From the NCBI GenBank assembly GCA_963737265.1, contig CAVTRY010000012.1, positions 96,001-160,000 on the forward strand: 64,000 nt of DNA, in the 5' to 3' direction. Every line of letters starts with the position of its first letter. Positions within the stretch are counted from its first letter, which is position 1. Positions 1 through 64,000 of this stretch are shown here, one piece after another. The notes under the pieces are model-generated. The model had not been told where the DNA came from, did not search any database, and worked only from the letters and a program-made list of their open reading frames with translations. This DNA is from an uncultured delta proteobacterium (GTDB lineage: Bacteria > Myxococcota_A > Polyangia > Fen-1088). Position numbers and translations under genes: made by a program.

Positions 1-351
1 CATCAAAAACCGGATGAGCACGGTGGCGAGCGCGCCCCACAGAGCCGTTGCGATCGGCCAATAGCGCCCAGCCCGTCGGCGCACGCGCGAAAAGGTGCGC
101 AGGCCGAGCCCCACATTCACCGTGGACAACATCAGCAAAAGTGTCATCCAGACCCGGCTCTGCTCGGTGTGCCGCTGCGGTGCCAGCGCGTACGTCAAGG
201 CGCCAATCAAGAAGACCGAGCCGAGGGCCGACTTGCCGATCGCCCAACGAAGGGCGCGCGTGCGCAGCTGGGCGGCCCTCACGTGGCGCAGGGATCGCCC
301 GGCGGCGGGATCGGAAGGGTTCGCGGCGCTGTCAGGGCGATCCTTGTCCAT
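1..351 (-). CDS. Hypothetical membrane protein, runs off the window edge
   Basis: Open frame from ATG at 351 (MDKDRPDS...) with three hydrophobic stretches; no stop before position 1. Confidence 0.55.
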   Translation of the reverse strand, partial: MDKDRPDSAANPSDPAAGRSLRHVRAAQLRTRALRWAIGKSALGSVFLIGALTYALAPQRHTEQSRVWMTLLLMLSTVNVGLGLRTFSRVRRRAGRYWPIATALWGALATVLIRFLM

Positions 352-428
352 GTCCTGTCACCACACTAACCTTTGTCGCTACGACGTGCACGGAGTTGCG
401 AGCTTCCGCGCTACAATCACCCACGCCC

Positions 429-1148
429 ATGGCCGCCACGACCCACCTGGTGCTGGACATCGAAACCATTCCCGACGCCGAATTGTATTCGCCGGCGCAG
501 CCAAGCCCGGGGACGGAACGGACGTTTCCGCCCATTTTCGCCTGCAAACCCGTCGTCATCGGCGTGATGTGGCTAGATGAGAATTTGATTTGCAAGAAGA
601 CCGGAACCATCGGCGAAGGCAAGGACGAGGGCGGCATGTTGGCCGACTTCGCCGAGTTCATGGCCAAGTGGGAGCCCACCTTGGTGACCTGGAACGGCCG
701 CGGCTTCGATTTGCCCGTGCTCATGCTGCGCAGCCTACGTTACGGCGTCTCCGCACCTTGGTACTACCGCAAGCCGGGCTATCGCTATCGCTACAGCACC
801 GACGGCCACCTGGATCTGTGCGACGTCCTTTCCGACCATGGCGCCACCCGCATGACCTCGCTCCATGGCGCCGCCCGCCTGATCGGACTGCCGGGCAAAG
901 ACGGCGTCGATGGCAGCCAGGTCGAGGCGCTCTATCGCACGGGCCAGATCGAAGCGCTTCGCGGCTACTGTCTGTCCGACGTCGCGCAAACCGCGTTCCT
1001 GTTTCTGCGCTATCGCTTGCTCGCCGGCACGCTGGATCGCGCGGCCTACACGGTGGCGGCAAGCAATCTCCTAGCCGCGATTGCCGCCGATGCGCGCCTG
1101 ACGCCTTTGGTCGGCCGCATCGATCGGGCCCGGCTCCTGCTCGAGTAG
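429..1148 (+). CDS. Stand-alone PolB-like 3'-5' exonuclease (DEDDy)
   Basis: ExoI LDIETIPD, ExoII WNGRGFDLP, ExoIII YCLSDV. Confidence 0.85.
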   Translation: MAATTHLVLDIETIPDAELYSPAQPSPGTERTFPPIFACKPVVIGVMWLDENLICKKTGTIGEGKDEGGMLADFAEFMAKWEPTLVTWNGRGFDLPVLMLRSLRYGVSAPWYYRKPGYRYRYSTDGHLDLCDVLSDHGATRMTSLHGAARLIGLPGKDGVDGSQVEALYRTGQIEALRGYCLSDVAQTAFLFLRYRLLAGTLDRAAYTVAASNLLAAIAADARLTPLVGRIDRARLLLE

Positions 1149-1201
1149 CAGCGGCGCCATTGGGACGGCCGCGCTAGCATGTGAAGCTCGTCCAAATTCC
1201 G

Positions 1202-3082
1202 ATGCACGTCCTGCTGATCACACCGCCCATGGTGCAATTCAACACGGCCTACCCGGCCGTGCCCACGCTCGCGGCGTTCTTGCGCAGGCACGGGCACGAG
1301 GTCGCGCAGGAGGACCTGTCGCTGGCGCTGGCCCTGCGGCTCTTCTCGGCGTCGGGCGTGGCCGCCGTCGATCGCGTGCTTCGCCGAAAATTCCAAAAGC
1401 GGCGCCCACCACCGTCGGCAAAGCACTTTCTTGCCAATGCGCCACGCATGCGCGAGATCGTGACCGATCTCGTCCGCTTTCTGCAAGGACGCGCGCCTGA
1501 GCTGGCGGAACGTTTCGCCCAGCCGCGAAGCTTGCCTGAAGGCCCGCGTTTCAAGGCGCTGCGCGGGCTCGTCGACGGGGAAGAGGAAGGCGTGGTTGCT
1601 CGCCATCGCGGAAGCGTGTTTCTCGACGAGATCGCAGATGCTGTGCGCGACGGCATCGATGAGCGTTTCGAGCTGGCTCGCTACGCCGAGCACTTGGCCG
1701 CGGATGCCAGTGGCTTCGAGCCGTTAGCCCGAGCGCTGCTTCGTCGGCCGACCCTGCTCGACCGCTGGATCGATGAGCTGGCGGACGAGGCTTGGCACAA
1801 GCACCGGCCGCGGGTCGTGGGCTTGACCGTGCCTTTTCCCGGCGCGCTCTATGGCGCGTTTCGCATCGCCCAGCGGATGAAGGCGCGGGATGCTCGCGTG
1901 GCCACCGTCCTCGGCGGCGGATACGTCAACACCGAGCTGCGCGAGCTGGGCGAGCCGCGCGTGTTCGATACCTTCGACTATGTCGCCTACGACGACGGCG
2001 AAATTCCGCTACTGCGAATCCTTCAATCCTTGAAAAATTCAGCCTTGGAAAATCCAGCCTTGGAAAATCCAACATCGGTCTCGGGCCTCGTGCGCACACG
2101 TATCCGCCAGCGCGGCCGGGTCGTGCTGTTTAACGATGCCACGGCGCCACCGCTGCGACATCGGGACCGGCCAGCTCCGGATTTCTCGCCGCTCGCCAGC
2201 GCCGGCTACGTCGCCATGGCCGAGAGCCCCAATCCCATGCACCGCCTGTGGTCCGAGCGGCCGTGGATCAAGCTGACGCTCGCTCACGGTTGCTACTGGC
2301 ACCGCTGCGCCTTCTGCGACACGTCGCTCGACTACATTCGCAGCTACGATCCTGCCGATGCCGAAACCATCGTCGCCTGGATGGTGCGCGCAATCGACGA
2401 CACCGGCCTGCGTGGCTTCCACTTCGTCGACGAGGCCGCGCCGCCCGCCCTGCTGGGCAGGTTATCGACTCTCATCCTCGAACGGGGACTGCAGGTCGAG
2501 TGGTGGGCCAATATCCGCTTCGAAAAGCAATACACCCCGGAGCTGGCGCAGCTCATGGCGCGTTCGGGCTGCCTGGCCATGAGCGGCGGCCTCGAGTGCG
2601 CCCACGACCGCCTGCTCAAGCTCATGGACAAAGGCATCACCACCGCGCAGGCGGCGGTGGCCATGAGGTCGCTCGCCGATGCGGGGATTCTCGTCCACGC
2701 CTATTTGATGTACGGCTATCCGACGCAAACCGCGCAAGAAACCATCGATGCCCTAGAATTCGTACGCAATCTATTTGCCGAGGGTTGGGTGCATTCCGCC
2801 TACTGGCACCGCTTCGCTCTCACCGCGCACAGCCCAGCCTTTCGCGACGCCAGCAAGTTGCGACTGCGCATCCTCGATGCGCGCGAGACCGCGTTTTCCC
2901 GCAACGAAATTCCCTTCGACGAGCCGGGGCGCGACGATCCCGGCGTCTTCGGTGAAGGCCTGCGCCGAGCGGTGTACAACTTCATGCACGGGGTAGGCCT
3001 CGACCACGACGTGCGCACCTGGTTCGAATTTCGCGTGCCGGCCGCAACAAAGGGGGCGGACAGCTCGCTGGTTCCGGGTTAA
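1202..3082 (+). CDS. B12-binding-domain radical SAM protein
   Basis: GCYWHRCAFC CxxxCxxC motif; N-terminal LLITPP...TAYPA; HFVDEAAPP. Confidence 0.85.
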   Translation: MHVLLITPPMVQFNTAYPAVPTLAAFLRRHGHEVAQEDLSLALALRLFSASGVAAVDRVLRRKFQKRRPPPSAKHFLANAPRMREIVTDLVRFLQGRAPELAERFAQPRSLPEGPRFKALRGLVDGEEEGVVARHRGSVFLDEIADAVRDGIDERFELARYAEHLAADASGFEPLARALLRRPTLLDRWIDELADEAWHKHRPRVVGLTVPFPGALYGAFRIAQRMKARDARVATVLGGGYVNTELRELGEPRVFDTFDYVAYDDGEIPLLRILQSLKNSALENPALENPTSVSGLVRTRIRQRGRVVLFNDATAPPLRHRDRPAPDFSPLASAGYVAMAESPNPMHRLWSERPWIKLTLAHGCYWHRCAFCDTSLDYIRSYDPADAETIVAWMVRAIDDTGLRGFHFVDEAAPPALLGRLSTLILERGLQVEWWANIRFEKQYTPELAQLMARSGCLAMSGGLECAHDRLLKLMDKGITTAQAAVAMRSLADAGILVHAYLMYGYPTQTAQETIDALEFVRNLFAEGWVHSAYWHRFALTAHSPAFRDASKLRLRILDARETAFSRNEIPFDEPGRDDPGVFGEGLRRAVYNFMHGVGLDHDVRTWFEFRVPAATKGADSSLVPG

Positions 3083-3100
3083 CGTCCGCTCCAACAAGCC

Positions 3101-5713
3101 ATGCCAAGACCCTTCGTCCAACCCGGCACCCAAACCCACTTCGCCCCGGACTGCCCGGTCACGGTCAAGCACCTGCGGCTCGACGTCGAACCGGATCTGC
3201 AAACGCGCAGCCTGCGCGGTCAGGTGACGCTCGCGCTGCAAAGCCGCCGCGACGATCTCGACGCCGTCGAGCTAGACGCGGTGGACATGACCTTCGCCGC
3301 CATTTCCGTCGAAGACAAGCCGGCGCCAGCCTTCCACTACGACGGCAAGCGACTACGCGTCGAGCTTGGCGGCACCCACGCGCGCGGCGACACCTTTCAC
3401 CTTTCCGTCGCCTACCACTGCACGCCGGCTCGCGGCCTTTACTTCGTTGGCCCGGACGAAGGTCATCCCAATCGGCCGCGCGAGTGCTGGTCTCAAGGCC
3501 AGGACGAGGATTCGCGCCACTACTTCCCATGCGTCGATGCACCGCTACTGAAAGCAACCAGCGAAGTGCTGTGTACGGCGCCTTCCAATCTTTTCGTGCT
3601 GTCGAACGGCGATCTGCGCGAGCAGCGCGATCTCGGGAACGGCCGCACCATGTGGCACTACGGCCTCGATATCCCGCACTCGCCCTATCTCGTGACGCTG
3701 GTATGCGGGGAATTCTCCGAGATCAAGGATCGCGCGCCGGACACGGGCGTGGACGTCTACTACTACGGACCCAAGGGTCGCGAAGCCGATTTGCGGCGCA
3801 GTTTGAAGGCGACGCCGGCGCTCATCGATTTCTTTTCGAAAACCATCGGCGTGACCTACCCGTTCCGCCGTTACAGCCAGATCTTCGTGTCGGATTTCAT
3901 TTTCGGCGGCATGGAAAACACCACGGCGACCACGCTCACGGCCGAAGCCATGCTCGACGAACGCGCCGCCATCGACCAGGACATCGAGTCGCTCGTCGCG
4001 CACGAGCTGGCGCACCAGTGGTGGGGCGATCTGCTGACCTGCCGCGAATGGCCCGAGGCGTGGCTCAACGAAGGCTTCGCAACCTACTTCGAGTATATCT
4101 GGCGCACGCATTCGCGCGGTCGCGACGAGGCCGATGTCGACCTTTTGGGCGATCTCGACACCTATCTCGACGAGGCGGGCGAATACCAGCGCCCCATCGT
4201 GTGTCGCCAGTTCGAAGAACCCATCGATCTTTTCGACCGCCATTTGTACGAGAAGGGCAGCCGCGTGCTGCACATGCTTCGTCATGAGCTCGGCGACGAC
4301 GTCTTTTGGCGCGCCTTGCGCCTCTATGCCGAACGCCACGCCCGCTGTTCGGTGGAGACGCGCGATCTCGCACGCGCCGTCGAGGAGGCGGCCGGCCGCA
4401 ACCTCGATCGCTTCTTCCATCAGTGGATCGACAACCCCGGCCATCCCGACATCGAGTGCAGCTGGGAGTGGGACGCCGACAAGCGCGTGGGCTCCCTGCG
4501 CGTGGAGCAAAAACAAGCAGGCGAGAAGGTCTATGACCTGCGCGCCTGCGTGCGCCTGGAAGTCGCCGGCCAAGAGCGCGACGAATGGGTCCACCTGACC
4601 CAGCGCTCGCACACCTTCGAATTTCGCCTTGACCAGGCGCCCACGCAATTGGTCTTCGATCCCGGCGACATCCTGCTCAAAACCGTCAAGTTCGATAAGG
4701 CTCGTCCATTGTGGCTGCGCCAGCTTGCCGGCGCCCGTTTGGGCATCGACCGCCTGCTCGCCGCGCGTGCCCTGGCCGACAAGCCCGACGCCAGCGGTGT
4801 GGCCGCGTTGCGCACGGCGCTCGAATCCGAGTCCTTCTGGGCCGTTCGCGCGGCCGCCGCCAGCGCGCTTGGGAAAACGCGGCGCCAGGATGCCCTGGAG
4901 GCGCTGCTGGCCGCGCGCACGCAGGACCATCCCAAGGTGCGGCGGGCGGTTGCATCGGCGCTGGGAGAATTCCGCATCGATTTCGATCCTGGCAACGCGC
5001 GCGGCGCCGAATTGCTTGAGACATGGGCACGCGAAGGCGATCCGAGTTGCTTCGTCGAGGCCACCGTGGCGCTGTCGCTCGGACGCACGCGCTCGCCGCG
5101 CGCCGTGGAGGTGCTTACCCCAGTGCTCGAACGCCGCGCGTACATGGACACGATTCGGGCGCGCGCTCTCGAAGGTCTGGGTGCCACCGCCGACGACGCT
5201 GCCTTGCCGGTGGTCGAAGGAGCGATCACGCGCGCGGCTTCGTTCCAGTCGCGGCGTGCGGCGGTGACCGCGCTTGGACGTTTGGCCGAAGGGACGGCCC
5301 ATGCCCGGCGGGCACGCGAGCGTCTGGAAGCCTGCCTTGCCGACCCCGACTTCCGCGTGCGCATGGACGCCGCCTTGGCCCTCGCCGAAATCGGCGATCG
5401 GCGATCCATTGCCGCCATAGAACAGGCGCGCGCCGCCGAGCTCGACGGCCGAGCCAAGCGCCGCTTCCGCAATGCCATCTCGCAGTTGCGCGAAAAGGGC
5501 ACGCCGGGTGAAAATCTGCGCAAGCTCAACGAGGAGGTCGAACGGCTGCGCGGCGAATCCACGCGACTGCGCGAGCGCGTTGAGAAGCTCGAAGCCCGTC
5601 CCGCGGACGCCACACCGCCGGCACCGCCCAGCAACCCTCCCGCCGCGGCCAAGCGTCCCCGCCCGGGCTCCCACCGCGCGGCCCGCAAACCGCTTGCGCC
5701 GCGACGGCGGTAA
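3101..5713 (+). CDS. pepN: M1-family aminopeptidase N with C-terminal HEAT repeats and coiled coil
   Basis: GGMEN, HELAHQWWG and WLNEGFA zinc motifs; HEAT-like repeats (WAVRAAAASALG). Confidence 0.9.
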   Translation: MPRPFVQPGTQTHFAPDCPVTVKHLRLDVEPDLQTRSLRGQVTLALQSRRDDLDAVELDAVDMTFAAISVEDKPAPAFHYDGKRLRVELGGTHARGDTFHLSVAYHCTPARGLYFVGPDEGHPNRPRECWSQGQDEDSRHYFPCVDAPLLKATSEVLCTAPSNLFVLSNGDLREQRDLGNGRTMWHYGLDIPHSPYLVTLVCGEFSEIKDRAPDTGVDVYYYGPKGREADLRRSLKATPALIDFFSKTIGVTYPFRRYSQIFVSDFIFGGMENTTATTLTAEAMLDERAAIDQDIESLVAHELAHQWWGDLLTCREWPEAWLNEGFATYFEYIWRTHSRGRDEADVDLLGDLDTYLDEAGEYQRPIVCRQFEEPIDLFDRHLYEKGSRVLHMLRHELGDDVFWRALRLYAERHARCSVETRDLARAVEEAAGRNLDRFFHQWIDNPGHPDIECSWEWDADKRVGSLRVEQKQAGEKVYDLRACVRLEVAGQERDEWVHLTQRSHTFEFRLDQAPTQLVFDPGDILLKTVKFDKARPLWLRQLAGARLGIDRLLAARALADKPDASGVAALRTALESESFWAVRAAAASALGKTRRQDALEALLAARTQDHPKVRRAVASALGEFRIDFDPGNARGAELLETWAREGDPSCFVEATVALSLGRTRSPRAVEVLTPVLERRAYMDTIRARALEGLGATADDAALPVVEGAITRAASFQSRRAAVTALGRLAEGTAHARRARERLEACLADPDFRVRMDAALALAEIGDRRSIAAIEQARAAELDGRAKRRFRNAISQLREKGTPGENLRKLNEEVERLRGESTRLRERVEKLEARPADATPPAPPSNPPAAAKRPRPGSHRAARKPLAPRRR

Positions 5714-5739
5714 TCCGCGGTATCGACTGACGTGACGGA

Positions 5740-8160
5740 CTAAGCCGACGGAGGTGGAGGCGCCACCGGCGCGGGCGTCACCGAGCCGAGCATAGTGCCC
5801 TTGAGCTCTGGCATTTCGGTTAGCACCAGGGGCAATAGCTCGTCCATGCGCTTGACGTGGATGATCTCGATCTCCTTGCGCGGCTGCTCGGGGATATCGA
5901 TGATGTCCTTGCGGTTGCGCTCGGGCATGATGACCCGCTTGATGCCGGCGCGGTGGGCGGCGAGGAATTTTTCCTTGATGCCGCCGACGGGAAGGATCAA
6001 GCCGCGCAGGGTGATTTCGCCGGTCATGGCCACGTCGCTGCGCACCGGCTTGCCAGTCAACAGCGACACCATCGAGACGAACATGGTCACGCCGGCGGAC
6101 GGGCCATCCTTGGGAATGGCGCCGGCGGGGATGTGCAGATGGATGTCGCTGCGTTCGAGGAATCCGTCGTCGAGCCCCAGCCACTTGGCGTGTGCGCGAA
6201 TGAAGGACAGCGCCGCTTGCGCCGATTCCTTCATCACGTCGCCAAGCTGCCCGGTGAGCACCAGGTTGCCCTTGCCGTTCATGCGCGTGGCCTCGATGAA
6301 CAAGATGTCCCCGCCAACCGGCGTCCAGGCGAGCCCGGTGGCCACGCCTGCCTCGGCCGTCCGTTCCGCGACCTCGGGCAAGAATTTTTGCGGCCCGAGA
6401 AACTCAGGAATCCGTCCGATGTCGATGATCTCCTTCGGCTTGGCTTTGTCCTCGGCCACTAGCACAGCCACCGCGCGAATGACGTTGGCGGCTTCGCGCT
6501 CGAGATTACGCACCCCCGCTTCACGGGTGTAGCTGTCGATGATCTCGCACACCGCCGCGTCCTCGAACACCAGCCGCTCGTCGGTGAGGCCGTGCTCCTC
6601 GACTTGTTTCTTGAGCAAGAATTGCTTGGCGATGTTCAGCTTTTCCTCGCGCGTGTAGCCTGGAATTTCCAGCACTTCCAAGCGGTCGCGCAGGGCGGGC
6701 GGCACCGGATCGAGAATGTTCGCGGTGGCGATGAACATCACCTTCGACAGATCGAACGGCACTTCCAAATAGTGATCCGAAAAGGCATGGTTCTGCTCGG
6801 GATCGAGAACTTCGAGTAACGCCGCCGCGGGGTCGCCGCGGAAATCGTGGCCGAGCTTGTCAATCTCGTCGAGCATGAAGATGGGGTTGTTCGACCCGAC
6901 CTTCTTCATGCCCTGGATGATGCGTCCCGGAAGCGAGCCGACGTAGGTGCGCCGGTGCCCGCGGATCTCGGCTTCATCGCGCACGCCGCCCAACGAAATA
7001 CGCATGAATTTTCGTCCGAGCGCGCGGGCTATGGACTTGCCGAGCGAGGTCTTGCCCACGCCGGGCGGGCCGACGAGGCAAAGGATCGGCCCCTTCTTGT
7101 CGGTCTTGAGCTTGCGTACAGCGAGATATTCGAGAATGCGCTTTTTGACCTTTTCGAGGTCGTAGTGATCCGCGTTGAGAATGTCGCGCGCAGCGGGGAT
7201 CTCGAGCTTGTCCTCGGTCGTGATGGACCAAGGCAGCTCGACCAGCCATTCGAGGTAGGTCCGCGTGACGGTGTATTCGGCCGACGACGGCTGCATGACC
7301 TTGAGGCGTTCGAGCTGTTTGAGCGCCACCTTTTCGCTGTCGGCGGGCAGCTTGGCCGTCGCGATCTTCTCGCGGAAATCGTCGAGGTCGCCGCCGGTCT
7401 CGTCGATCTCGCCAAGCTCTTCCTTGATCGCCTTGAGCTGCTGGCGCAGGACGTATTCGCGCTGGTTGCGCCCCATCTCCTCCTGTACCTGGGTGTTGAT
7501 CTTCTCGCGGACTTTCAACACCTCGTGCTGGCGGGAAAGGAACTGCAGCACGCGCCGCAGCCGCGCCTTGAGGTCGAAGATTTCCAAAATCTCCTGTTTC
7601 TCGTCGACCTGCACGTCGAGGTTGGACGTGATGAGATCGGCCAGCTGGCCGGGTTCGCTCACACTGTCGAGCAGCGCCGACGCTTCCTTGGGCAGCTCGG
7701 GCATGAGCTTGATCACGCGCTTGGCGACGTCCTTGACGTTGCTCACCAGGGCGTCGAGCTCGGCCGACGATCCGGGCGGGTCGGGCAGCACCTGGATCTT
7801 GGCCATCATATAAGGATCCTGCATCCCCAGCTCAACCATCCGCACGCGCGAAACGCCCTGTAAAATGACCGAGAAGCTGTCCTTGGCCAGCTTGATCACC
7901 TTGAGAATGCGCGCGGCGCAACCCACGGTGTACAGATCGGCCGGTCCCGGCTCCTCCACGCGTGCGTCGCGCTGGGTGACGATGGCGATGATCGGTTTTT
8001 CCTTCGAAATCGCCTCTTCGACCAGCTTGACCGATTTCTTGCGACCGACATCGATGGGAATAATCGAGTTCGGGAATAAAACCGAGTTTCGCAACGGAAG
8101 GACGGGCAGGAACTCGGGAATTTCGATCGGCCCCTCGGGAACAGGCTTCTTCGGCGACAT
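5740..8160 (-). CDS. lon: ATP-dependent Lon protease
   Basis: LPVLPLRN N-domain, Walker A GPPGVGKTS, catalytic PKDGPSAG, GGIKEK. Confidence 0.97.
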   Translation of the reverse strand: MSPKKPVPEGPIEIPEFLPVLPLRNSVLFPNSIIPIDVGRKKSVKLVEEAISKEKPIIAIVTQRDARVEEPGPADLYTVGCAARILKVIKLAKDSFSVILQGVSRVRMVELGMQDPYMMAKIQVLPDPPGSSAELDALVSNVKDVAKRVIKLMPELPKEASALLDSVSEPGQLADLITSNLDVQVDEKQEILEIFDLKARLRRVLQFLSRQHEVLKVREKINTQVQEEMGRNQREYVLRQQLKAIKEELGEIDETGGDLDDFREKIATAKLPADSEKVALKQLERLKVMQPSSAEYTVTRTYLEWLVELPWSITTEDKLEIPAARDILNADHYDLEKVKKRILEYLAVRKLKTDKKGPILCLVGPPGVGKTSLGKSIARALGRKFMRISLGGVRDEAEIRGHRRTYVGSLPGRIIQGMKKVGSNNPIFMLDEIDKLGHDFRGDPAAALLEVLDPEQNHAFSDHYLEVPFDLSKVMFIATANILDPVPPALRDRLEVLEIPGYTREEKLNIAKQFLLKKQVEEHGLTDERLVFEDAAVCEIIDSYTREAGVRNLEREAANVIRAVAVLVAEDKAKPKEIIDIGRIPEFLGPQKFLPEVAERTAEAGVATGLAWTPVGGDILFIEATRMNGKGNLVLTGQLGDVMKESAQAALSFIRAHAKWLGLDDGFLERSDIHLHIPAGAIPKDGPSAGVTMFVSMVSLLTGKPVRSDVAMTGEITLRGLILPVGGIKEKFLAAHRAGIKRVIMPERNRKDIIDIPEQPRKEIEIIHVKRMDELLPLVLTEMPELKGTMLGSVTPAPVAPPPPSA

Positions 8161-8278
8161 TGTTGGGATCGTAGTACGCACGGAACCTGCCTGCGACAAG
8201 TTTCCGCAGCGAAAAAGATCGCCCGGGCGACGCCTGAGGGAATCCGCCGCGCTCGGTCCGGGTTACCGCGACAGGCCC

Positions 8279-9442
8279 CTAACGTCGTTTTTCGGGCTGG
8301 CCGGGCTTGGGAACCGCGACGCCAGAGGTGTTCGACTGACCCGGCATCCCAACTTCGCGCTTCACGCCGTGGTGGGCCAAGATCTTCCCCTCGATCTTTC
8401 TCGCGACATCAGGGTGCTCGCGCAGGAACTGCTTGGCGTTCTCGCGCCCTTGGCCGATGCGTTCGCCCTCGAAGGCAAACCAGGCGCCCGACTTCTCGAC
8501 TGCCTCGCACTCGGCCCCAAGGTCGACCAAGTCGCCCTCGTGGCTGACGCCTTCGCCGTACATGATGTCGAATTCGACCTCACGGAACGGCGGCGCCATC
8601 TTGTTTTTCACGACCTTTACGCGCGTGCGGTTGCCCACGACCTTTTCGCCGTCCTTGAGGGCGCCGACGCGGCGGATGTCGAGGCGCACGCTGGCGTAGA
8701 ACTTGAGCGCGTTGCCGCCTGTCGTGGTCTCCGGGTTGCCGAACATCACGCCGATCTTCATGCGGATCTGGTTGATGAAGATCACCAGCGTGTTGGACTT
8801 GGAGATGGTGCCGGTCAGCTTGCGCAGGGCTTGGCTCATGAGGCGGGCCTGCAACCCCACGTGAGAATCGCCCATCTCGCCTTCGAGCTCGGCCCGTGGG
8901 GTGAGAGCGGCGACCGAGTCCACCACCACGACGTCGACGGCGCCCGAGCGCACCAGCATCTCGGTAATCTCCAAGGCCTGCTCGCCGTGATCGGGCTGCG
9001 ACACGAGAAGGTCGTCGGTCTTCACGCCCAGCTTGCGCGCATAGCCAACGTCGAGCGCGTGTTCCGCGTCGACGAAGGCGCAGATGCCGCCCGAGCGCTG
9101 CGCTTGCGCCACCACATGCAGCGCCAGGGTCGTCTTGCCCGAGGACTCAGGTCCATAGATTTCAACGATGCGTCCGCGCGGCAGGCCGCCCATGCCGAGT
9201 GCGATGTCCAGCCCGAGCGCGCCAGTGGGAACGACCTGCACCTCGGGTGGCGCGATGTCTTCGCCGAGGCGCATGATGCTGCCCTTGCCAAACTGCTTTT
9301 CGATGGTCGAAACCGCCAGCTCGATGGCCCGGTCGCGGCCAGCATCGCGCACCGCTGGCGGTGCCTTGCCGATATCTGGCTTACTATCGGCCTTGCTGTC
9401 GGCCTTGGTTTCCTTCTGTTCGCTTCGATCGAGATTCGCCAT
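8279..9442 (-). CDS. recA: Recombinase RecA
   Basis: [39 protein letters not shown]. Confidence 0.98.
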
Positions 9443-9513
9443 TTCTTCTCCTAAGAAAAGGACCTGGGGTCCTTTACACCATCGAGTAAAGCCCGCCGGC
9501 ACTCACGCGTGGA

Positions 9514-10995
9514 TCACATGAAATACCGACGGGCCATTTCGAGCGCGCAGTAGGCCGCAGCCTTGCGAATGCGCTCGCGGTCGCCGGAAAAAAGCTTCGT
9601 CGAGGACTTCGTCGGACGCGATCCCGCGACGCCAAAACAGACCGTGCCAGCGGGCTTTTCGCCTGGCACGCGCACGGCAGTGGGAGCGGGGCGGCCGTCC
9701 ATCTTGCTCCCGGCAATCCCCGTGATGGCAACGGCAATCGTGGCGTTGGTCAGCTTGCGCAGGCCCTCGGCCATGGCGCGTGCGCACGGCTCGCTGACGG
9801 CGCCGTGCTCGGTCAGGAGCTCGGCGTTCACGCCCAGCATGTTGACCTTGATGTCGTTGGCGTAGGCCATCACGCCGCCCAGGAAGAAATCGCTCGATCC
9901 AGGTTCAGACGTGATGAGCTGGCCCGCGTAGCCCGCGGTGCACGACTCGGCCAGAGCCAAGGTGGCCTTGGCTTCGCGAAGTGTGTTGCCGACCACCATG
10001 GGAAAGGTTTCCCCGTCGATGCCGTAGATGCCCTGCCCGATACGCTTGCGCAGCTCGTGATCGACCTGTTCCAAGACGGCTTGGCTCTTGGCGAAGTCGT
10101 TGGTACGAACCACGATCTTGACGTGGTTCTCGGGCGAGGCGGTACGAAAGTGCAGGGTCGCGTGGGGGACATTGTCGATGAGCCCAACCAGCCGGTGATC
10201 GATATGCGATTCACCCATGCCGTAGACGTGAAAGGTTCGCACGGCCGCCTTGGGCACGCCTTGGGCGCTCATACGCGCCACCAAGCGCGGCATGCAGTGG
10301 GTAAGGAAGATGCTTTCCATCTCGCGCGGAATTCCGGGCAGAAAGTACGCCTCGGCTTCACCTATCCGCACGCAGAATCCCGGCGCAATCCCGGCCGAGT
10401 TGGGAAACGCCACGGCGCCCTCGGGAACGCGCACCTGACGCAGGTTATTCGGCGTGAGCGCGAACCCATGGGCGGAAAAGCGCTGTCTCATGGCGTCGAG
10501 CGACGCGACGTGATCCGTCGCCTTCACGCCGAGGATGTCGCAAATCACATCCACGGTCCGGTCGTCGTCGGTCGGCCCGAGGCCGCCGGTGGCCACGATC
10601 ACGGAGACTTGCGCTGCCAGGTCTTCGAGCGCGGCGCGGATATCCTCGGGCGCGTCGGAGACGACGCGGTGAACGCGAACCTCGTACCCGGCATCGAACA
10701 GCCGGTCGGCCAGAAACGCGGCATTGGAATTCTCGATCTCGCCGCGCAACACCTCGTCGCCGATGGCCAGAATCGCGACCGCCCCAGGCGCGGCTTTGGT
10801 CCTCACCTTGGCGACGCCCCCATCCGATGGCGCCGATGGCGCATTGTCGGCCTTCGCGACGACAGCGACGGCCTCACCGCCGGTCCCGGCCGCCTTCGAC
10901 ATGGTGACGGGCGACTTTCGCGCAGGGTTGGGCGCCGCGGCCCGCGGTTTGAGTTTTCGCACCTCGCTGGCCGTGCTCCGCCGGAACTTAGACAT
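9514..10995 (-). CDS. cinA: Competence/damage-inducible protein CinA (MoCF domain plus PncC-like domain)
   Basis: IGDEVLRG, GGLGPTDDD, LPGIPREM, AESCTAG, GAVSE; upstream of recA; start codon uncertain. Confidence 0.92.
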   Translation of the reverse strand: MSKFRRSTASEVRKLKPRAAAPNPARKSPVTMSKAAGTGGEAVAVVAKADNAPSAPSDGGVAKVRTKAAPGAVAILAIGDEVLRGEIENSNAAFLADRLFDAGYEVRVHRVVSDAPEDIRAALEDLAAQVSVIVATGGLGPTDDDRTVDVICDILGVKATDHVASLDAMRQRFSAHGFALTPNNLRQVRVPEGAVAFPNSAGIAPGFCVRIGEAEAYFLPGIPREMESIFLTHCMPRLVARMSAQGVPKAAVRTFHVYGMGESHIDHRLVGLIDNVPHATLHFRTASPENHVKIVVRTNDFAKSQAVLEQVDHELRKRIGQGIYGIDGETFPMVVGNTLREAKATLALAESCTAGYAGQLITSEPGSSDFFLGGVMAYANDIKVNMLGVNAELLTEHGAVSEPCARAMAEGLRKLTNATIAVAITGIAGSKMDGRPAPTAVRVPGEKPAGTVCFGVAGSRPTKSSTKLFSGDRERIRKAAAYCALEMARRYFM

Positions 10996-11003
10996 TTGTT
11001 CAG
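10988..11003. promoter_or_regulatory. Candidate myxobacterial-type LexA operator
   Basis: TTAGAC-ATTT-GTTCAG has one perfect half-site of CTGAAC-N4-GTTCAG at the head of cinA-recA. Confidence 0.35.
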
Positions 11004-11116
11004 TACCTTAGCGAGCGCGCTCACCCCAGTCAACCATCACAAACGGAATAGCCACCTACCCATTCAACAAGGTTGACAAGGGGACGCTTCCGACGGTCAA
11101 CTGTCGCCTATCGCCC

Positions 11117-11881
11117 ATGCGTATCCGCTACGCCGCCAAGACGGATCAAGGACTCAAGCGTAACCACAACGAGGACTACTTCTGCCTCATCGAAGAGGAG
11201 CAGTTGTTCTTGGTTGCCGACGGCATGGGTGGCCACGCCTGTGGCGAGGTTGCGTCGAAGATGGCCGCGGACGTGATTCGCGAGTTCTTTGCGCGCACGC
11301 GCGACGAAGATGTGACTTGGCCGTACAAGATGGACCACACGCTGTCGATCCTCGAAAATCGCCTGAGCGTCGGCATCCGACTGGCCAACAAGAAAATCCA
11401 CGAGTCCGCGGCGAAGGACCTGCGTTTGAGCGGCATGGGCACCACGGTCGTCATCGGCCAAATCGCGGACGATCGCTTCTACGTGGCGCACGTCGGCGAT
11501 TCGCGCTGCTACCGCGTCCGTCACGGACAGATCAAACAGATCACGCGCGACCACTCCCTGCTCGAAGACTACAAGGAAGCGCGGCCCGGCATGAGCGACG
11601 AGGAGCAGCGCAAGTTCCCGCACAAGAACGTGATCACCCGCGCGCTCGGCATGCGCGACACCGTACAAGTCGACATCACCTCCGAGGAGATTCAGGACGG
11701 CGACATTTTCTTGCTGTGCTCGGATGGGCTGTCGGGAATGGTTTCGGACGCAACCCTGCCAGACTACCTGAAGCTTGGCGCGGATCTCGACGAAGCCGTG
11801 AACAAGCTGGTGGGCGCCGCCAATGCCGCCGGCGGCACCGACAACATCACGGTGCTAGCCTTGGAGTGCCGTCTTAGCTAG
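11117..11881 (+). CDS. PP2C-family Ser/Thr protein phosphatase
   Basis: [38 protein letters not shown]. Confidence 0.95.
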
Positions 11882-11918
11882 CAGAGCAGCGCTGGATCTC
11901 GACTCGCGCCCCTGCACT

Positions 11919-11978
11919 GTAGCCTGGGCCCGTAGCCTGAAGCCTCTGGCCCGTAGCCCGCAGTCCCGCAGCCCGTAG
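11919..11978. repeat. Degenerate heptamer tandem repeats (GTAGCCY-like) between convergent genes
   Basis: gtagcct / gtagcct / gaagcct / gtagccc / gcagtcc / gcagccc units. Confidence 0.5.
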
Positions 11979-11979
11979 T

Positions 11980-13506
11980 TCAGGGGACAGATGCCCCGGC
12001 GCGGGGCAGCGACAGGACGAACTTCGCGCCCCGAGCCGCGGCTTGTCCTGCAGCTGCGGAAGAATCGAAAGCAAGCTCCAGCGTGCCGCCGAAGCTTTCC
12101 ATGATTGCCCGACACACCGGTAGCCCGAGCCCGGTGCCCTGACCTGGGGCCTTGGTGGTGAAGAATGGGTCGAAAACCTTGCGCCGGTGTTCCTTGGCAA
12201 TGCCCGGTCCTTCGTCGGCAACGGCGAGAATCACGCGCTGGTTTTCCTCCTGGCACGACACCACGATGGTGCCCTGGCCGGCCATGGCGTCGGCGGCATT
12301 CAGCATCAGGTTGACGAAGACCTGGACCAAGCGACTTGGGGCCACGAGCACATTCGGCCACGCGTCGCCCGCCGGAGTCGTGACCACGCGCACATCGCGA
12401 AATCGTCCTTGCGGCGCAAGCAAGGCCTGCGCGGATTGCACCAGGCGCAGCGGATCGGTCGCCACGGGATCTTCGTGACTCGGACGCGAGAACTCGAGCA
12501 GCTCGCGGATGATGCGGTGGATCCGTTGCGTCTCCGCCTTGACCCGGTCGAGCGCATCCTGCCTCTCGGCAAGTGGCAGCTCGCCTTTGCCGGCGGCGTC
12601 CGCGCGTAAGATATCCACATAGCCGAGAATGGCAGCCAGGGGATTGCCGATTTCGTGCGCGACGCCCGCGGCCAACTGCCCCACCGAGGCCAGTTTCTCC
12701 GAACGAATGATCTGTTCGCGCTGTGCCGCCAGCGAAACCGTCATCTGGTTGAACGCCGAAGCGAGCGCGGCGAATTCCTTCGGTCCCTCCTCGGCGATAC
12801 GCGGCTGCCAGTCGTCGGCGGTCATCGAGGCGGTGGCTCGCCGCAACTGGCCGAGGGGACGAACCACGAGTTGGGTGAGCACGAAGAAACCGAGACCCAA
12901 AACCAGAAGGGCGTCCGCGACAGCCAGCAAAAACAGGAAGAGCCCCGAGCGCCGCAAGACCACCTCGGTCGGTTGGGTCGCGGCGATCGCCACCCGCGCG
13001 ACCCCGACCACACGTCCACGAATCTCGACCGGCGCGTACGCCAAGATCTCGTCTTCCTGGGTTTCCGGAGACCGCCGATAGTTGATCACCGGCGGGCCCC
13101 CTGCCAGCGACGTGCTGACAATTGCGGCTTCGCGATCGCCTTCCGTGCGACCAGGCCACGCGGCAACGACGTTGCGCCCGACATCGATGACGGACAACTT
13201 CACCGCGCCCGTGGCCTCGCACAGCGACCGCAGCAGCGCGCGCAAGGCGATCCGTGCCTCGGGATTCGGTCCCTCGCCGTGCAGGCTCCATTCGGCAGCA
13301 ACCGAGTGCGACACCGCAACCGCCAATGTCGTCGCCATCGATTCGCGCTGCACGCGTAACGTGTCCCCAGCAGCCCACAGCGCGATGTACCCCGTGGTGA
13401 GAATGGCAACCAGAGTAACTGCGGTCATGCCCAGCATGATCTGCGCTCGCAGGCCCAGCCGAGCACGCTTCCGCGAAGTTTCCGAGATCGGGGTTATGCT
13501 AACCAC
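11980..13506 (-). CDS. HAMP-domain sensor histidine kinase
   Basis: Two TM segments, HAMP, AHEIGNPL H-box, NLMLNA, DEGPGI, FDPFFTTK, GTGLGL; start uncertain. Confidence 0.9.
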   Translation of the reverse strand: MVSITPISETSRKRARLGLRAQIMLGMTAVTLVAILTTGYIALWAAGDTLRVQRESMATTLAVAVSHSVAAEWSLHGEGPNPEARIALRALLRSLCEATGAVKLSVIDVGRNVVAAWPGRTEGDREAAIVSTSLAGGPPVINYRRSPETQEDEILAYAPVEIRGRVVGVARVAIAATQPTEVVLRRSGLFLFLLAVADALLVLGLGFFVLTQLVVRPLGQLRRATASMTADDWQPRIAEEGPKEFAALASAFNQMTVSLAAQREQIIRSEKLASVGQLAAGVAHEIGNPLAAILGYVDILRADAAGKGELPLAERQDALDRVKAETQRIHRIIRELLEFSRPSHEDPVATDPLRLVQSAQALLAPQGRFRDVRVVTTPAGDAWPNVLVAPSRLVQVFVNLMLNAADAMAGQGTIVVSCQEENQRVILAVADEGPGIAKEHRRKVFDPFFTTKAPGQGTGLGLPVCRAIMESFGGTLELAFDSSAAAGQAAARGAKFVLSLPRAGASVP

Positions 13507-13638
13507 CTGCTTGACCGCACGATAACACTGGCGCCGAGGTAGAAGCGAACCGTCATGCAAGGCTTGGCCGAAGACCAAGACTGACCGCGCAGAAGCTTTG
13601 TCCGCAAAGCGCAAAGGCTTGCTACAATCCCCCCCGCC

Positions 13639-13923
13639 ATGGCGACCAAGCCAGCCCCCGACCCGACCGATCCCGTGCGCTTCGACGATATCCTGTCGCG
13701 CTTGCGCGCCCTCGTGGAACGCCTTGAAAGCGGCAACCTCCCGCTCGAAGATGGCCTGCGCTACTTCGAGGAAGGGATGGAGTTGTGCCGACAGGGTGCG
13801 ACCGTGCTCGACAAGGCCGAGAAGCGCGTGGAAATTCTGCTCTCGACCGCTGGCGGCGACGTGCGCACCGAGCCCCTCGACGCCGAGACCGGCGGCGAAA
13901 AGGGCGAGGAGCAAGACAAGTGA
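13639..13923 (+). CDS. xseB: Exodeoxyribonuclease VII small subunit
   Basis: LESGNLPLEDGLRYFEEG...LDKAEKRV; precedes ispA. Confidence 0.93.
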   Translation: MATKPAPDPTDPVRFDDILSRLRALVERLESGNLPLEDGLRYFEEGMELCRQGATVLDKAEKRVEILLSTAGGDVRTEPLDAETGGEKGEEQDK

Positions 13924-14762
13924 GCGGGTTCGATCTTGCCGCCTGGTTGACGGAAAAACGGTCGGAGGTCGACACCCTGCTCGACGCCCGCCTTCCCCTA
14001 CCGAGCCCCGATCCCGGCCGCCTGGTCGAAGCCATGCGCTATTCGCTACTCGCGCCCGGAAAGCGTTTGCGTCCGATTCTCGCCCTTGCCGCGATGAAGG
14101 CGGTCGGGGCCAGCGTGGACGAGCCCATGCGGATTGCCGCCGCTTCGGTCGAGCTGGTGCACTGCTATTCGCTCATCCACGACGACCTGCCTGGCATGGA
14201 CAACGACGATTTCCGCCGCGGCCGTCCCACCAGCCACAAGGCCTTCGGCGAAGCGATGGCAATCTTGACTGGGGATGCCTTGCTGACGCTGGCCTTCGCA
14301 TGGCTTGCCGAAGCCGGCCAGCGCGCGAACGCGGCCAATCGCTACCTGCGCGCCATGGCCGCCCTGGCGCGCGGGGCTGGAATGACGGGCATGGTGCGCG
14401 GACAGGCGCGCGACATGTTGCCCACACCGCCCGCCGCGTTGGAGGAGATCGAGCGCCTGCACACAGAAAAGACCGGCGCGCTTTTCCGTGCCGCCATGGA
14501 AGTCGGCGCCGCGGTCACAGGTGCCACACCGGCGCAGGCCGAAGCCCTGGCGCGCTTCGGTGTCTGCTACGGCATCGCCTTTCAACACGCCGATGACCGC
14601 GACGACAACGAGCACCAGGCCTTCGCGGCCCGCGCGTCTCAGCGAATCCACGAGCTTGTGGCCGATGCCGCGCTGGCCCTGCGCGAATTCGGCGACACGG
14701 CCGAGCCGTTGCGCGCGCTCGCCCAAGGACTTGACCGCGCTAGCGCCACGACCCAAGGATGA
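13920..14762 (+). CDS. ispA: Polyprenyl (farnesyl-diphosphate) synthase
   Basis: GKRLRP, SLIHDDLPGMDNDDFRRG, GDALL, KTGALF, FQxADD. Confidence 0.9.
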   Translation: MSGFDLAAWLTEKRSEVDTLLDARLPLPSPDPGRLVEAMRYSLLAPGKRLRPILALAAMKAVGASVDEPMRIAAASVELVHCYSLIHDDLPGMDNDDFRRGRPTSHKAFGEAMAILTGDALLTLAFAWLAEAGQRANAANRYLRAMAALARGAGMTGMVRGQARDMLPTPPAALEEIERLHTEKTGALFRAAMEVGAAVTGATPAQAEALARFGVCYGIAFQHADDRDDNEHQAFAARASQRIHELVADAALALREFGDTAEPLRALAQGLDRASATTQG

Positions 14763-14778
14763 TACGATCAAGGACATC

Positions 14779-15687
14779 GTGACTTTGACGTGGGATGACA
14801 TCACGCGTGTTCAAGAGAGCCCGCCCGGAACCGTCAAAGCTCCGACGAGCCGCGACCAAGCCTATCTGATTGTTCTGGCTGGCAGCGCCATGGGCGAGAT
14901 GTTCAAGCTCACCCGCGACCAGACCGTCATCGGTCGCGGCCAGCGGGCCCACATTCGCATGATGGACGAGGGCATCTCGCGCGAACACTGCGAGATCCAA
15001 ATCGAAGATGGCGTCATGATCCTGCACGACCTCGGCTCGACCAACGGCACCTTCTGCCGGGGCATGCGCGTCGATCGGCACGTGCTGGAAGACGGGGACA
15101 AGATCCTGGTCGGATCGAGCACGGTGCTCAAGTTCACCTACCATGACAGCCTCGACGAGGTCTTCCAGCGCCAGATGTACGAGTCGGCGCTGCGCGACGA
15201 CCTGACCAAGACGTTCAACAAGAAGTACTTCACCGACCGGCTAGAGAGCGAATTTGCCCACGCGATTCGCACCAAGGCGAGCCTGTCTTTGGTGGTATTC
15301 GATCTCGACCACTTCAAAGAGGTCAACGACACCCACGGTCATCCAGCAGGCGACCATGTCTTGTCGGAGATGGCGCAGTCGGTGGCCGCGCTCATCCGCG
15401 CGGAGGATGTGTTTGCACGCGTTGGGGGCGAGGAATTCGGGGTCATCTGCCGGGGTGCGGACAACGCCCAGGCGCACACCATTGCCGAACGCGTGCGCCA
15501 GGCGGTCGGCGGCCACGCCTTCACCATCGATGGCAACGCCCTCCACATCGCGGTGAGCGCGGGCATCGCGACCATACCGGACGCGCGCATCACCGACGCC
15601 CAGGCGCTAGTCTCGGCCGCCGATCAGGCACTCTACGAAGCCAAGCGCACGGGAAGAAACCGTGTGTGCTCCTGGCAGCCCAAGTAG
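14779..15687 (+). CDS. FHA-domain diguanylate cyclase
   Basis: FHA motifs IGRG...ISREH...GSTNGT; DLDHFKEVNDTHGH, GGEEF. Confidence 0.9.
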   Translation: MTLTWDDITRVQESPPGTVKAPTSRDQAYLIVLAGSAMGEMFKLTRDQTVIGRGQRAHIRMMDEGISREHCEIQIEDGVMILHDLGSTNGTFCRGMRVDRHVLEDGDKILVGSSTVLKFTYHDSLDEVFQRQMYESALRDDLTKTFNKKYFTDRLESEFAHAIRTKASLSLVVFDLDHFKEVNDTHGHPAGDHVLSEMAQSVAALIRAEDVFARVGGEEFGVICRGADNAQAHTIAERVRQAVGGHAFTIDGNALHIAVSAGIATIPDARITDAQALVSAADQALYEAKRTGRNRVCSWQPK

Positions 15688-15762
15688 CGAAGGCCGTCAA
15701 GAAGACTGTCAAGAAGACAGTCAAGAAGACGCGCACTTCCGTCGAAAAGAGGGAGGGTCCAC

Positions 15763-16012
15763 GTGGAAGCACTAAGAAATTCTCTCGTTTTTCTCGACAC
15801 CCAGGTCATCGCCTACACCGTCCTGGCGCTCGTTCCCAACCTGCTTCTCATCCTGTGGGCCATGGCGCGCCTGTCGCGTGAAGTTCGCCTGCTCAAATCG
15901 AAAATGGCCATGGTCGAAAACGACATCAACCTGCTCGAACCAGAGCATCAGCACCCTAACCAGCGAGTTTCAGGCCATACGCAAGGGCGAAACCAGAGCG
16001 AATCAAGGTTAG
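15763..16012 (+). CDS. Small membrane/coiled-coil protein, apparently frameshifted at ~15938
   Basis: One TM helix then heptads; removing one A at 15938-9 continues LDQSISTLTSEFQAIRK to TAG at 16010-12. Confidence 0.5.
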
Positions 16013-16166
16013 TGCTCGTCAGAGAATAGATGCTACGAGTCGGGCTACGAGGCGCCCGGCTGGCGAGGCGCGAGGAGCCAGAAATACTCGACGTATTGCG
16101 ACGACGAGCAACAAAGCCAGCCGGGACAGATTCTCCAACTGGTTGCAAATATTCTCTGACGAGCCC
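16012..16166. mobile_element. MITE-like element A
   Basis: 17-bp inverted repeats G(T/G)GCTCGTCAGAGAATA, flanked by TTA(G) on both sides; core shared with the element at 32008. Confidence 0.7.
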
Positions 16167-17192
16167 TTAGGGACAATACGCCAATTGGCATTGGCCAGCG
16201 ACGCAGGCGAAGTGCGCACAGCCGTAGCCGCCGTTCGCGCACAGCTGACAAAGCGCGGGCACTGCGCCGGTGCAGTCGCTCGCGCTACTGCAACTGGGGG
16301 TGGTGTCTGGCACGCACTTGCATAGGGTCGTGTCGAAGCGATCCCCCCGAATGCACAGAACATTGTCCACGCACTGACAGCGCCCCGACACCTGGGGGTC
16401 GCATCCCTGCCCGCACATCTTCGACGATGCGCAACCGAGGGCGGGATTGTGGCAGGCGAGCCCGGGTGCGCCGTCCTGCTCCTGGCAGCCGTACAGCGTG
16501 AACCCAGCCGGACAACAGGCTAGCCCCGCGTCGGGACTCGCCACGCCTGCATCGGAATTCGGGGCGCAAGTAGGACAACCACAGGGCTCGGGATTCGGTA
16601 GATACCCGCCCACACAAGCCAGCACCGGGCACATCACGTTGCAGACCAGCGGCGCGTCCGGCTTTCCGCCGTCCGCTACAGTTCCACCGTCGACTGGAAC
16701 GCAGCCGGCGCAGCCACAGGGCGGAGAGCTGAGCTGGTACCCAGCGGGACAGGTATATGGGGGCGGAACGCAAGCGGGCACGGGCCCCGGACAGATCGGA
16801 GCGTCTGGGCTACCAGCGCCCTTCGTCGCGGCATCAGGACCACGCGCATCTTTCGCGACGCCGGCATCGGGGCTCGGCCCGCACAAGGGACAGCCGCAGG
16901 GATCGGGATTCGGCCGGAACCCACCCACGCAATAGAGCGCAGGGCAGGCGACCGGGAGGCACGGGCCCGTTCCACCCGAGCCGCCAGTTCCACTCGTCCC
17001 GGCAGTCCCGACTGGACCGCTACCGATGGTGCCGCCCGAGCCGCCGGTTACGCCACCGGTCTGGCCTCCTTTGGCCGCCTCTCCCGCGCCCCCGAGGCTC
17101 CCCCCAGAATTCAGGCCGGCCTGGTTGGTGCAGGCAGGGCCCAGCAGGCCAGCTACGAAAATGGCTGCGATAGCCGTTGACATCCTAAACAT
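16167..17192 (-). CDS. Cysteine/proline-rich lipoprotein of myxobacterial type
   Basis: Signal peptide with lipobox-like GPAC, Gly-rich linker, repeated CPxxxCVGG...PCGCP modules, DAG spacers. Confidence 0.8.
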   Translation of the reverse strand: MFRMSTAIAAIFVAGLLGPACTNQAGLNSGGSLGGAGEAAKGGQTGGVTGGSGGTIGSGPVGTAGTSGTGGSGGTGPCLPVACPALYCVGGFRPNPDPCGCPLCGPSPDAGVAKDARGPDAATKGAGSPDAPICPGPVPACVPPPYTCPAGYQLSSPPCGCAGCVPVDGGTVADGGKPDAPLVCNVMCPVLACVGGYLPNPEPCGCPTCAPNSDAGVASPDAGLACCPAGFTLYGCQEQDGAPGLACHNPALGCASSKMCGQGCDPQVSGRCQCVDNVLCIRGDRFDTTLCKCVPDTTPSCSSASDCTGAVPALCQLCANGGYGCAHFACVAGQCQLAYCP

Positions 17193-17449
17193 GGCGTCCT
17201 CCGTGTGTTCAGCGAGTGCAAGCTTCGTGCCTCGTCTAACACTGGGGGTTTCAGGCTCGTCCTCTCGTAACGACGTGACTGAAGATGTGGTGCGGACTCA
17301 GAATTCTGAGGGTTCCGGGCGATTCTGTCGCCACGGATGCATCTGGCGCAGCGAAGCGTCGGGGCGCAACCGAAACGAAATAGGCGGGGTGTGGTGTGCG
17401 GCCTCCGCCTGGTGCGCACAAGTCATTCAACCGCAGATTCTGGATTATC

Positions 17450-18089
17450 CTAGCGCCGCAACGGATGCGTTGATGAATCCTGCGCGGGACCGTCCGGGGC
17501 GACCGCCTGGGGACTAGGCGCGGAATCCGACGCTTGCCGGTGCTTGTCTTTGTAGCGCGCATCTTCGGCCACGCGCACCAGAACATCGAACGTCGAGCCT
17601 TCCTCGGGGTAGCTAGCGGTTCCCAGGCTGAGGCCAATCAGGAACGGCGCGCGCGCTGATTGCCGCAAGCTTGTCGCGCAAGCGCCTCACCAGACACGGG
17701 GACGCCGCCCGCGCCATGTCGGGCAGGATGACCGCGAATTCGTCGGCACCGATGCGGCAGCAGACGTCGTGCGCACGCACGGACTTTTCTAGAAATTCCG
17801 CCACCCAGCGTAAGACCAAGTCGCCCTCCCCCGGACCGTGCGAGGTGTTGATGCGATGGAAGTCGTTCACGTCCAGCACCATCAACGTGAAGGGGCGCCC
17901 CGACGCGCGCCGCGCGCGACTTAGTTCCGCACCCAGCCGCTCGGCAAAATAGCGCCGATTCCACAGCCCGGTCAGGCCGTCTCGGTACGTCAGCGCGCGC
18001 AGATCCTCAAGCTTTGCGATTTCGCGTCGCAAGCTTTCGTTTTCAATCGCCAACTTTTCGACGCTGGCGATGTCGGGCTGAAATTCCAT
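17450..18089 (-). pseudogene. GGDEF-domain protein (GADEF variant) split by a frameshift at a (GC)5 tract
   Basis: DGLTGLWNRR, DVNDFHRIN, RIGADEF; C-terminal LSLGTASYP...AEDARYKDK lies in another frame after 17647-17656. Confidence 0.75.
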
Positions 18090-18176
18090 CGGGCGAGAGA
18101 ACCGCTTGACCTCTCAAAAGATGTTCTAGCAAAAACCGTCGGTCCCGCCAAATTGTGTCCGTATAATCTGCGGCCG

Positions 18177-18863
18177 ATGCAACCGGACGGAAAAGCGGAA
18201 AGTCGCCCAGCCAGAGCCGTGCTCTTCGACCTTGATGGCACCTTAGTCGACACCGAACGGGAAAACGTCGAGTCTGTTGTCCTCGCCGCTCGCCGCTGGC
18301 AGCTGGAGCTGGACGCCGATATGCGCAAGTTCATCGTCGGGCACTCGTGGAACGAGATCCACGCGCGCATGCAGCGCGACTACGGCCTGCAGGTTGGCAT
18401 GGATGTCGTCATCGCCGCCGCCGTCGAGGAGAAGCGCGCCCTCTTCGCGCACAAAGGCTACCGTGCCCTGCCCGGGGCAATCGCGCTAGTGCAACGTCTG
18501 CGCCAGCGCGTGGCGCTGGCGGTGGTGTCTGGAGCCAGCTGCGTTGAGGTGCGTGAGTCGATCGCCGGCGTCGGCCTCACCGACTATTTCCAATACCTGC
18601 TCGGCGCCGAAGACTACAGCAACGGCAAACCCAGCCCCGAGCCCTTCCAGACGGCCATGCGCCTGCTCGACATCGCGCCGCGTGCGTGCATCGTCATCGA
18701 AGATGCCGAGCCTGGAATCCTGGCCGGCAAGGCCTCCGGCGCCGGGGTCATCGCCGTTCGCGCCGCGAATTTTCTCGGCTACGATCAGTCGGCGGCCGAT
18801 GCAATCGTCGATACCCTCGAAAGCGTCACCGACGAGCTGCTGGACAGTCTTTGGCAAAGGTAA
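18177..18863 (+). CDS. HAD-superfamily phosphatase
   Basis: FDLDGTLVDT, GKPSPEPF, VIEDA. Confidence 0.92.
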   Translation: MQPDGKAESRPARAVLFDLDGTLVDTERENVESVVLAARRWQLELDADMRKFIVGHSWNEIHARMQRDYGLQVGMDVVIAAAVEEKRALFAHKGYRALPGAIALVQRLRQRVALAVVSGASCVEVRESIAGVGLTDYFQYLLGAEDYSNGKPSPEPFQTAMRLLDIAPRACIVIEDAEPGILAGKASGAGVIAVRAANFLGYDQSAADAIVDTLESVTDELLDSLWQR

Positions 18864-18872
18864 GGTAGCGCG

Positions 18873-19667
18873 ATGGACGGCGACAAGTCAGCCCCGCTGG
18901 TGTTGGTCGAACGCCAAGGCAGCGCGGTTTGGCTGACCTTGAATCGGCCGCGGGCAGCCAACGCCCTATCGCGCGCGCTGCTCGCGGCCCTGCGTGATGA
19001 GCTGGCCAAGCTGGCCGACCTGCCCGGTCTAACCGCCGTGGTTATCGCGGGTGCGGGCGACAAGGCCTTTTGCGCCGGCGCGGATTTGAAAGAGCGCCTC
19101 GCCATGACGCTGGCCGAGACGCACACCTTCCTCGACGATCTCGGCGCCTTCGCCCGCGCAATCCAGGCATTTGCGCGCCCCGTTGTCGCCGCAATTTCGG
19201 GGGCGGCCGTGGGTGGCGGCCTGGAAATCGCCCTCGCTTGCGATGTGCGCTTGGCCGCCGACAATGCCAGCATGGGCCTCGCCGAGGTTCGTCTTGGCAT
19301 CATTCCCGGCGCCGGCGGCACGCAGCGCCTGGCTCGCCTGTGCGGCATCGCGGTCGCCAAGGATCTCATCCTGACCGGCCGGCGCATCGACGCCGCGACC
19401 GCTTTGCAACTTGGGCTGGTTTCGCAGGTCGTGCCCGCCGCCGGTTTGAAAGCCGCAGTTGCCCGCGTGTGCAGCGACCTTGCCGCCGCCGGTCCGCTCG
19501 CCCTCGCCCAGGCCAAACGCGCCATCGACGACGGCTTCGGCAAGCCCATCGACGAAGCCTTGGCCATCGAGCGCGCCTGCTACGAAGTAGTGCTCGCCAG
19601 CGACGACCGCAACGAAGGCTTGCGCGCCTTCGCCGAGAAACGAGCCGCGAAGTATTCGGGCAGGTAG
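18873..19667 (+). CDS. Enoyl-CoA hydratase/crotonase family protein
   Basis: AFCAGADLKER, GGGLEIALACD, GIIPGAGGTQRL. Confidence 0.93.
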   Translation: MDGDKSAPLVLVERQGSAVWLTLNRPRAANALSRALLAALRDELAKLADLPGLTAVVIAGAGDKAFCAGADLKERLAMTLAETHTFLDDLGAFARAIQAFARPVVAAISGAAVGGGLEIALACDVRLAADNASMGLAEVRLGIIPGAGGTQRLARLCGIAVAKDLILTGRRIDAATALQLGLVSQVVPAAGLKAAVARVCSDLAAAGPLALAQAKRAIDDGFGKPIDEALAIERACYEVVLASDDRNEGLRAFAEKRAAKYSGR

Positions 19668-20567
19668 GTGCAACCGCCACGACGGCGAAAGTGCGCGTAC
19701 AATTTCCCTGTGACGGCGCCTGCTCGCATTTGTCCCTCTTGCGGCGGACCTGTCCGCAGCGCCACGGGTTGCCCGACCTGCCGGCGTGAGGGGAGCGGCT
19801 CGAGACGCCCCGAAACGACCTGGGATCTGCCGGCGCGCGAAGCCGCCCTCGAACACCGGCTGCGCTTGCTCGCCTTTCCGGTAGCCCTGGCGCTCGCCTG
19901 GGCCGTGGCGCACGCAGGAGCTCTGCACGTTCTCCAGCGCATCGTCTTTAGTATGTGGATGCACGAAACAGGCCACGCGGTGGCGGCGTGGCTGTGCGGC
20001 CGATTTGCTTTTCCCGGTCCCTGGTTCACGCCGGTGGCGGAGAGTCGCTCATGGTGGGTCGCGCTCCTCGTCGCCTCGGCCATTGTTGCGGGCGCGATTC
20101 GCCTGCGCCGAGATCGGCGTGCGCTTGCCCTCGCTGTTGTCGGGCTCTTGCCCATCCAGGCGTTGTGCAGCTTCGCCCTGTCGGAACGGGCCGCGCGCTC
20201 GTTCATTCTGTGGAGCGGCGACGGCGGCTGTATGATCCTCGGCGCCCTGCTCATGCTGACCTTTTATGCGCGCCCGGACAGCACGATCCGCACCGGCTGG
20301 CTGCGCTGGGGCTTTCTCGTCATCGGTGCCTCGGCCTTTGCCGACGGGCTCGCGACGTGGTGGACCGCGCGCGGCGACCGCGACGCCATCCCCTTTGGCG
20401 AGAACGAAGGTCGCTGCCTCTCCGACCCGACCGTACTGGTCTTCCAACAAGGCTGGACCATCCCGGGCTTGGTCGACGGCTACGTGTTACTCGGCGCGGC
20501 CTGCCTGATCGTGCTCGCCGCCTGCTACGGCCTCGGACTGCGACGAGCAGACGGCGACCGGCAATAG
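19668..20567 (+). CDS. Membrane protein with N-terminal Zn ribbon and HExxH motif (M50-like peptidase)
   Basis: CPSC...CPTC; WMHETGHAVAAW; several TM segments. Confidence 0.6.
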   Translation: MQPPRRRKCAYNFPVTAPARICPSCGGPVRSATGCPTCRREGSGSRRPETTWDLPAREAALEHRLRLLAFPVALALAWAVAHAGALHVLQRIVFSMWMHETGHAVAAWLCGRFAFPGPWFTPVAESRSWWVALLVASAIVAGAIRLRRDRRALALAVVGLLPIQALCSFALSERAARSFILWSGDGGCMILGALLMLTFYARPDSTIRTGWLRWGFLVIGASAFADGLATWWTARGDRDAIPFGENEGRCLSDPTVLVFQQGWTIPGLVDGYVLLGAACLIVLAACYGLGLRRADGDRQ

Positions 20568-20591
20568 ACGCGGGTCAGTGGCGACCCATCC

Positions 20592-21746
20592 TCAAAGTGG
20601 AGTGGGCGACTGATACAACTGAAGGATCTCGTCCGCCCCGAGGGCGCGCGTCCAGATTGCGACCTCGTCGATCTCGCCGGCGAACTCCTGGGCGGGTCCG
20701 GCGAGAGGTAGGCAGCCGAGGTAGAGTGGTGACGGGGATAGCGGGACCAATTCGGCGGATTCGCTAAACTCGCCATCCACGGCGCCGTCGACATAAAGGC
20801 GGACGCGCTGGCCCGCTGGCAGCCCGCCATCGAAGACCACCGCAACATGGTACCAACGGTTGGTGGCAAAGGTCCGTTGGCCGTGAAAACGATCCGTGCC
20901 GACATCGGCCCATAAGTAAAAGTCCGCGCCGCCATCGGTCCACAGGAACATGCTGTACGAGCTGTCGACCATGTAGTTGGTTCGCTTGGCGATGATCCCG
21001 TTGGAAGCGGGATCGAGAGCGGTGGGGAAGATCCACGCCGCCAATGTAAGCTGTGTCGTGGGACGCAAGCTGGGATCGTCGGGAATCTGGACACAGCCGT
21101 TTCTGTCGTCGAAGGATCCCGCGCGTCCGAAGTAGCCATGCGCCGTTGTGTTGGGCAAGAGGTCGGACGAATCGGTTCCCTTGACCGCCGTTCCGTTGTT
21201 GTACCCACAGCTGTCGATGACTTCGCCGGAAACGCCACTCCAGGAGGCTTCGTCCATGTGCATAACGAGCCCGCATCCAGAAAGGAGTCGACTCTCGGCC
21301 GCGCCGCCTGTGCCGGCACCGCCCGTCCCGCCCCCGCCCGTCGCCGCAATTCCACCGGTCGCCGCGATATCGTCCGGCGCCGCGATTCCGTCCGGCGCCG
21401 CGATTCCGTCCGGCGCCGCGATTCCACCCATCGCCGCGGTCCCGCCCATCGCCGCGGTTCCGCCTGACGCCGCCGTTCCGCCTGACGCCGCGATATCGTC
21501 CGGCGCCGCGATATCGTCCGGCGCCGCGATATCGTCCGGCGCCGCGATTCCGCCGGTGGCTGAAACGCCTCCGGCGCCCGTGGCGCCGTCGTCCGTCCCA
21601 TCTTCTCCGTCGCTACTGCTGATGGCTCCGCCGTTGGCCGACGCGCCACCCATTGCCACCCCTCGGTTGGTACCCGTGCGGGCATTGCAAGCCAGCCCCG
21701 AGGCCAAGAAAAGGGCGGCTAGCAAGACTGTCGAACGGGCCAACAT
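20592..21746 (-). CDS. LamG/concanavalin-like domain lipoprotein with low-complexity linker
   Basis: Lipobox GLAC; LTLAAWIFP, RWYHVAVVFDG, LYVDG, FAGEIDEVAIW. Confidence 0.85.
   Translation of the reverse strand: MLARSTVLLAALFLASGLACNARTGTNRGVAMGGASANGGAISSSDGEDGTDDGATGAGGVSATGGIAAPDDIAAPDDIAAPDDIAASGGTAASGGTAAMGGTAAMGGIAAPDGIAAPDGIAAPDDIAATGGIAATGGGGTGGAGTGGAAESRLLSGCGLVMHMDEASWSGVSGEVIDSCGYNNGTAVKGTDSSDLLPNTTAHGYFGRAGSFDDRNGCVQIPDDPSLRPTTQLTLAAWIFPTALDPASNGIIAKRTNYMVDSSYSMFLWTDGGADFYLWADVGTDRFHGQRTFATNRWYHVAVVFDGGLPAGQRVRLYVDGAVDGEFSESAELVPLSPSPLYLGCLPLAGPAQEFAGEIDEVAIWTRALGADEILQLYQSPTPL
21340..21552 (-). repeat. In-frame 18-bp tandem repeats (PDDIAA / PDGIAA / xGGTAA)
   Basis: Repeated cgccgcgatatcgtccgg-type units in the LamG gene linker. 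Confidence 0.85.
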
Positions 21747-21808
21747 TTAGACGGGCTCAGTCAGCTGCCCATAAAGATAACATCTATTGCCAGGTGGTGA
21801 GGCGATTT

Positions 21809-22387
21809 GGGTGCCTCCCTGAAACGGGGGCCCCAGCCGGGGGCTCGGTGAGGTAGCAACTTCTGGCGGAGTGCCGCCGAAAACGCAGATATGGAACAGC
21901 GAGGAACGGAGAAACAGAGACAGGATGACTTTACTGGGCAAATTATCGCCGCCTGCATCGAAGTCCACCGTCACCTCGGTCCCGGGCTGCTTGAGTCGGC
22001 CTACGAGCACTGCCTGGCGCGCGAGCTAGGCCTGCGTGGATTTCGCACGCAACGTCAGGTCGCGATTCCTCTGCAGTACAAAGGCATTGACCTCGACTGC
22101 GGCTATCGCCTCGACCTCATGGTGGAAGGCCGTTTGGTCGTCGAAGTCAAGGCGGTAGAGCAGTTGCTTCCTGTCCACTTGGCACAGGTCATTACCTATC
22201 TCAAGCTCCTACGACTGCCGGTGGGCCTGCTCGTCAATTTCCACGTCCCCGTACTTCGCGAGGGTCTCCGCCGCCTCGTCAACCCAACCCGTGATCCCTC
22301 TGGTCCTCCGTTCCTCCCTGTTTTTCCCTCCGATCCCACCTGCGCGGGGCGAGGTGAAGCCCCAGCCCCCATTTCAGGGAAGCACCC
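21809..22387 (+). mobile_element. 579-bp TIR element carrying a GxxExxY gene, copy 1
   Basis: TIR GGGTGC(C/T)TCCCTGAAA(C/T)GGGGGC; direct repeat AGGCGATTT at 21800-21808 and 22388-22396; near-identical copy at 54784. Confidence 0.93.
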
Positions 22388-22403
22388 AGGCGATTTCACG
22401 TAG
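21891..22403 (+). CDS. GxxExxY family protein (PD-(D/E)xK-like nuclease fold)
   Basis: IEVHRHLGPGLLESAY signature; YRLDLMVEGRLVVEVKAV; AQVITYLK...GLLVNF. Confidence 0.92.
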   Translation: MEQRGTEKQRQDDFTGQIIAACIEVHRHLGPGLLESAYEHCLARELGLRGFRTQRQVAIPLQYKGIDLDCGYRLDLMVEGRLVVEVKAVEQLLPVHLAQVITYLKLLRLPVGLLVNFHVPVLREGLRRLVNPTRDPSGPPFLPVFPSDPTCAGRGEAPAPISGKHPGDFT

Positions 22404-22416
22404 CGTCTACCACGGT

Positions 22417-23577
22417 TTAGGTGGAATCTTCGTCACCGAGGAACAGCGTCTGGACCTCGCCGAGGAGCGCAAGCACCTCGTCGGCTACGATTTCCAGCCC
22501 ACCGGGTCTGAGCCCGACCCGTTCCCAGGCGTCGGGAGAGATGCGCGATAGGCGCAGCTCGCCGTTCGAGCCGAGATCCAGCGACTGGACCAAGAGATCC
22601 GCCAGGTGAATGACGGCGGTCGCCGGCGTGTGGCCGCGCGGTCCCGCCGAATGGTGGTTGGCCGTGGCATCGCGAAAGAAGGGCGGCAGCGTCCACGACG
22701 CCATGAGGGCGGCGCCAACCGCTGCGTGGTCGCAACCAAATATCGCACGCTCGGCCTCCTCAAGTGGCTTGTCGCCGTCGCGATGCCGTTCGAGCGCAAG
22801 CTGCGACCTCTCAGGTAGCATTTGGTACATGGCCAGACTGCCGATATCGTGCAGCAGTCCCGCCACGAAAAACCGTTCGGCGTTGGGCTCGCGACGCAGA
22901 CGCGCGATGGAGCGCGCGGCGATGCTACAGGCCAGGCTGTGCTTCCAGAACGACTTCATGCTGACGAGCTGCGAGTCGATACCTTTGAAATGGGACAGGA
23001 CCACCGTGGCCAAGACCAGATCGTGAAGCTGGCGCGTGCCGATGATACGAACGGCGTCTTCGATTCCCTCCACCCGGCGTGAAAACCCGTAGAAGGCGCT
23101 GTTGGCAATGCGAAGCAGGCGGGCGCACAATGCTTGGTCGTAGCTCAGGATGGTTCCGATGGCGGCGCTGGAGCTGGCGGGGTGGTTAATGGCCTTGTCG
23201 ACGTGGAAGTAGATGTTGGGCAGCGAAGCCAAGGTGCCCACGCGGGCAACGATGGTTTCCGGATTGATGGGTGGGCCGAGCGGATTGCGCGCTGGCAGTG
23301 CCTTCCCCACGGGCGGGCAAGCGGGCCCACAAGCTGGCGCGGTCTTGCCCGGGTACTTGCTTGGATCGGCCCGGGGCGCGCGCCGTTGCGCCACCGAGAC
23401 CAGCTCGCCGAGCACAGGATTGGCGATATCATTGGTGCCGAAAAACCGCAGGAACTCGCTCGAACGGCGCGTTGGATTGGGGCAGCTCGCCGGCCGCTGG
23501 TGACGGAGCCAGGGATGGTTCCGGCGCGGCGGCTTGAGGAGTCGGCAAAGGCATGAGAATTCCCTGGCTCCGTTCAT
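22417..23577 (-). CDS. HDOD-domain signal transduction protein
   Basis: LASLPNIY, DQALCARLLRIANSAFYG, FWKHS, AGLLHDIG, DHAAVG; N-terminus uncertain. Confidence 0.88.
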   Translation of the reverse strand: MNGAREFSCLCRLLKPPRRNHPWLRHQRPASCPNPTRRSSEFLRFFGTNDIANPVLGELVSVAQRRAPRADPSKYPGKTAPACGPACPPVGKALPARNPLGPPINPETIVARVGTLASLPNIYFHVDKAINHPASSSAAIGTILSYDQALCARLLRIANSAFYGFSRRVEGIEDAVRIIGTRQLHDLVLATVVLSHFKGIDSQLVSMKSFWKHSLACSIAARSIARLRREPNAERFFVAGLLHDIGSLAMYQMLPERSQLALERHRDGDKPLEEAERAIFGCDHAAVGAALMASWTLPPFFRDATANHHSAGPRGHTPATAVIHLADLLVQSLDLGSNGELRLSRISPDAWERVGLRPGGLEIVADEVLALLGEVQTLFLGDEDST

Positions 23578-23634
23578 CGACAGAAAAGGCCCATAACTTG
23601 ATAGAGGAACTCTGGGGTATCCTTTTGCTCTTCG

Positions 23635-24809
23635 TCATGGACAAACCCCTCGCATGGCCGCGTCGAGCGTGCCGAGCATCGAGGTGATCTCGTCGGCCGC
23701 CACCCGCAACGACGGCATCAGCCGCAGCACGCGCGGGCGTGCGGCATTGACGATGAGGCCGCCTTCAAAGCAGGCATCGCGCACGGCTTCGGCGCGGGCA
23801 GCGGGCAGCTCGATGGCCCACAGCAGGCCGCGGCCGCGCGCGGATCCACCATACCGTGCGGCCAGAGCGCGCAAGCCGCGTTCGAGAAGCGCGCCGCGCG
23901 CCCGCACGGTGGCCAAGAATTCGGGCCGCGCGATCTCCGCGACGACGGCGTTGCCGACCGCGGTCATCAGAGGATTGCCGTGGTACGTGCCTCCTTGGTC
24001 GCCCGGCAGCAAAACAGTCGGCGCGCTCGTTGGCCAGCACCGCCGACAGAGGGAACGCCGCCGCCCAAGCCCTTGCCCAGGGTCAGGATATCGGGGCGAA
24101 CGCCCTCATGCTCGAAGGCGAAGAGGGTTCCCATGCGGCCAAGGCCGGTCTGCACTTCGTCGAACACCAGCAGCAAGCCGAATTCATCGGCGATCTGCCG
24201 CAGCCCGCGCAGGTAGCCATCCGGCGGGACGATCACGCCGGCTTCGCCCTGGATGGGCTCGACCATGATCGCCGCGGTCTTCGGCTGCCGAACATGACGC
24301 CGGACCGCCGCGAGATCGCCGAACGGCACCCGGCGAAAACCCGGCATGTTGGGCGGAAACAGCTCGTCCCAGCCCGGCTTCCCGCTCGCCGCCATGGCCG
24401 CCAGCGTACGTCCGTGAAAGGCTTGCTCGGCCGTGACGATTTCGTACGCGCCTTGGCGGTGCAGTCGCCCCCACTTGCGCACCAGCTTGATCGCGCCTTC
24501 ATTCGCCTCCGCGCCGCTGTTGCAGAAGCCGACGCGATGAAGACCAGAAAGCGCAACCAGTCGTTCCGCCAATTCAATCTGCGGGGCATTGTGAAGTGCG
24601 GGGCTGGCGCTGATGAGCAAGGACGCCTGCTGGGCCAGCGCGCGAGCCATCTCCGGCGCGGCGTGACCCAGGGCATTGACGGCCCAGCCTTGAATGAAAT
24701 CGAGGTAGCGGCGGCCGTGGTCGTCCCACAGGTACGAGCCTTGGCCGCGCACCATGACCCGATTAGGGCGGGTGGTGACGGTCATCAGGGACTGGGATCG
24801 CTCTAGCAT
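23635..24809 (-). pseudogene. argD: Acetylornithine aminotransferase (class III) with two frameshifts
   Basis: YLDFIQGWAVNALGH, NSGAEANE, FHGRT, EPIQGEAG, DEVQTG, GKGLGGG; frames change near 24052 and 24010 before GGTYHGNPL. Confidence 0.85.
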
Positions 24810-24850
24810 CGGTCGGTCTCCTTTCGGGCGACCGATGCGAGGATGAACGC

Positions 24851-24881
24851 AAGCAGCCGCCCTTGGTCGGGGGGGCTGCTT
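24851..24881 (-). terminator. GC-rich hairpin in the argD leader, possible attenuator
   Basis: AAGCAGCC...GGCTGCTT stem directly downstream of a short ORF; weak U tract. Confidence 0.4.
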
Positions 24882-24891
24882 GGTTTCGCGT

Positions 24892-24972
24892 CTAGTTCGC
24901 GCGCGTCCCGCAACCGCCACCGTTGGTAGCGGCGGCGCGACGGCTTTGCTTGGCGGCGCGAGAACGGAACAT
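24892..24972 (-). CDS. Putative Arg-containing leader peptide
   Basis: MFRSRAAKQSRRAAATNGGGCGTRAN* (5 Arg in 26 aa) upstream of the hairpin and argD. Confidence 0.3.
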   Translation of the reverse strand: MFRSRAAKQSRRAAATNGGGCGTRAN

Positions 24973-25065
24973 CACCAGGTCATGGTAGCAAAAAGCCGGG
25001 ACGAAGCAATGGCTAGCTCGCGCTCCGCTCTGGCGCGAACGTCCGCGCGTCGTTAGTATCGCCGT

Positions 25066-25491
25066 ATGTCGACCGCGAAGCTGGCCCTTGAAATCTTCGA
25101 TACCGGCATGAGCTGCGCCGAGGCCGTGGCCGCCGCCGGGATGAAGCGCTTGGGACGGGAGAATGACCTCATCCCGCGCATTGCCACTGGGTTCGGCGGC
25201 GGGCTCAGCCGAACCCAGTCGGTGTGCGGGGCGCTGACCGGCGGCGTGCTGGTGCTCGGCGCAGCCTTCGGTCGCGACAAGCTGGGGGATGACCGCAATG
25301 TCCTCGTGACCAAGGTGCAGGCGCTGACAGACGGCTTCCGCGCGCGTTTCGGCAGCGACAACTGTTTTGCCCTGACCGGCTTGGACTTCAACGACCCGGC
25401 CGCGCAGGTCACCTACCGCCAGCGCGTTCACGCGCAGTGCCGAGGCTACGTGGAATACATTTGCGAGCGGCTCAACGAGCTGTTGGGATAG
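25066..25491 (+). CDS. C-GCAxxG-C-C family putative redox protein
   Basis: SCAEAV, GFGGG, VCGALTGG, two further conserved Cys. Confidence 0.88.
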   Translation: MSTAKLALEIFDTGMSCAEAVAAAGMKRLGRENDLIPRIATGFGGGLSRTQSVCGALTGGVLVLGAAFGRDKLGDDRNVLVTKVQALTDGFRARFGSDNCFALTGLDFNDPAAQVTYRQRVHAQCRGYVEYICERLNELLG

Positions 25492-25589
25492 GTCGCCGTC
25501 CTGATTATTAACGGTGTTCGGCCGGCGCCGATTCGTGTTGGCGCGAAGACGCTCGCCAGGTATCTAACCAGCTTCGAACGATCGTGCAT

Positions 25590-26792
25590 ATGGAAAGCGC
25601 CGTCTCCACCGTTGGGCCAATGGTCGTCGGGATTCCCGTCGCGTTCCTGCTCTTTGGCGCCGTTCTGGTGGGCGTCATGGTGCTGCACCGGCGGGCGCTT
25701 GAGGTTGCGCTGGTCGGCTTGGCGCTTATCGTTGCCCTGCGCCTCGGCTTCTCGCGCTTCGACCCTGTCGCCCACCTGGCCCGGGAATGGGCGAAGCTTG
25801 TCAACCTCTTCGGCTTACTGGTGGGCTTCGCCCTGCTCGCCGACCACGTCGAGGCGTCGCACCTGACCGGCCTGCTTCCGCGCGTCCTTCCACGCGGAGC
25901 GCGCGGCTGCTTCACCTTGCTCGTTCTCGTGTGGCTGCTCTCCGGCGTGCTCAACAACATCGCCGCCGCGCTGGTAGGCGCGACCATCGCGGCCGGCCTA
26001 TTCGAGCGGCGGGTTCATCTCGGCTACCTCGCCGCGATCGTCGCCGCTGCCAACGCTGGCGGAGCCGGTAGCGTTCTTGGCGACACCACGACGACGATTA
26101 TGTGGATCGACGGCACGAGCCCGCTCGCGCTGTTGCCGGCGTATATCGGGTCGGCCAGCGCTCTGGCGGTCTTCGGCACGCTGGCTTCGGCGCAACAGGC
26201 GAAGCATGCCGCTGCAATCGTCCGTGCTCCTGGGCACCTTCCCATCGACGGCAAGCGCGTCGCTATCGTCGTAGCGGCTTTGATGGCGGCGGTGGCAACG
26301 AATGTCGCCGCTACCGCTCTCTTGAAATCGCGGGCTGAGAGCTTTCCATTTCTCGCGGTCTCATTGTGGTTGGTATTGCTGGCTGGAATGACGTTGTGTC
26401 CGCTCAATTGGAAGCTTGTGCCGCGCGCAATTCGCGGCAGCGTGTTCCTCTCGGCGCTCGTCTTGTCCGCGTCGCTGATGCCGATCGAGACCTTGCCCAA
26501 GGCGACCGCGACAACTACGCTCGCCCTGGGCTTGATTTCCGCTATCTTCGACAACATCCCGCTCACCAAGCTAGCCCTGGCCCAGGGCGGATACGATGCC
26601 GCGCTGCTCGCCTATTCGGTGGGTTTGGGCGGATCCATGGTGTGGTTCGGCTCCTCGGCGGGCGTAGCCGTTTCCGCTCTCTTTCCGAAATCCAAGTCGA
26701 TCGTAAAATGGCTCCGCCACGGCTGGCATATACCGCTCGGCTTCGCGGTCGGCTATCTCGTGTTGGTCGGGTTCCACGGCTGGAAGCCGTGA
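25590..26792 (+). CDS. Ion-transporter-superfamily permease (citrate transporter/NhaD-like)
   Basis: ~11 TM segments; ANAGGAGSVLGDTTT, SAIFDNIPLT, WFGSSAGVA. Confidence 0.8.
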   Translation: MESAVSTVGPMVVGIPVAFLLFGAVLVGVMVLHRRALEVALVGLALIVALRLGFSRFDPVAHLAREWAKLVNLFGLLVGFALLADHVEASHLTGLLPRVLPRGARGCFTLLVLVWLLSGVLNNIAAALVGATIAAGLFERRVHLGYLAAIVAAANAGGAGSVLGDTTTTIMWIDGTSPLALLPAYIGSASALAVFGTLASAQQAKHAAAIVRAPGHLPIDGKRVAIVVAALMAAVATNVAATALLKSRAESFPFLAVSLWLVLLAGMTLCPLNWKLVPRAIRGSVFLSALVLSASLMPIETLPKATATTTLALGLISAIFDNIPLTKLALAQGGYDAALLAYSVGLGGSMVWFGSSAGVAVSALFPKSKSIVKWLRHGWHIPLGFAVGYLVLVGFHGWKP

Positions 26793-26802
26793 CCCGGCCG
26801 AT

Positions 26803-28020
26803 TCAACAGGGCGTCTCGCGATTCGACAGGAATAGAAGCAGCAACAGCGCCGGCGCCGCCATCGCCATGGTGGTGGCGAAAAAGATCGGCCAGCCCGCGG
26901 CGATGATGAGGTAGCCGGAGCCCGCGCCGAGAGTGCGCCCGACCAGCGTGGATGCGCTCGACAGCAACGCGAACTGAGTGGCGGAGAAGGACTTGTTACA
27001 CAGGGACATGAGGAACGCCATGAACGCGGCCTCGGCCATGCCGCTGCACAGATTGTGGATACCAATGGCAAGGGCCAGCAAGGCGTGGTTCTTTCCCACG
27101 AGAGCGAGAGCGAAATAGCCGCTGTTGGTGGCGGAGGCGAGAACGCCGAAGAGCAAGAGCGACTTGCGCACGCCGAGCTTGGCCACCATGCCGCCGCCAA
27201 GCAGAACGCCGACGGTCATGGCGGCGAAACCAACTGCTTTGTACCAGGCGGCGATTTCGGCGCCGGAGAAGCCGGTCTTGATGAGAAAAGGTTGGATCAT
27301 GCCGGATGCAACGTAGTCGCCCAGCTTGTAAAGCATGACGAAGGCGATGGCGCCGAGCGCGCCCGCGCGCGCGAAGAAATCGAGGAAGGGTTTGATAAAG
27401 GCGTCGGCCAGGGTGCGCGGCGGGCGCACGGCCTCGGGTTCGGGCGCGCGCCAGGTGATGACGATCATGGGCAACATCAGCAGAGCGATGATTTTGAAAA
27501 CGGTCGGCCACGACAGAACGTCCGATAACGCCAACGCCCCTGCCCCCGAGACCAGCATGGCGATGCGGTAGCCGAGCACGAAGGTCGAGGTTCCCGAGGC
27601 GCGCTCGGAAGCGGGCAGGACATCGGTGCGGTAGGCGTCGCTGACCACGTCTTGGCTGGCGGAGAGACACGCGACGATGAGCGCGGCAGCCGCCATGGCC
27701 ACGGGCGCGGAGCGAGGATCCACGGTGCTCATACCGAAGATGGCGACGGCCAAACCAAGTTGCGCGAGCGCGATCCAGCCGCGCCGGCGGCCGAGGAAAG
27801 GCAAGCTGAAGCGGTCGAGCACCGGCGCCCAAAAGACCTTGAGCGAATAGGGCAAGCTGACCAGCGCGAAGAGGCCGATGGTCTTGAGGTTGACGCCCGC
27901 CTTAGTCATCCACGTGCCGAGGGTGGAACCCGACGTGGCGAGCGGCAGGCCAGACGCGAACCCCATGCCGATGAGCATGCCGACCCGCTTGCTGCGGAAT
28001 GCACCAAGAAACGTCCCCAT
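26803..28020 (-). CDS. ampG: AmpG-family muropeptide MFS permease
   Basis: GFASGLP, LPYSLKVFWAP, LGRRRGW, SASQDVVSDAYR, SATQFALLSS. Confidence 0.92.
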   Translation of the reverse strand: MGTFLGAFRSKRVGMLIGMGFASGLPLATSGSTLGTWMTKAGVNLKTIGLFALVSLPYSLKVFWAPVLDRFSLPFLGRRRGWIALAQLGLAVAIFGMSTVDPRSAPVAMAAAALIVACLSASQDVVSDAYRTDVLPASERASGTSTFVLGYRIAMLVSGAGALALSDVLSWPTVFKIIALLMLPMIVITWRAPEPEAVRPPRTLADAFIKPFLDFFARAGALGAIAFVMLYKLGDYVASGMIQPFLIKTGFSGAEIAAWYKAVGFAAMTVGVLLGGGMVAKLGVRKSLLLFGVLASATNSGYFALALVGKNHALLALAIGIHNLCSGMAEAAFMAFLMSLCNKSFSATQFALLSSASTLVGRTLGAGSGYLIIAAGWPIFFATTMAMAAPALLLLLFLSNRETPC

Positions 28021-28225
28021 GAATTCACCTTCTCTTGCTTGAGCCAGGCGCGCCAGTTTTCGTGTGGGGGCGGTTTTGCACGCAGGCGCGGGGCGGAATG
28101 GTCGACTGCCGCCGCGGGCGAACGGGCAAAGGGCTGGATTGCTGGCCTTTGTGGCGCGCGCCTCTTGGCACGCCCGCTGCACATTGCTGATGCGAGACCC
28201 GCAACACCCAAAAGGAGAAGCCGCC

Positions 28226-28453
28226 ATGTTGAAGAACATCCTCATCGCCCTCGGAATCGCCGCCATCACCAGCAGCTCTGCGTTTGCCGCCGCCAAGGCG
28301 CCCGCGCCCAAGGCCGTCCATGCCACGCACAAAGTCGCGCAGGCCGGCGAGGCGAAGCCCGACGAAGGCAAGGCCAAGGCCGACAAGAAGGACAAGAAGG
28401 TCAAGAAAGACAAGAAGGGCGCCGAGAAGACCGCCGAGCCCGCGAAGAAGTAG
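28226..28453 (+). CDS. Small secreted Lys/Ala-rich protein
   Basis: AAGGAG RBS, signal peptide ending SAFA, low-complexity KDKK tail. Confidence 0.75.
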   Translation: MLKNILIALGIAAITSSSAFAAAKAPAPKAVHATHKVAQAGEAKPDEGKAKADKKDKKVKKDKKGAEKTAEPAKK

Positions 28454-28489
28454 TTTCCCGCGCAAGCAGCAGCGCGAGATGAGAGCCTT

Positions 28490-28528
28490 CACGGAGGCCA
28501 GGAAAGGAGCGCCTGGCTTCCGTGTTTC
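28490..28528 (+). terminator. Hairpin terminator
   Basis: cacggaggccagg...cctggcttccgtg stem followed by ttt. Confidence 0.5.
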
Positions 28529-28571
28529 CGTGAGCGAGCAACTTCTTCGCCGGGTTTGCCGACAAACAGGC

Positions 28572-29798
28572 ATGGCGAAAGAACCTGTTCTACTGGCGGC
28601 GCTGCTTGCGGCGTCCTGGATAGTGCCTTCGTGCATGCCCGCGCTGCCGAATGGTTCGACAGTGAATTCGCAGGTGGCCACAGCGGGCACAACCCAAGGG
28701 ACTGGCGTGTGCGGCAGCGGTTCGTGGCGGCCCGGCTGGCTCGAGATTCACCACATCGACGCCGGCTTGGGCGTGTCGACCCTGATTGTGAGTCCCGTTG
28801 GCCGCACCATGCTCATCGACGCCGGCGAGGCCGAATGGGACAAGAGCGACGGCGCCCAGGTGATTGGAGCGTACGTGCGATCGGTGCTCGGTTGCGCGCG
28901 GCTCGACTATGTCGTTATTTCGCATTTCCATTTGGACCATGTCGGCTTTCCCGGCTACGGCGGCATCTGGCATCTCGTGCACCAACAGGGCTTTGCAATT
29001 GGCAAGCTCTTGCACCGCGACCTCAATCGCTACTCTGGCGCCAGCAGTGCCACGTTGTCGCAATGGCGCACCTATTTGCAAAGCGATGACGGGCGCGCTC
29101 TCAATCCCGAAATAGCCACCGTGGGTGAAAGCCAAGTGCAGCTTGGCGAAGGCGTCTTCTTCGCCTTCGTTGCGGTCGACGCCAACGGCACTTTGCCCGC
29201 GGGCGACTTCGCGTCCGATCCGGCACCGCCTGATGAAAACGACTACTCCATCGCCGCGGTACTGCGCATGGGACGACTCGACTATTTCACCGCCGGCGAT
29301 TTGTCGGGCAAGACCATGGTTTCGCAGAAGGGCGGATACTCGTATCACGATCTCGAGACGCCCGTCGCACCGCTGGTGAAAGACGTGGACGTCTATCGCG
29401 TGAGTCACCACGGCAGCAGCTACGCTTCGAACGCCACCTTGCTGGGCGAGATCCATCCCGAGGTCTCTATCATTCAAGTCGGCGATGGCAATCAAGATGG
29501 CCATCCTACCCAAAGCACGGTCGACCACTTGCTGGCGACCTCGGCGCTCTACCTGACCGAGCACGGCGACCCCAGCACGAACCTGCGCTCCGGTAAGGTC
29601 GTGGGCCACGTGGTGCTGCGAACCGCAACCGGCATCGACTACACCGTCAACGGCGACGCATTCCTGGCCAGCGATCCCTGGCGCACGGACAACGACGGCG
29701 ACGGCTACTTCAGCGAAGCCGATCCTGACGACAATTCCGCGACCGTCGTGCCCGCCTTGAACGGCGGCTGCGATGGCGCCTATCAGAGCTGTCCGTGA
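28572..29798 (+). CDS. Secreted ComEC/Rec2-like metallo-beta-lactamase-fold hydrolase
   Basis: MLIDAG, SHFHLDHVG, DENDYS, FTAGDL, VSHHGS, GHP; C-terminal DNDGDGY motif. Confidence 0.85.
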   Translation: MAKEPVLLAALLAASWIVPSCMPALPNGSTVNSQVATAGTTQGTGVCGSGSWRPGWLEIHHIDAGLGVSTLIVSPVGRTMLIDAGEAEWDKSDGAQVIGAYVRSVLGCARLDYVVISHFHLDHVGFPGYGGIWHLVHQQGFAIGKLLHRDLNRYSGASSATLSQWRTYLQSDDGRALNPEIATVGESQVQLGEGVFFAFVAVDANGTLPAGDFASDPAPPDENDYSIAAVLRMGRLDYFTAGDLSGKTMVSQKGGYSYHDLETPVAPLVKDVDVYRVSHHGSSYASNATLLGEIHPEVSIIQVGDGNQDGHPTQSTVDHLLATSALYLTEHGDPSTNLRSGKVVGHVVLRTATGIDYTVNGDAFLASDPWRTDNDGDGYFSEADPDDNSATVVPALNGGCDGAYQSCP

Positions 29799-29803
29799 GA
29801 AAA

Positions 29804-31318
29804 CTACTTGAGAATCACGCCGTAGCGGTCGAGCACCTCGGCGGTGGCGGAGGAGAGCGCCACTTCGGATTCGTTCTCGTCGACGTTGGCGCGCAGAAGG
29901 CGCGTCTCGGCGTCCTTGAGCTCTTGCTGGCGGAGAAGAACGTCGTTGTTGGTTGCCCGGCCGACCTGGAAGCGCGCTTTCTCCGCGTCGAGATTCTGCT
30001 CCGCGAAGGCGACCTCTTGTTGGCCAAGCTCGACGCGCTTGGCGGCGGTGTGGATGCTCCTGGCCGTGCGCAAGACCAGGTCGCGCACTTGCACGGCGAA
30101 GTCCTCGGCGTCGATGCGCGACAGGTTGAGCTCTTCCTCCGCCGCGCGCATCTGTCCTCGCGCCACTCGGTTTTCAATCGGCATTTCAAATGCGAGCCCG
30201 GCCGACCACGCAAGATCGTCGAATCCTGCCATCTGCCCGAGCGAATCGCGAAGACCTAGCTTGCGCCCGACGGGCCCCGCCGAACCGGTGAAATCGAGCT
30301 TGGGACGCAGCGTACTTCGCGCCGTCGCGATGTCGGCCTGGGAGAGCCGGATGCCAAGCCTCAGCGCTCGCAGTTGCGGATTGGCCTCGATCGCGCGCGC
30401 GATTTCGGCGGCAGGATCGACGTTCGGCGCACTCGACGCAGGCGCGTCGGCAGCCGCCAGCATGGGAAGGGTTACATCCCCCGGCACGCCGAACAGCCGC
30501 TGCAGGTCCAGGCTGCGAAAGTAGAGATTCTGCTCGGCGATGGCCAAGTCTTCCCGGCGCTGAGCGATGGCACGCTCGACCGACGCGGAATCCGTGATGG
30601 CCAGGCGGCCCGCATCGATGAGGGCCTTGGTGATGCGCAACTGTTCTTGCGCAAGCCCCACGGCCGAACGCTTGATGGCGAGATCCTGCGTGGCATAGGC
30701 CAACTCCCAATACGCCACCACGACGTCGCGAACCACGTTGCACGCGCGCATCTGCCGATTGAGCTGCACCACGTCCTGCTGGATGCGCGCTTTGCGCAGG
30801 TTGGCCAGTGTGACCTCAGCCCCAAATCCGCGCAGCAAGGGGTGGGTGAAGCTCAGCGCCAGGTTGCTGGTATAGAAAGATCCGGAATACACCTCCGCGG
30901 TCGGATCCGAAGTGAGCGTCATGGATGCAACTCGACTGGCCAGGCCGGATAGTCTTAGCGTTCCTCCGCTTTCGAGATTGCGCGACAGCCCCAATCCGAA
31001 CGACGTCGTCGTGCTCCTACCGGCAGCCACATCCTCACACTCTGGAAAACTACACAGTGGCGGCGTCACCTCGTGCTTGGTTCCGAGCTCCGAATCGAGC
31101 AGCACATCGAACTGCCCTTCGGCAGCGACCTGGTTGGCGGCGGCTTTCGCGACCGCGACCCGTTCGCGGCGCAGGTCGGCGTTGCCGGCCAAGGCACGCT
31201 CCACGGTTTGCATAAGAGAGATGGGTTTTGCGTCGTCGGCGACTGCTCTCCTCGCAAGGTACATCCAGCAACCGAGCGCCAGCCCAACCACGACGCCAGT
31301 GCGCCTGCCTCGCTTCAT
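29804..31318 (-). CDS. TolC-family outer membrane protein
   Basis: Signal peptide, two OEP repeats (PLLRGFG, AYWEL, AEKARFQVG). Confidence 0.88.
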   Translation of the reverse strand: MKRGRRTGVVVGLALGCWMYLARRAVADDAKPISLMQTVERALAGNADLRRERVAVAKAAANQVAAEGQFDVLLDSELGTKHEVTPPLCSFPECEDVAAGRSTTTSFGLGLSRNLESGGTLRLSGLASRVASMTLTSDPTAEVYSGSFYTSNLALSFTHPLLRGFGAEVTLANLRKARIQQDVVQLNRQMRACNVVRDVVVAYWELAYATQDLAIKRSAVGLAQEQLRITKALIDAGRLAITDSASVERAIAQRREDLAIAEQNLYFRSLDLQRLFGVPGDVTLPMLAAADAPASSAPNVDPAAEIARAIEANPQLRALRLGIRLSQADIATARSTLRPKLDFTGSAGPVGRKLGLRDSLGQMAGFDDLAWSAGLAFEMPIENRVARGQMRAAEEELNLSRIDAEDFAVQVRDLVLRTARSIHTAAKRVELGQQEVAFAEQNLDAEKARFQVGRATNNDVLLRQQELKDAETRLLRANVDENESEVALSSATAEVLDRYGVILK

Positions 31319-31977
31319 CGCAGGGTGTCCCCGCCGTTCAGGATGCCGCGGACGAAGTCCGGACGAAGGTAGAATCCGCACTTTCCAAGCAGAACGGGTT
31401 TCCCGTCGGGACCAAACGCAGGACACAGATCGGCGGAATTTCGCGCCTTCGGCCGCACTTGCATAACTTTGCCAAGGTGCCCCGTGATCTCCGCCGCGCG
31501 TCCCATGCGGAAGTAGTTTCGCACGAAAAGCTCGAAATCCGCGCGCAAGGATCCTTCTTCATCCGGCGACGGCGTCCACAGCCGGACCGCCACCACGCGC
31601 CGCTGGCCCACCGAACGGCTGCCTGCTGGTATTTCGAGAGCGATGAACAGCACGCGCGCCAACTTCGTGCGCACGTAGCTGGTTGGCCAGGACTCGCCCG
31701 CGATGGCGACTGGATCGATGTGGCACACGGCGGTCGATTCCAGCGGAGCCAACCCCTCACGAACTGGCACAGTCTTGAGCTCGATGCCGAGCGCGGCGAA
31801 ATCCGGGCCGTGGGCGGCGCCGTCCCCTGCTCCGAGCTCGCGTTCGATGATCTGACCGGCCCACCCCTTGGTCTTCACCGCGCCCACCGGCACCGGCAGA
31901 CCCAATCCATCGGCAAGCTCGGCCAGTGTGGCTCCGAGCAATGCCCGGGCATGGCGAAGCAGACCCTCGTGGCTCAT
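31315..31977 (-). CDS. mutH: MutH/Sau3AI-family endonuclease
   Basis: KGWAGQIIERELGA...PDFAALGIELKTVPV...PLESTAVC and MQVRPKARNS...GFYLRPDF follow the MutH motif order. Confidence 0.85.
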   Translation of the reverse strand: MSHEGLLRHARALLGATLAELADGLGLPVPVGAVKTKGWAGQIIERELGAGDGAAHGPDFAALGIELKTVPVREGLAPLESTAVCHIDPVAIAGESWPTSYVRTKLARVLFIALEIPAGSRSVGQRRVVAVRLWTPSPDEEGSLRADFELFVRNYFRMGRAAEITGHLGKVMQVRPKARNSADLCPAFGPDGKPVLLGKCGFYLRPDFVRGILNGGDTLR

Positions 31978-32007
31978 GGCTGGCGTGTTCGCCAGAGCCC
32001 CGGAAAC

Positions 32008-32170
32008 CTAGAGCACCGAACGGGTTGCCGGACCGAGTGAAATTGCGCAGTTGCGAGCGGCCCGAGGCGCGAGGAGGGAAGATACTCGACGTATCTGACC
32101 GACGAGCAACGAAGGGACGCGACGCAAATGAGCGATTTCACGACGGGAGTCAACCCGTTCGGTGCTCTAG
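32008..32170. mobile_element. MITE-like element B
   Basis: Perfect 20-bp inverted repeat CTAGAGCACCGAACGGGTTG at both ends, including the flanking CTAG; core shared with element A. Confidence 0.75.
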
Positions 32171-33090
32171 AACCTTCCCCGCGCCGCCAGGCCGCCGCCA
32201 CTCGGAAGCCAGAGGAAGCTGACCGAGGAATCGTCGTTGCTCGACGAGGAAGAGCCACCCGAGCGAAGGATGAGAAATGTGTCGACCGCAGCGCCCACGA
32301 GGGCTACGCCAAACATCGCATAGGACGTGTAGGCCAAGGGCGGCGCGGCGTTACATTCGGTGTTGGCAGTCGCCAAACGATTGTTGGACGCATCGCTGTT
32401 GCACGCGTTCATTTTGCTGCGTGCGGCGACGTTGAGCGCGATGCCGACCGCGAGCGCGGCCGCGCTGGTACCGCCGATGACCCATTCCGCAACGTGGGAA
32501 GCACCCTGCGCTTGGGCTTCGGGCTCCGCGGGTCGAGTGGCCTCGGCCATGGGCGCCGGCTGCGGCTCGGGCGGCGGCGTCAGCTCCTCTTGCGCCGGTT
32601 GCGCCGGCTCGGCGGGTTCGGCCGGCTTCTCTGCGGTCGTCTCGGCCGCGGGCGTTTCCGTCGCCGGCGCCGTTGCGGCCTCTTTTGCGGCGGCGATCTT
32701 CTCTTCAAGGGTCGCGACCTTGGTTTTGACGTCTTCCTTATCGGTCGCGTCCGGCTTGAGCGTAAGATAGGCCTTGTACATCTTGAGCGACAGGTCGTAG
32801 TCGCCGCTGCGCTCGGCCACGCGCCCGAGGTTGTAGGCGGTGAAGGGGTGCGCAAGCATCTTGTACGAACAGGCATATGCACGGGTTGCCTCGGCGTCGT
32901 TGCCGGCGTTCTCCGCGGCCTCGGCGGTACCGAACCATTCCTTGGCCAATCTTCGGCGCTCCTGCGGATCTTCGGGGGACGACGCTGGGCACTCCGCGGC
33001 GCGCGCGGCAGTGGGGCCGAACAGCAAGATCCCGAACGAGATTGCTGCGAGAGCTCGAGGAAGTCGATGTGCGATGCGCGTGTTTTTCAT
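32167..33090 (-). CDS. Exported TPR-like protein with C-terminal hydrophobic domain (myxobacterial type)
   Basis: Signal peptide, TPR-like AYNLGRVAE...YKAYL, Pro/Glu linker, C-terminal AARGRF. Confidence 0.7.
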   Translation of the reverse strand: MKNTRIAHRLPRALAAISFGILLFGPTAARAAECPASSPEDPQERRRLAKEWFGTAEAAENAGNDAEATRAYACSYKMLAHPFTAYNLGRVAERSGDYDLSLKMYKAYLTLKPDATDKEDVKTKVATLEEKIAAAKEAATAPATETPAAETTAEKPAEPAEPAQPAQEELTPPPEPQPAPMAEATRPAEPEAQAQGASHVAEWVIGGTSAAALAVGIALNVAARSKMNACNSDASNNRLATANTECNAAPPLAYTSYAMFGVALVGAAVDTFLILRSGGSSSSSNDDSSVSFLWLPSGGGLAARGRF

Positions 33091-33355
33091 GACAGTGCTA
33101 CGGGGTTAAAAGGGGGTTAGGTCGTATCTCTTTGTTCTTTTCCACCAGTCGACCCATCGTTGTTCGGAGTGTCACCCAGGCTGGTGCTGGCTGACGGCTC
33201 AGCTTCATCCTGGCGACGTAGTATCGCGCGTTTTTGCGCTGACGTCGTTCTGTTTTTTTTCCTTGCGACTCGGGAGCTGAAACCTGAAGCCTCATGACGG
33301 GACTGCTTAATCGTCGCGCCACGCGAAAAAGCTCGGGGCTGTGGCTCAGGCGATC

Positions 33356-35255
33356 TCAGGGCGTGTTGGCAACACGAGAGGCAGCCCACGATCCAGGGAC
33401 CACGAAGCTGGCGGTACGCGATCGAATCTCGGCCGACCACAGACCTGGGCCGGCCGCGGATCCGCCGACGCCACTTGCCAGCCCGAGGGCATCGACTTGG
33501 CCATTTCCGTCGAGGTCGACCACGGGGGCTAGGCCGGAGAGGAAAAAGTCGAGACCGTCGCCATCCAGGTTGGCAAAAGCCCCCGACAGGCTTGTCCCCA
33601 GGGCAGCGAGCCCCGACTTACAAGCGACCACCAAACAGCCTCGCGGTTGCTGAATCTCGTCACAGACCGCGGCGTTCGAGCGCGCTGCAACCGGTCAGGA
33701 GCGTGCCGCGATTGCTCAGCTGGGCCAGGCCAAAGATGAAGGTGACCAGGCTGCCGGCATCGGACGCACCCCGCGGCGCGAGACTGCTGTCTTCGAACGC
33801 GTAGCGCGCGGACGTGCCAAGCCGCAGCGTGAAGCCGTGCTCGGGGATCGTGATCTGATCCTTCTTGAGGGTGGCGAGAATCCAGGAGGCGGTCGTCTCG
33901 GTCAGGCCGAGCACGGAGGTCGGGAACGAGTTGGGGGCGGGCGCATCGGGAAAGGTCAAGCCGCCAAGGGCGTGACTCACAAAGTAGCTGTTGGTGGGAC
34001 TTGCTTGCGTCACGGTCAGCACCGAATCGAGGCGAACACGGTCAAGGAGCGTGGCGATTTCCGTGGGGAATGCGCCGAGGTTGGCGCTGATAAGCCGAGC
34101 TCGTGCTCCGGAAAACAGGGCATCGACGGTGACCTCGAGGCTGGTTCGGCCAGCGCTGTCGGTACTGTCGTGACACGGGGTATCGGTTGCGCTGGCGACC
34201 GTTCCCGAAAGCGGTGCCACCGTCTTGCCCCGGTGAGCAAGGATCAGGGCGCCCAAGGTCCCTCCGGCGCCCGGCACGGGAATGCAATCGTTGGGAGCCG
34301 TGGCCGCATCCGACGCCAGCGCGGCGATCGTGCAATCGAGCCACAGCCGGGCGGGGTCGAGCGGGCAGCGCGCCCATTGCTGCCACGCGGATTGAATCAG
34401 GACCGTGGCCGAAAGCGGCGACGCGAACCCGAAGCTAGAAACCGCCTGGTAGGTTCCAAGCGGCACCGGAAACAGGTGATCCATGTAGAGGGTGGCCTGA
34501 ATGGTTTGCGATTCGAGCAACGAGGGGCCCGGCACGTCGACGCAGCCGCCAATGCGCACGATGTTGCTACTGTCCGTTGCCTGGCCCACCACGGCGCTGT
34601 TGCCCTGGGCCGCAACGCCGAAAAATACCAGCGACGAACCGATGGCGATGGGGACGTGCGGTGGGCGCGGCCGATTGGGAGCGACGTTCAGGTTGTTGAG
34701 GTCGAGCAGGGAACACGTCGTGTTGTCGAAGAAAAGCAAACGTGTGGCGGTCAGGGTTTCCGATCCAAGAAGAGCGTAGGCAGGCACGGGAAGGATGGCC
34801 ACGGAATAGGCGTTCGTGGTTACCAAGATATCGGCCACGGCCGACGCGCATTCCTGGCAGGAAGCACGAAGGACGAGAGTCACGGGGCTATTGTCGCTGG
34901 CGAGGTTGCCGGCGATGACTTCGAGCTCCACGCCGCCGTTGCTGTCGGTCAGGGCCTGGTCCGTCGAAAGCTGCGCTCCCGTCACCCCGCCATCGCTGGC
35001 GGCGCTGGCGATGGAAAAATCGACGAGGTAATCGGGAATCGGCAAATTCTGACCGTCGCGCAGGACAAATTGAAGACGACCGCTGCCTGCGGGGCGGATG
35101 ACCAGCGAGTCGGGGGTGGCGCTCAAGGAAAGGCCGCTCGGAGGCGCGCCATCGGCAAGCTGCACCGGCGAGTTGGATCGGCAGCTGGTTGCGCCAACGG
35201 CAACCAGAAGGCAGACGCCACTCGTGGCAGCCCAAACGTGCATGACACGGCTCAT
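33356..35255 (-). CDS. Large secreted lipoprotein with Ig-like N-terminus, apparent frameshift at ~33675
   Basis: Signal peptide plus Cys; removing one base at 33675-6 reads LDAAVCDEIQQPRGCLVVACKSG into the 33356-33634 ORF. Confidence 0.65.
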
Positions 35256-35337
35256 CGGCTCACCGACGGAGTTTACGCTATCACGAGTTGCCCACGTTGA
35301 CCTTCGTTCGTCGCGCGAGTAAACCCCTGGGACAAGC

Positions 35338-38925
<3,588 letters not shown>

Positions 38926-38938
38926 GAAGATATCCAGC

Positions 38939-39337
38939 ATGTTTCGCTCTATCGCTGTCGCGACGTTGTTTGCCGCACTGTTCGCATCCCAAGTCTTTTC
39001 AGCCGACGGGCTGGCACCACCCCCGGGCTACAAGCCCGACAAGAAAACCATCCGACTGTTCGAGGCGAAGTGCGCGACTTGCCACGGCGAGGATGGTCGC
39101 GCGAAGACCGAGCTCGGCCAAGAAATGGCCGTCGCGGACATGACCCGGGTGGCGTACTGGAAAAATCTGACGCTCGAAAGCGCGCGCAAATCGGTGATGG
39201 ACGGCATTAAGCGTACCTCCAAAGGTCTGGACGGCAAGGAGGCCGGAAAGGAACAAGAAATGAAGCCTTTCCGCGACCGGCTCGCGCCCGAGCAGATCGA
39301 CGCTCTCAATCTTTACGCATCTTCCTTCAAGAAGTAG
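38939..39337 (+). CDS. Monohaem cytochrome c
   Basis: Signal peptide, CATCH haem motif, distal Met (EMKPF). Confidence 0.88.
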   Translation: MFRSIAVATLFAALFASQVFSADGLAPPPGYKPDKKTIRLFEAKCATCHGEDGRAKTELGQEMAVADMTRVAYWKNLTLESARKSVMDGIKRTSKGLDGKEAGKEQEMKPFRDRLAPEQIDALNLYASSFKK

Positions 39338-39405
39338 CCGCGGCCAGGCCGGATGCCTGTTACACTGGGACTCAGGACTTACGAGGAGGCCGCGAGTAGC
39401 ACATC

Positions 39406-39912
39406 ATGGCGACCCCAGGGGTAGGCGAGGACATTGAGGACATTTGCACACGTTGTGGCGACACCTGGCACGTCGTCATGGCCAAGCTCGGCGATCGGGT
39501 CGCCAAAGTTGTATGCAAACTTTGCGGCAGCCAGCACAACTACCGCGGCGAGAAAAATGCGAAGGCGCCCACATCGGGGCCAAGCTCATGGGGACGGCCG
39601 CGCCGACGCAAGCCGGGCCGCGGTTCCGAAACGGCCGCGGCACCGACCCCCGACTTCGACCCCAGCAAACCACCGCGCGGCTACTCGCCTAAGGACACCT
39701 ATTTCCCGGGCGAACGCGTGATCCACGCGACCTTCGGCATCGGCGTGGTGGCGGCAGTACCCGGCCCCGGTAAGGTTGACGTGCAATTTCCCGCCGGCGC
39801 GCGAACCCTGGCCTGCGCCAAGGCAGCTTCCGCACTTGAGCGACCGATCGCGGTGGTCAACCTCGCGGTTCCCGACAGCCCCGGACCCAAGGCTGGATCC
39901 AGCGGCGCCTAG
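39406..39912 (+). CDS. Zn-ribbon protein with C-terminal Tudor/CarD-like domain
   Basis: CTRC...CKLC; GERVIHATFGIGVV. Confidence 0.75.
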   Translation: MATPGVGEDIEDICTRCGDTWHVVMAKLGDRVAKVVCKLCGSQHNYRGEKNAKAPTSGPSSWGRPRRRKPGRGSETAAAPTPDFDPSKPPRGYSPKDTYFPGERVIHATFGIGVVAAVPGPGKVDVQFPAGARTLACAKAASALERPIAVVNLAVPDSPGPKAGSSGA

Positions 39913-39923
39913 CCGCAGTCGTC

Positions 39924-41315
39924 GTGGCAACCGCCAAGCTTCCGCGTCCCGGCGACGAGCTCGAAGCCACTTGCGCCAGTCTCGACGAGGATGGTGCCGG
40001 CGTGGCAGATGTCCCGGCCGGCCCGGAAACCTTGCGCGTGCATGTGCAAGGCGCCCTGCCCGGCGAGCGAGTGCGCGCGCGCATCGACCATGTGTCCGTG
40101 CACCTGCGCGCCGGAGTGCGCGAGGCGTGGGCCGAAACGCGCGAAGTGCTGATTTCGTCGCCCCACCGCGTGGCACCGTTCTGTCCGAAGCAAGGGCCGT
40201 GCGGGAGTTGCCCGCTCATCCTCGCCTATCCGGCACAGCTTGCGTGGAAACGCGAGCGCGTGCGGGAGTCGCTGGCCGAGTATCCTGGGCTAGCCGAGGT
40301 TGCGGTCGAGCCCTGCGTCCCGTCGCCGCGCACCACCGGCTACCGCAATCAAGCCAAGTATGTCTACGGCCGCGCCCAGCATTCGGGCCGGCCGATTCTT
40401 GGCGCGTACGCCCCGCGATCTCACGCCATCGTCGATTTGTCGGGCTGCCACGTGGTCGAACCGGTGCTCGATGAAGTTCGAAAGACGTTGCTCGAAATTC
40501 TCCTCGCCAAGGTCGTCGAGCCGTTCGACGAGGTTCGACGAACTGGTGTCCTCCGTTACGTCGTCATGCGAGCGACGCTTTCGCATCAGGCGCTGGTCAC
40601 ACTCGTGGCAGCGCGCTCCGACTGGAAGGACGCCGACGCTGTCGCGACCGCGCTGGCCGAGCAGTGCCACGCGCTGGCCGGCGTCGTCCTCAATGTGAAC
40701 CCCACCGCCGGCAACAAGCTCTTCGGCGACGACGAGCGCCTTCTCTTCGGCCAAGCCACCGTGGACGACGAAATCGGCGACGTGCGCGTGCGACTGTCTT
40801 CCCGTTCTTTCTTCCAAGCCAACCGCGAGCTCGCGTCCCGGATCTACCGCGATCTCGTAGCCGCCGTCCCCGTGTCCGTCGGCCGCGCCGTCGACGTCTA
40901 CGCTGGCGCAGGCGGCATTGCCCTTTCGCTCGCGCCCATCGCACACGAAGTCGTGGCCATCGAGGAGAATATGGCGGCTACCGATGTCGCTCGGACCTTC
41001 ATCGCCGAACAAACGGCACTGGGCGAGCGCGTGCGCATCGTGACCGGAGATGCCGCCGCTTGCCTCGCACAGGTCAGCACCGCCGATCTGGTCGTGCTCA
41101 ATCCCCCGCGCAAAGGCTGCTCCGCCCAGGTCCTCGCGGCCGTGCAGCGCCTTCGCCCCAAGCATCTGTTCTATCTCAGTTGCGATCCGCGCACCCTCTC
41201 CCGCGATCTCGCCGCGCTCGTGCGCGCGGGCGCGACGGTGACACGAGTAACCCCCTACGACATGATGCCGCACACACCACACGTGGAGACGTTGGCGGTG
41301 TTGCGAATCAATTGA
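39924..41315 (+). CDS. rlmD: 23S rRNA m5U methyltransferase (RlmD/RumA)
   Basis: TRAM domain ALPGE, C-x5-CGSC cluster, YRN, SFFQAN, NPPRKG, YLSCDP, MMPHTPHVE. Confidence 0.92.
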   Translation: MATAKLPRPGDELEATCASLDEDGAGVADVPAGPETLRVHVQGALPGERVRARIDHVSVHLRAGVREAWAETREVLISSPHRVAPFCPKQGPCGSCPLILAYPAQLAWKRERVRESLAEYPGLAEVAVEPCVPSPRTTGYRNQAKYVYGRAQHSGRPILGAYAPRSHAIVDLSGCHVVEPVLDEVRKTLLEILLAKVVEPFDEVRRTGVLRYVVMRATLSHQALVTLVAARSDWKDADAVATALAEQCHALAGVVLNVNPTAGNKLFGDDERLLFGQATVDDEIGDVRVRLSSRSFFQANRELASRIYRDLVAAVPVSVGRAVDVYAGAGGIALSLAPIAHEVVAIEENMAATDVARTFIAEQTALGERVRIVTGDAAACLAQVSTADLVVLNPPRKGCSAQVLAAVQRLRPKHLFYLSCDPRTLSRDLAALVRAGATVTRVTPYDMMPHTPHVETLAVLRIN

Positions 41316-41622
41316 GCGCCGTCAGCCGGACAGCGCGGAAGCCACCGCTAAGGCGCGCACGTTCCCTGGGTGCAATTCTGGGTTCCCATCCCGGCGTCGT
41401 CCAGGGGGCCGATGACCTTGGAGAGCCAGCAAGCGGCGTCGATGGTGGTCGGAGCACCGCCGGTGCAAGTCATGGTGACCTTCGAGCTTCCAACGCCGAT
41501 GGTCGAGCTGGCGATCTCATTTCCCGTGGAGTCGCGGGGTTGCAGGCAAGGGTAGGGTCGAAAACCGGACATCCGCCTCGTCCCGCGGTAGTCTTACGGG
41601 CTCGCCGATCCAAAGGAACCTA

Positions 41623-42207
41623 ATGGACACTACGAGCTTGCTTGCGAAAGTGGATGCCGGAATTTCGAACCACGAAGCGACATTCCGGTTTGCCAAGGGC
41701 CGGGCACTGACCCATGCGGTTCTCTATGGACTCTTGGGAGTGACCATCGTCGCCTTCGCGATTGTGCTCGCCCCCAGCGTAGATCGGAAGGCGGGCGGTG
41801 TCCTGTACGGTGCCATGGCAGTGGCCGGTCTGATTGTGCTGTCGGCGCTCTGGCGCAGCCTCGGTCGCTTTCTGGACTATCGGTGGGCTGATACGAACGT
41901 CTTGGTCGTCACGGCCGAGGGAGTCGTTCGGCGGCTGCGCGGCCACGTGCGTGCGTGGCCGTTCTCGGAATATCCGGAGCTCCAGGTCGTGGCGATAGGC
42001 CGCCACACGGGCACGAAGATTTATCACGTGCCGTTGCGACCGCTCGGCTTCTCCGGCGACGCCTACCCATTTGCTGGCGGCTTCGAATCCATCTACCTCA
42101 ACCAGGAAGGCGGTAGCTTCCAGCATGAGATCGTCGACGATGACTCGTTCGGGCCCATGCAGGACATCGCCCTCGCCATCGTCGAGCGCGCACGGACATC
42201 CCAGTAA
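41623..42207 (+). CDS. Hypothetical membrane protein
   Basis: AAAGGA RBS, 194-aa ORF with two TM helices. Confidence 0.65.
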   Translation: MDTTSLLAKVDAGISNHEATFRFAKGRALTHAVLYGLLGVTIVAFAIVLAPSVDRKAGGVLYGAMAVAGLIVLSALWRSLGRFLDYRWADTNVLVVTAEGVVRRLRGHVRAWPFSEYPELQVVAIGRHTGTKIYHVPLRPLGFSGDAYPFAGGFESIYLNQEGGSFQHEIVDDDSFGPMQDIALAIVERARTSQ

Positions 42208-42239
42208 GGCTCCAGCGACTGGCTCCCACGGTCCGGGCC

Positions 42240-42370
42240 GCTCGGACTCTTCCATCGGCCTCTTCCCGCCCGAGAAGCCGCGTGCTTCGATTAGAGCAAG
42301 GGCTTGCTGAGCCAGAGCAAGGTCAGCCGCGGTCGCCACACCGGAAAGCGCCCGCAGGTCTGCTGGCGCC
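42240..42370 (-). pseudogene. Gene remnant resembling a nucleotidyltransferase C-terminus
   Basis: ADLRALSGVATAADLALAQQALALIEARGF without an N-terminal part; recognised by eye only. Confidence 0.3.
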
Positions 42371-42415
42371 GTGCTTTTCGCCCTGATGCGTGCGCGAATC
42401 ATTCGTCGCAGGGGT

Positions 42416-42491
42416 GGCCGTGCGGGAGTCGCCCGCTCATCCTCGCCTATCCCTCCTATCCGGCACAGCCTGCGTGGAAACGCGAGCGCGT
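42416..42491 (+). repeat. Displaced copy of an internal rlmD segment (40195-40261)
   Basis: ggccgtgcgggagtYgcccgctcatcctcgcctatcc...ggcacagcYtgcgtggaaacgcgagcgcgt, with a 9-bp internal insertion. Confidence 0.85.
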
Positions 42492-42508
42492 CAGAATAGA
42501 CTATTACC

Positions 42509-43300
42509 CTAGCCGCCGGCCGCAGCCGCGGCTTGCGCGCTCTTGAGCCGCTCGGCGCGCTGCGGCGCTTGGCGGAGGATCACGGCGCCCACCACGACCA
42601 GTAGTACGGAACCATACTGGCCGGGTGTGAAGCCGAAGTAGCGCGCGTCGTCCCAGCGTAGGAAATCGAGCAGGAACCGCACGGGCGCGTAGGCGACGGC
42701 GAGCAGGCCCACGTAGAACCCCGGCGGGCGCGGCTTGCCGCGGCCGAGCCACTGGAAGAGGAGCACCAAGGGCACGGTGTAGAGAGCTTCGTCGAGGCCG
42801 AGGTTGTGGCGAACGACGTGGTCGGTGTAGCGCTCGGCGAGGAAAAAGCTGGTGGAAAAGCCCGGGTGATCGAAGGCCACGGCACAGCCCATGCGGCCGA
42901 AGAGCCAGGCGGGCGGAAAGGCGTAGGCGATGAGATCGAGATAGCGCCAGCCGAGGACGCCGGTGCGCTGCTGGTGCACGAACCACACCGCGACCGCGGT
43001 GCCGCCGATGAAACCGCCGAACGAGCTGATGCTCTCCCAGATGTAGAGCAGGCTCAGCGGGTTCTCGACGACGTCGCGCGGGAAGTAGGCGATGCGATCG
43101 AACACGTGGGCGACGATAAAGCCAATGACGACCATGCGCATGGCCAGGCGCTCGGCCAGCACCGGATCCAGTCCCAACATCGGCGCGCGCCGGCGAATGA
43201 TACGGAACGCGAGCAGGATGCCGGTGGCCACCAGCGCGCCGAAGGCGTGGATGGTGATGGGGCCGAGATGAAGACTGGGTTGGGCGAAGTAGGGAATCAC
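42509..43300 (-). CDS. lgt: Prolipoprotein diacylglyceryl transferase
   Basis: LGPITIHAFG, ISSFGGFIG, FGRMGC..DHPG, RFLLDFLR. Confidence 0.88.
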   Translation of the reverse strand: MIPYFAQPSLHLGPITIHAFGALVATGILLAFRIIRRRAPMLGLDPVLAERLAMRMVVIGFIVAHVFDRIAYFPRDVVENPLSLLYIWESISSFGGFIGGTAVAVWFVHQQRTGVLGWRYLDLIAYAFPPAWLFGRMGCAVAFDHPGFSTSFFLAERYTDHVVRHNLGLDEALYTVPLVLLFQWLGRGKPRPPGFYVGLLAVAYAPVRFLLDFLRWDDARYFGFTPGQYGSVLLVVVGAVILRQAPQRAERLKSAQAAAAAGG

Positions 43301-43827
43301 GGAGAACCTCCGCCGGCGTGGGCGACGTAGTGCCGGCGCGTCCATTCTGCCATGGCAATCCCGGCCGCCACGGTGACAGGAAAGGAATTGTTGATGCCGT
43401 ACATGGGAATACCGACGACGACGCTGGCGGCTGCGATGAGCGAATCGGGCACACCAGTGGATTCGCTGCCGAACACCATCAGGGATTGCTCGGGCAGATC
43501 CGCGTGCCACAGATCCACGCGCGCGTGCTCGCGCTCGAACACCAGCATGGGCAGGTCGCGTTCGCGCGCCCACGCCAACAGGGCTTCTTCGTCGGGCAGG
43601 TAGACCAGATTCTCGTAGCGCTGCATGCCCATGGCGGCGCGCTGGTAGAAGCGCTCGTCGCCCACCAGGACGATGTCTTGCACCAAGAACGAATGCGCCA
43701 CGCGGATGATGGCGCCCACGTTGAACGGGTTGCCCGCGCGCAGAATGGCGATACGCAGCGGGCGGCGCAGCGGTTCGAGGCTGGCCTTGACCTCGTCCAG
43801 CGACATGTCGAAACTGGGTACCTTCAT
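43297..43827 (-). CDS. TrmH/SpoU-family RNA methyltransferase
   Basis: NPFNVGAIIR, VFGSESTGV, IPMYGINNSFPV. Confidence 0.9.
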   Translation of the reverse strand: MKVPSFDMSLDEVKASLEPLRRPLRIAILRAGNPFNVGAIIRVAHSFLVQDIVLVGDERFYQRAAMGMQRYENLVYLPDEEALLAWARERDLPMLVFEREHARVDLWHADLPEQSLMVFGSESTGVPDSLIAAASVVVGIPMYGINNSFPVTVAAGIAMAEWTRRHYVAHAGGGSP

Positions 43828-43878
43828 GAAGGGCCGGAAGTGTAGCGGTCGCGTAGCTTGGGAGCTAGCGAGTTCTGC

Positions 43879-44358
43879 CTAGCGGAACCAGCGCAATTTG
43901 CGCCAGAAGAGACCGCCCGCGATCCCGACCGCCATGGCGACCAGAATGACGACCCAGAACCAGCGGCTGCGCGTGATGGCCTCGCGCGGCTGCATCTTGT
44001 GAATGCTGAGGGCAAGCGCGGCCTTGGACAGAATCTGAGTCTGCATTTGCGCCGCCACCGCGTCCTTGGGATTCTCGTCGAGGCGCTCGCGGTAGAGCCG
44101 TCCGCCAGCGGCCAAGGTGTCGGTTTGCAAACAATGCTTGAGGAACTCCTCGTGCCGGGCGGAATCGCTCCAGTGTTCTTGAACCCGTCGCCACAGATCC
44201 TCGCCGGCCGAGTCGAGCTTGGCCATCGCGACGGAGCCGTCCTCTTTCCAAAAGGCGAAAACCAGTCCGCAACGCGGACACGACTCGGCTTCGTCCCCAG
44301 GCTTCTTGCCGCACTTTGGGCAAGGCAGCGCCGAGTGAAGAGAAGGCGAGACGGTCAT
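43879..44358 (-). CDS. Zn-ribbon protein with C-terminal TM anchor
   Basis: CPKC...CPRCGLVF; hydrophobic C-terminus. Confidence 0.7.
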   Translation of the reverse strand: MTVSPSLHSALPCPKCGKKPGDEAESCPRCGLVFAFWKEDGSVAMAKLDSAGEDLWRRVQEHWSDSARHEEFLKHCLQTDTLAAGGRLYRERLDENPKDAVAAQMQTQILSKAALALSIHKMQPREAITRSRWFWVVILVAMAVGIAGGLFWRKLRWFR

Positions 44359-44431
44359 GCCACCATGATAGACACAAAACGCCCGACCATCCACAAGCGC
44401 CAGTGCAACCGCGTGGACGCCATCTTAAAGT

Positions 44432-45532
44432 CTACGATGCATTCGCCACGCGGTCACGGCCGGCTTGCTTGGCGGAATAGAGACACTGGTCAGCTCGGTC
44501 GAGCCAGGTCTTTTCATCGTCGCCGGTCTCGATCTGGGCCAGCCCGATCGAAACGGTGACGCCAATGGTCTGTTCCGTTGGGGTGGGGACGAGCAGCGCG
44601 CGGATTCTGCCCAGCACGCGTTCGGCCAGCGTGCCCGCGTCCTCGACGCTGGTTTCGCGCAGGATGACGGCGAACTCGTCGCCGCCGATGCGCGAGACGA
44701 AATCGTTCTTGCGCAAGAACACCTTGACCACGGCGTTGGCCACGTGCCGCAAGACCTCGTCGCCGGTCACGTGGCCGTTCGAATCGTTGACCGTCTTGAA
44801 ATGGTCGACGTCGACGATGAGCATGGACATGGGATGGCCGAAGGCCTTGAACATCTCCACGCTGCGGGCGAGGTAGTCATCGAACGCCTTGCGGTTCGAA
44901 ATACGCGTGAGCGGATCGGTTTCGCCTTCCCGGCGCGCGGATTCAAGCTCGTCGCCGAGCGAGCGGACTTGCGCGCCCAGCGCCTGCATCTGTTTGTGCT
45001 GACGCTGACTGCGCTCTTCCAGGATCACCTTGAGGGTTCCCACCGCGTCGAGCACCTCGCGTTTCAGCTCGGCCGTGGCGTTGGCCTCCACCAATTTTGC
45101 CAGACGCTCCATCTGCGCGAGCAGGCGTTCGTCGGTCTGCTCGTCCTGCGAAAAGGCTTGGCTGATGTTGCGGATGAAAACCCAAATGACCTGGCGCAGA
45201 TCCGTCGTGACGTCGACCACGCGCTTGGAGCTGGCCTGACAGTAGTCGCGCACGAAGCGCCGCACGCCTTCCCACTCGCGACGTCCCTTGCGTGTCTTGG
45301 CGTCGTCGTCGGGCATGCCCGGCGGCGCCGTGGCCAAGGTGACGTGCTTGGCCCACGCCTCGGCGGCGGCGCGGAACGACGGGATGTCGGTGCCTTCCTG
45401 CTCGAGCGCGAACTCGGCCATGCTGCGCAACATGCCCGCCAGGGTATCCAGCGCCATGTCGCCGGCAAGCCGATCCTCCGGCGTCCCTGGGGGAGGCTGG
45501 TTCTCGGATGGTCGCTGTGATCTCCCGAACAT
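44432..45532 (-). CDS. Diguanylate cyclase
   Basis: DPLTRISNR, DVDHFKTVND, GGDEF, LYSAKQAGRD. Confidence 0.92.
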   Translation of the reverse strand: MFGRSQRPSENQPPPGTPEDRLAGDMALDTLAGMLRSMAEFALEQEGTDIPSFRAAAEAWAKHVTLATAPPGMPDDDAKTRKGRREWEGVRRFVRDYCQASSKRVVDVTTDLRQVIWVFIRNISQAFSQDEQTDERLLAQMERLAKLVEANATAELKREVLDAVGTLKVILEERSQRQHKQMQALGAQVRSLGDELESARREGETDPLTRISNRKAFDDYLARSVEMFKAFGHPMSMLIVDVDHFKTVNDSNGHVTGDEVLRHVANAVVKVFLRKNDFVSRIGGDEFAVILRETSVEDAGTLAERVLGRIRALLVPTPTEQTIGVTVSIGLAQIETGDDEKTWLDRADQCLYSAKQAGRDRVANAS

Positions 45533-45629
45533 GGCCGCGCGTTGCAACCAGGATCATCGGCGGGTCGGGGAGCGAAATTGAGTGGCGGACCACGGGAAAT
45601 TCCGCAGCGCAAATCGGCCCCGGGGACAC

Positions 45630-46763
45630 CTACAGCATTCCGGAAAGCAGCACGGCTCCGAGCGTGACCACGCGCTCTCCGGCGGCGATGCCACGAATCA
45701 CGGGTAAGTAGTCGCCGCCCAGCTCTTCATTGACCGAGACCGGCCGACGTTCCAGGCGCAACCTGCCGTCGGACGACTTGCCCAAATCGACAAACACCAT
45801 GGTCTGGTCCCCGAGGTGCAAAATGGCACTGCGGGGAAGGGCGAGCGCCCGCTGCTGCTCAACCGACAGGGCGACGGTGGCGTACATCTCGGGCTTGAGA
45901 TCGCGGTCGTCGTTGGGCAACTTACAGCGAACCTTCGCCGTTCTCGTCGTCGGATCGAGCGTGTCGGAAACCCAATCCGCGCTGCCCTTGAATACGCGAT
46001 TGGGATAGGCCACGACCTTGACCAGGCACTCGGTGCCTTGCTTGACTCGGCCGAGATCCATTTCGAACACGTCCGCCATCACCCACACCGTGTCGAGCTC
46101 GCCCACGGTGAACAGCTCCACCACGCTGCCTCCCGAGTATTGCCCCTGGACTTCGGTGCCGGGATTCACGTTGCGCGCGACCACTTCGCCGGCGATGGGC
46201 GCGCGCAAGGTGTAGCTCTGGCCGCCCAAGCCCGCCTTTCCGTTGCCCAGCAATTGCGCCTTCTTCGTCGCGCGCTCGAGCTCGGCTTTGCTCTTGGAAT
46301 AGTTGCCCTGGGCCGCCTCCAAGTCGCGTTGCGATCCCGCGTGAATATCGAACAGTTCCCTTTGGCGCTTGAAGTCCTTCTCGGCCGCCAGGCGATCGGC
46401 GCTGGCCTTTTGCAGGTCCGAAAACGCGCTGCCCATGTCCGGCGATTCGATCACCGCCAAGCCATCGCCCTTTTCCAGGCGCTGACCGAGCTCGGCCGCG
46501 ATGCGAACGACACGGCCAGTAACGGGAGAAATCACATGCGCCACCTTCAGGTCGTCGAACGTCACCCGCCCGGTCGCCACCACCAAGCCGCCCACCGGCT
46601 GTGGCGCCAGGGGTTCGATGACGAGCTTCGCAGCCGAGACCTGATCCTGCCACAGCCAGATTTCGGACAAGGGCGGCTCAACCGCGCGGCGACCGCTCCG
46701 CGGTTCGCCACGACATGCGCCGAGCAGTACGAGAAAGGCCCCAAGAGTCTTCAACCGACTCAT
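45630..46763 (-). CDS. RND efflux membrane-fusion protein (CzcB-like), second copy
   Basis: SPVTGRV, LRAPIAGEV, LDPTTRT, LKPEMYA. Confidence 0.9.
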   Translation of the reverse strand: MSRLKTLGAFLVLLGACRGEPRSGRRAVEPPLSEIWLWQDQVSAAKLVIEPLAPQPVGGLVVATGRVTFDDLKVAHVISPVTGRVVRIAAELGQRLEKGDGLAVIESPDMGSAFSDLQKASADRLAAEKDFKRQRELFDIHAGSQRDLEAAQGNYSKSKAELERATKKAQLLGNGKAGLGGQSYTLRAPIAGEVVARNVNPGTEVQGQYSGGSVVELFTVGELDTVWVMADVFEMDLGRVKQGTECLVKVVAYPNRVFKGSADWVSDTLDPTTRTAKVRCKLPNDDRDLKPEMYATVALSVEQQRALALPRSAILHLGDQTMVFVDLGKSSDGRLRLERRPVSVNEELGGDYLPVIRGIAAGERVVTLGAVLLSGML

Positions 46764-49700
46764 GCAGGTGTCCCCTCGCTCTGGCGCTTTCGGTGCGCGA
46801 GCATGACCAGGGCAGGCTGAAGCAGGCGGGGCAGAATGACCAGGGCAAGCGCGCCGCCGATGACAACGATGGCGAGCGGCTTCTGAGTTTCCGAGCCGAT
46901 GCCACGCGAGATGGCGGCGGGAAATAGCCCCAGCATGGCGACAAAGGTCGACATCAGCACGGGGCGCAAGCGGCGTTCGGCGGCGAAACGCGCGCTCTCC
47001 TCCGCGGTGTGCCCGCTTTCGCGCAACTGGCGCGCGTAGGTGACGACCAGCAAGGCATCCTGCACCGCCACGCCTAGGATGGAGATGAAGCCCATGGCGG
47101 CCGAAATCGAGAAATCGGTCTTCGTCACATAGAGCGCCATCAACCCTCCGCTGCACGCCACCGGAACCCCGAGCAGCACGATGAGGGTATCGCGCCAATT
47201 CTTGGCCGAGGTGTAGGCGAGAAAGGCGATGATGAGCAGCGTGACGGGGACGACAATCAGGAGCCGCTCGGTCGTGTCGCGCAGCTGATTCATCTCGCCG
47301 TCCCATTCCAGATGCGTGTCGTAAGGCAAGTTGACCGCCTCCTTGATGCGGGCCTGTGCCTCCGAGATGGTCGAACCGAGATCGCGCCCGCGCACCGAGA
47401 ACTTCACCGGCACATAGCGCTTGAGATCCTCGCGAAAAACCACGATCGGGCCCTCCTCCTCGACCACCTCCGCCAGTTGGCCGAGCGGCACCTGCGAGCC
47501 ATCCGGGGTGGATACCAGAATGTTGCGAATCGAGCGCATGTCCCGTCGGTACTGCTCTGCCCAGCGCAGGATGAGATCGAAGCGCTTCTCGCCCTCGAAC
47601 ACCTGGGTTATGACCTGGCCGCCGATCGCCGCCTGTACGACCCCCGCGACATCGCCGGTGTTGAGGCCGTAGCGTCCGATCTGCGTGCGGTAGGGCGTGA
47701 TGCGAATCGCAGGCTGGCCGAGGGAGCGAAAGATGCCAAGATCCTCGACGCCGCGAACCTTCTTGAGCACATCCTTGATCTCCTCCGCCTTGGCTTCGTT
47801 GACGTGCAGGTCGGGCCCCATCACCTTCACCGTGTTCTCGCCTTTGACGCCCGACATGGCCTCTTCCACGTTGTCGGAAATAACCTGCGAGAAGTTGAAC
47901 ACCACGCCGGGAAAAGCATTCGCGAGATCGTTCTGAATCTCTTGTGTCATCAAGTCTTTGGTCAAGCCCTTGCGCCATTCTTTGGTCGGGCGAAGCGGGG
48001 CGAGCAGCTCGATGTTGTAGAAACCAGCCGTGTCGGTGCCGTCGTCGGGCCGGCCGAGCTGGGAGATAACGGTCTGGACTTCGGGCCGGGTCTGCTGTTC
48101 CTTCGTACAAATGGCGCCTTCGTCGGTCGGACAGCCGCGCACGATGGCGCGCATGCGCCCGACGTAGCGAGCCGACTGTTTCAGTGAGATCGAAATGGGC
48201 AGGGTCGCGCGGATCCAGAAGTTGCCCTCTTCCAGCTTGGGCATGAATTCCCGGCCGAGAAAAACCGAGGCCGACAGGGCAATGACCACGGGAACGACCC
48301 CGACGAAGATCGCCAACGCCGGGCGGCGCAGCGAGAATGAAAACACCGGACGGTAGAGCCGGTAGAGAAAGCGCATGACGAGGCTTTCCTTTTCCGCGAT
48401 CTCCTCGTTGCCCATGGTCAGCGCGCGCGAGGCAAGCATCGGCGTGAAGGTGAGCGCGAGCAGGATGGCGCCGCCAATGGCCAGAGCGTAGGTGTGCGCC
48501 ATCGGCGACATGATGACGCCCGCCACGCCGGTCAGGGTGAAAAGCGGAATGAAGGCCACCGCGATGATCAGGGTGGAAGCGAACATGGGCGGCCCGACCT
48601 CGCGCGCCGCAGCGACCACCCGATCAAAGGCGCTGCCACCCTTGCGGACAAAGTTGACGAAGATGCTTTCCATCACAATCACCGTCGAATCGACAACGAT
48701 GCCGAAGTCGACGGCGCCCAGCGAGATGAGGTTGGCGGCGGTCCCGCTAGCCACCATGCCCGAGAAAGCAAAAAGCAGCGCCAAGGGAATGTTGATCGCC
48801 GTGATGAGCGCGGCGCGGACGTTGCCGAGAAACAGAAAGAGCACGATGGAAACGAGAATCATCCCGACCAGGAGATTCTCCATCACGGTGTGCGTGGTCA
48901 GCTTGACGAGGTCGGCACGGTCGTAGACCGGCTCGATGTCGATACCCGGCGGCAATACGCGGTTCTCATGGATGTAGTCCACGCGATCGTGGATGCCCCG
49001 GATGGTTTTGAGCGAATCCCCGCCGTAGCGCATGAGCACGATGCCCTCGACCACGTCGGGCTCGTCATCCTGCCCCACAATGCCCAGGCGGGGCGCGGCG
49101 CCCGCGCTCACCATCGCCACGTCGCGAACCCGAACCGGGACGCCTTTGGTCGCGTTCACGGTGATGTCGCCAATGTCCTGTACGGAGCGGATGAGCCCGA
49201 CCCCGCGCACGTCGAAGGACTGCTCGCCGAGGGTGATACGCTGGCCACCCACATTTTGATTGGCGTTGGCGATCGCGGCCTGAACTTGCGATAGGGCCAC
49301 GCCGCGTCCACGGAGCCGGTAGGGATCGACCTCGACCTGGTACTGCTTGGTCTGGCCGCCGAAGCCGACCACATCGATGACCCCAGGCACCTGGCGAAAT
49401 TGCTTTTCCAGGATCCAGTCCTGGACGGTTTTCAAATCGGAAAGCGAGTAGCCCTTACCCACCACCTTGTAGCGGTAGAGCTCACCGATGGCGCTCCAGG
49501 GTGACAGCTCAGGCGATACGCCAGGCGGCAACGTGACGAAGTTGAGCTGGTTGAGCACCCGCTGCTGAGCCATGGCGTATGAGGTATCCCAGCCGAAGTA
49601 GCATTTCACATCGGCGAGGCCGAACAAGGACTGCGACCGGATGTGTTCGAGGCCCAGCATCCCCACCAATCCGGTTTCCAGGGGAACGGAGACGTAGCGC

Positions 49701-49885
49701 TCGACTTCCTCGGCACTCCAACCAGGTGGCTGGGCGATGATCTCGATCATGGGCGCCACCGGGTTGGGATAGGCCTCAATGGCCAGAACCTTGTATGAAT
49801 GGAGTCCGATCCCGATGAGGGCCAACACCAGTACCGCCACCAGCACAGGTGCGCGAACGGCCGCAGCAACCAGCTTGGCAATCAT
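46760..49885 (-). CDS. CzcA/CusA-family heavy-metal RND transporter
   Basis: EEVERYVSVPLE, SLGAVDFGIVVD, GREFMPKLEEG, RLRPVLM, GSETQKPLA. Confidence 0.93.
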   Translation of the reverse strand: MIAKLVAAAVRAPVLVAVLVLALIGIGLHSYKVLAIEAYPNPVAPMIEIIAQPPGWSAEEVERYVSVPLETGLVGMLGLEHIRSQSLFGLADVKCYFGWDTSYAMAQQRVLNQLNFVTLPPGVSPELSPWSAIGELYRYKVVGKGYSLSDLKTVQDWILEKQFRQVPGVIDVVGFGGQTKQYQVEVDPYRLRGRGVALSQVQAAIANANQNVGGQRITLGEQSFDVRGVGLIRSVQDIGDITVNATKGVPVRVRDVAMVSAGAAPRLGIVGQDDEPDVVEGIVLMRYGGDSLKTIRGIHDRVDYIHENRVLPPGIDIEPVYDRADLVKLTTHTVMENLLVGMILVSIVLFLFLGNVRAALITAINIPLALLFAFSGMVASGTAANLISLGAVDFGIVVDSTVIVMESIFVNFVRKGGSAFDRVVAAAREVGPPMFASTLIIAVAFIPLFTLTGVAGVIMSPMAHTYALAIGGAILLALTFTPMLASRALTMGNEEIAEKESLVMRFLYRLYRPVFSFSLRRPALAIFVGVVPVVIALSASVFLGREFMPKLEEGNFWIRATLPISISLKQSARYVGRMRAIVRGCPTDEGAICTKEQQTRPEVQTVISQLGRPDDGTDTAGFYNIELLAPLRPTKEWRKGLTKDLMTQEIQNDLANAFPGVVFNFSQVISDNVEEAMSGVKGENTVKVMGPDLHVNEAKAEEIKDVLKKVRGVEDLGIFRSLGQPAIRITPYRTQIGRYGLNTGDVAGVVQAAIGGQVITQVFEGEKRFDLILRWAEQYRRDMRSIRNILVSTPDGSQVPLGQLAEVVEEEGPIVVFREDLKRYVPVKFSVRGRDLGSTISEAQARIKEAVNLPYDTHLEWDGEMNQLRDTTERLLIVVPVTLLIIAFLAYTSAKNWRDTLIVLLGVPVACSGGLMALYVTKTDFSISAAMGFISILGVAVQDALLVVTYARQLRESGHTAEESARFAAERRLRPVLMSTFVAMLGLFPAAISRGIGSETQKPLAIVVIGGALALVILPRLLQPALVMLAHRKRQSEGTPA

Positions 49886-49887
49886 GG

Positions 49888-51045
49888 CTAGAGCATCCCG
49901 GACAGCAAGATCGCCCCGGAGATTACCACGCGCTCACCGGCCGAAATGCCGCAAACCACTGGCAGATAGTCCCCGCCCAGTTCTTCGTTGACCGACACCG
50001 GCCGCCGCTCGAAGCGCAGGCGGCCGTCCGCCGCCTTGCCTAGATCGATGAAGGCAATGGTTTGATCGCCCAAGTGCAAGATCGCACTGCGCGGAAGCGC
50101 AAGAGCCCGCTGCTGATCCACCGCCAGCGCGGCAGTCGCATACATCTCGGGCTTTAGCGCGCGGTCGGCGTTGTCGAGCTTGCAGCGAACCTTGGCGGTG
50201 CGCGTGGCTGGATCGAGCGTGTCCGAAACCCAATCCGCCACGCCCTTGAACACGCGGCCCGGATAGGCGACGACCTTGACGAGGCACTCCGTCCCTTGCT
50301 TGACCCGGCCGAGATCCATCTCGAACAAATCGGCCATCACCCACACGGTGTCGAGCTCGCCGACGGTGAACAGCTCGACCACGGTGCCGCCGGTGTACTG
50401 CCCCTGAACCTCGGTGCCGGGATTCACGTTGCGCGCGATGACCTCGCCGCCGATGGCGGCACGCAAGGTGTAGCTCTGGCTCCCGTGATTGGCGCCGCCA
50501 GCGCGCAGCAGCGACGCTTTCTTCTTGGCCCGTTCGAGCTCAGCGCTTGCCTTCGAGTAGTTGCCCTGCGCGGCCTCCAGATCGCGCTGCGATCCCGCGT
50601 GGACGTCGTACAGCTCCTTCTGCCGCCTGAAGTCTTTCTCGGCCGAGGTGAAATCGGCTTGTGCCTTCTCGACGTCCGAAAATGCGCTGCCCATGTCTGG
50701 CGACTCGATGACGGCCAAGGTATCGCCCTTCTTCACCCGCTGTCCCGGCTGGGCCTCGATGCGCACCACGCGGCCGGTGACGGGGCTCATCAGGTGCGCC
50801 ACCTTCAAATCGTCGAAGGTCACCCGCCCGCTCGTAACCACCAGGCCGCCCACCGGCTGAGGAGCCAAGGGCTCCACGACCAACTTCGCAGCCGCAACCT
50901 GATCCTGCCACAACCAGATCTCATTGGCCGGCGGATCCGCAGCATGGCGACTCGGGTTGCTCTCGTCACTTTGGCCGTGACACCCGCATAGCATCGCCGA
51001 GCAAAACACAGGGAACAGCAGCGAAAGAAACATTCGCTGTTTCAT
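49888..51045 (-). CDS. RND efflux membrane-fusion protein (CzcB-like), first copy
   Basis: Lipoprotein signal; same MFP motifs as 45630-46763. Confidence 0.9.
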   Translation of the reverse strand: MKQRMFLSLLFPVFCSAMLCGCHGQSDESNPSRHAADPPANEIWLWQDQVAAAKLVVEPLAPQPVGGLVVTSGRVTFDDLKVAHLMSPVTGRVVRIEAQPGQRVKKGDTLAVIESPDMGSAFSDVEKAQADFTSAEKDFRRQKELYDVHAGSQRDLEAAQGNYSKASAELERAKKKASLLRAGGANHGSQSYTLRAAIGGEVIARNVNPGTEVQGQYTGGTVVELFTVGELDTVWVMADLFEMDLGRVKQGTECLVKVVAYPGRVFKGVADWVSDTLDPATRTAKVRCKLDNADRALKPEMYATAALAVDQQRALALPRSAILHLGDQTIAFIDLGKAADGRLRFERRPVSVNEELGGDYLPVVCGISAGERVVISGAILLSGML

Positions 51046-52403
51046 GGGCTCATCTCCACGCCCACGGCTTGACCGATGAGCACCACGGCCTGCCAGTAGT
51101 CCGACAGGTCGCTTTCGTAGTCGAGCTTCGTCGAAATCAAAATGCGCTGGGCATCCAGGTATTCGAGCAACGAGGCCGCGCCCTTCTGGTATTGCAGTTG
51201 AACGAGATCGCGGGTTCGATTGGCGTGCTCGAGCAGCTCGCGTTCGGCGCGCTCGACGCGCCCGCGGGCGGACTTGAATTGCGTGAACGCGGTCTGAACG
51301 TCGTTCAGCACCTGCGCTTCGGTCTTGGCAAGCTGCGCCTTCTGCGTGACGAGATCCGCTTTGGCTTTAACGATCTCGCCTTCGAAGCGATTGAAGATGG
51401 GCGGGGTCAACGTCAGGCCGAAGCTGAAGGTCGGGGGATTGATGGCGTTCGCATAGGTGCCCTGCCCGCTGACCCCGGCGGACATCTCGATGTCGGGAAA
51501 ACGCAGACGCTGACTCGATCGAACCGATGCTTCCGCGCGCTCGCGGCCGAGGCGCGCGCCGGCCAGATCGGGCCGCTGCTTGCGTGCCAGATCCAGCAGC
51601 GAATCCACCGAAGCGCCTTGAAGCACGGACGGAACCAGGTACCCCGGAAGCTGCGCATCGACCTCGAAGACCGGCACGCGACCGCGCGCGCCGAGGAGAA
51701 AAGCAAGTTGCGCCTTGGCCGTGTAGAGATTTTGCTCGGCCCGCTCGACGTCTTGGTCGGCCGTCAGTTTCTCTGTCTCGACCTTGAGCACTTCCACCTC
51801 GGAAATCGAGCCGTGCTGGTAGCGCGCGCGGTTCAAATCAGCCACGCGCCCCAGGGTTTCCTGCGCCTCTTTCTGCGTCGCCAGCGCCTGGCGCGCGGCG
51901 ACCGAGCTCAAATACGCTTGGCGGAGCATGCTTTCCAACGTCCGGCGCGCGTCCGCTTCTCCCTTGCGCGCAACCTCGAGTGCGATATTCGCCACGTTCA
52001 TGCGCAGCCCGCGCTTGCCGGAAAGTGAATCGAAGATGGCGGATTGGTCGGAAATTCCCGCGCTCCAGGCCAAGTCCGAGCAGCCCGAGCCCCCCGCCTG
52101 CGAGCAGGCAAACGACCGGCCAACTCCGCCCGAAAAGGCAGGGTTGGGCGCCGCGCTGGCAAGCAAGGCGTCTCCGCGCGCGCCTTCGACCGCGGCCTCG
52201 GCCAGAATGAGATCGAGGCCGTGCTCGCGGAACAGGCGCAAGGCATCCTGCAGGTGCAGCTGCGCCGGGATCTCGAAATCACCGTCGGGCTCACGCGCCG
52301 AGGCCGAGGACAGCAAGCCGAGCCCGATCGCCATCCCGGTCCACCACGAGCAGACAAGGCGACGAAGCTTCACCGAAACCACGGGCGTTCTTCCTGTTGG
52401 CAT
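51042..52403 (-). CDS. TolC/CzcC-family outer membrane efflux protein
   Basis: Signal peptide, OEP repeats, YQKGAASLLEYLDAQR; start uncertain. Confidence 0.88.
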   Translation of the reverse strand: MPTGRTPVVSVKLRRLVCSWWTGMAIGLGLLSSASAREPDGDFEIPAQLHLQDALRLFREHGLDLILAEAAVEGARGDALLASAAPNPAFSGGVGRSFACSQAGGSGCSDLAWSAGISDQSAIFDSLSGKRGLRMNVANIALEVARKGEADARRTLESMLRQAYLSSVAARQALATQKEAQETLGRVADLNRARYQHGSISEVEVLKVETEKLTADQDVERAEQNLYTAKAQLAFLLGARGRVPVFEVDAQLPGYLVPSVLQGASVDSLLDLARKQRPDLAGARLGRERAEASVRSSQRLRFPDIEMSAGVSGQGTYANAINPPTFSFGLTLTPPIFNRFEGEIVKAKADLVTQKAQLAKTEAQVLNDVQTAFTQFKSARGRVERAERELLEHANRTRDLVQLQYQKGAASLLEYLDAQRILISTKLDYESDLSDYWQAVVLIGQAVGVEMSP

Positions 52404-52498
52404 GCGCTGGGGTTCTCCGTCGAGAACCCGCACCATAGCCCATTTATTCCCCTCATAGTGCCGCTCGATCTTCGAGGACGCGCGGCTCGGCTTCACCT

Positions 52499-53512
52499 CT
52501 ATCTGTGAACGAAGTGGCGCCACAGCAGACCGAACAGGGCGACCTGCGTGACGACCGGTAACACGGCGACGATGGCGATATAGCGGGCACGACGCAGACC
52601 ACGACGCCAGCGCGTGGCGGCGCGCAGGCGGTGGCAAAGACCGGTGATCACCACGCTTTCAGGACTATCGAGATCGGCTTTCATGACGGCCGCGCTCGAA
52701 TAGCGTTCGGCCGGATCGCGGCGTAGCGCGCGCAGCACGATCTCTTCCGCCTGGCGTGACAACTTAGGGTTCAAGCGGCGCGGAGCCTCGGGATCGCCCA
52801 CCATCCGAGAGCTCGCCACGCCCAAGGCATCATCGCCTGGATAGGGCTCTCGGCCGGTCAGCATTTCGTAAAGCACGGCGCCGATGCCGTAGATGTCGAC
52901 GCTCCTGCGCCCGCGCTTGCGTCGAATTTGCTCGGGGGCGACGTAGCCAGACGAGGCAATGGCGGGCGGGGCCGCGGAAAACGAAAAACGGGCCGTCAGG
53001 GCGACGTGGGCGAGACCGAAGTCGATAAGACGGATAGTGCCATCCGGGCACAGCATGATATTCGCTGGCTTCAAGTCGTAGTGCACGATTCCTTGGTTGT
53101 GGATGTACTCGAGTGCCTCGCAAACCCGGCTGGCGATGGACAGAGCTTCGTCCTCGGGTAACGGTCTGTGGTCCATGTGGTCCGCCAAGGTTAGGCCGGG
53201 TACATATTCGGTGACGATGTAGGCGCGCCGCTTGTCATCGGCCAGCCGCAAAAATCTCAGAACAAAGGGATGGTCGAGCCGGCTGCCGATCTGCTCCTCC
53301 TGTTGAAAGATCGACCAGCCGCCCACGCCGCTGGAGAACATGGGCAGCGGGACCTTGACCACCACGGCTTGATCGCCGTCGTGTAGGTCCCGCGCCTTGT
53401 AGAGGATCGACATTCCCCCGCGCCCCAGCTCGTCACCGATCAGAAAACGGCCATCGAGGACCTGCCCGGGTGCGACTTTCAAAGTACCCACTGCCCCCCG
53501 CAGTGCAACCAT
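52499..53512 (-). CDS. Hanks-type Ser/Thr protein kinase with C-terminal TM
   Basis: LGRGGMS, VVVK, VHYDLKPAN, IDFG, YVAPEQ, DIYGIG. Confidence 0.9.
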   Translation of the reverse strand: MVALRGAVGTLKVAPGQVLDGRFLIGDELGRGGMSILYKARDLHDGDQAVVVKVPLPMFSSGVGGWSIFQQEEQIGSRLDHPFVLRFLRLADDKRRAYIVTEYVPGLTLADHMDHRPLPEDEALSIASRVCEALEYIHNQGIVHYDLKPANIMLCPDGTIRLIDFGLAHVALTARFSFSAAPPAIASSGYVAPEQIRRKRGRRSVDIYGIGAVLYEMLTGREPYPGDDALGVASSRMVGDPEAPRRLNPKLSRQAEEIVLRALRRDPAERYSSAAVMKADLDSPESVVITGLCHRLRAATRWRRGLRRARYIAIVAVLPVVTQVALFGLLWRHFVHR

Positions 53513-53744
53513 GGGACCAAACGCGAAAACCACGCAAGACGCCACCTCAAAGCTGCCTCGTCTTGCATTTCGCAATGCCGAGCATTGCAAGCGAAGGTGC
53601 GAAGTCGCAAGCAAGGGCGCAAAGGGAGTTGTCCAGTGTCTGGGTGATTAGGGTCACCCGCGTCGACCGAAACGACGATTGAATCGTTTGCGCGCATGGT
53701 GCAATCTAACCATGAGCGAGTAAATGCTCGCCGGGAGGGTTTGC

Positions 53745-54758
53745 ATGTCCCCATGTAGGTGTTTTGCCCGGACGGCTGTCTCAATCGCATTGCTGGGAAT
53801 TGCGTCCGTGGAGTGCAATCCTGGCACGACCGGCCCCGCACTCGGAGGTGCAGGCATTAGCAATCCCGGTGGCGGAACGGCCGGCGGCATAACCATCCCG
53901 GTATCAAGCTCGGGCGGAGCCTCCGCCCAAGGTGGCTCAACCGGCGCAACGGCGCCGACGTGGCCCCCAGCAGGTTACGTCAACGTGACCAGCACCTCGT
54001 ATGGCGCGTATGCACTCGGACCTCTTATCTCCGGCGGCGGCAGCTCCGCACCGGATGCGGACGCCGGGACGTCCTCTGGCCAGTGCGGCGGCCTGTTCGG
54101 CGTGGTTAGGGATTTCAAGATGAGCACCACCCCAGGTGGACACCCTGATTTTCAACACGCCGTTCAAGGCGATGATCGCGGGATCGTCGATGCCACGCTT
54201 GGAAGCGACGGGAAACCCGTCTACGCGCATCCTGGAGGTTCGACGCCCACGACGACGGGGCAATCCTATTTCGACCAATGGTACCGAGACGTGCCTGACG
54301 TGAACATGACCTACGTGGTTGGGTTGCAGTTCGTCCAGAACGGAAACGTCGTTACCTTTGCCGCCTCGATTGACAATAGGGGCGTTCCCGATTCTTCCTA
54401 TTTTCCCCTCGATAACGAGGGATTCGGGAATCAGGGCTATAATCACAACTTCAGCTTCACCACCGAGATTCACACATCGTTCACCTACAACGGCGGCGAG
54501 ATATTTACGTTCCAGGGCGACGACGACGTATTCGTGTTCATCAACAACCAACTGGCCATCGACTTGGGCGGTATCCATGTGCAGGAGAGCCTGTCCGTAA
54601 ATCTCGACAACCAGGCGGCAACGCTCGGGCTGACCAAGGGCAGCGTCTACAACCTCGATGTATTCAATGCGGAGCGCCACACAGTTCAATCCAACTTCCG
54701 CATCGACACGACCCTGGCGTTCACGAACTGCGGTGTCGTGAACGGCACGATCTATTAG
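53745..54758 (+). CDS. Fibro-slime domain (PA14-like) exported protein
   Basis: VRDF...HPDF, FDQWYRD, HNFSFTTE, FQGDDDVFVFIN, IDLGGIH, AERHT. Confidence 0.9.
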   Translation: MSPCRCFARTAVSIALLGIASVECNPGTTGPALGGAGISNPGGGTAGGITIPVSSSGGASAQGGSTGATAPTWPPAGYVNVTSTSYGAYALGPLISGGGSSAPDADAGTSSGQCGGLFGVVRDFKMSTTPGGHPDFQHAVQGDDRGIVDATLGSDGKPVYAHPGGSTPTTTGQSYFDQWYRDVPDVNMTYVVGLQFVQNGNVVTFAASIDNRGVPDSSYFPLDNEGFGNQGYNHNFSFTTEIHTSFTYNGGEIFTFQGDDDVFVFINNQLAIDLGGIHVQESLSVNLDNQAATLGLTKGSVYNLDVFNAERHTVQSNFRIDTTLAFTNCGVVNGTIY

Positions 54759-54783
54759 CCAAGCGCGGCCACCCGATCGAACC

Positions 54784-55362
54784 GGGTGCCTCCCTGAAAC
54801 GGGGGCCCCAGCCGGGGGCTCGGTGAGGTAGCAACTTTCGGCGGAGTGCCGCCGAAAACGCAGATATGGAACAGGGAGGAACGGAGAAACAGAGACAGGA
54901 TGACTTTACTGGGCAAATTATCGCCGCCTGCATCGAAGTCCACCGTCACCTCGGTCCCGGGCTGCTTGAGTCGGCCTACGAGCACTGCCTGGCGCGCGAG
55001 CTAGGCCTGCGTGGATTTCGCACTCAACACCAGGTCGCGATTCCTCTGCAGTACAAAGGACTTGACCTCGACTGCGGCTATCGCCTCGACCTCATGGTGG
55101 AAGGCCGTTTGGTCGTCGAAGTCAAGGCGGTAGAGCAGTTGCTTCCTGTCCACTTGGCACAGGTCATTACCTATCTCAAGCTCCTACGACTGCCGGTGGG
55201 CCTGCTCGTCAATTTCCACGTCCCCGTACTTCGCGAGGGTCTCCGCCGCCTCGTCAACCCAACCCGTGATCCCTCTGGTCCTCCGTTCCTCCCTGTTTTT
55301 CCCTCCGATCCCACCTGCGCGGGGCGAGGTGAAGCCCCAGCCCCCGTTTCAGGGAAGCACCC
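54784..55362 (+). mobile_element. 579-bp TIR element carrying a GxxExxY gene, copy 2
   Basis: 23-bp TIRs with one mismatch; direct repeat GATCGAACC at 54775-54783 and 55363-55371. Confidence 0.93.
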
Positions 55363-55456
55363 GATCGAACCTCTGGGCTTGCGATTTGGGTGCGGATTGT
55401 CCAAGACTGCGCCTGATGTCCCCGCCCAAAACAAGTCGGCTTATGAGTGGCGATGA
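54866..55456 (+). CDS. GxxExxY family protein
   Basis: Near-identical to 21891-22403, different read-through C-terminus. Confidence 0.92.
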   Translation: MEQGGTEKQRQDDFTGQIIAACIEVHRHLGPGLLESAYEHCLARELGLRGFRTQHQVAIPLQYKGLDLDCGYRLDLMVEGRLVVEVKAVEQLLPVHLAQVITYLKLLRLPVGLLVNFHVPVLREGLRRLVNPTRDPSGPPFLPVFPSDPTCAGRGEAPAPVSGKHPIEPLGLRFGCGLSKTAPDVPAQNKSAYEWR

Positions 55457-57020
55457 AGCCGTGGCTCTCGCCGCCCTTCACGCGTCCGTCCAGCTAGGCA
55501 CTGGCTACCCCGGCACACCGTCGACGGAGATCCTGGAACGCTTCGAAGTCCTGGGCGGGCGCGCGCAGTGGGCGCCCAACGAAAAGGTAGCTCTGGAAGT
55601 CGGCATCGGTGTCGCGTTTGCTGGCGGACGATCCATTGTGACCATGAAGCACGTCGGCCTCAACGTGGCCGCCGACCCGCTTTTCACCGTCGCGTACACC
55701 GGCGTGGAAGGCGCGCTGGTCGTGGTGTCGGCCGACGATCCGGGTATGGCATCCAGCCAGAACGAACAGGACAACCGGCGCTTCGCCGTGGCGGCCGGCG
55801 TGCCCATGCTGGAGCCCGCAGACTCGCAGGAAGCCTACGATTTCACGCTGCTTGCCATCGAAATTTCCGAGCGCTGGCGCATTCCGGTGCTCCTGCGCAT
55901 GACCACGCGCGTCTGCCATTCCAAGACCATCGTGGCCACGCCCGGCAATGCGGTACCGCCTGCGCGCGCGCCCGCCTTCGTGCGCAGCGTGCCCGAGCGA
56001 GTAATGATCCCGGCCTACGCGCGCCCAGCCCACCTGCGCCTGCGCACCAAGCTGGCCGAAATCGAGGCGTGGAACGAACACAAGGGCCCAACGGTTCGCG
56101 TTGACGGTGAAGGTAAGCTTGGCATCATCACCTCGGGCATTTCTTACCAGCATGTGCGCGAGGCGGCGCCGGACGCGCGCGTTCTCAAAATCGGCCTCAC
56201 CTACCCCTTGCCGATGGAAGCCATGTGCAAGTTCGCCGAGAGCGTCGAGCGTTGCTTCGTGATCGAGGAAGGCGATCCCTTCCTCGTCGAGGCCGCCCGC
56301 GCGGCGGGAGCCAAAGTGCAGGGCCGGCCCGCCATGTATCGTTGTGGCGAATTGAACGTCAATCGCGTGCGGCGCATCTTGGCCGGCGACCTTTCGCCCG
56401 AAGCCAAGCCCGTACCCGGCAAGCCGCCGGAGCTATGCCCCGGCTGCCCGCACAGAATCGTGTTCGAGATCCTGCGCGACCTCGACTGCATCGTGGCGGG
56501 CGACATCGGCTGCTACACGCTGGGCGTGCTGCCGCCATTTTCAGCTATGGATACCGTGGTGTGCATGGGCGCATCGGTCGGAGTGGGCCTCGGCATGCGC
56601 CACGTCCTGCCTGAAAAGGACGCGCGCCGGGTGGTTAGCGTCATCGGCGATTCCACCTTCGTGCACAGCGGAATCACGGGCTTGGTCGAGATGGTCTACA
56701 ACCCACCCAAGACCGGACACGTACTACTCATCCTCGACAACGGGACCACTGCGATGACGGGTTTGCAGGAACATCCGGGCACGGGACGAACCCTCGGCCA
56801 CCAGCCCACGGGCAAGATTAGCTTCGAGGCGCTCGCGAGCGCTGTAGGCGTCAAGCACGTCACGGTGCTGGACCCCACCTTGCGCCCGGCCGAGCTGCGC
56901 GCCTGCATCGAAGAGGCGCTGGCGCGCCAGGAACTTTCGGTCATCATCACCCGGCGCAACTGCCTGCTGGCGGCTGGTGCCATCAAAAGCTACGAGAAGA
57001 ATCATGAAAAGGGTAATTAG
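55416..57020 (+). CDS. iorA: Indolepyruvate:ferredoxin oxidoreductase alpha subunit
   Basis: GYPGTPSTE, NEKVALE, MKHVGLNVAADP, LCPGCPH, GDIGCY, IGDSTF..SG. Confidence 0.93.
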   Translation: MSPPKTSRLMSGDEAVALAALHASVQLGTGYPGTPSTEILERFEVLGGRAQWAPNEKVALEVGIGVAFAGGRSIVTMKHVGLNVAADPLFTVAYTGVEGALVVVSADDPGMASSQNEQDNRRFAVAAGVPMLEPADSQEAYDFTLLAIEISERWRIPVLLRMTTRVCHSKTIVATPGNAVPPARAPAFVRSVPERVMIPAYARPAHLRLRTKLAEIEAWNEHKGPTVRVDGEGKLGIITSGISYQHVREAAPDARVLKIGLTYPLPMEAMCKFAESVERCFVIEEGDPFLVEAARAAGAKVQGRPAMYRCGELNVNRVRRILAGDLSPEAKPVPGKPPELCPGCPHRIVFEILRDLDCIVAGDIGCYTLGVLPPFSAMDTVVCMGASVGVGLGMRHVLPEKDARRVVSVIGDSTFVHSGITGLVEMVYNPPKTGHVLLILDNGTTAMTGLQEHPGTGRTLGHQPTGKISFEALASAVGVKHVTVLDPTLRPAELRACIEEALARQELSVIITRRNCLLAAGAIKSYEKNHEKGN

Positions 57021-57474
57021 CGTCGTCATTGCCGGCCTGGGCGGCCAGGGCGTGCTCAAGGCGTCGGACATCTTGTCGGACGTCGCATTTCGCACCGGCT
57101 TGGCAGTCAAGAAAAGCGAAATCCACGGCATGAGCCAGCGTGGTGGCTCGGTCACGAGCGACGTGCGTTTCGGCCGCGAGGTGTTCTCGCCCATGGTCCC
57201 CGAGGGCGAAGCCGATTTCCTGGTTGCCCTCGCCGCCTCGGAAATTGAGGTCAATCGCGCCGTTCTCGGACTGGCCGGCGTCGTGATCGGCCCCGACACC
57301 ATCGACGAGGACAAGCTGACCCATAAGAAGAGCCTCAACGTCGCTCTCTTGGGCGCACTCGCCCGCCATCTGGATCTTCCTCAAGAAAGCTGGCTCGCCG
57401 CCATCCTGGGCAGCTTGCCCGAAAAGCTGCACGAGGCCAACCTGCACGCTTTCGCCGTCGGCAGAGGCGGCTAG
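57004..57474 (+). CDS. iorB: Indolepyruvate:ferredoxin oxidoreductase beta subunit
   Basis: GLGGQG, SEIHGMSQRGGSV. Confidence 0.92.
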   Translation: MKRVISVVIAGLGGQGVLKASDILSDVAFRTGLAVKKSEIHGMSQRGGSVTSDVRFGREVFSPMVPEGEADFLVALAASEIEVNRAVLGLAGVVIGPDTIDEDKLTHKKSLNVALLGALARHLDLPQESWLAAILGSLPEKLHEANLHAFAVGRGG

Positions 57475-57484
57475 CGAAAGAAGA

Positions 57485-57590
57485 ATTTAACCACGGAGAG
57501 CATGGAGAGCACAGGGGAGGGGCTCGGATTCGGGATCCGGAACCCCTTTCGGTTCGGCCTCCGTGCCCTCTGCGTCTCTGTGGTGAAAAT
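57485..57590. repeat. Imperfect inverted repeat built from ~9-nt purine-rich units (REP-like)
   Basis: taaccacggagagcatggagagcacaggg ... ctccgtgccctctgcgtctctgtggtgaa. Confidence 0.7.
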
Positions 57591-57600
57591 CCGCCGGCCC

Positions 57601-57642
57601 GAAAACAAAAACGCGGAAGAGGTTTCCCTCTCCCGCGTCTTG
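57601..57642 (-). terminator. Rho-independent terminator of hppA
   Basis: Minus strand ACGCGGGAGAGG-GAAA-CCTCTTCCGCG followed by TTTTTGTTTT. Confidence 0.8.
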
Positions 57643-57656
57643 CGATCTTGCGAGGA

Positions 57657-60077
<2,421 letters not shown>

Positions 60078-60319
60078 GGGTCTCCTTCTGATTTGGCGCG
60101 CAACCTAGACGATGCGGACGGCAATCGTCAAGGATGACTGCGCAACACAATGCGATGGTCGCCGGGAAGCACGGGCTTCCGCGACAGCGAAAAACACTGC
60201 CAACGTGGCGTAACCTTGAGGACATTGGGCAAGAGCCCCTCGGATGACCGGCGATCGATTCGGTCAAGCTTGCCCAGCGTGAACGTGGCCTCGCGCGACT
60301 TGTGCGATAGACTGCCGCG

Positions 60320-63235
60320 ATGAAATTGCGCCCCCAACTGCACGTCCTCGTCGGCGTTGCCTCTCTTCTTCCCCGTGGTTCCGCCGCGTCCGTGCCGGAA
60401 ATCGCCTTCGAACAGTACCGCCTTCCGAGTGGGCTCGACGTCCTGCTACACGTCGACCACCGCGTTCCCATCGTGCATGTCGAGGTTTGGTACAAGGTCG
60501 GGTCAAAAGACGAGGTCGCCGGAAAAACCGGATTTGCCCACCTGTTCGAGCACATGATGTTCCAGGGGACAAAGCACATCCCCGAGGACGCCTACTTCAA
60601 ATATCTGGCCCAAGCCGGAGCATCGGCCCGCAACGGTTCCACCAGCACGGATAGAACCAACTACTTCGAAACCCTGCCCGCGTCGCAGCTTGAGCTTGGT
60701 CTGTGGTTGGAAAGCTCGCGCATGGGCTTCTTGCTCGATCGAGATGGGAACCCTGAGAGGGTTCCCATACCCTCCCGCGACGCTTCGCTGCCGGCCAGGC
60801 CGGCAGGCTCCGCACGCGATCGCCCATCCTTTCGCGAAACCTTCGCCAACCAGCGCGACGTGGTCAAGAACGAGCGCCGCCAGCGCGTGGAAAACAGTCC
60901 CCTCGGTGGCGTCGCGCGCGTCGAGCTGGAAGCTCTCTTCCCCGTCGGACACCCGTACCGCCACGAAGTCGTCGGCTCGATGGAAGATTTGGATGCGGCG
61001 TCCGAGGCCGATTTGAAGGATTTTTTCAACCGCTACTACGCGCCCGGGAACGCCGTGCTCCTTATCGCGGGCGACATCGATACCGCCTTTACCAAGGGAC
61101 TCGTCGAAAAGTATTTCGGCCCCATCGCCCCCGGACTGCCCATCCAGCGCGTACCGGTGCCGCCCATTCCGCCGCAGAAGGCAGAGCGACGACGGATCGC
61201 CATGGAAGCGAAGATCAATCTGTCGCGCGGGCAAATGGCGTGGAACACGGTGCCTGCCTTCGCCGCGGGCGACGCGGAGCTCGATATGCTCGCCAACATC
61301 TTGGGCGAAGGCCGCAGCTCCCGGCTGTATCAACGCCTCGTCTACGATCTCAAGATTGCCCAGTCCGTATCGGCGAACCACATGAGTCGCGTGTATGGTG
61401 GCACCTTCGAAATCGCCTACACCGTCATGCGCGGCCATTCCCTGGCCGAGGTGGAAAAGGTCATCGATGAAGAGTTGGACAAGCTGTGCACCCAGCCTCC
61501 TGCGCAGGAAGAAGTCGAACGCGCGCGCAACCAAATCAAGACCGACCTGTTCAAGGGCATGGAAACGTTGTCGGGTCTGGCCTCGCATCTCCTCTACTAC
61601 GACGTCTTCGCGGGCGACGCCGGCTACTTGCGCCGCGATCTCGATCGTTACGACGGCGCGACGGCCGAAATTCTGGGAACCTGGGCCCGGAAGATCCTGA
61701 CCAAGAATGGCCGCGTGGTCGTCGATGTCGAGCCCAATCCGAAGGCGCCCATCATGGGCCGGTTGGTGAAGGCTGCCCCAGCGGCTGCTGACAGGCCAAC
61801 TCCTGTCGACGGTGGCCAAGCCATCGTGGCGCAGGCCAAGATCGTTCCACGTGCGACGCCCGATGCCGCTTTCCGCTCCACGCTGCCGCAGCCTGGGGAC
61901 AAACATCCCTTCAAGGTGCCGGCCGTGAAGCGCTTTCGGCTAAAAAATGGACTGTCCGTCATCTTGGCCGAATCGCACAAGCTGCCGCTCGTCAGCCTGG
62001 ACCTGATCGTAAAAACCGGCAGCAGCGCGAACGGGAAGGACAAGGCAGGTCTTGCCAGCCTGGTGGCCAACCTGCTCGACGAAGGGACAAAGAAGCGCAC
62101 CGCCACCCAAATCGCCAACGAGGTGGCACAGCTCGGCGCGAGCTTGAACACCTACGCGACGTGGGATGCGTCGGCGGTCTCGCTCAGCACGCTCAGCGAG
62201 AACCTCGACCGGGGCCTCGACGTGTGGGCCGATGTGCTGCTCAATCCAGCCTTCGCCGAAGATGATCTCGTGCGCGTCGTCGACAATCTGGCTTCATCGC
62301 TGGCCCAGCGCAAAGACTACCCACCCATCGTCGCGGGACAGGTCTTTGCGCGCGCCCTGTGGGGCGATGTGCATCCCTTCGCATGGCCCGACACCGGCAC
62401 CGAAGCATCGTTAAGGGCTCTCGATCGCGCCAGCGTCAGGCGTTTTTACGACACGTTCTACGTCCCGAGCAATGCCGTGCTGGTGGTGACGGGCGACGTG
62501 ACCGAAAAGGACGTGCATGCCAAGATCGAACCCTTGCTTGCCAAGTGGAAAGCCAAGAAGGTTCCATCGGTCAAACTGCCCAAGGTCGAAGCGCCGGAAA
62601 AGCTCCGCATCGTTCTCGTCGACAAGGCCGGCGCGCCGCAGTCGTCGATCCGCATCGGCCTGCCAGGAATCGAACGCAAGAACCCCGACTACTACCGCGC
62701 CCTGGTGACGAACCAGATCCTGGGCGGAGGTTTCAAGCGGTTGGCGCTGAACCTGCGCGAAACCAAGGGCTGGACCTACGGCGTGGGCTCGCAATTCGAC
62801 GCCCGCCGATCCGTCGGCCCGTGGACCATCAGCGGCGAGTTCGTCGCGGCGCACACCGCGGATGCGGTGGCCGAGATTCTCAAGGAAATCGAAAAGCTGC
62901 GTGCCGAGGACGTCACCGACAAAGAGCTGGCCGAAACCAAGGACGAGATCGTCGGCGCCTTCCCGGCGCGCTTCGCCACCGCCAGCCAGCTCGCCTCGCA
63001 GATGACCGCGCTTGCCGTCTACGACCTGCCCCCGACGGAGCTTGATTCGTTCGTCGGCAAGATCGCCGCCGTCGACAAACAGCAGGTACGAGCGATGGCG
63101 CGAAAATACTTCCGGCCGGACAATCTGCTCATCGTCGTGGTCGGGGATCGCGTCGGCAATGAGGCGGCACTGCGCAAAATCGCCGAGGTCGAACGCCGCG
63201 ATCTCGACGGCAACCTAATCGAGCCTGGTCGTTGA
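60320..63235 (+). CDS. M16-family (pitrilysin-like) zinc peptidase, two-domain fusion
   Basis: Signal peptide, GFAHLFEHMMF (HxxEH), NQRDVVKNERRQ, LRETKGWTYG. Confidence 0.92.
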   Translation: MKLRPQLHVLVGVASLLPRGSAASVPEIAFEQYRLPSGLDVLLHVDHRVPIVHVEVWYKVGSKDEVAGKTGFAHLFEHMMFQGTKHIPEDAYFKYLAQAGASARNGSTSTDRTNYFETLPASQLELGLWLESSRMGFLLDRDGNPERVPIPSRDASLPARPAGSARDRPSFRETFANQRDVVKNERRQRVENSPLGGVARVELEALFPVGHPYRHEVVGSMEDLDAASEADLKDFFNRYYAPGNAVLLIAGDIDTAFTKGLVEKYFGPIAPGLPIQRVPVPPIPPQKAERRRIAMEAKINLSRGQMAWNTVPAFAAGDAELDMLANILGEGRSSRLYQRLVYDLKIAQSVSANHMSRVYGGTFEIAYTVMRGHSLAEVEKVIDEELDKLCTQPPAQEEVERARNQIKTDLFKGMETLSGLASHLLYYDVFAGDAGYLRRDLDRYDGATAEILGTWARKILTKNGRVVVDVEPNPKAPIMGRLVKAAPAAADRPTPVDGGQAIVAQAKIVPRATPDAAFRSTLPQPGDKHPFKVPAVKRFRLKNGLSVILAESHKLPLVSLDLIVKTGSSANGKDKAGLASLVANLLDEGTKKRTATQIANEVAQLGASLNTYATWDASAVSLSTLSENLDRGLDVWADVLLNPAFAEDDLVRVVDNLASSLAQRKDYPPIVAGQVFARALWGDVHPFAWPDTGTEASLRALDRASVRRFYDTFYVPSNAVLVVTGDVTEKDVHAKIEPLLAKWKAKKVPSVKLPKVEAPEKLRIVLVDKAGAPQSSIRIGLPGIERKNPDYYRALVTNQILGGGFKRLALNLRETKGWTYGVGSQFDARRSVGPWTISGEFVAAHTADAVAEILKEIEKLRAEDVTDKELAETKDEIVGAFPARFATASQLASQMTALAVYDLPPTELDSFVGKIAAVDKQQVRAMARKYFRPDNLLIVVVGDRVGNEAALRKIAEVERRDLDGNLIEPGR
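60736..60822. mobile_element. 81-bp palindromic in-frame insertion in the M16 peptidase gene
   Basis: Hairpins ATGGGAACCCT-GAG-AGGGTTCCCAT and CTGCCGGCC-A-GGCCGGCAG; CGATCG at 60736-41 and 60817-22. Confidence 0.65.
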
Positions 63236-64000
63236 GCACCTTCCGCGAGCTGCGCGAGCTGCGGCTGGCCGACGAGAAGGGGACGCTCTACTCGCAGGCC
63301 GACATGGCCGTCGCCCTGTGCTACCCGAGCCCCTACCACGTCGGCATGTCGTCGCTCGGATTCCAAACCATCTACCGCGAGCTCAACGCCCTGAACGGCA
63401 TCGCGGCCGAGCGCGCCTTCTTACCCGACGACGTACCGGCCGCGCGCGCGCAGCACGAGGTGCTTTGCACCTACGAATCCAACCGACCCGTCGCTGATTT
63501 TCCCATCGTCGCCTTCTCGCTGGCTTACGAGCTTGAGCTGGCGGGCTTGGTCCATTGCCTGGACCTGGCCGGAATTCCGCCGCTAGCAGCCGATCGCGAT
63601 GCCCAGGATCGGCGCTGGCCACTTATCGTTGTCGGCGGGCCGCTGACCTTTTCTAATCCCGTGCCCGCCGGCCCCATGGCCGACGTCATCGCGATGGGCG
63701 AGGCGGAAGAATTGGTCAGCGCGCTGGTGCGCCACTTTCGCGACAGCAGTGACAAACGCGTCCTGCTGCAGACCCTGGCACGCTTGCCCGGTTTCTTCGT
63801 TCCCTCGATCCACGGCGAGCACCCGCCCGCCGTCGCCGCGGCCGCCAATTCGCGCTTGCCCGCTTTTTCGCAGATCATCACGCCACACACCGAGCTGTCC
63901 GACATGTTCCTCATCGAGGCCGCGCGCGGGTGCAGCCGCACCTGTACCTACTGTGTGATGCGCAGATCGACCAACGGGGGCATGCGCAAGGTCGAGCCCG
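63232..64000 (+). CDS. Radical SAM protein, partial (runs off the window)
   Basis: YPSPYHVGMSSLGFQ, GGP..FSNP, IEAARGCSRTCTYC. Confidence 0.85.
   Translation, partial: MSTFRELRELRLADEKGTLYSQADMAVALCYPSPYHVGMSSLGFQTIYRELNALNGIAAERAFLPDDVPAARAQHEVLCTYESNRPVADFPIVAFSLAYELELAGLVHCLDLAGIPPLAADRDAQDRRWPLIVVGGPLTFSNPVPAGPMADVIAMGEAEELVSALVRHFRDSSDKRVLLQTLARLPGFFVPSIHGEHPPAVAAAANSRLPAFSQIITPHTELSDMFLIEAARGCSRTCTYCVMRRSTNGGMRKVEP

Follow-up and report, generated by a model that had tools for sequence, protein, structure and literature searches.

Mobile insertion cassettes, as described around qnrS2 and qnrD, consist of insertion sequence ends placed on either side of passenger genes and are devoid of a transposase gene. 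MIC231 of Bacillus cereus is another mobile insertion cassette. Among plants, captured host genes are carried by the Pack-MULEs, which are non-autonomous Mutator-like elements (PMC3942029). The prokaryotic Mutator-type elements treated by Guerillot et al. in 2014 (PMC3942029) display inverted repeats of 18 to 39 bp ending in C, and the transposase group to which they belong (ISKra4/TnGBS/ISLre2) generates direct repeats of 8 or 9 bp. In the same report, TnGBS, ISLre2 and a number of elements from the ISKra4 group were found to insert 15 to 17 bases upstream of the sigma-A -35 region, and the term 'MITE' occurs nowhere in its main text. A text search of the literature, in which the nearest papers were judged by title, found no gene-carrying non-autonomous derivative of ISKra4. 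As for the GxxExxY proteins, the listing of Steczkiewicz et al. (2012) gives the function of PDDEXK_3 (PF13366) as 'Unknown', with multiple transfers.

The locus analyzed here was found in a window of 64,000 nucleotides (positions 96001 to 160000 of contig C12) taken from an assembly of 6.55 Mb in 25 contigs, 99.5% complete by marker genes. The 579-bp unit of which the window hosts two copies very probably belongs to the ISKra4 group (DDE transposases of the prokaryotic Mutator type) as a non-autonomous mobile insertion cassette, with a GxxExxY gene as cargo. It resembles the described mobile insertion cassettes by its insertion sequence family ends and duplication length, its single passenger, the absence of a transposase and a movement that is assumed to occur in trans; it differs from them by its ISKra4-lineage ends, its GxxExxY passenger and a copy number typical of miniature elements (39 loci). 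Compared with members of the group ISKra4/TnGBS/ISLre2, the 23-bp repeat ending in C (..CACCC), the 9-bp duplication and the spacing to -35 boxes are alike, and the ends are identical at 22 or 23 of 23 positions to those of two members, whereas the cassette lacks both the transposase and the accessory frame ORF2. Repeat length, terminal base and duplication length all fall within the ranges described for the ISKra4 group.

The cassette may be viewed as a bacterial counterpart of the Pack-MULEs because its transposase group belongs to the Mutator superfamily. Both are non-autonomous, carry a captured host gene and insert near the 5' ends of genes, but the present element is bacterial and contains a whole intact gene rather than gene fragments. 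With MITEs it shares its short length, the lack of a transposase, a high copy number, inverted ends with a duplication and an amplification past that of its parent; unlike them, it codes for a complete protein on which selection acted prior to the burst. Finally, Tn7 TnsA and proteins of the YhgA/Rpn type are PD-(D/E)xK proteins linked to transposition or recombination. Their likeness to the GxxExxY protein is that of the PD-(D/E)xK fold, whereas the GxxExxY frame appears dispensable for the spread of a copy.

Organization of the cassette

Copy 1 (positions 21809 to 22387, forward strand) is 579 bp long and its sequence is the majority sequence of the 31 full-length copies of the genome. It is bounded by 23-bp terminal inverted repeats: the left one (21809 to 21831, forward strand) reads GGGTGCCTCCCTGAAACGGGGGC, and the reverse complement of the right one (22365 to 22387) is GGGTGCTTCCCTGAAATGGGGGC. 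The target site duplication AGGCGATTT was read directly at 21800 to 21808 and is present as an identical 9-mer at 22388 to 22396. Copy 2 (54784 to 55362, forward strand), also of 579 bp, is 98.4% identical to copy 1 and is flanked by another duplication, GATCGAACC, read directly at 54775 to 54783 and at 55363 to 55371. Both copies can be aligned without gaps, with nine differing positions inside the element, and their homology ends precisely at the inverted ends. The end pattern occurs four times in the window, compared with 0.01 occurrences expected from shuffled sequences.

Between the inverted repeats, the cassette begins with a left subterminal stretch and gene leader (21832 to 21890, forward strand) that contains a small hairpin (GGCGG..CCGCC). 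Its last 48 bp (22340 to 22387, forward strand), which include the right inverted repeat, would be derived from an insertion sequence, considering their likeness to the metagenomic element L095 described below. A second, inner inverted repeat lies within the coding sequence, the left arm (21895 to 21919, forward strand) coding for the N-terminal tail of the protein and the right arm (22298 to 22322, forward strand) for part of its C-terminal tail. These arms of 25 nt are 88% complementary.

The GxxExxY gene and its product

GxxExxY is the sole long frame of the cassette, and a transposase gene is absent from its interior. In copy 1, the frame extends from 21891 to 22403 on the forward strand (170 aa, domain at residues 13 to 128); it meets no stop codon within the element and reads across the right end into the flank. 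The frame of copy 2 (54866 to 55456) is intact. The product matched both PF13366 (PDDEXK_3; E 5e-41, 140.1 bits for a cut-off of 22) and TIGR04256 (GxxExxY; E 1e-41, 141.9 bits for a cut-off of 35), and the whole domain was covered in both cases (profile positions 2 to 116 of 117 and 2 to 115 of 116, respectively). The assignment of GxxExxY to the PD-(D/E)xK fold is that of these Pfam and NCBIfam matches. In copy 1, the residues are G32-x-x-E35-x-x-Y38, D75 and E85-V-K87; the GxxExxY motif and the D...ExK of the cassette protein are what we take to be residues of catalytic type. A sequence search of the PDB with GxxExxY gave no hit at E values up to 1, and PADLOC and PHROGs returned no family for GxxExxY or for the ORF2 of the autonomous relative described below.

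Copies in the genome and evidence of mobility

A genome-wide blastn search with the element detected 44 matching pieces at 39 loci, which comprise 31 full-length copies and eight that are truncated, internally deleted or interrupted. All full-length copies but one are flanked by a perfect 9-bp direct repeat (30 of 31; two of these repeats reach 10 bp by chance). The duplications differ between copies, the flanks are unrelated and these copies are spread over 12 contigs. In the remaining, old copy (93.6% identity), the repeat has decayed and seven of its nine bases were kept. A recent burst of the cassette is indicated by the level of identity among copies, since 26 of the 31 full-length ones have an identity of 98.4% or more with copy 1.

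An empty site was recovered for the copy at C22:99530: in five of the five same-genus genomes examined, the flanks are contiguous, a single equivalent of the 9-mer is present and the element is absent. At a second locus (C23:453860), the right-hand sequence is not conserved in the five relatives, and around window copy 1 conservation in relatives is limited to the gene on the right. In the public contigs of four runs (X1 to X4), the breaks fall exactly at the positions corresponding to 21809 and 22387, from where the sequence passes into flanks belonging to other copies, and no joint spanning an empty site was found among these contigs. In run X1, sequencing depth was about 60 for the element versus about 4 for its flanks. 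Two copies on contig C14 have identical right flanks and represent a local duplication. Contig C17 contains a tandem pair of two different variants (62354 to 62931 and 62941 to 63520) in which the same 9-mer occurs three times, with the hexamer TTGACC 16 bp beyond.

Because of the duplications, the copy number, the empty site and the contig breaks, the 579-bp unit is a real transposable element. This agrees with an earlier reading of the window made from its letters alone (the sequence-only reading), which had described two 579-bp units with 23-bp inverted ends and different perfect 9-bp repeats, all of them found again in place. The same reading had proposed a transposase-less mobile unit with the hallmarks of DDE-type transposition and GxxExxY as its only gene; the perfect 9-bp duplications of 30 of the 31 full-length copies bear this out, the blastn search extended the two units to 39 loci, and the site found empty in five of five relatives favors mobility.

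Target site selection

Flanks were aligned outward from the element ends, which gave 35 distinct flanks for each side. At least four of the six bases of TTGACA were found to start at base 17 in 14 of the 35 right flanks (background 2.8%, binomial P 2e-13), and none of the other offsets from 1 to 59 was above five. With at least five matching bases, the hexamer was still present at base 17 in six of the 35 right flanks. On the left side, TTG was located at base 17 in seven of 35 flanks (P 4e-7). A weaker A/T-rich signal appeared at bases 40 to 46 of the flanks. This promoter-box signal is a population signal, seen across flanks and not for each copy. Copy 2 displays a -35-like TTGCGA 7 bp past its right duplication and 16 bp from the element end; in copy 1, a convincing -35 box is absent, and a strict scan for promoters and terminators around both window copies returned no site.

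To judge from these flanks, the 16-bp spacing upstream of -35-like boxes belongs to the signature of a transposase and is unlike anything expected of a small nuclease. An arrangement like the tandem pair on contig C17 would be expected if one promoter were hit repeatedly by ruler-type targeting.

Transposase-bearing relatives

A scan of the genome with the 23-bp end, in which up to five mismatches were allowed, gave 76 hits: 73 cassette ends, a singleton with five mismatches and two hits on contig C20. The latter delimit an element of 2120 bp (C20:66979-69098) with inverted ends that have four mismatches each (19 of 23 positions matching) and are flanked by the 9-bp duplication GGAAAGCGG. This element encodes an uninterrupted transposase of 466 aa, assigned to the ISKra4 family (NF033572, E 3.6e-76, 256.9 bits for a cut-off of 205), as well as an ORF2 of 141 aa that matched no known family. 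Its single-copy state in the assembly and the four deviating positions among 23 in its ends count against it as helper of the cassette. The end scan revealed no insertion sequence with perfectly matching ends in the assembly. Past the inverted repeat, the cassette and the C20 element showed no significant likeness (z 0.4 to 0.9).

A metagenome search with the C20 transposase was also performed, and 80 loci were kept. The end pattern was present at both ends only in the two closest of them, L094 and L095, which both originate from soil metagenomes and have transposases 73% and 74% identical to that of C20, respectively. Their ends all read GGGTGCTTCCCTGAAACGGGGGC, which matches the left end of the cassette at 22 of 23 positions and the right end of copy 2 in the window at 23 of 23. 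Both carry a transposase together with an ORF2 (71% identical to that of C20). The last 48 bp of L095 are those of the cassette at 22340 to 22387 save one indel and one substitution. At the left end, likeness to insertion sequences beyond the inverted repeat was weak (z below 1). The GPGLLExxYE motif of the cassette gene was found in none of the 80 kept loci. Because of the end matches with C20, L094 and L095, the 48-bp match with L095 and the lack of the gene in these relatives, the ends of the cassette are to be considered those of a transposase-bearing insertion sequence of the ISKra4 lineage, the interior of which was replaced by the GxxExxY gene.

A scan for exact ends in one genome per species yielded one solitary 23-mer, in an unrelated genome and without a second end or any further likeness; about 0.3 such hits are expected by chance according to our estimate. 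The genome under study contains a second ISKra4-like family, 1783 bp long and represented by 10 full copies with 9-bp duplications, and -35-like boxes are present at the same offset in some of its flanks. The ends of this family (GGGTGGGTTGCACGGG..) share about 12 of 23 bases with the cassette (hand count), and its transposase is split over two frames.

State of the gene among copies

Considering the 31 full-length copies, the domain is intact in 16 and the gene disrupted in 15. The frame is fully intact in 13 copies, a compensating pair of frameshifts was found in one and a shift located only after the domain in two. Among the disrupted copies, two lack the start codon or contain a stop at codon 3, and 13 show frameshifts or deletions within the domain. 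Some lesions are recurrent at different loci with different duplications, namely 383delG (eight copies), 370insC (three copies), 83A>C, which affects the start codon (three copies), and 474delG (five copies). Since identical lesions recur at different sites with different duplications, it appears that copies with a broken gene kept transposing and that its own gene is dispensable for such a copy. Intact copies could still supply the GxxExxY protein in trans, and shared lesions could also have been passed from copy to copy by gene conversion, with no transposition involved.

The inner inverted repeat of GxxExxY genes

An inverted-repeat bracket of 19 to 39 bp, located in the coding N- and C-terminal tails, was found in all ten GxxExxY genes examined in the genus and in neither of the two examined outside the family. 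In six species, one such GxxExxY gene is found at an identical position, between a comM-like gene and recA; its arms vary from one species to the next yet remain complementary. RNAalifold predicted a terminal stem of about 28 pairs, five of which were changed on both sides, from an alignment of only six related sequences. Because this comM-GxxExxY-recA gene is orthologous and fixed, the bracket would be a native feature of a stable gene, and the consideration of the inner repeat as the mark of an independently mobile cassette was weakened by the same locus.

Versions without the gene also exist. The genome under study (G000) contains a gene-less arm-pair unit of about 135 bp, and only two hits of the arm motif were obtained there outside cassette copies. 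G003 and G004 harbor internally deleted derivatives, in the form of repeats of about 310 bp that retain only the two ends of the gene. In a distant genome (G040), a miniature element of 215 bp with GGGTGC ends and 9-bp duplications occupies 25 or more loci; its centre is the arm pair of the GxxExxY gene of that genome, the gene itself being replaced by a loop of 18 nt. No match to an ISKra4-family transposase was found in G040, and the label 'IS630-like' for the frame upstream of its GxxExxY gene was dropped, as neither Pfam nor NCBIfam supported it. The presence of the G040 arm pairs in a mobile element hints at a non-random link between the gene module and such elements. The gene-less and gutted versions may be deletion products of similar cassettes or else signs of a gene-plus-arms module that spreads alone.

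Origin and distribution among relatives

GxxExxY matches amount to 43 in this genome versus 0 to 3 in each of 30 relatives; the gene was found in 13 of 120 other genomes of the phylum, with at most seven matches each. The cassette ends were not found in the 30 relatives, and the C20 transposase had no close homologue among them either (30 to 32% identity at best). On the basis of this distribution, the burst is considered lineage-specific. The closest relative of the cargo (G005:C17, 91% nucleotide identity) has the same leader and inner repeat and is devoid of insertion sequence ends; upstream of it, the leader is shared from position 21849 onward. Compared with this gene, the cargo domain was under purifying selection before the burst, with a dN/dS of roughly 0.26 that comes from a hand count on the alignment (codons 14 to 130, 12 non-synonymous and 15 synonymous changes). 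A hand count on the 13 N-terminal codons gave five non-synonymous changes and no synonymous one.

The simplest history would begin with the arrival of an ISKra4-lineage element by horizontal transfer. A GxxExxY gene of the type found in the genus would then have replaced the interior of this element, presumably by capture, and the short derivative would have been amplified afterwards.

Discussion

In the explanation that we prefer, about 40 bp on the left and 48 bp on the right of the cassette would derive from an insertion sequence of the ISKra4 lineage, and a captured genus-resident GxxExxY gene, together with its inner repeat, would have taken the place of the transposase gene and of the accessory ORF2. 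A transposase supplied in trans would bind the 23-bp ends and excise or copy the cassette, and insertion would proceed through a 9-bp staggered cut located 16 bp upstream of a sigma-70-type -35 box. The helper may be the single C20 element, or else a relative whose ends match perfectly and that has been lost or was not assembled. As a cargo, the GxxExxY protein would not be needed by a copy for its own movement. Mobilisation in trans, the identity of the transposase and the route of gene capture are what we infer from the comparisons reported above. Judged in this way, the cassette fits a non-autonomous derivative of the ISKra4 group in every respect that could be examined, as well as the definition of mobile insertion cassettes.

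The sequence-only reading had hesitated between a cargo of a non-autonomous element moved in trans and a nuclease that takes part in its own mobility, the latter implying an undescribed class of elements. It had also envisaged a DDE insertion sequence with the same ends, and such elements were indeed found, with 19 of 23 matching positions in the same genome and 22 to 23 of 23 in metagenomes; these matching transposase-bearing relatives favor the cargo. The idea that GxxExxY drives its own mobility is not supported, as broken copies appear to have spread, autonomous relatives lack the gene and target choice is of the ISKra4/TnGBS type. That the GxxExxY nuclease acts as transposase in a new class of autonomous elements, or as an essential TnsA-like partner there, is highly improbable, even though its gene is the only one of the cassette, its catalytic-type residues (D75 and E85-V-K87, which the sequence-only reading had rightly called intact) are preserved in the master copy, 13 of 31 copies are fully intact with a domain under purifying selection before the burst, and a perfectly matching insertion sequence is missing from this assembly. 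The ends and the right 48 bp belong to transposase-bearing ISKra4-lineage elements without this gene, targets are chosen in the way published for the ISKra4/TnGBS transposase group, and frame-destroying lesions are common to copies at different sites. Moreover, ten GxxExxY genes of genus relatives, among them the one 91% identical to the cargo, do not have such ends, and a separate solo gene of G000 is fixed between comM and recA in six species. An origin of the repeats by segmental duplication or assembly artefact instead of transposition is scarcely credible: it could account for the two C14 copies with identical right flanks, but not for different perfect 9-bp duplications in 30 of 31 copies with unrelated flanks on 12 contigs, for the site empty in five relatives, or for the contigs of independent runs, whose breaks at 21809 and 22387 lead into flanking sequence of other copies.

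As to the helper, a DDE transposase other than that of C20 would be a variant of the preferred explanation with the same mechanism, and we hold it possible, if rather doubtful. It could come from a lost or unassembled element with perfect ends, as such ends exist in the soil metagenome elements and the assembly is in 25 contigs, or from the 1783-bp family, which makes 9-bp duplications and has -35-like boxes at the same offset in some flanks. However, only about 12 of 23 bases are common to the ends of this family and those of the cassette, the family has its transposase divided between two frames, and a perfect-end element is absent from an assembly that is 99.5% complete. A different view concerns the gene and its inner repeat, which might form a selfish module, of the homing or REPIN-RAYT type, that colonises hairpin repeats and happens to sit in an ISKra4-derived miniature element. 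The bracketing of ten out of ten genus GxxExxY genes by arms that vary between genes and stay complementary is in line with this view, as are the gene-less arm pairs of G000 (about 135 bp) and G040 (in the 215-bp element) and the internally deleted derivatives repeated in G003 and G004. It is nevertheless improbable: orthologs of the comM-GxxExxY-recA gene are fixed in six species, only two arm-motif hits lie outside cassette copies in G000, no filled-versus-empty pair was found at one locus, and a gene-less hairpin is equally explicable as a deletion product. The many gene-less arm pairs of G040 lie inside a separate miniature element. There is a slim chance that GxxExxY and its co-varying inner repeat do constitute such a module, the nuclease acting, much as in homing or in REPIN-RAYT pairs, on the hairpin or cruciform that gene-less arm pairs form. 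This would explain why filled or empty arm pairs occur in unrelated small mobile elements of distant genomes, and why it was the cassette, and not the insertion sequence it stems from, that rose to about 39 copies. In any case, the conserved inverted-repeat bracket around GxxExxY genes deserves a study of its own.

Conclusion

With the non-autonomous cassette of the ISKra4 group as the preferred explanation, a tempting false lead would be settled, the small PD-(D/E)xK protein being a cargo here and not a new transposase. The cassette would add a clear case of a non-autonomous, gene-carrying derivative to the ISKra4, or bacterial Mutator-type, lineage, and it would stand out, among hitch-hiking elements of a kind already known, by being unusually prolific, without representing a new type of transposon. 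Its 35 distinct insertion sites offer an unusually clean picture, within one genome, of promoter-ruler targeting at 16 bp from the -35 box. Riding on insertion sequence ends may finally represent a concrete route by which GxxExxY genes become large paralogous families.

The GxxExxY reading frame and its inner inverted repeat

No stop codon closes the GxxExxY reading frame within the cassette, so the frame runs past the right inverted end into the local flank (22275-22403 and 55250-55456 in the window). The C-terminal tail of the protein thus differs from copy to copy, being supplied by the flank at each landing site. To the left of copy 1 lies a minus-strand gene (20592-21746), the start codon of which is 63 bp from the left end of the cassette. 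Its 384-aa product has a stretch in which short motifs repeat in tandem (..GGIAAPDDIAAPDDI.., ..GGTAASGGTAA..).

Within the genus, an inverted repeat of 19-39 bp brackets the GxxExxY gene in all ten genes examined, with arms that sit inside the coding N- and C-terminal tails. Arm sequence varied from gene to gene and complementarity was kept. In the window cassette, the arms were located at 21895-21919 and 22298-22322; further bracketed genes are at C22:198320-198790 of the source genome (contig 22, locus L092) and, across the genus, at loci L082-L089 and L093. One bracketed gene lies between a comM-like gene and recA, a position common to six species.

Units with an internally deleted GxxExxY gene or none

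Repeats of about 310 bp, 82-94% alike and present in at least 11 copies in two relatives, G003 and G004 (e.g. L043:1450-1770, L057, L059), hold an internally deleted GxxExxY gene in which the first 31 or so codons are fused to the C-terminal tail. Each end, of about 38 bp, includes a short hairpin whose loop varies, and no target duplication was seen at these repeats. The distant genome G040 (loci L192-L207, alignment A8, and L174-L179) carries a 215-bp miniature element with GGGTGCAG.. ends and 9-bp duplications at 25 or more loci. At its centre is the arm pair that also brackets G040's own GxxExxY genes, here separated by an 18-nt loop only. These genes reside in a different repeated unit, about 697 bp long. 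In the source genome, the inner-repeat motif of the cassette also occurs without a gene in a palindrome about 135 bp long (C14:19240-19375), which is bounded by inverted CAATGCCGTTCG ends and by a roughly 10-bp direct repeat.

Associated insertion sequences

In the ISKra4 lineage related to the cassette, a conserved ORF2 of 141-142 aa follows the transposase gene (L031:2058-2483; L094:1671-2099 and L095, about 1597-2025, in two metagenomic relatives). It shows 71% identity between two members and had no match in Pfam, NCBIfam, PADLOC or PHROGs. The source genome also hosts a second ISKra4-like family, 1783 bp long and with ten full copies (e.g. C22:80621-82403), characterized by GGGTGGGTTGCACGGG.. 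ends, 9-bp duplications and a transposase spread over two frames; a -35-like box occurs at base 17 in several of its flanks too. Two cassette copies (C20:14118-16133, L032; C23:162554-164571, L033) are broken by one and the same further insertion sequence, about 1.44 kb long, with a 438-aa transposase of the IS4 family (97.6 bits, under the model cut-off of 115). The break points differ between the two, and cassette sequence overlaps by about 11 bp at each.

Arrangement of cassette copies

Cassette copies were clustered in the source genome, with six full copies in about 105 kb (C22:38-143 kb) and three loci inside 8 kb (C12:402-410 kb). The right flank is identical in the two C14 copies (C14:364-368 kb), suggesting that this stretch was duplicated locally. 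At C17:62354-63520, two different cassette variants form a tandem pair in which the 9-mer GCGCCACGG occurs three times, with TTGACC 16 bp further out. This pair looks like the product of two independent insertions into one promoter-defined site.

Follow-up and report, generated by a model that had tools for sequence, protein, structure and literature searches.

The 64,000-bp stretch of DNA analyzed here (the window; G000:C12:96001-160000) contains one 579-bp sequence twice, each time with a GxxExxY gene inside it and a different 9-bp duplication around it, and this raises the question of what the repeated sequence is and by what means it has been copied. The answer that we favor, at a probability of roughly 0.85, is that it is a non-autonomous transposon derived from an ISKra4-type IS, which carries a GxxExxY cassette as its passenger gene and is moved in trans.

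Structure of the two copies in the window

The body of copy 2 occupies positions 54784-55362 and is bounded by the 9-bp duplication GATCGAACC, at 54775-54783 on the left and, identically, at 55363-55371 on the right. The body of copy 1 lies at 21809-22387 between two copies of AGGCGATTT (21800-21808 and 22388-22396), the whole spanning 21800-22396 on the plus strand. These limits agree with the original prediction, which had also put the difference between the copies at about nine positions without indels; pairwise alignment gave 9 substitutions and 0 indels. The further claim, that the copies are two independent insertions and not a segmental duplication, was borne out: the flanks are unrelated, the two 9-bp duplications differ, and the homology beyond the TIRs that had been named as refuting evidence was looked for by alignment and found to end exactly at the TIRs.

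Copy 2 (plus strand) is a composite, i.e. an ISKra4-type shell around a GxxExxY cassette, and is one of 31 full-length copies in the genome. The left shell arm (54784-54823, element positions 1-40), which is missing from the cassette copies of sister genomes, begins with the 23-nt left TIR (54784-54806, starting GGGTGCCTCCC), found by inverted-repeat search and matching the ends of a resident ISKra4-family IS at 19/23 positions. The right shell arm (55314-55362, element positions 531-579) is similar to an end of the metagenomic IS L174 and includes the right TIR (55340-55362). Inside the shell, a cassette leader (54824-54865) lies upstream of the start codon; it contains a small GC hairpin, GGCGGAGTGCCGCC, which was seen in the RNA fold and is also present in the cassette copy of genome G005. 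The leader is followed by the GxxExxY ORF (54866-55456, 196 aa, from the ORF list, with matches to TIGR04256 and PF13366), which stops in the flank and whose PDDEXK_3 domain was placed by profile match at residues 14-129 (nt 54905-55252). The ORF takes in two inner arms that form an inverted repeat. The inner left arm (54870-54894) has three units of the xACxGAG type about 9 nt apart and is translated as the N-terminal tail; the inner right arm (55273-55297) is translated within the C-terminal tail and, in the RNA fold, is base-paired with the left one. All of these features lie on the plus strand.

The repeat finder accordingly reported nested inverted repeats, an outer one of 23-24 nt at the very ends of the element and an inner one of 25 nt (92% complementary). 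The RNA fold of the whole element is far better than that of shuffled sequences (z = -7.8). Rfam gave 2 matches at copy 2, both far below their gathering scores, and no rRNA or other family reached its own. The ORF begins 4 nt ahead of the left arm, and its frame crosses the right arm and the right TIR without a stop inside the element; the length of the tail therefore depends on the insertion site, giving 196 aa for copy 2 and 170 aa for copy 1 (ORF 21891-22403).

Both copies lie between protein-coding genes. Copy 2 has a fibro-slime-domain gene (53724-54758) on its left and an indolepyruvate oxidoreductase alpha (iorA-like) gene (about 55440-57020) on its right, and copy 1 is flanked by two minus-strand genes, one weakly TafC-like (20592-21746) and the other an HDIG gene (22417-23577). 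Upstream of the iorA-like gene, from the 17th base past the right end of copy 2, stands the -35-like hexamer TTGCGA (55379-55384, plus strand); prediction at the copy 2 locus found no consensus promoter and no terminator. The earlier description of both copies as intergenic and next to exported-protein genes was roughly right, although the adjacency to exported-protein genes looks incidental because the consistent target feature is a TTG at this same offset of 17 bases (see below).

Copies across the genome

The assembly is a MAG of 6.55 Mb in 25 contigs, with an estimated contamination of 7.6%. The expectation that two copies in 64 kb would mean many genome-wide proved correct: a blastn search of the whole genome with the element returned 44 matching segments, and we counted 31 full-length copies (564-580 bp, on 12 of the 25 contigs) and 8 partial or interrupted ones, i.e. 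4 that are complete but interrupted by other insertions and 4 that are truncated or internally deleted. A further copy lies only 720 bp past the end of the window, at C12:160720. A perfect 9-bp duplication flanks 30 of the 31 full-length copies, each duplication different from all the others, and the remaining copy matches at 7/9 positions; two of the four interrupted copies also retain perfect 9-bp duplications, and two of the four are split by a 1428-bp IS with 11-bp duplications. In all 31 copies identity reaches the outer TIRs, and it is these, not the inner arms, that the duplications abut. About 5/31 copies may lie in coding-like frames at a relaxed GC3 threshold, these frames being counted from stop to stop and so able to include non-coding leader.

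The copies differ from one another by a median of 5 substitutions (maximum 30), and the expansion is therefore recent; the element may still be moving. On contig C17 two copies of different haplotype lie head to tail, with one shared 9-mer between them and the same 9-mer on both outer sides. The 9-mer is present three times because the two copies sit in the same 9-bp target, i.e. the pair is a second insertion into one target, and TTGACC is found at offset 17 beside it. The haplotypes of the copies are mosaic, which shows some exchange between copies.

Misassembly had been named as the other possible refutation, and here the public data side with the assembly. Among public data the element was found only in Logan contigs, from four soil-metagenome runs of a single study. 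Contig depth is about 60 over the element and about 3.5 over the flanks, and the contigs have breakpoints at 54784 and 55362/55363, beyond which they continue as the flanks of other copies or as the 1428-bp IS. When 8 of the loose-end strings were examined, 5 mapped to other copies or to the 1428-bp IS of this genome and 3 mapped nowhere in it. The support from these contigs is weak because one run may be the MAG's own source. No contig in the four runs joins the flanks across the element, contigs being unable to reveal rare alleles.

Empty sites were sought in 12 other genomes of the genus. All 12 match parts of the 2.4 kb around copy 2, the iorA-like gene from about its start codon onwards (72-79%); the fibro-slime gene matches elsewhere, and an orthologous site was definable in none of the 12. 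For copy 1, 5 of the 12 match the HDIG gene from near its stop codon, ∼40 bases past the right end of the element, and genome G008 has in addition a weak 44-nt match whose spacing misfits a clean 588-bp difference.

The ISKra4 shell and candidate transposases

The element has no transposase: its sole long ORF is the GxxExxY/PDDEXK_3 ORF, and its only family matches are TIGR04256 and PF13366. A fuzzy search of the genome with the TIR found one other pair of such repeats, at C20:66979-69098, enclosing a single-copy IS of 2120 bp that is flanked by the 9-bp duplication GGAAAGCGG. The TIRs of this IS agree with the element TIR at 19/23 positions at both ends, and its intact transposase (466 aa) matches the NCBIfam ISKra4 model at 256.9 bits (cut-off 205; E 3.6e-76). 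With ends that differ from those of the element at 4/23 positions each, the C20 transposase is a candidate helper. An IS with exactly the element TIR is absent from this assembly, and a search of species-representative genomes returned one solo match to the exact TIR, without partner repeat, cassette or transposase.

A second ISKra4-like family is present in the genome, 1782 bp long and in 10 copies, with a score of 178 bits, which is below the cut-off. It leaves a 9-bp duplication in 3 of the 4 copies whose flanks were inspected (by eye) and has a TTG at offset 17 in several flanks. Its TIR matches that of the element at 11/23 positions (manual count), and on TIR similarity alone we judged this family the less likely helper.

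Closer relatives of the shell were found when the metagenome contigs were scanned with the 23-nt TIR pattern. Eleven stretches were recovered, 4 of which contain the pattern twice, in inverted orientation and at a spacing of 1999-2148 bp. The transposase genes inside these four ISs are 73-75% identical to the C20 transposase; three are uninterrupted (466-475 codons) and one is split. With scores of 241.7 and 243.8 bits, the two that were tested by HMM both exceed the ISKra4 cut-off of 205. The full-length metagenomic IS L174 has an end that shares 94.5% identity with element positions 526-579 over 55 nt, a resemblance that ceases after about 49 nt, and an end of L171 resembles the left end of the element to about position 46 (ends read by eye). 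Because ISKra4 ISs in the metagenome carry the same ends, the outermost sequence of the element, ∼40 nt at its left end and ∼49 nt at its right, consists of IS ends, and the interior takes the place of the transposase gene. At L171 and L176, the two metagenomic ISs with both flanks visible, there is no 9-bp duplication.

Target choice

A TTG starting at base 17 outward from the element end is found in 13 of the 62 flanks, i.e. beside 13/31 copies (8/31 on the right and 5/31 on the left), whereas a TTG at any other offset from 1 to 70 is found in at most 3 flanks each. Against a per-offset background of 1.08% this corresponds to a binomial P of 1.3e-13. In 6 right flanks the sequence at offset 17 matches TTGACA at 5/6 positions or more, and several of these have a -10-like hexamer 16-18 nt further on. 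Copy 2 has its TTGCGA at this offset but no good -10, and copy 1 is without the offset-17 TTG motif.

The recurrent target feature is thus, to judge from the flanks, a -35-like TTG 16 bp past the element end, as in the promoter-proximal targeting of ISKra4 ISs. Members of the ISKra4 group are described in the text of Guerillot et al. (2014; PMC3942029) as inserting on the upstream side of sigma-A promoters, with the repeat-genome junction 13-17 bp away, and the criterion given there for promoter targeting is more than 20% of sites.

The element resembles the ISKra4 group (p-MULT 4, prokaryotic Mutator-like DDE transposases) and its miniature derivatives in several ways. Its TIRs begin with GGG, as do those of full-length ISKra4 ISs; it has a 9-bp target duplication, the length typical of the group in ISfinder; and it is inserted upstream of a -35-like box, at a short and constant distance from it. 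By these testable features the element is a non-autonomous derivative of the ISKra4 group. Unlike the ISs, it lacks a transposase and has a foreign nuclease cassette as its interior, and it has reached 31 copies or more, far above the one copy of the resident IS whose ends are related to its own. The word 'MITE' does not occur in the main text of PMC3942029.

The cassette and its relatives in other genomes

Among 40 related genomes, 10 match the element, in its inner part only; none of the 40 has a match to element positions 1-40 or 537-579. The best cassette matches are in G005, at element positions 41-514 (91%), and in G009, at positions 80-523 and 44-521. Genomes G003 and G004 contain many copies of a ∼300-330-bp derivative from which most of the ORF has been deleted (positions 80-180 joined to 455-536) and which is enclosed by a different pair of end repeats; arm-only fragments are found in sister genomes alongside such ORF-deleted derivatives. 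The present genome also has, between a comM-like gene and recA (neighbours read from translations), an unrelated GxxExxY paralog with 60% protein identity. A purine-rich inverted repeat of ∼44 nt surrounds this paralog, which is without the outer TIR.

For a wider comparison we used 80 GxxExxY loci from many phyla, 79 of them for the analysis of arms since one, at a contig end, was dropped. With the threshold set at a score more than 6 units above the best of 20 shuffles, an inverted repeat brackets the ORF in 55/79 relatives. In the 20 pairs of arms that were inspected, a word such as CACAGAG or CGCAGAG is present as 2-3 units spaced ∼9 nt apart, and the inner arms of the element (25 nt, 92% complementary) are of this same periodic type. 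Outside the element family, this genome has only 1 arm of the type and 6 generic periodic arms. The combination of an outer TIR and a 9-bp duplication was found at 0/80 of the other GxxExxY loci, in a search that recovered its positive control; the ISKra4-shelled GxxExxY composite is unusual. In a listing in PMC3424549 the GxxExxY/PDDEXK_3 family appears as 'Unknown ... multiple transfers', and the available text of the literature retrieved under the family's names and accessions (including PMC8934634 and PMC3424549) contains no account of movement of the gene or of such a composite.

The GxxExxY ORF: a predicted nuclease under selection

The GxxExxY protein is a predicted PD-(D/E)XK-type nuclease, as judged by its core residues and its modeled fold. 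The match of copy 2 to TIGR04256 has an E of 6.8e-41 (scores of 139.3 and 141.9 bits, cut-off 35), and that to PF13366 an E of 2.1e-40 (138.2 bits against a cut-off of 22). Across 39 relatives there is no variation at E35, E85 or K87, and D75 is almost constant (at least 90%). The AlphaFold2 model has an alpha/beta core with a mean pLDDT of 93.5, and its nearest Foldseek folds, all of them weak, are Cas4, Hjc resolvase and lambda exonuclease; against solved structures Foldseek returned nothing at an E of 0.001 or better, and a search of solved structures by sequence gave no match at E up to 1.

The ORF is intact from the ATG to residue 130 in 13/31 copies, and in another 13/31 a frameshift, an early stop or a deletion of 4 or 12 nt disrupts it within the domain. 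The remaining 5/31 are borderline, i.e. 2 have CTG for ATG, 2 lose the frame only after residue 128 and 1 has a compensated double frameshift; the ORF state of the copies at C17:62941 and C21:116013 was inferred from variant tables. One 1-nt deletion, a frameshift, is common to 8 copies at 8 loci. This shared frameshift suggests that broken copies were still copied, although given the mosaic haplotypes it could instead have spread by gene conversion. With 13/31 copies broken and one frameshift at 8 loci, the nuclease appears to be dispensable in cis for movement.

The comparison of dN/dS proposed with the original prediction gave different values within and between lineages. Across the copies, codons 1-130 contain 13 synonymous and 22 non-synonymous variant sites, for 98.7 synonymous and 291.3 non-synonymous sites, a ratio of about 0.57. 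Between lineages, the core (codons 14-130) has a dN/dS of 0.26 against G005, 0.12 against G009 and 0.15 against a divergent subfamily in this genome. Together with the broken copies, the lineage values of 0.12-0.26 indicate that the ORF has been kept functional along lineages and decays after insertion, which is as expected for a transposon's gene. The purifying selection leaves room for the protein to help the element, and it may do so.

How the copies may have spread

In the mechanism that we propose, the ends of an ISKra4-family (Mutator-like DDE) IS, including its 23-nt TIRs, would make up the outer layer of the element (left ∼40 nt, right ∼49 nt), and a ∼490-bp GxxExxY cassette, bracketed by 25-nt periodic inverted arms of its own, would have replaced the transposase gene between them. 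A transposase of the ISKra4 group acting in trans would then bind the outer TIRs and insert the unit by a 9-bp staggered cut, in about 4/10 copies at a site 16 bp upstream of a -35-like TTG. The transposase may come from the 2120-bp IS at G000:C20:66979-69098 or from a closer master that has been lost or is unassembled. The nuclease would be cargo, functional along the lineages of the element and dispensable in cis for its movement.

The alternatives differ in what they make of the nuclease and of the two sets of repeats. If the element were autonomous or semi-autonomous, the GxxExxY nuclease would cut the ends itself or aid a DDE transposase, and intact copies would serve broken ones. TnsA of Tn7 is a PD-(D/E)XK protein that aids a DDE transposase in this way, and such a role would fit the purifying selection between lineages (dN/dS 0.26, 0.12 and 0.15), the fully intact ORF in 13/31 copies, the invariant E35, E85 and K87 and nearly invariant D75, and the nuclease-like fold. 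However, a 9-bp duplication, TIRs in common with ISKra4 ISs and a promoter-proximal target are all properties of the DDE transposase family, and 13/31 copies are broken inside the domain; moreover, since none of the 80 other GxxExxY loci has TIRs and a 9-bp duplication, the family makes no such footprint alone. We consider this autonomy improbable. A bolder proposal, somewhat less improbable in our estimation though still unlikely, is that the GxxExxY cassette is a selfish element that invaded an ISKra4 IS, displaced its transposase and out-multiplied its host, with the nuclease acting on element DNA and raising transposition or retention. Action of this kind, e.g. second-strand cutting or hairpin processing at the arms or ends, would explain the purifying selection along copy-founding lineages.

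A spread by the cassette's own arms, through a mechanism like that of REP/RAYT with the outer repeats incidental, could draw on the periodic arms that bracket 55/79 GxxExxY loci in many phyla and on the arm-only fragments and ORF-deleted derivatives of the sister genomes. It sits poorly with copies that are all identical out to the outer TIRs, with duplications that abut the TIRs, and with a genome that has only 1 such arm and 6 generic periodic arms outside the family, and we regard it as very improbable. Hardly any credence can be given to segmental duplication, gene conversion of a fixed repeat or misassembly of the MAG: its estimated contamination of 7.6% and the exchange between copies seen in the mosaic haplotypes would favor an origin of this sort, but the 31 sets of flanks are unrelated, the 30 perfect 9-bp duplications are all different and homology stops at the TIRs. 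The contigs from public runs, at least one of which may be the MAG's source, likewise connect the ends of the element with several of these flanks.

Relation to known systems

Two known systems that combine a small ORF with inverted repeats were considered and rejected as identities for the element. Like REP sequences and REPINs with their RAYT, the element joins short inverted-repeat DNA to one small nuclease-type gene, and in some genomes the repeats exceed the genes; unlike them, it does not encode an HUH/Y1 RAYT transposase, its protein matching PF13366 and TIGR04256 only. REPINs also lack the TIRs and 9-bp duplications that the element copies have. The 23S rRNA intervening sequences, which carry an S23p ORF, share with the element an architecture in which flanking inverted repeats form a long stem and an ORF occupies its loop. 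Both window copies, in contrast, lie between protein-coding genes, the protein family is a different one, and no Rfam family reached its gathering score at copy 2.

A nearer parallel is given by the mobile insertion cassettes (MICs), which are bounded by TIRs and carry passenger genes without a transposase, e.g. the IS231-derived MIC231 of Bacillus cereus. Like a MIC, the element consists of IS ends and a passenger ORF, is presumably mobilized in trans and makes a duplication of the length found in its parent family. It differs in that its parent is ISKra4, its passenger is a repeat-armed cassette found across phyla, and its copy number is high and MITE-like. Because it carries a gene, the element is better compared with a mobile insertion cassette than with a plain MITE.

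On the proposed mechanism, the GxxExxY cassette can travel as the cargo of a DDE transposon. The GxxExxY/PDDEXK_3 family is widespread, and the element provides a natural experiment with one of its members, in which a single cassette between ISKra4 ends has been copied more than 30 times, leaving dated copies, both intact and naturally knocked out, at known sites. The nuclease in them appears not to be required in cis, yet it is selected between lineages. The 31 full-length copies also make a clean, high-copy case of apparent ISKra4 promoter-proximal targeting in an uncultured Myxococcota bacterium, complete with a double insertion in one 9-bp target.

The GxxExxY cassette outside the 579-bp element

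The GxxExxY nuclease gene, which in the 579-bp element forms a cassette with its own inner inverted arms inside an outer shell of ISKra4-type ends, also occurs in the source genome as a lone paralog (156 aa, 60% identical; positions 221-691 of fetched stretch L169, corresponding to G000:C22:198320-198790) that takes up the spacer separating a comM-like gene from recA. This paralog is flanked on both sides by purine-rich inverted arms of ∼44 nt, which are translated as the N- and C-terminal tails of the protein; it is without outer repeats, and no duplication is obvious around it. Two other genomes of the same genus, G003 and G004 (stretches L042-L065), carry a ∼300-330-bp repeat that corresponds to the cassette minus its ORF, i.e. 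the arms plus ∼100 and ∼80 nt, for which target duplications could not be defined. The pair of terminal repeats that encloses this ORF-deleted cassette (GGGAACCCTG...) differs from that of the 579-bp element, and more than one shell has therefore packaged the cassette or its remnants in the genus.

Disrupted copies and other ISs in the source genome

One copy of the 579-bp element (G000:C11:916267-916794) ends at element position 530, the exact junction between the cassette and the right IS-derived arm, and may represent either a deletion or a relic of the formation of the composite. Another copy is split by a 187-bp insert (G000:C13:548132-548318) with short inverted ends (AGGGCC...GGCCCT) and a 12-bp duplication, which is probably a further miniature element. 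Two more copies are interrupted by a 1428-bp IS with ends CATAGGCATTAACCCAA (G000:C20:14672-16099 and C23:162589-164016), with 11 bp duplicated at each site. As this IS lies inside copies of the element, transposition in the genome must have continued after the element had spread; blastn found 10 copies of the IS in the genome, and its 30-letter end string matches 11 places.

An ISKra4-like IS family of 1782 bp is present at G000:C7:274440-276221 and nine other loci. Its transposase (576 aa) scores 178 bits, below the ISKra4 cut-off, and reading of the flanks of four copies revealed a 9-bp duplication at three. The −35-like TTG at the 17th base outward from the end, a sign of ISKra4 promoter-proximal targeting, was present in 5 of 20 inspected flanks, and the genome thus contains two promoter-seeking Mutator-like families. 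The candidate helper, the 2120-bp ISKra4 IS (G000:C20:66979-69098), encodes a second ORF of 141 aa downstream of its transposase (L031 2558-2983), with no match in NCBIfam or Pfam; Guerillot et al. (PMC3942029) mention ISKra4 elements with additional genes of unknown function.

Other repeats in the window

A MITE-like repeat (window 32008-32170) consists of 67 nt between 48-nt inverted arms that are 79% complementary, and has 16 further partial or full blastn matches on 12 contigs of the genome. Near copy 1 of the 579-bp element, 12 tandem 18-nt units (window 21298-21590) within a minus-strand gene with weak similarity to TafC encode a repetitive stretch rich in Ala, Gly, Asp and Ile. An old tandem gene duplication is suggested by the ∼75% identity of segments 45630-46544 and 49888-50802, which lie 4258 bp apart.
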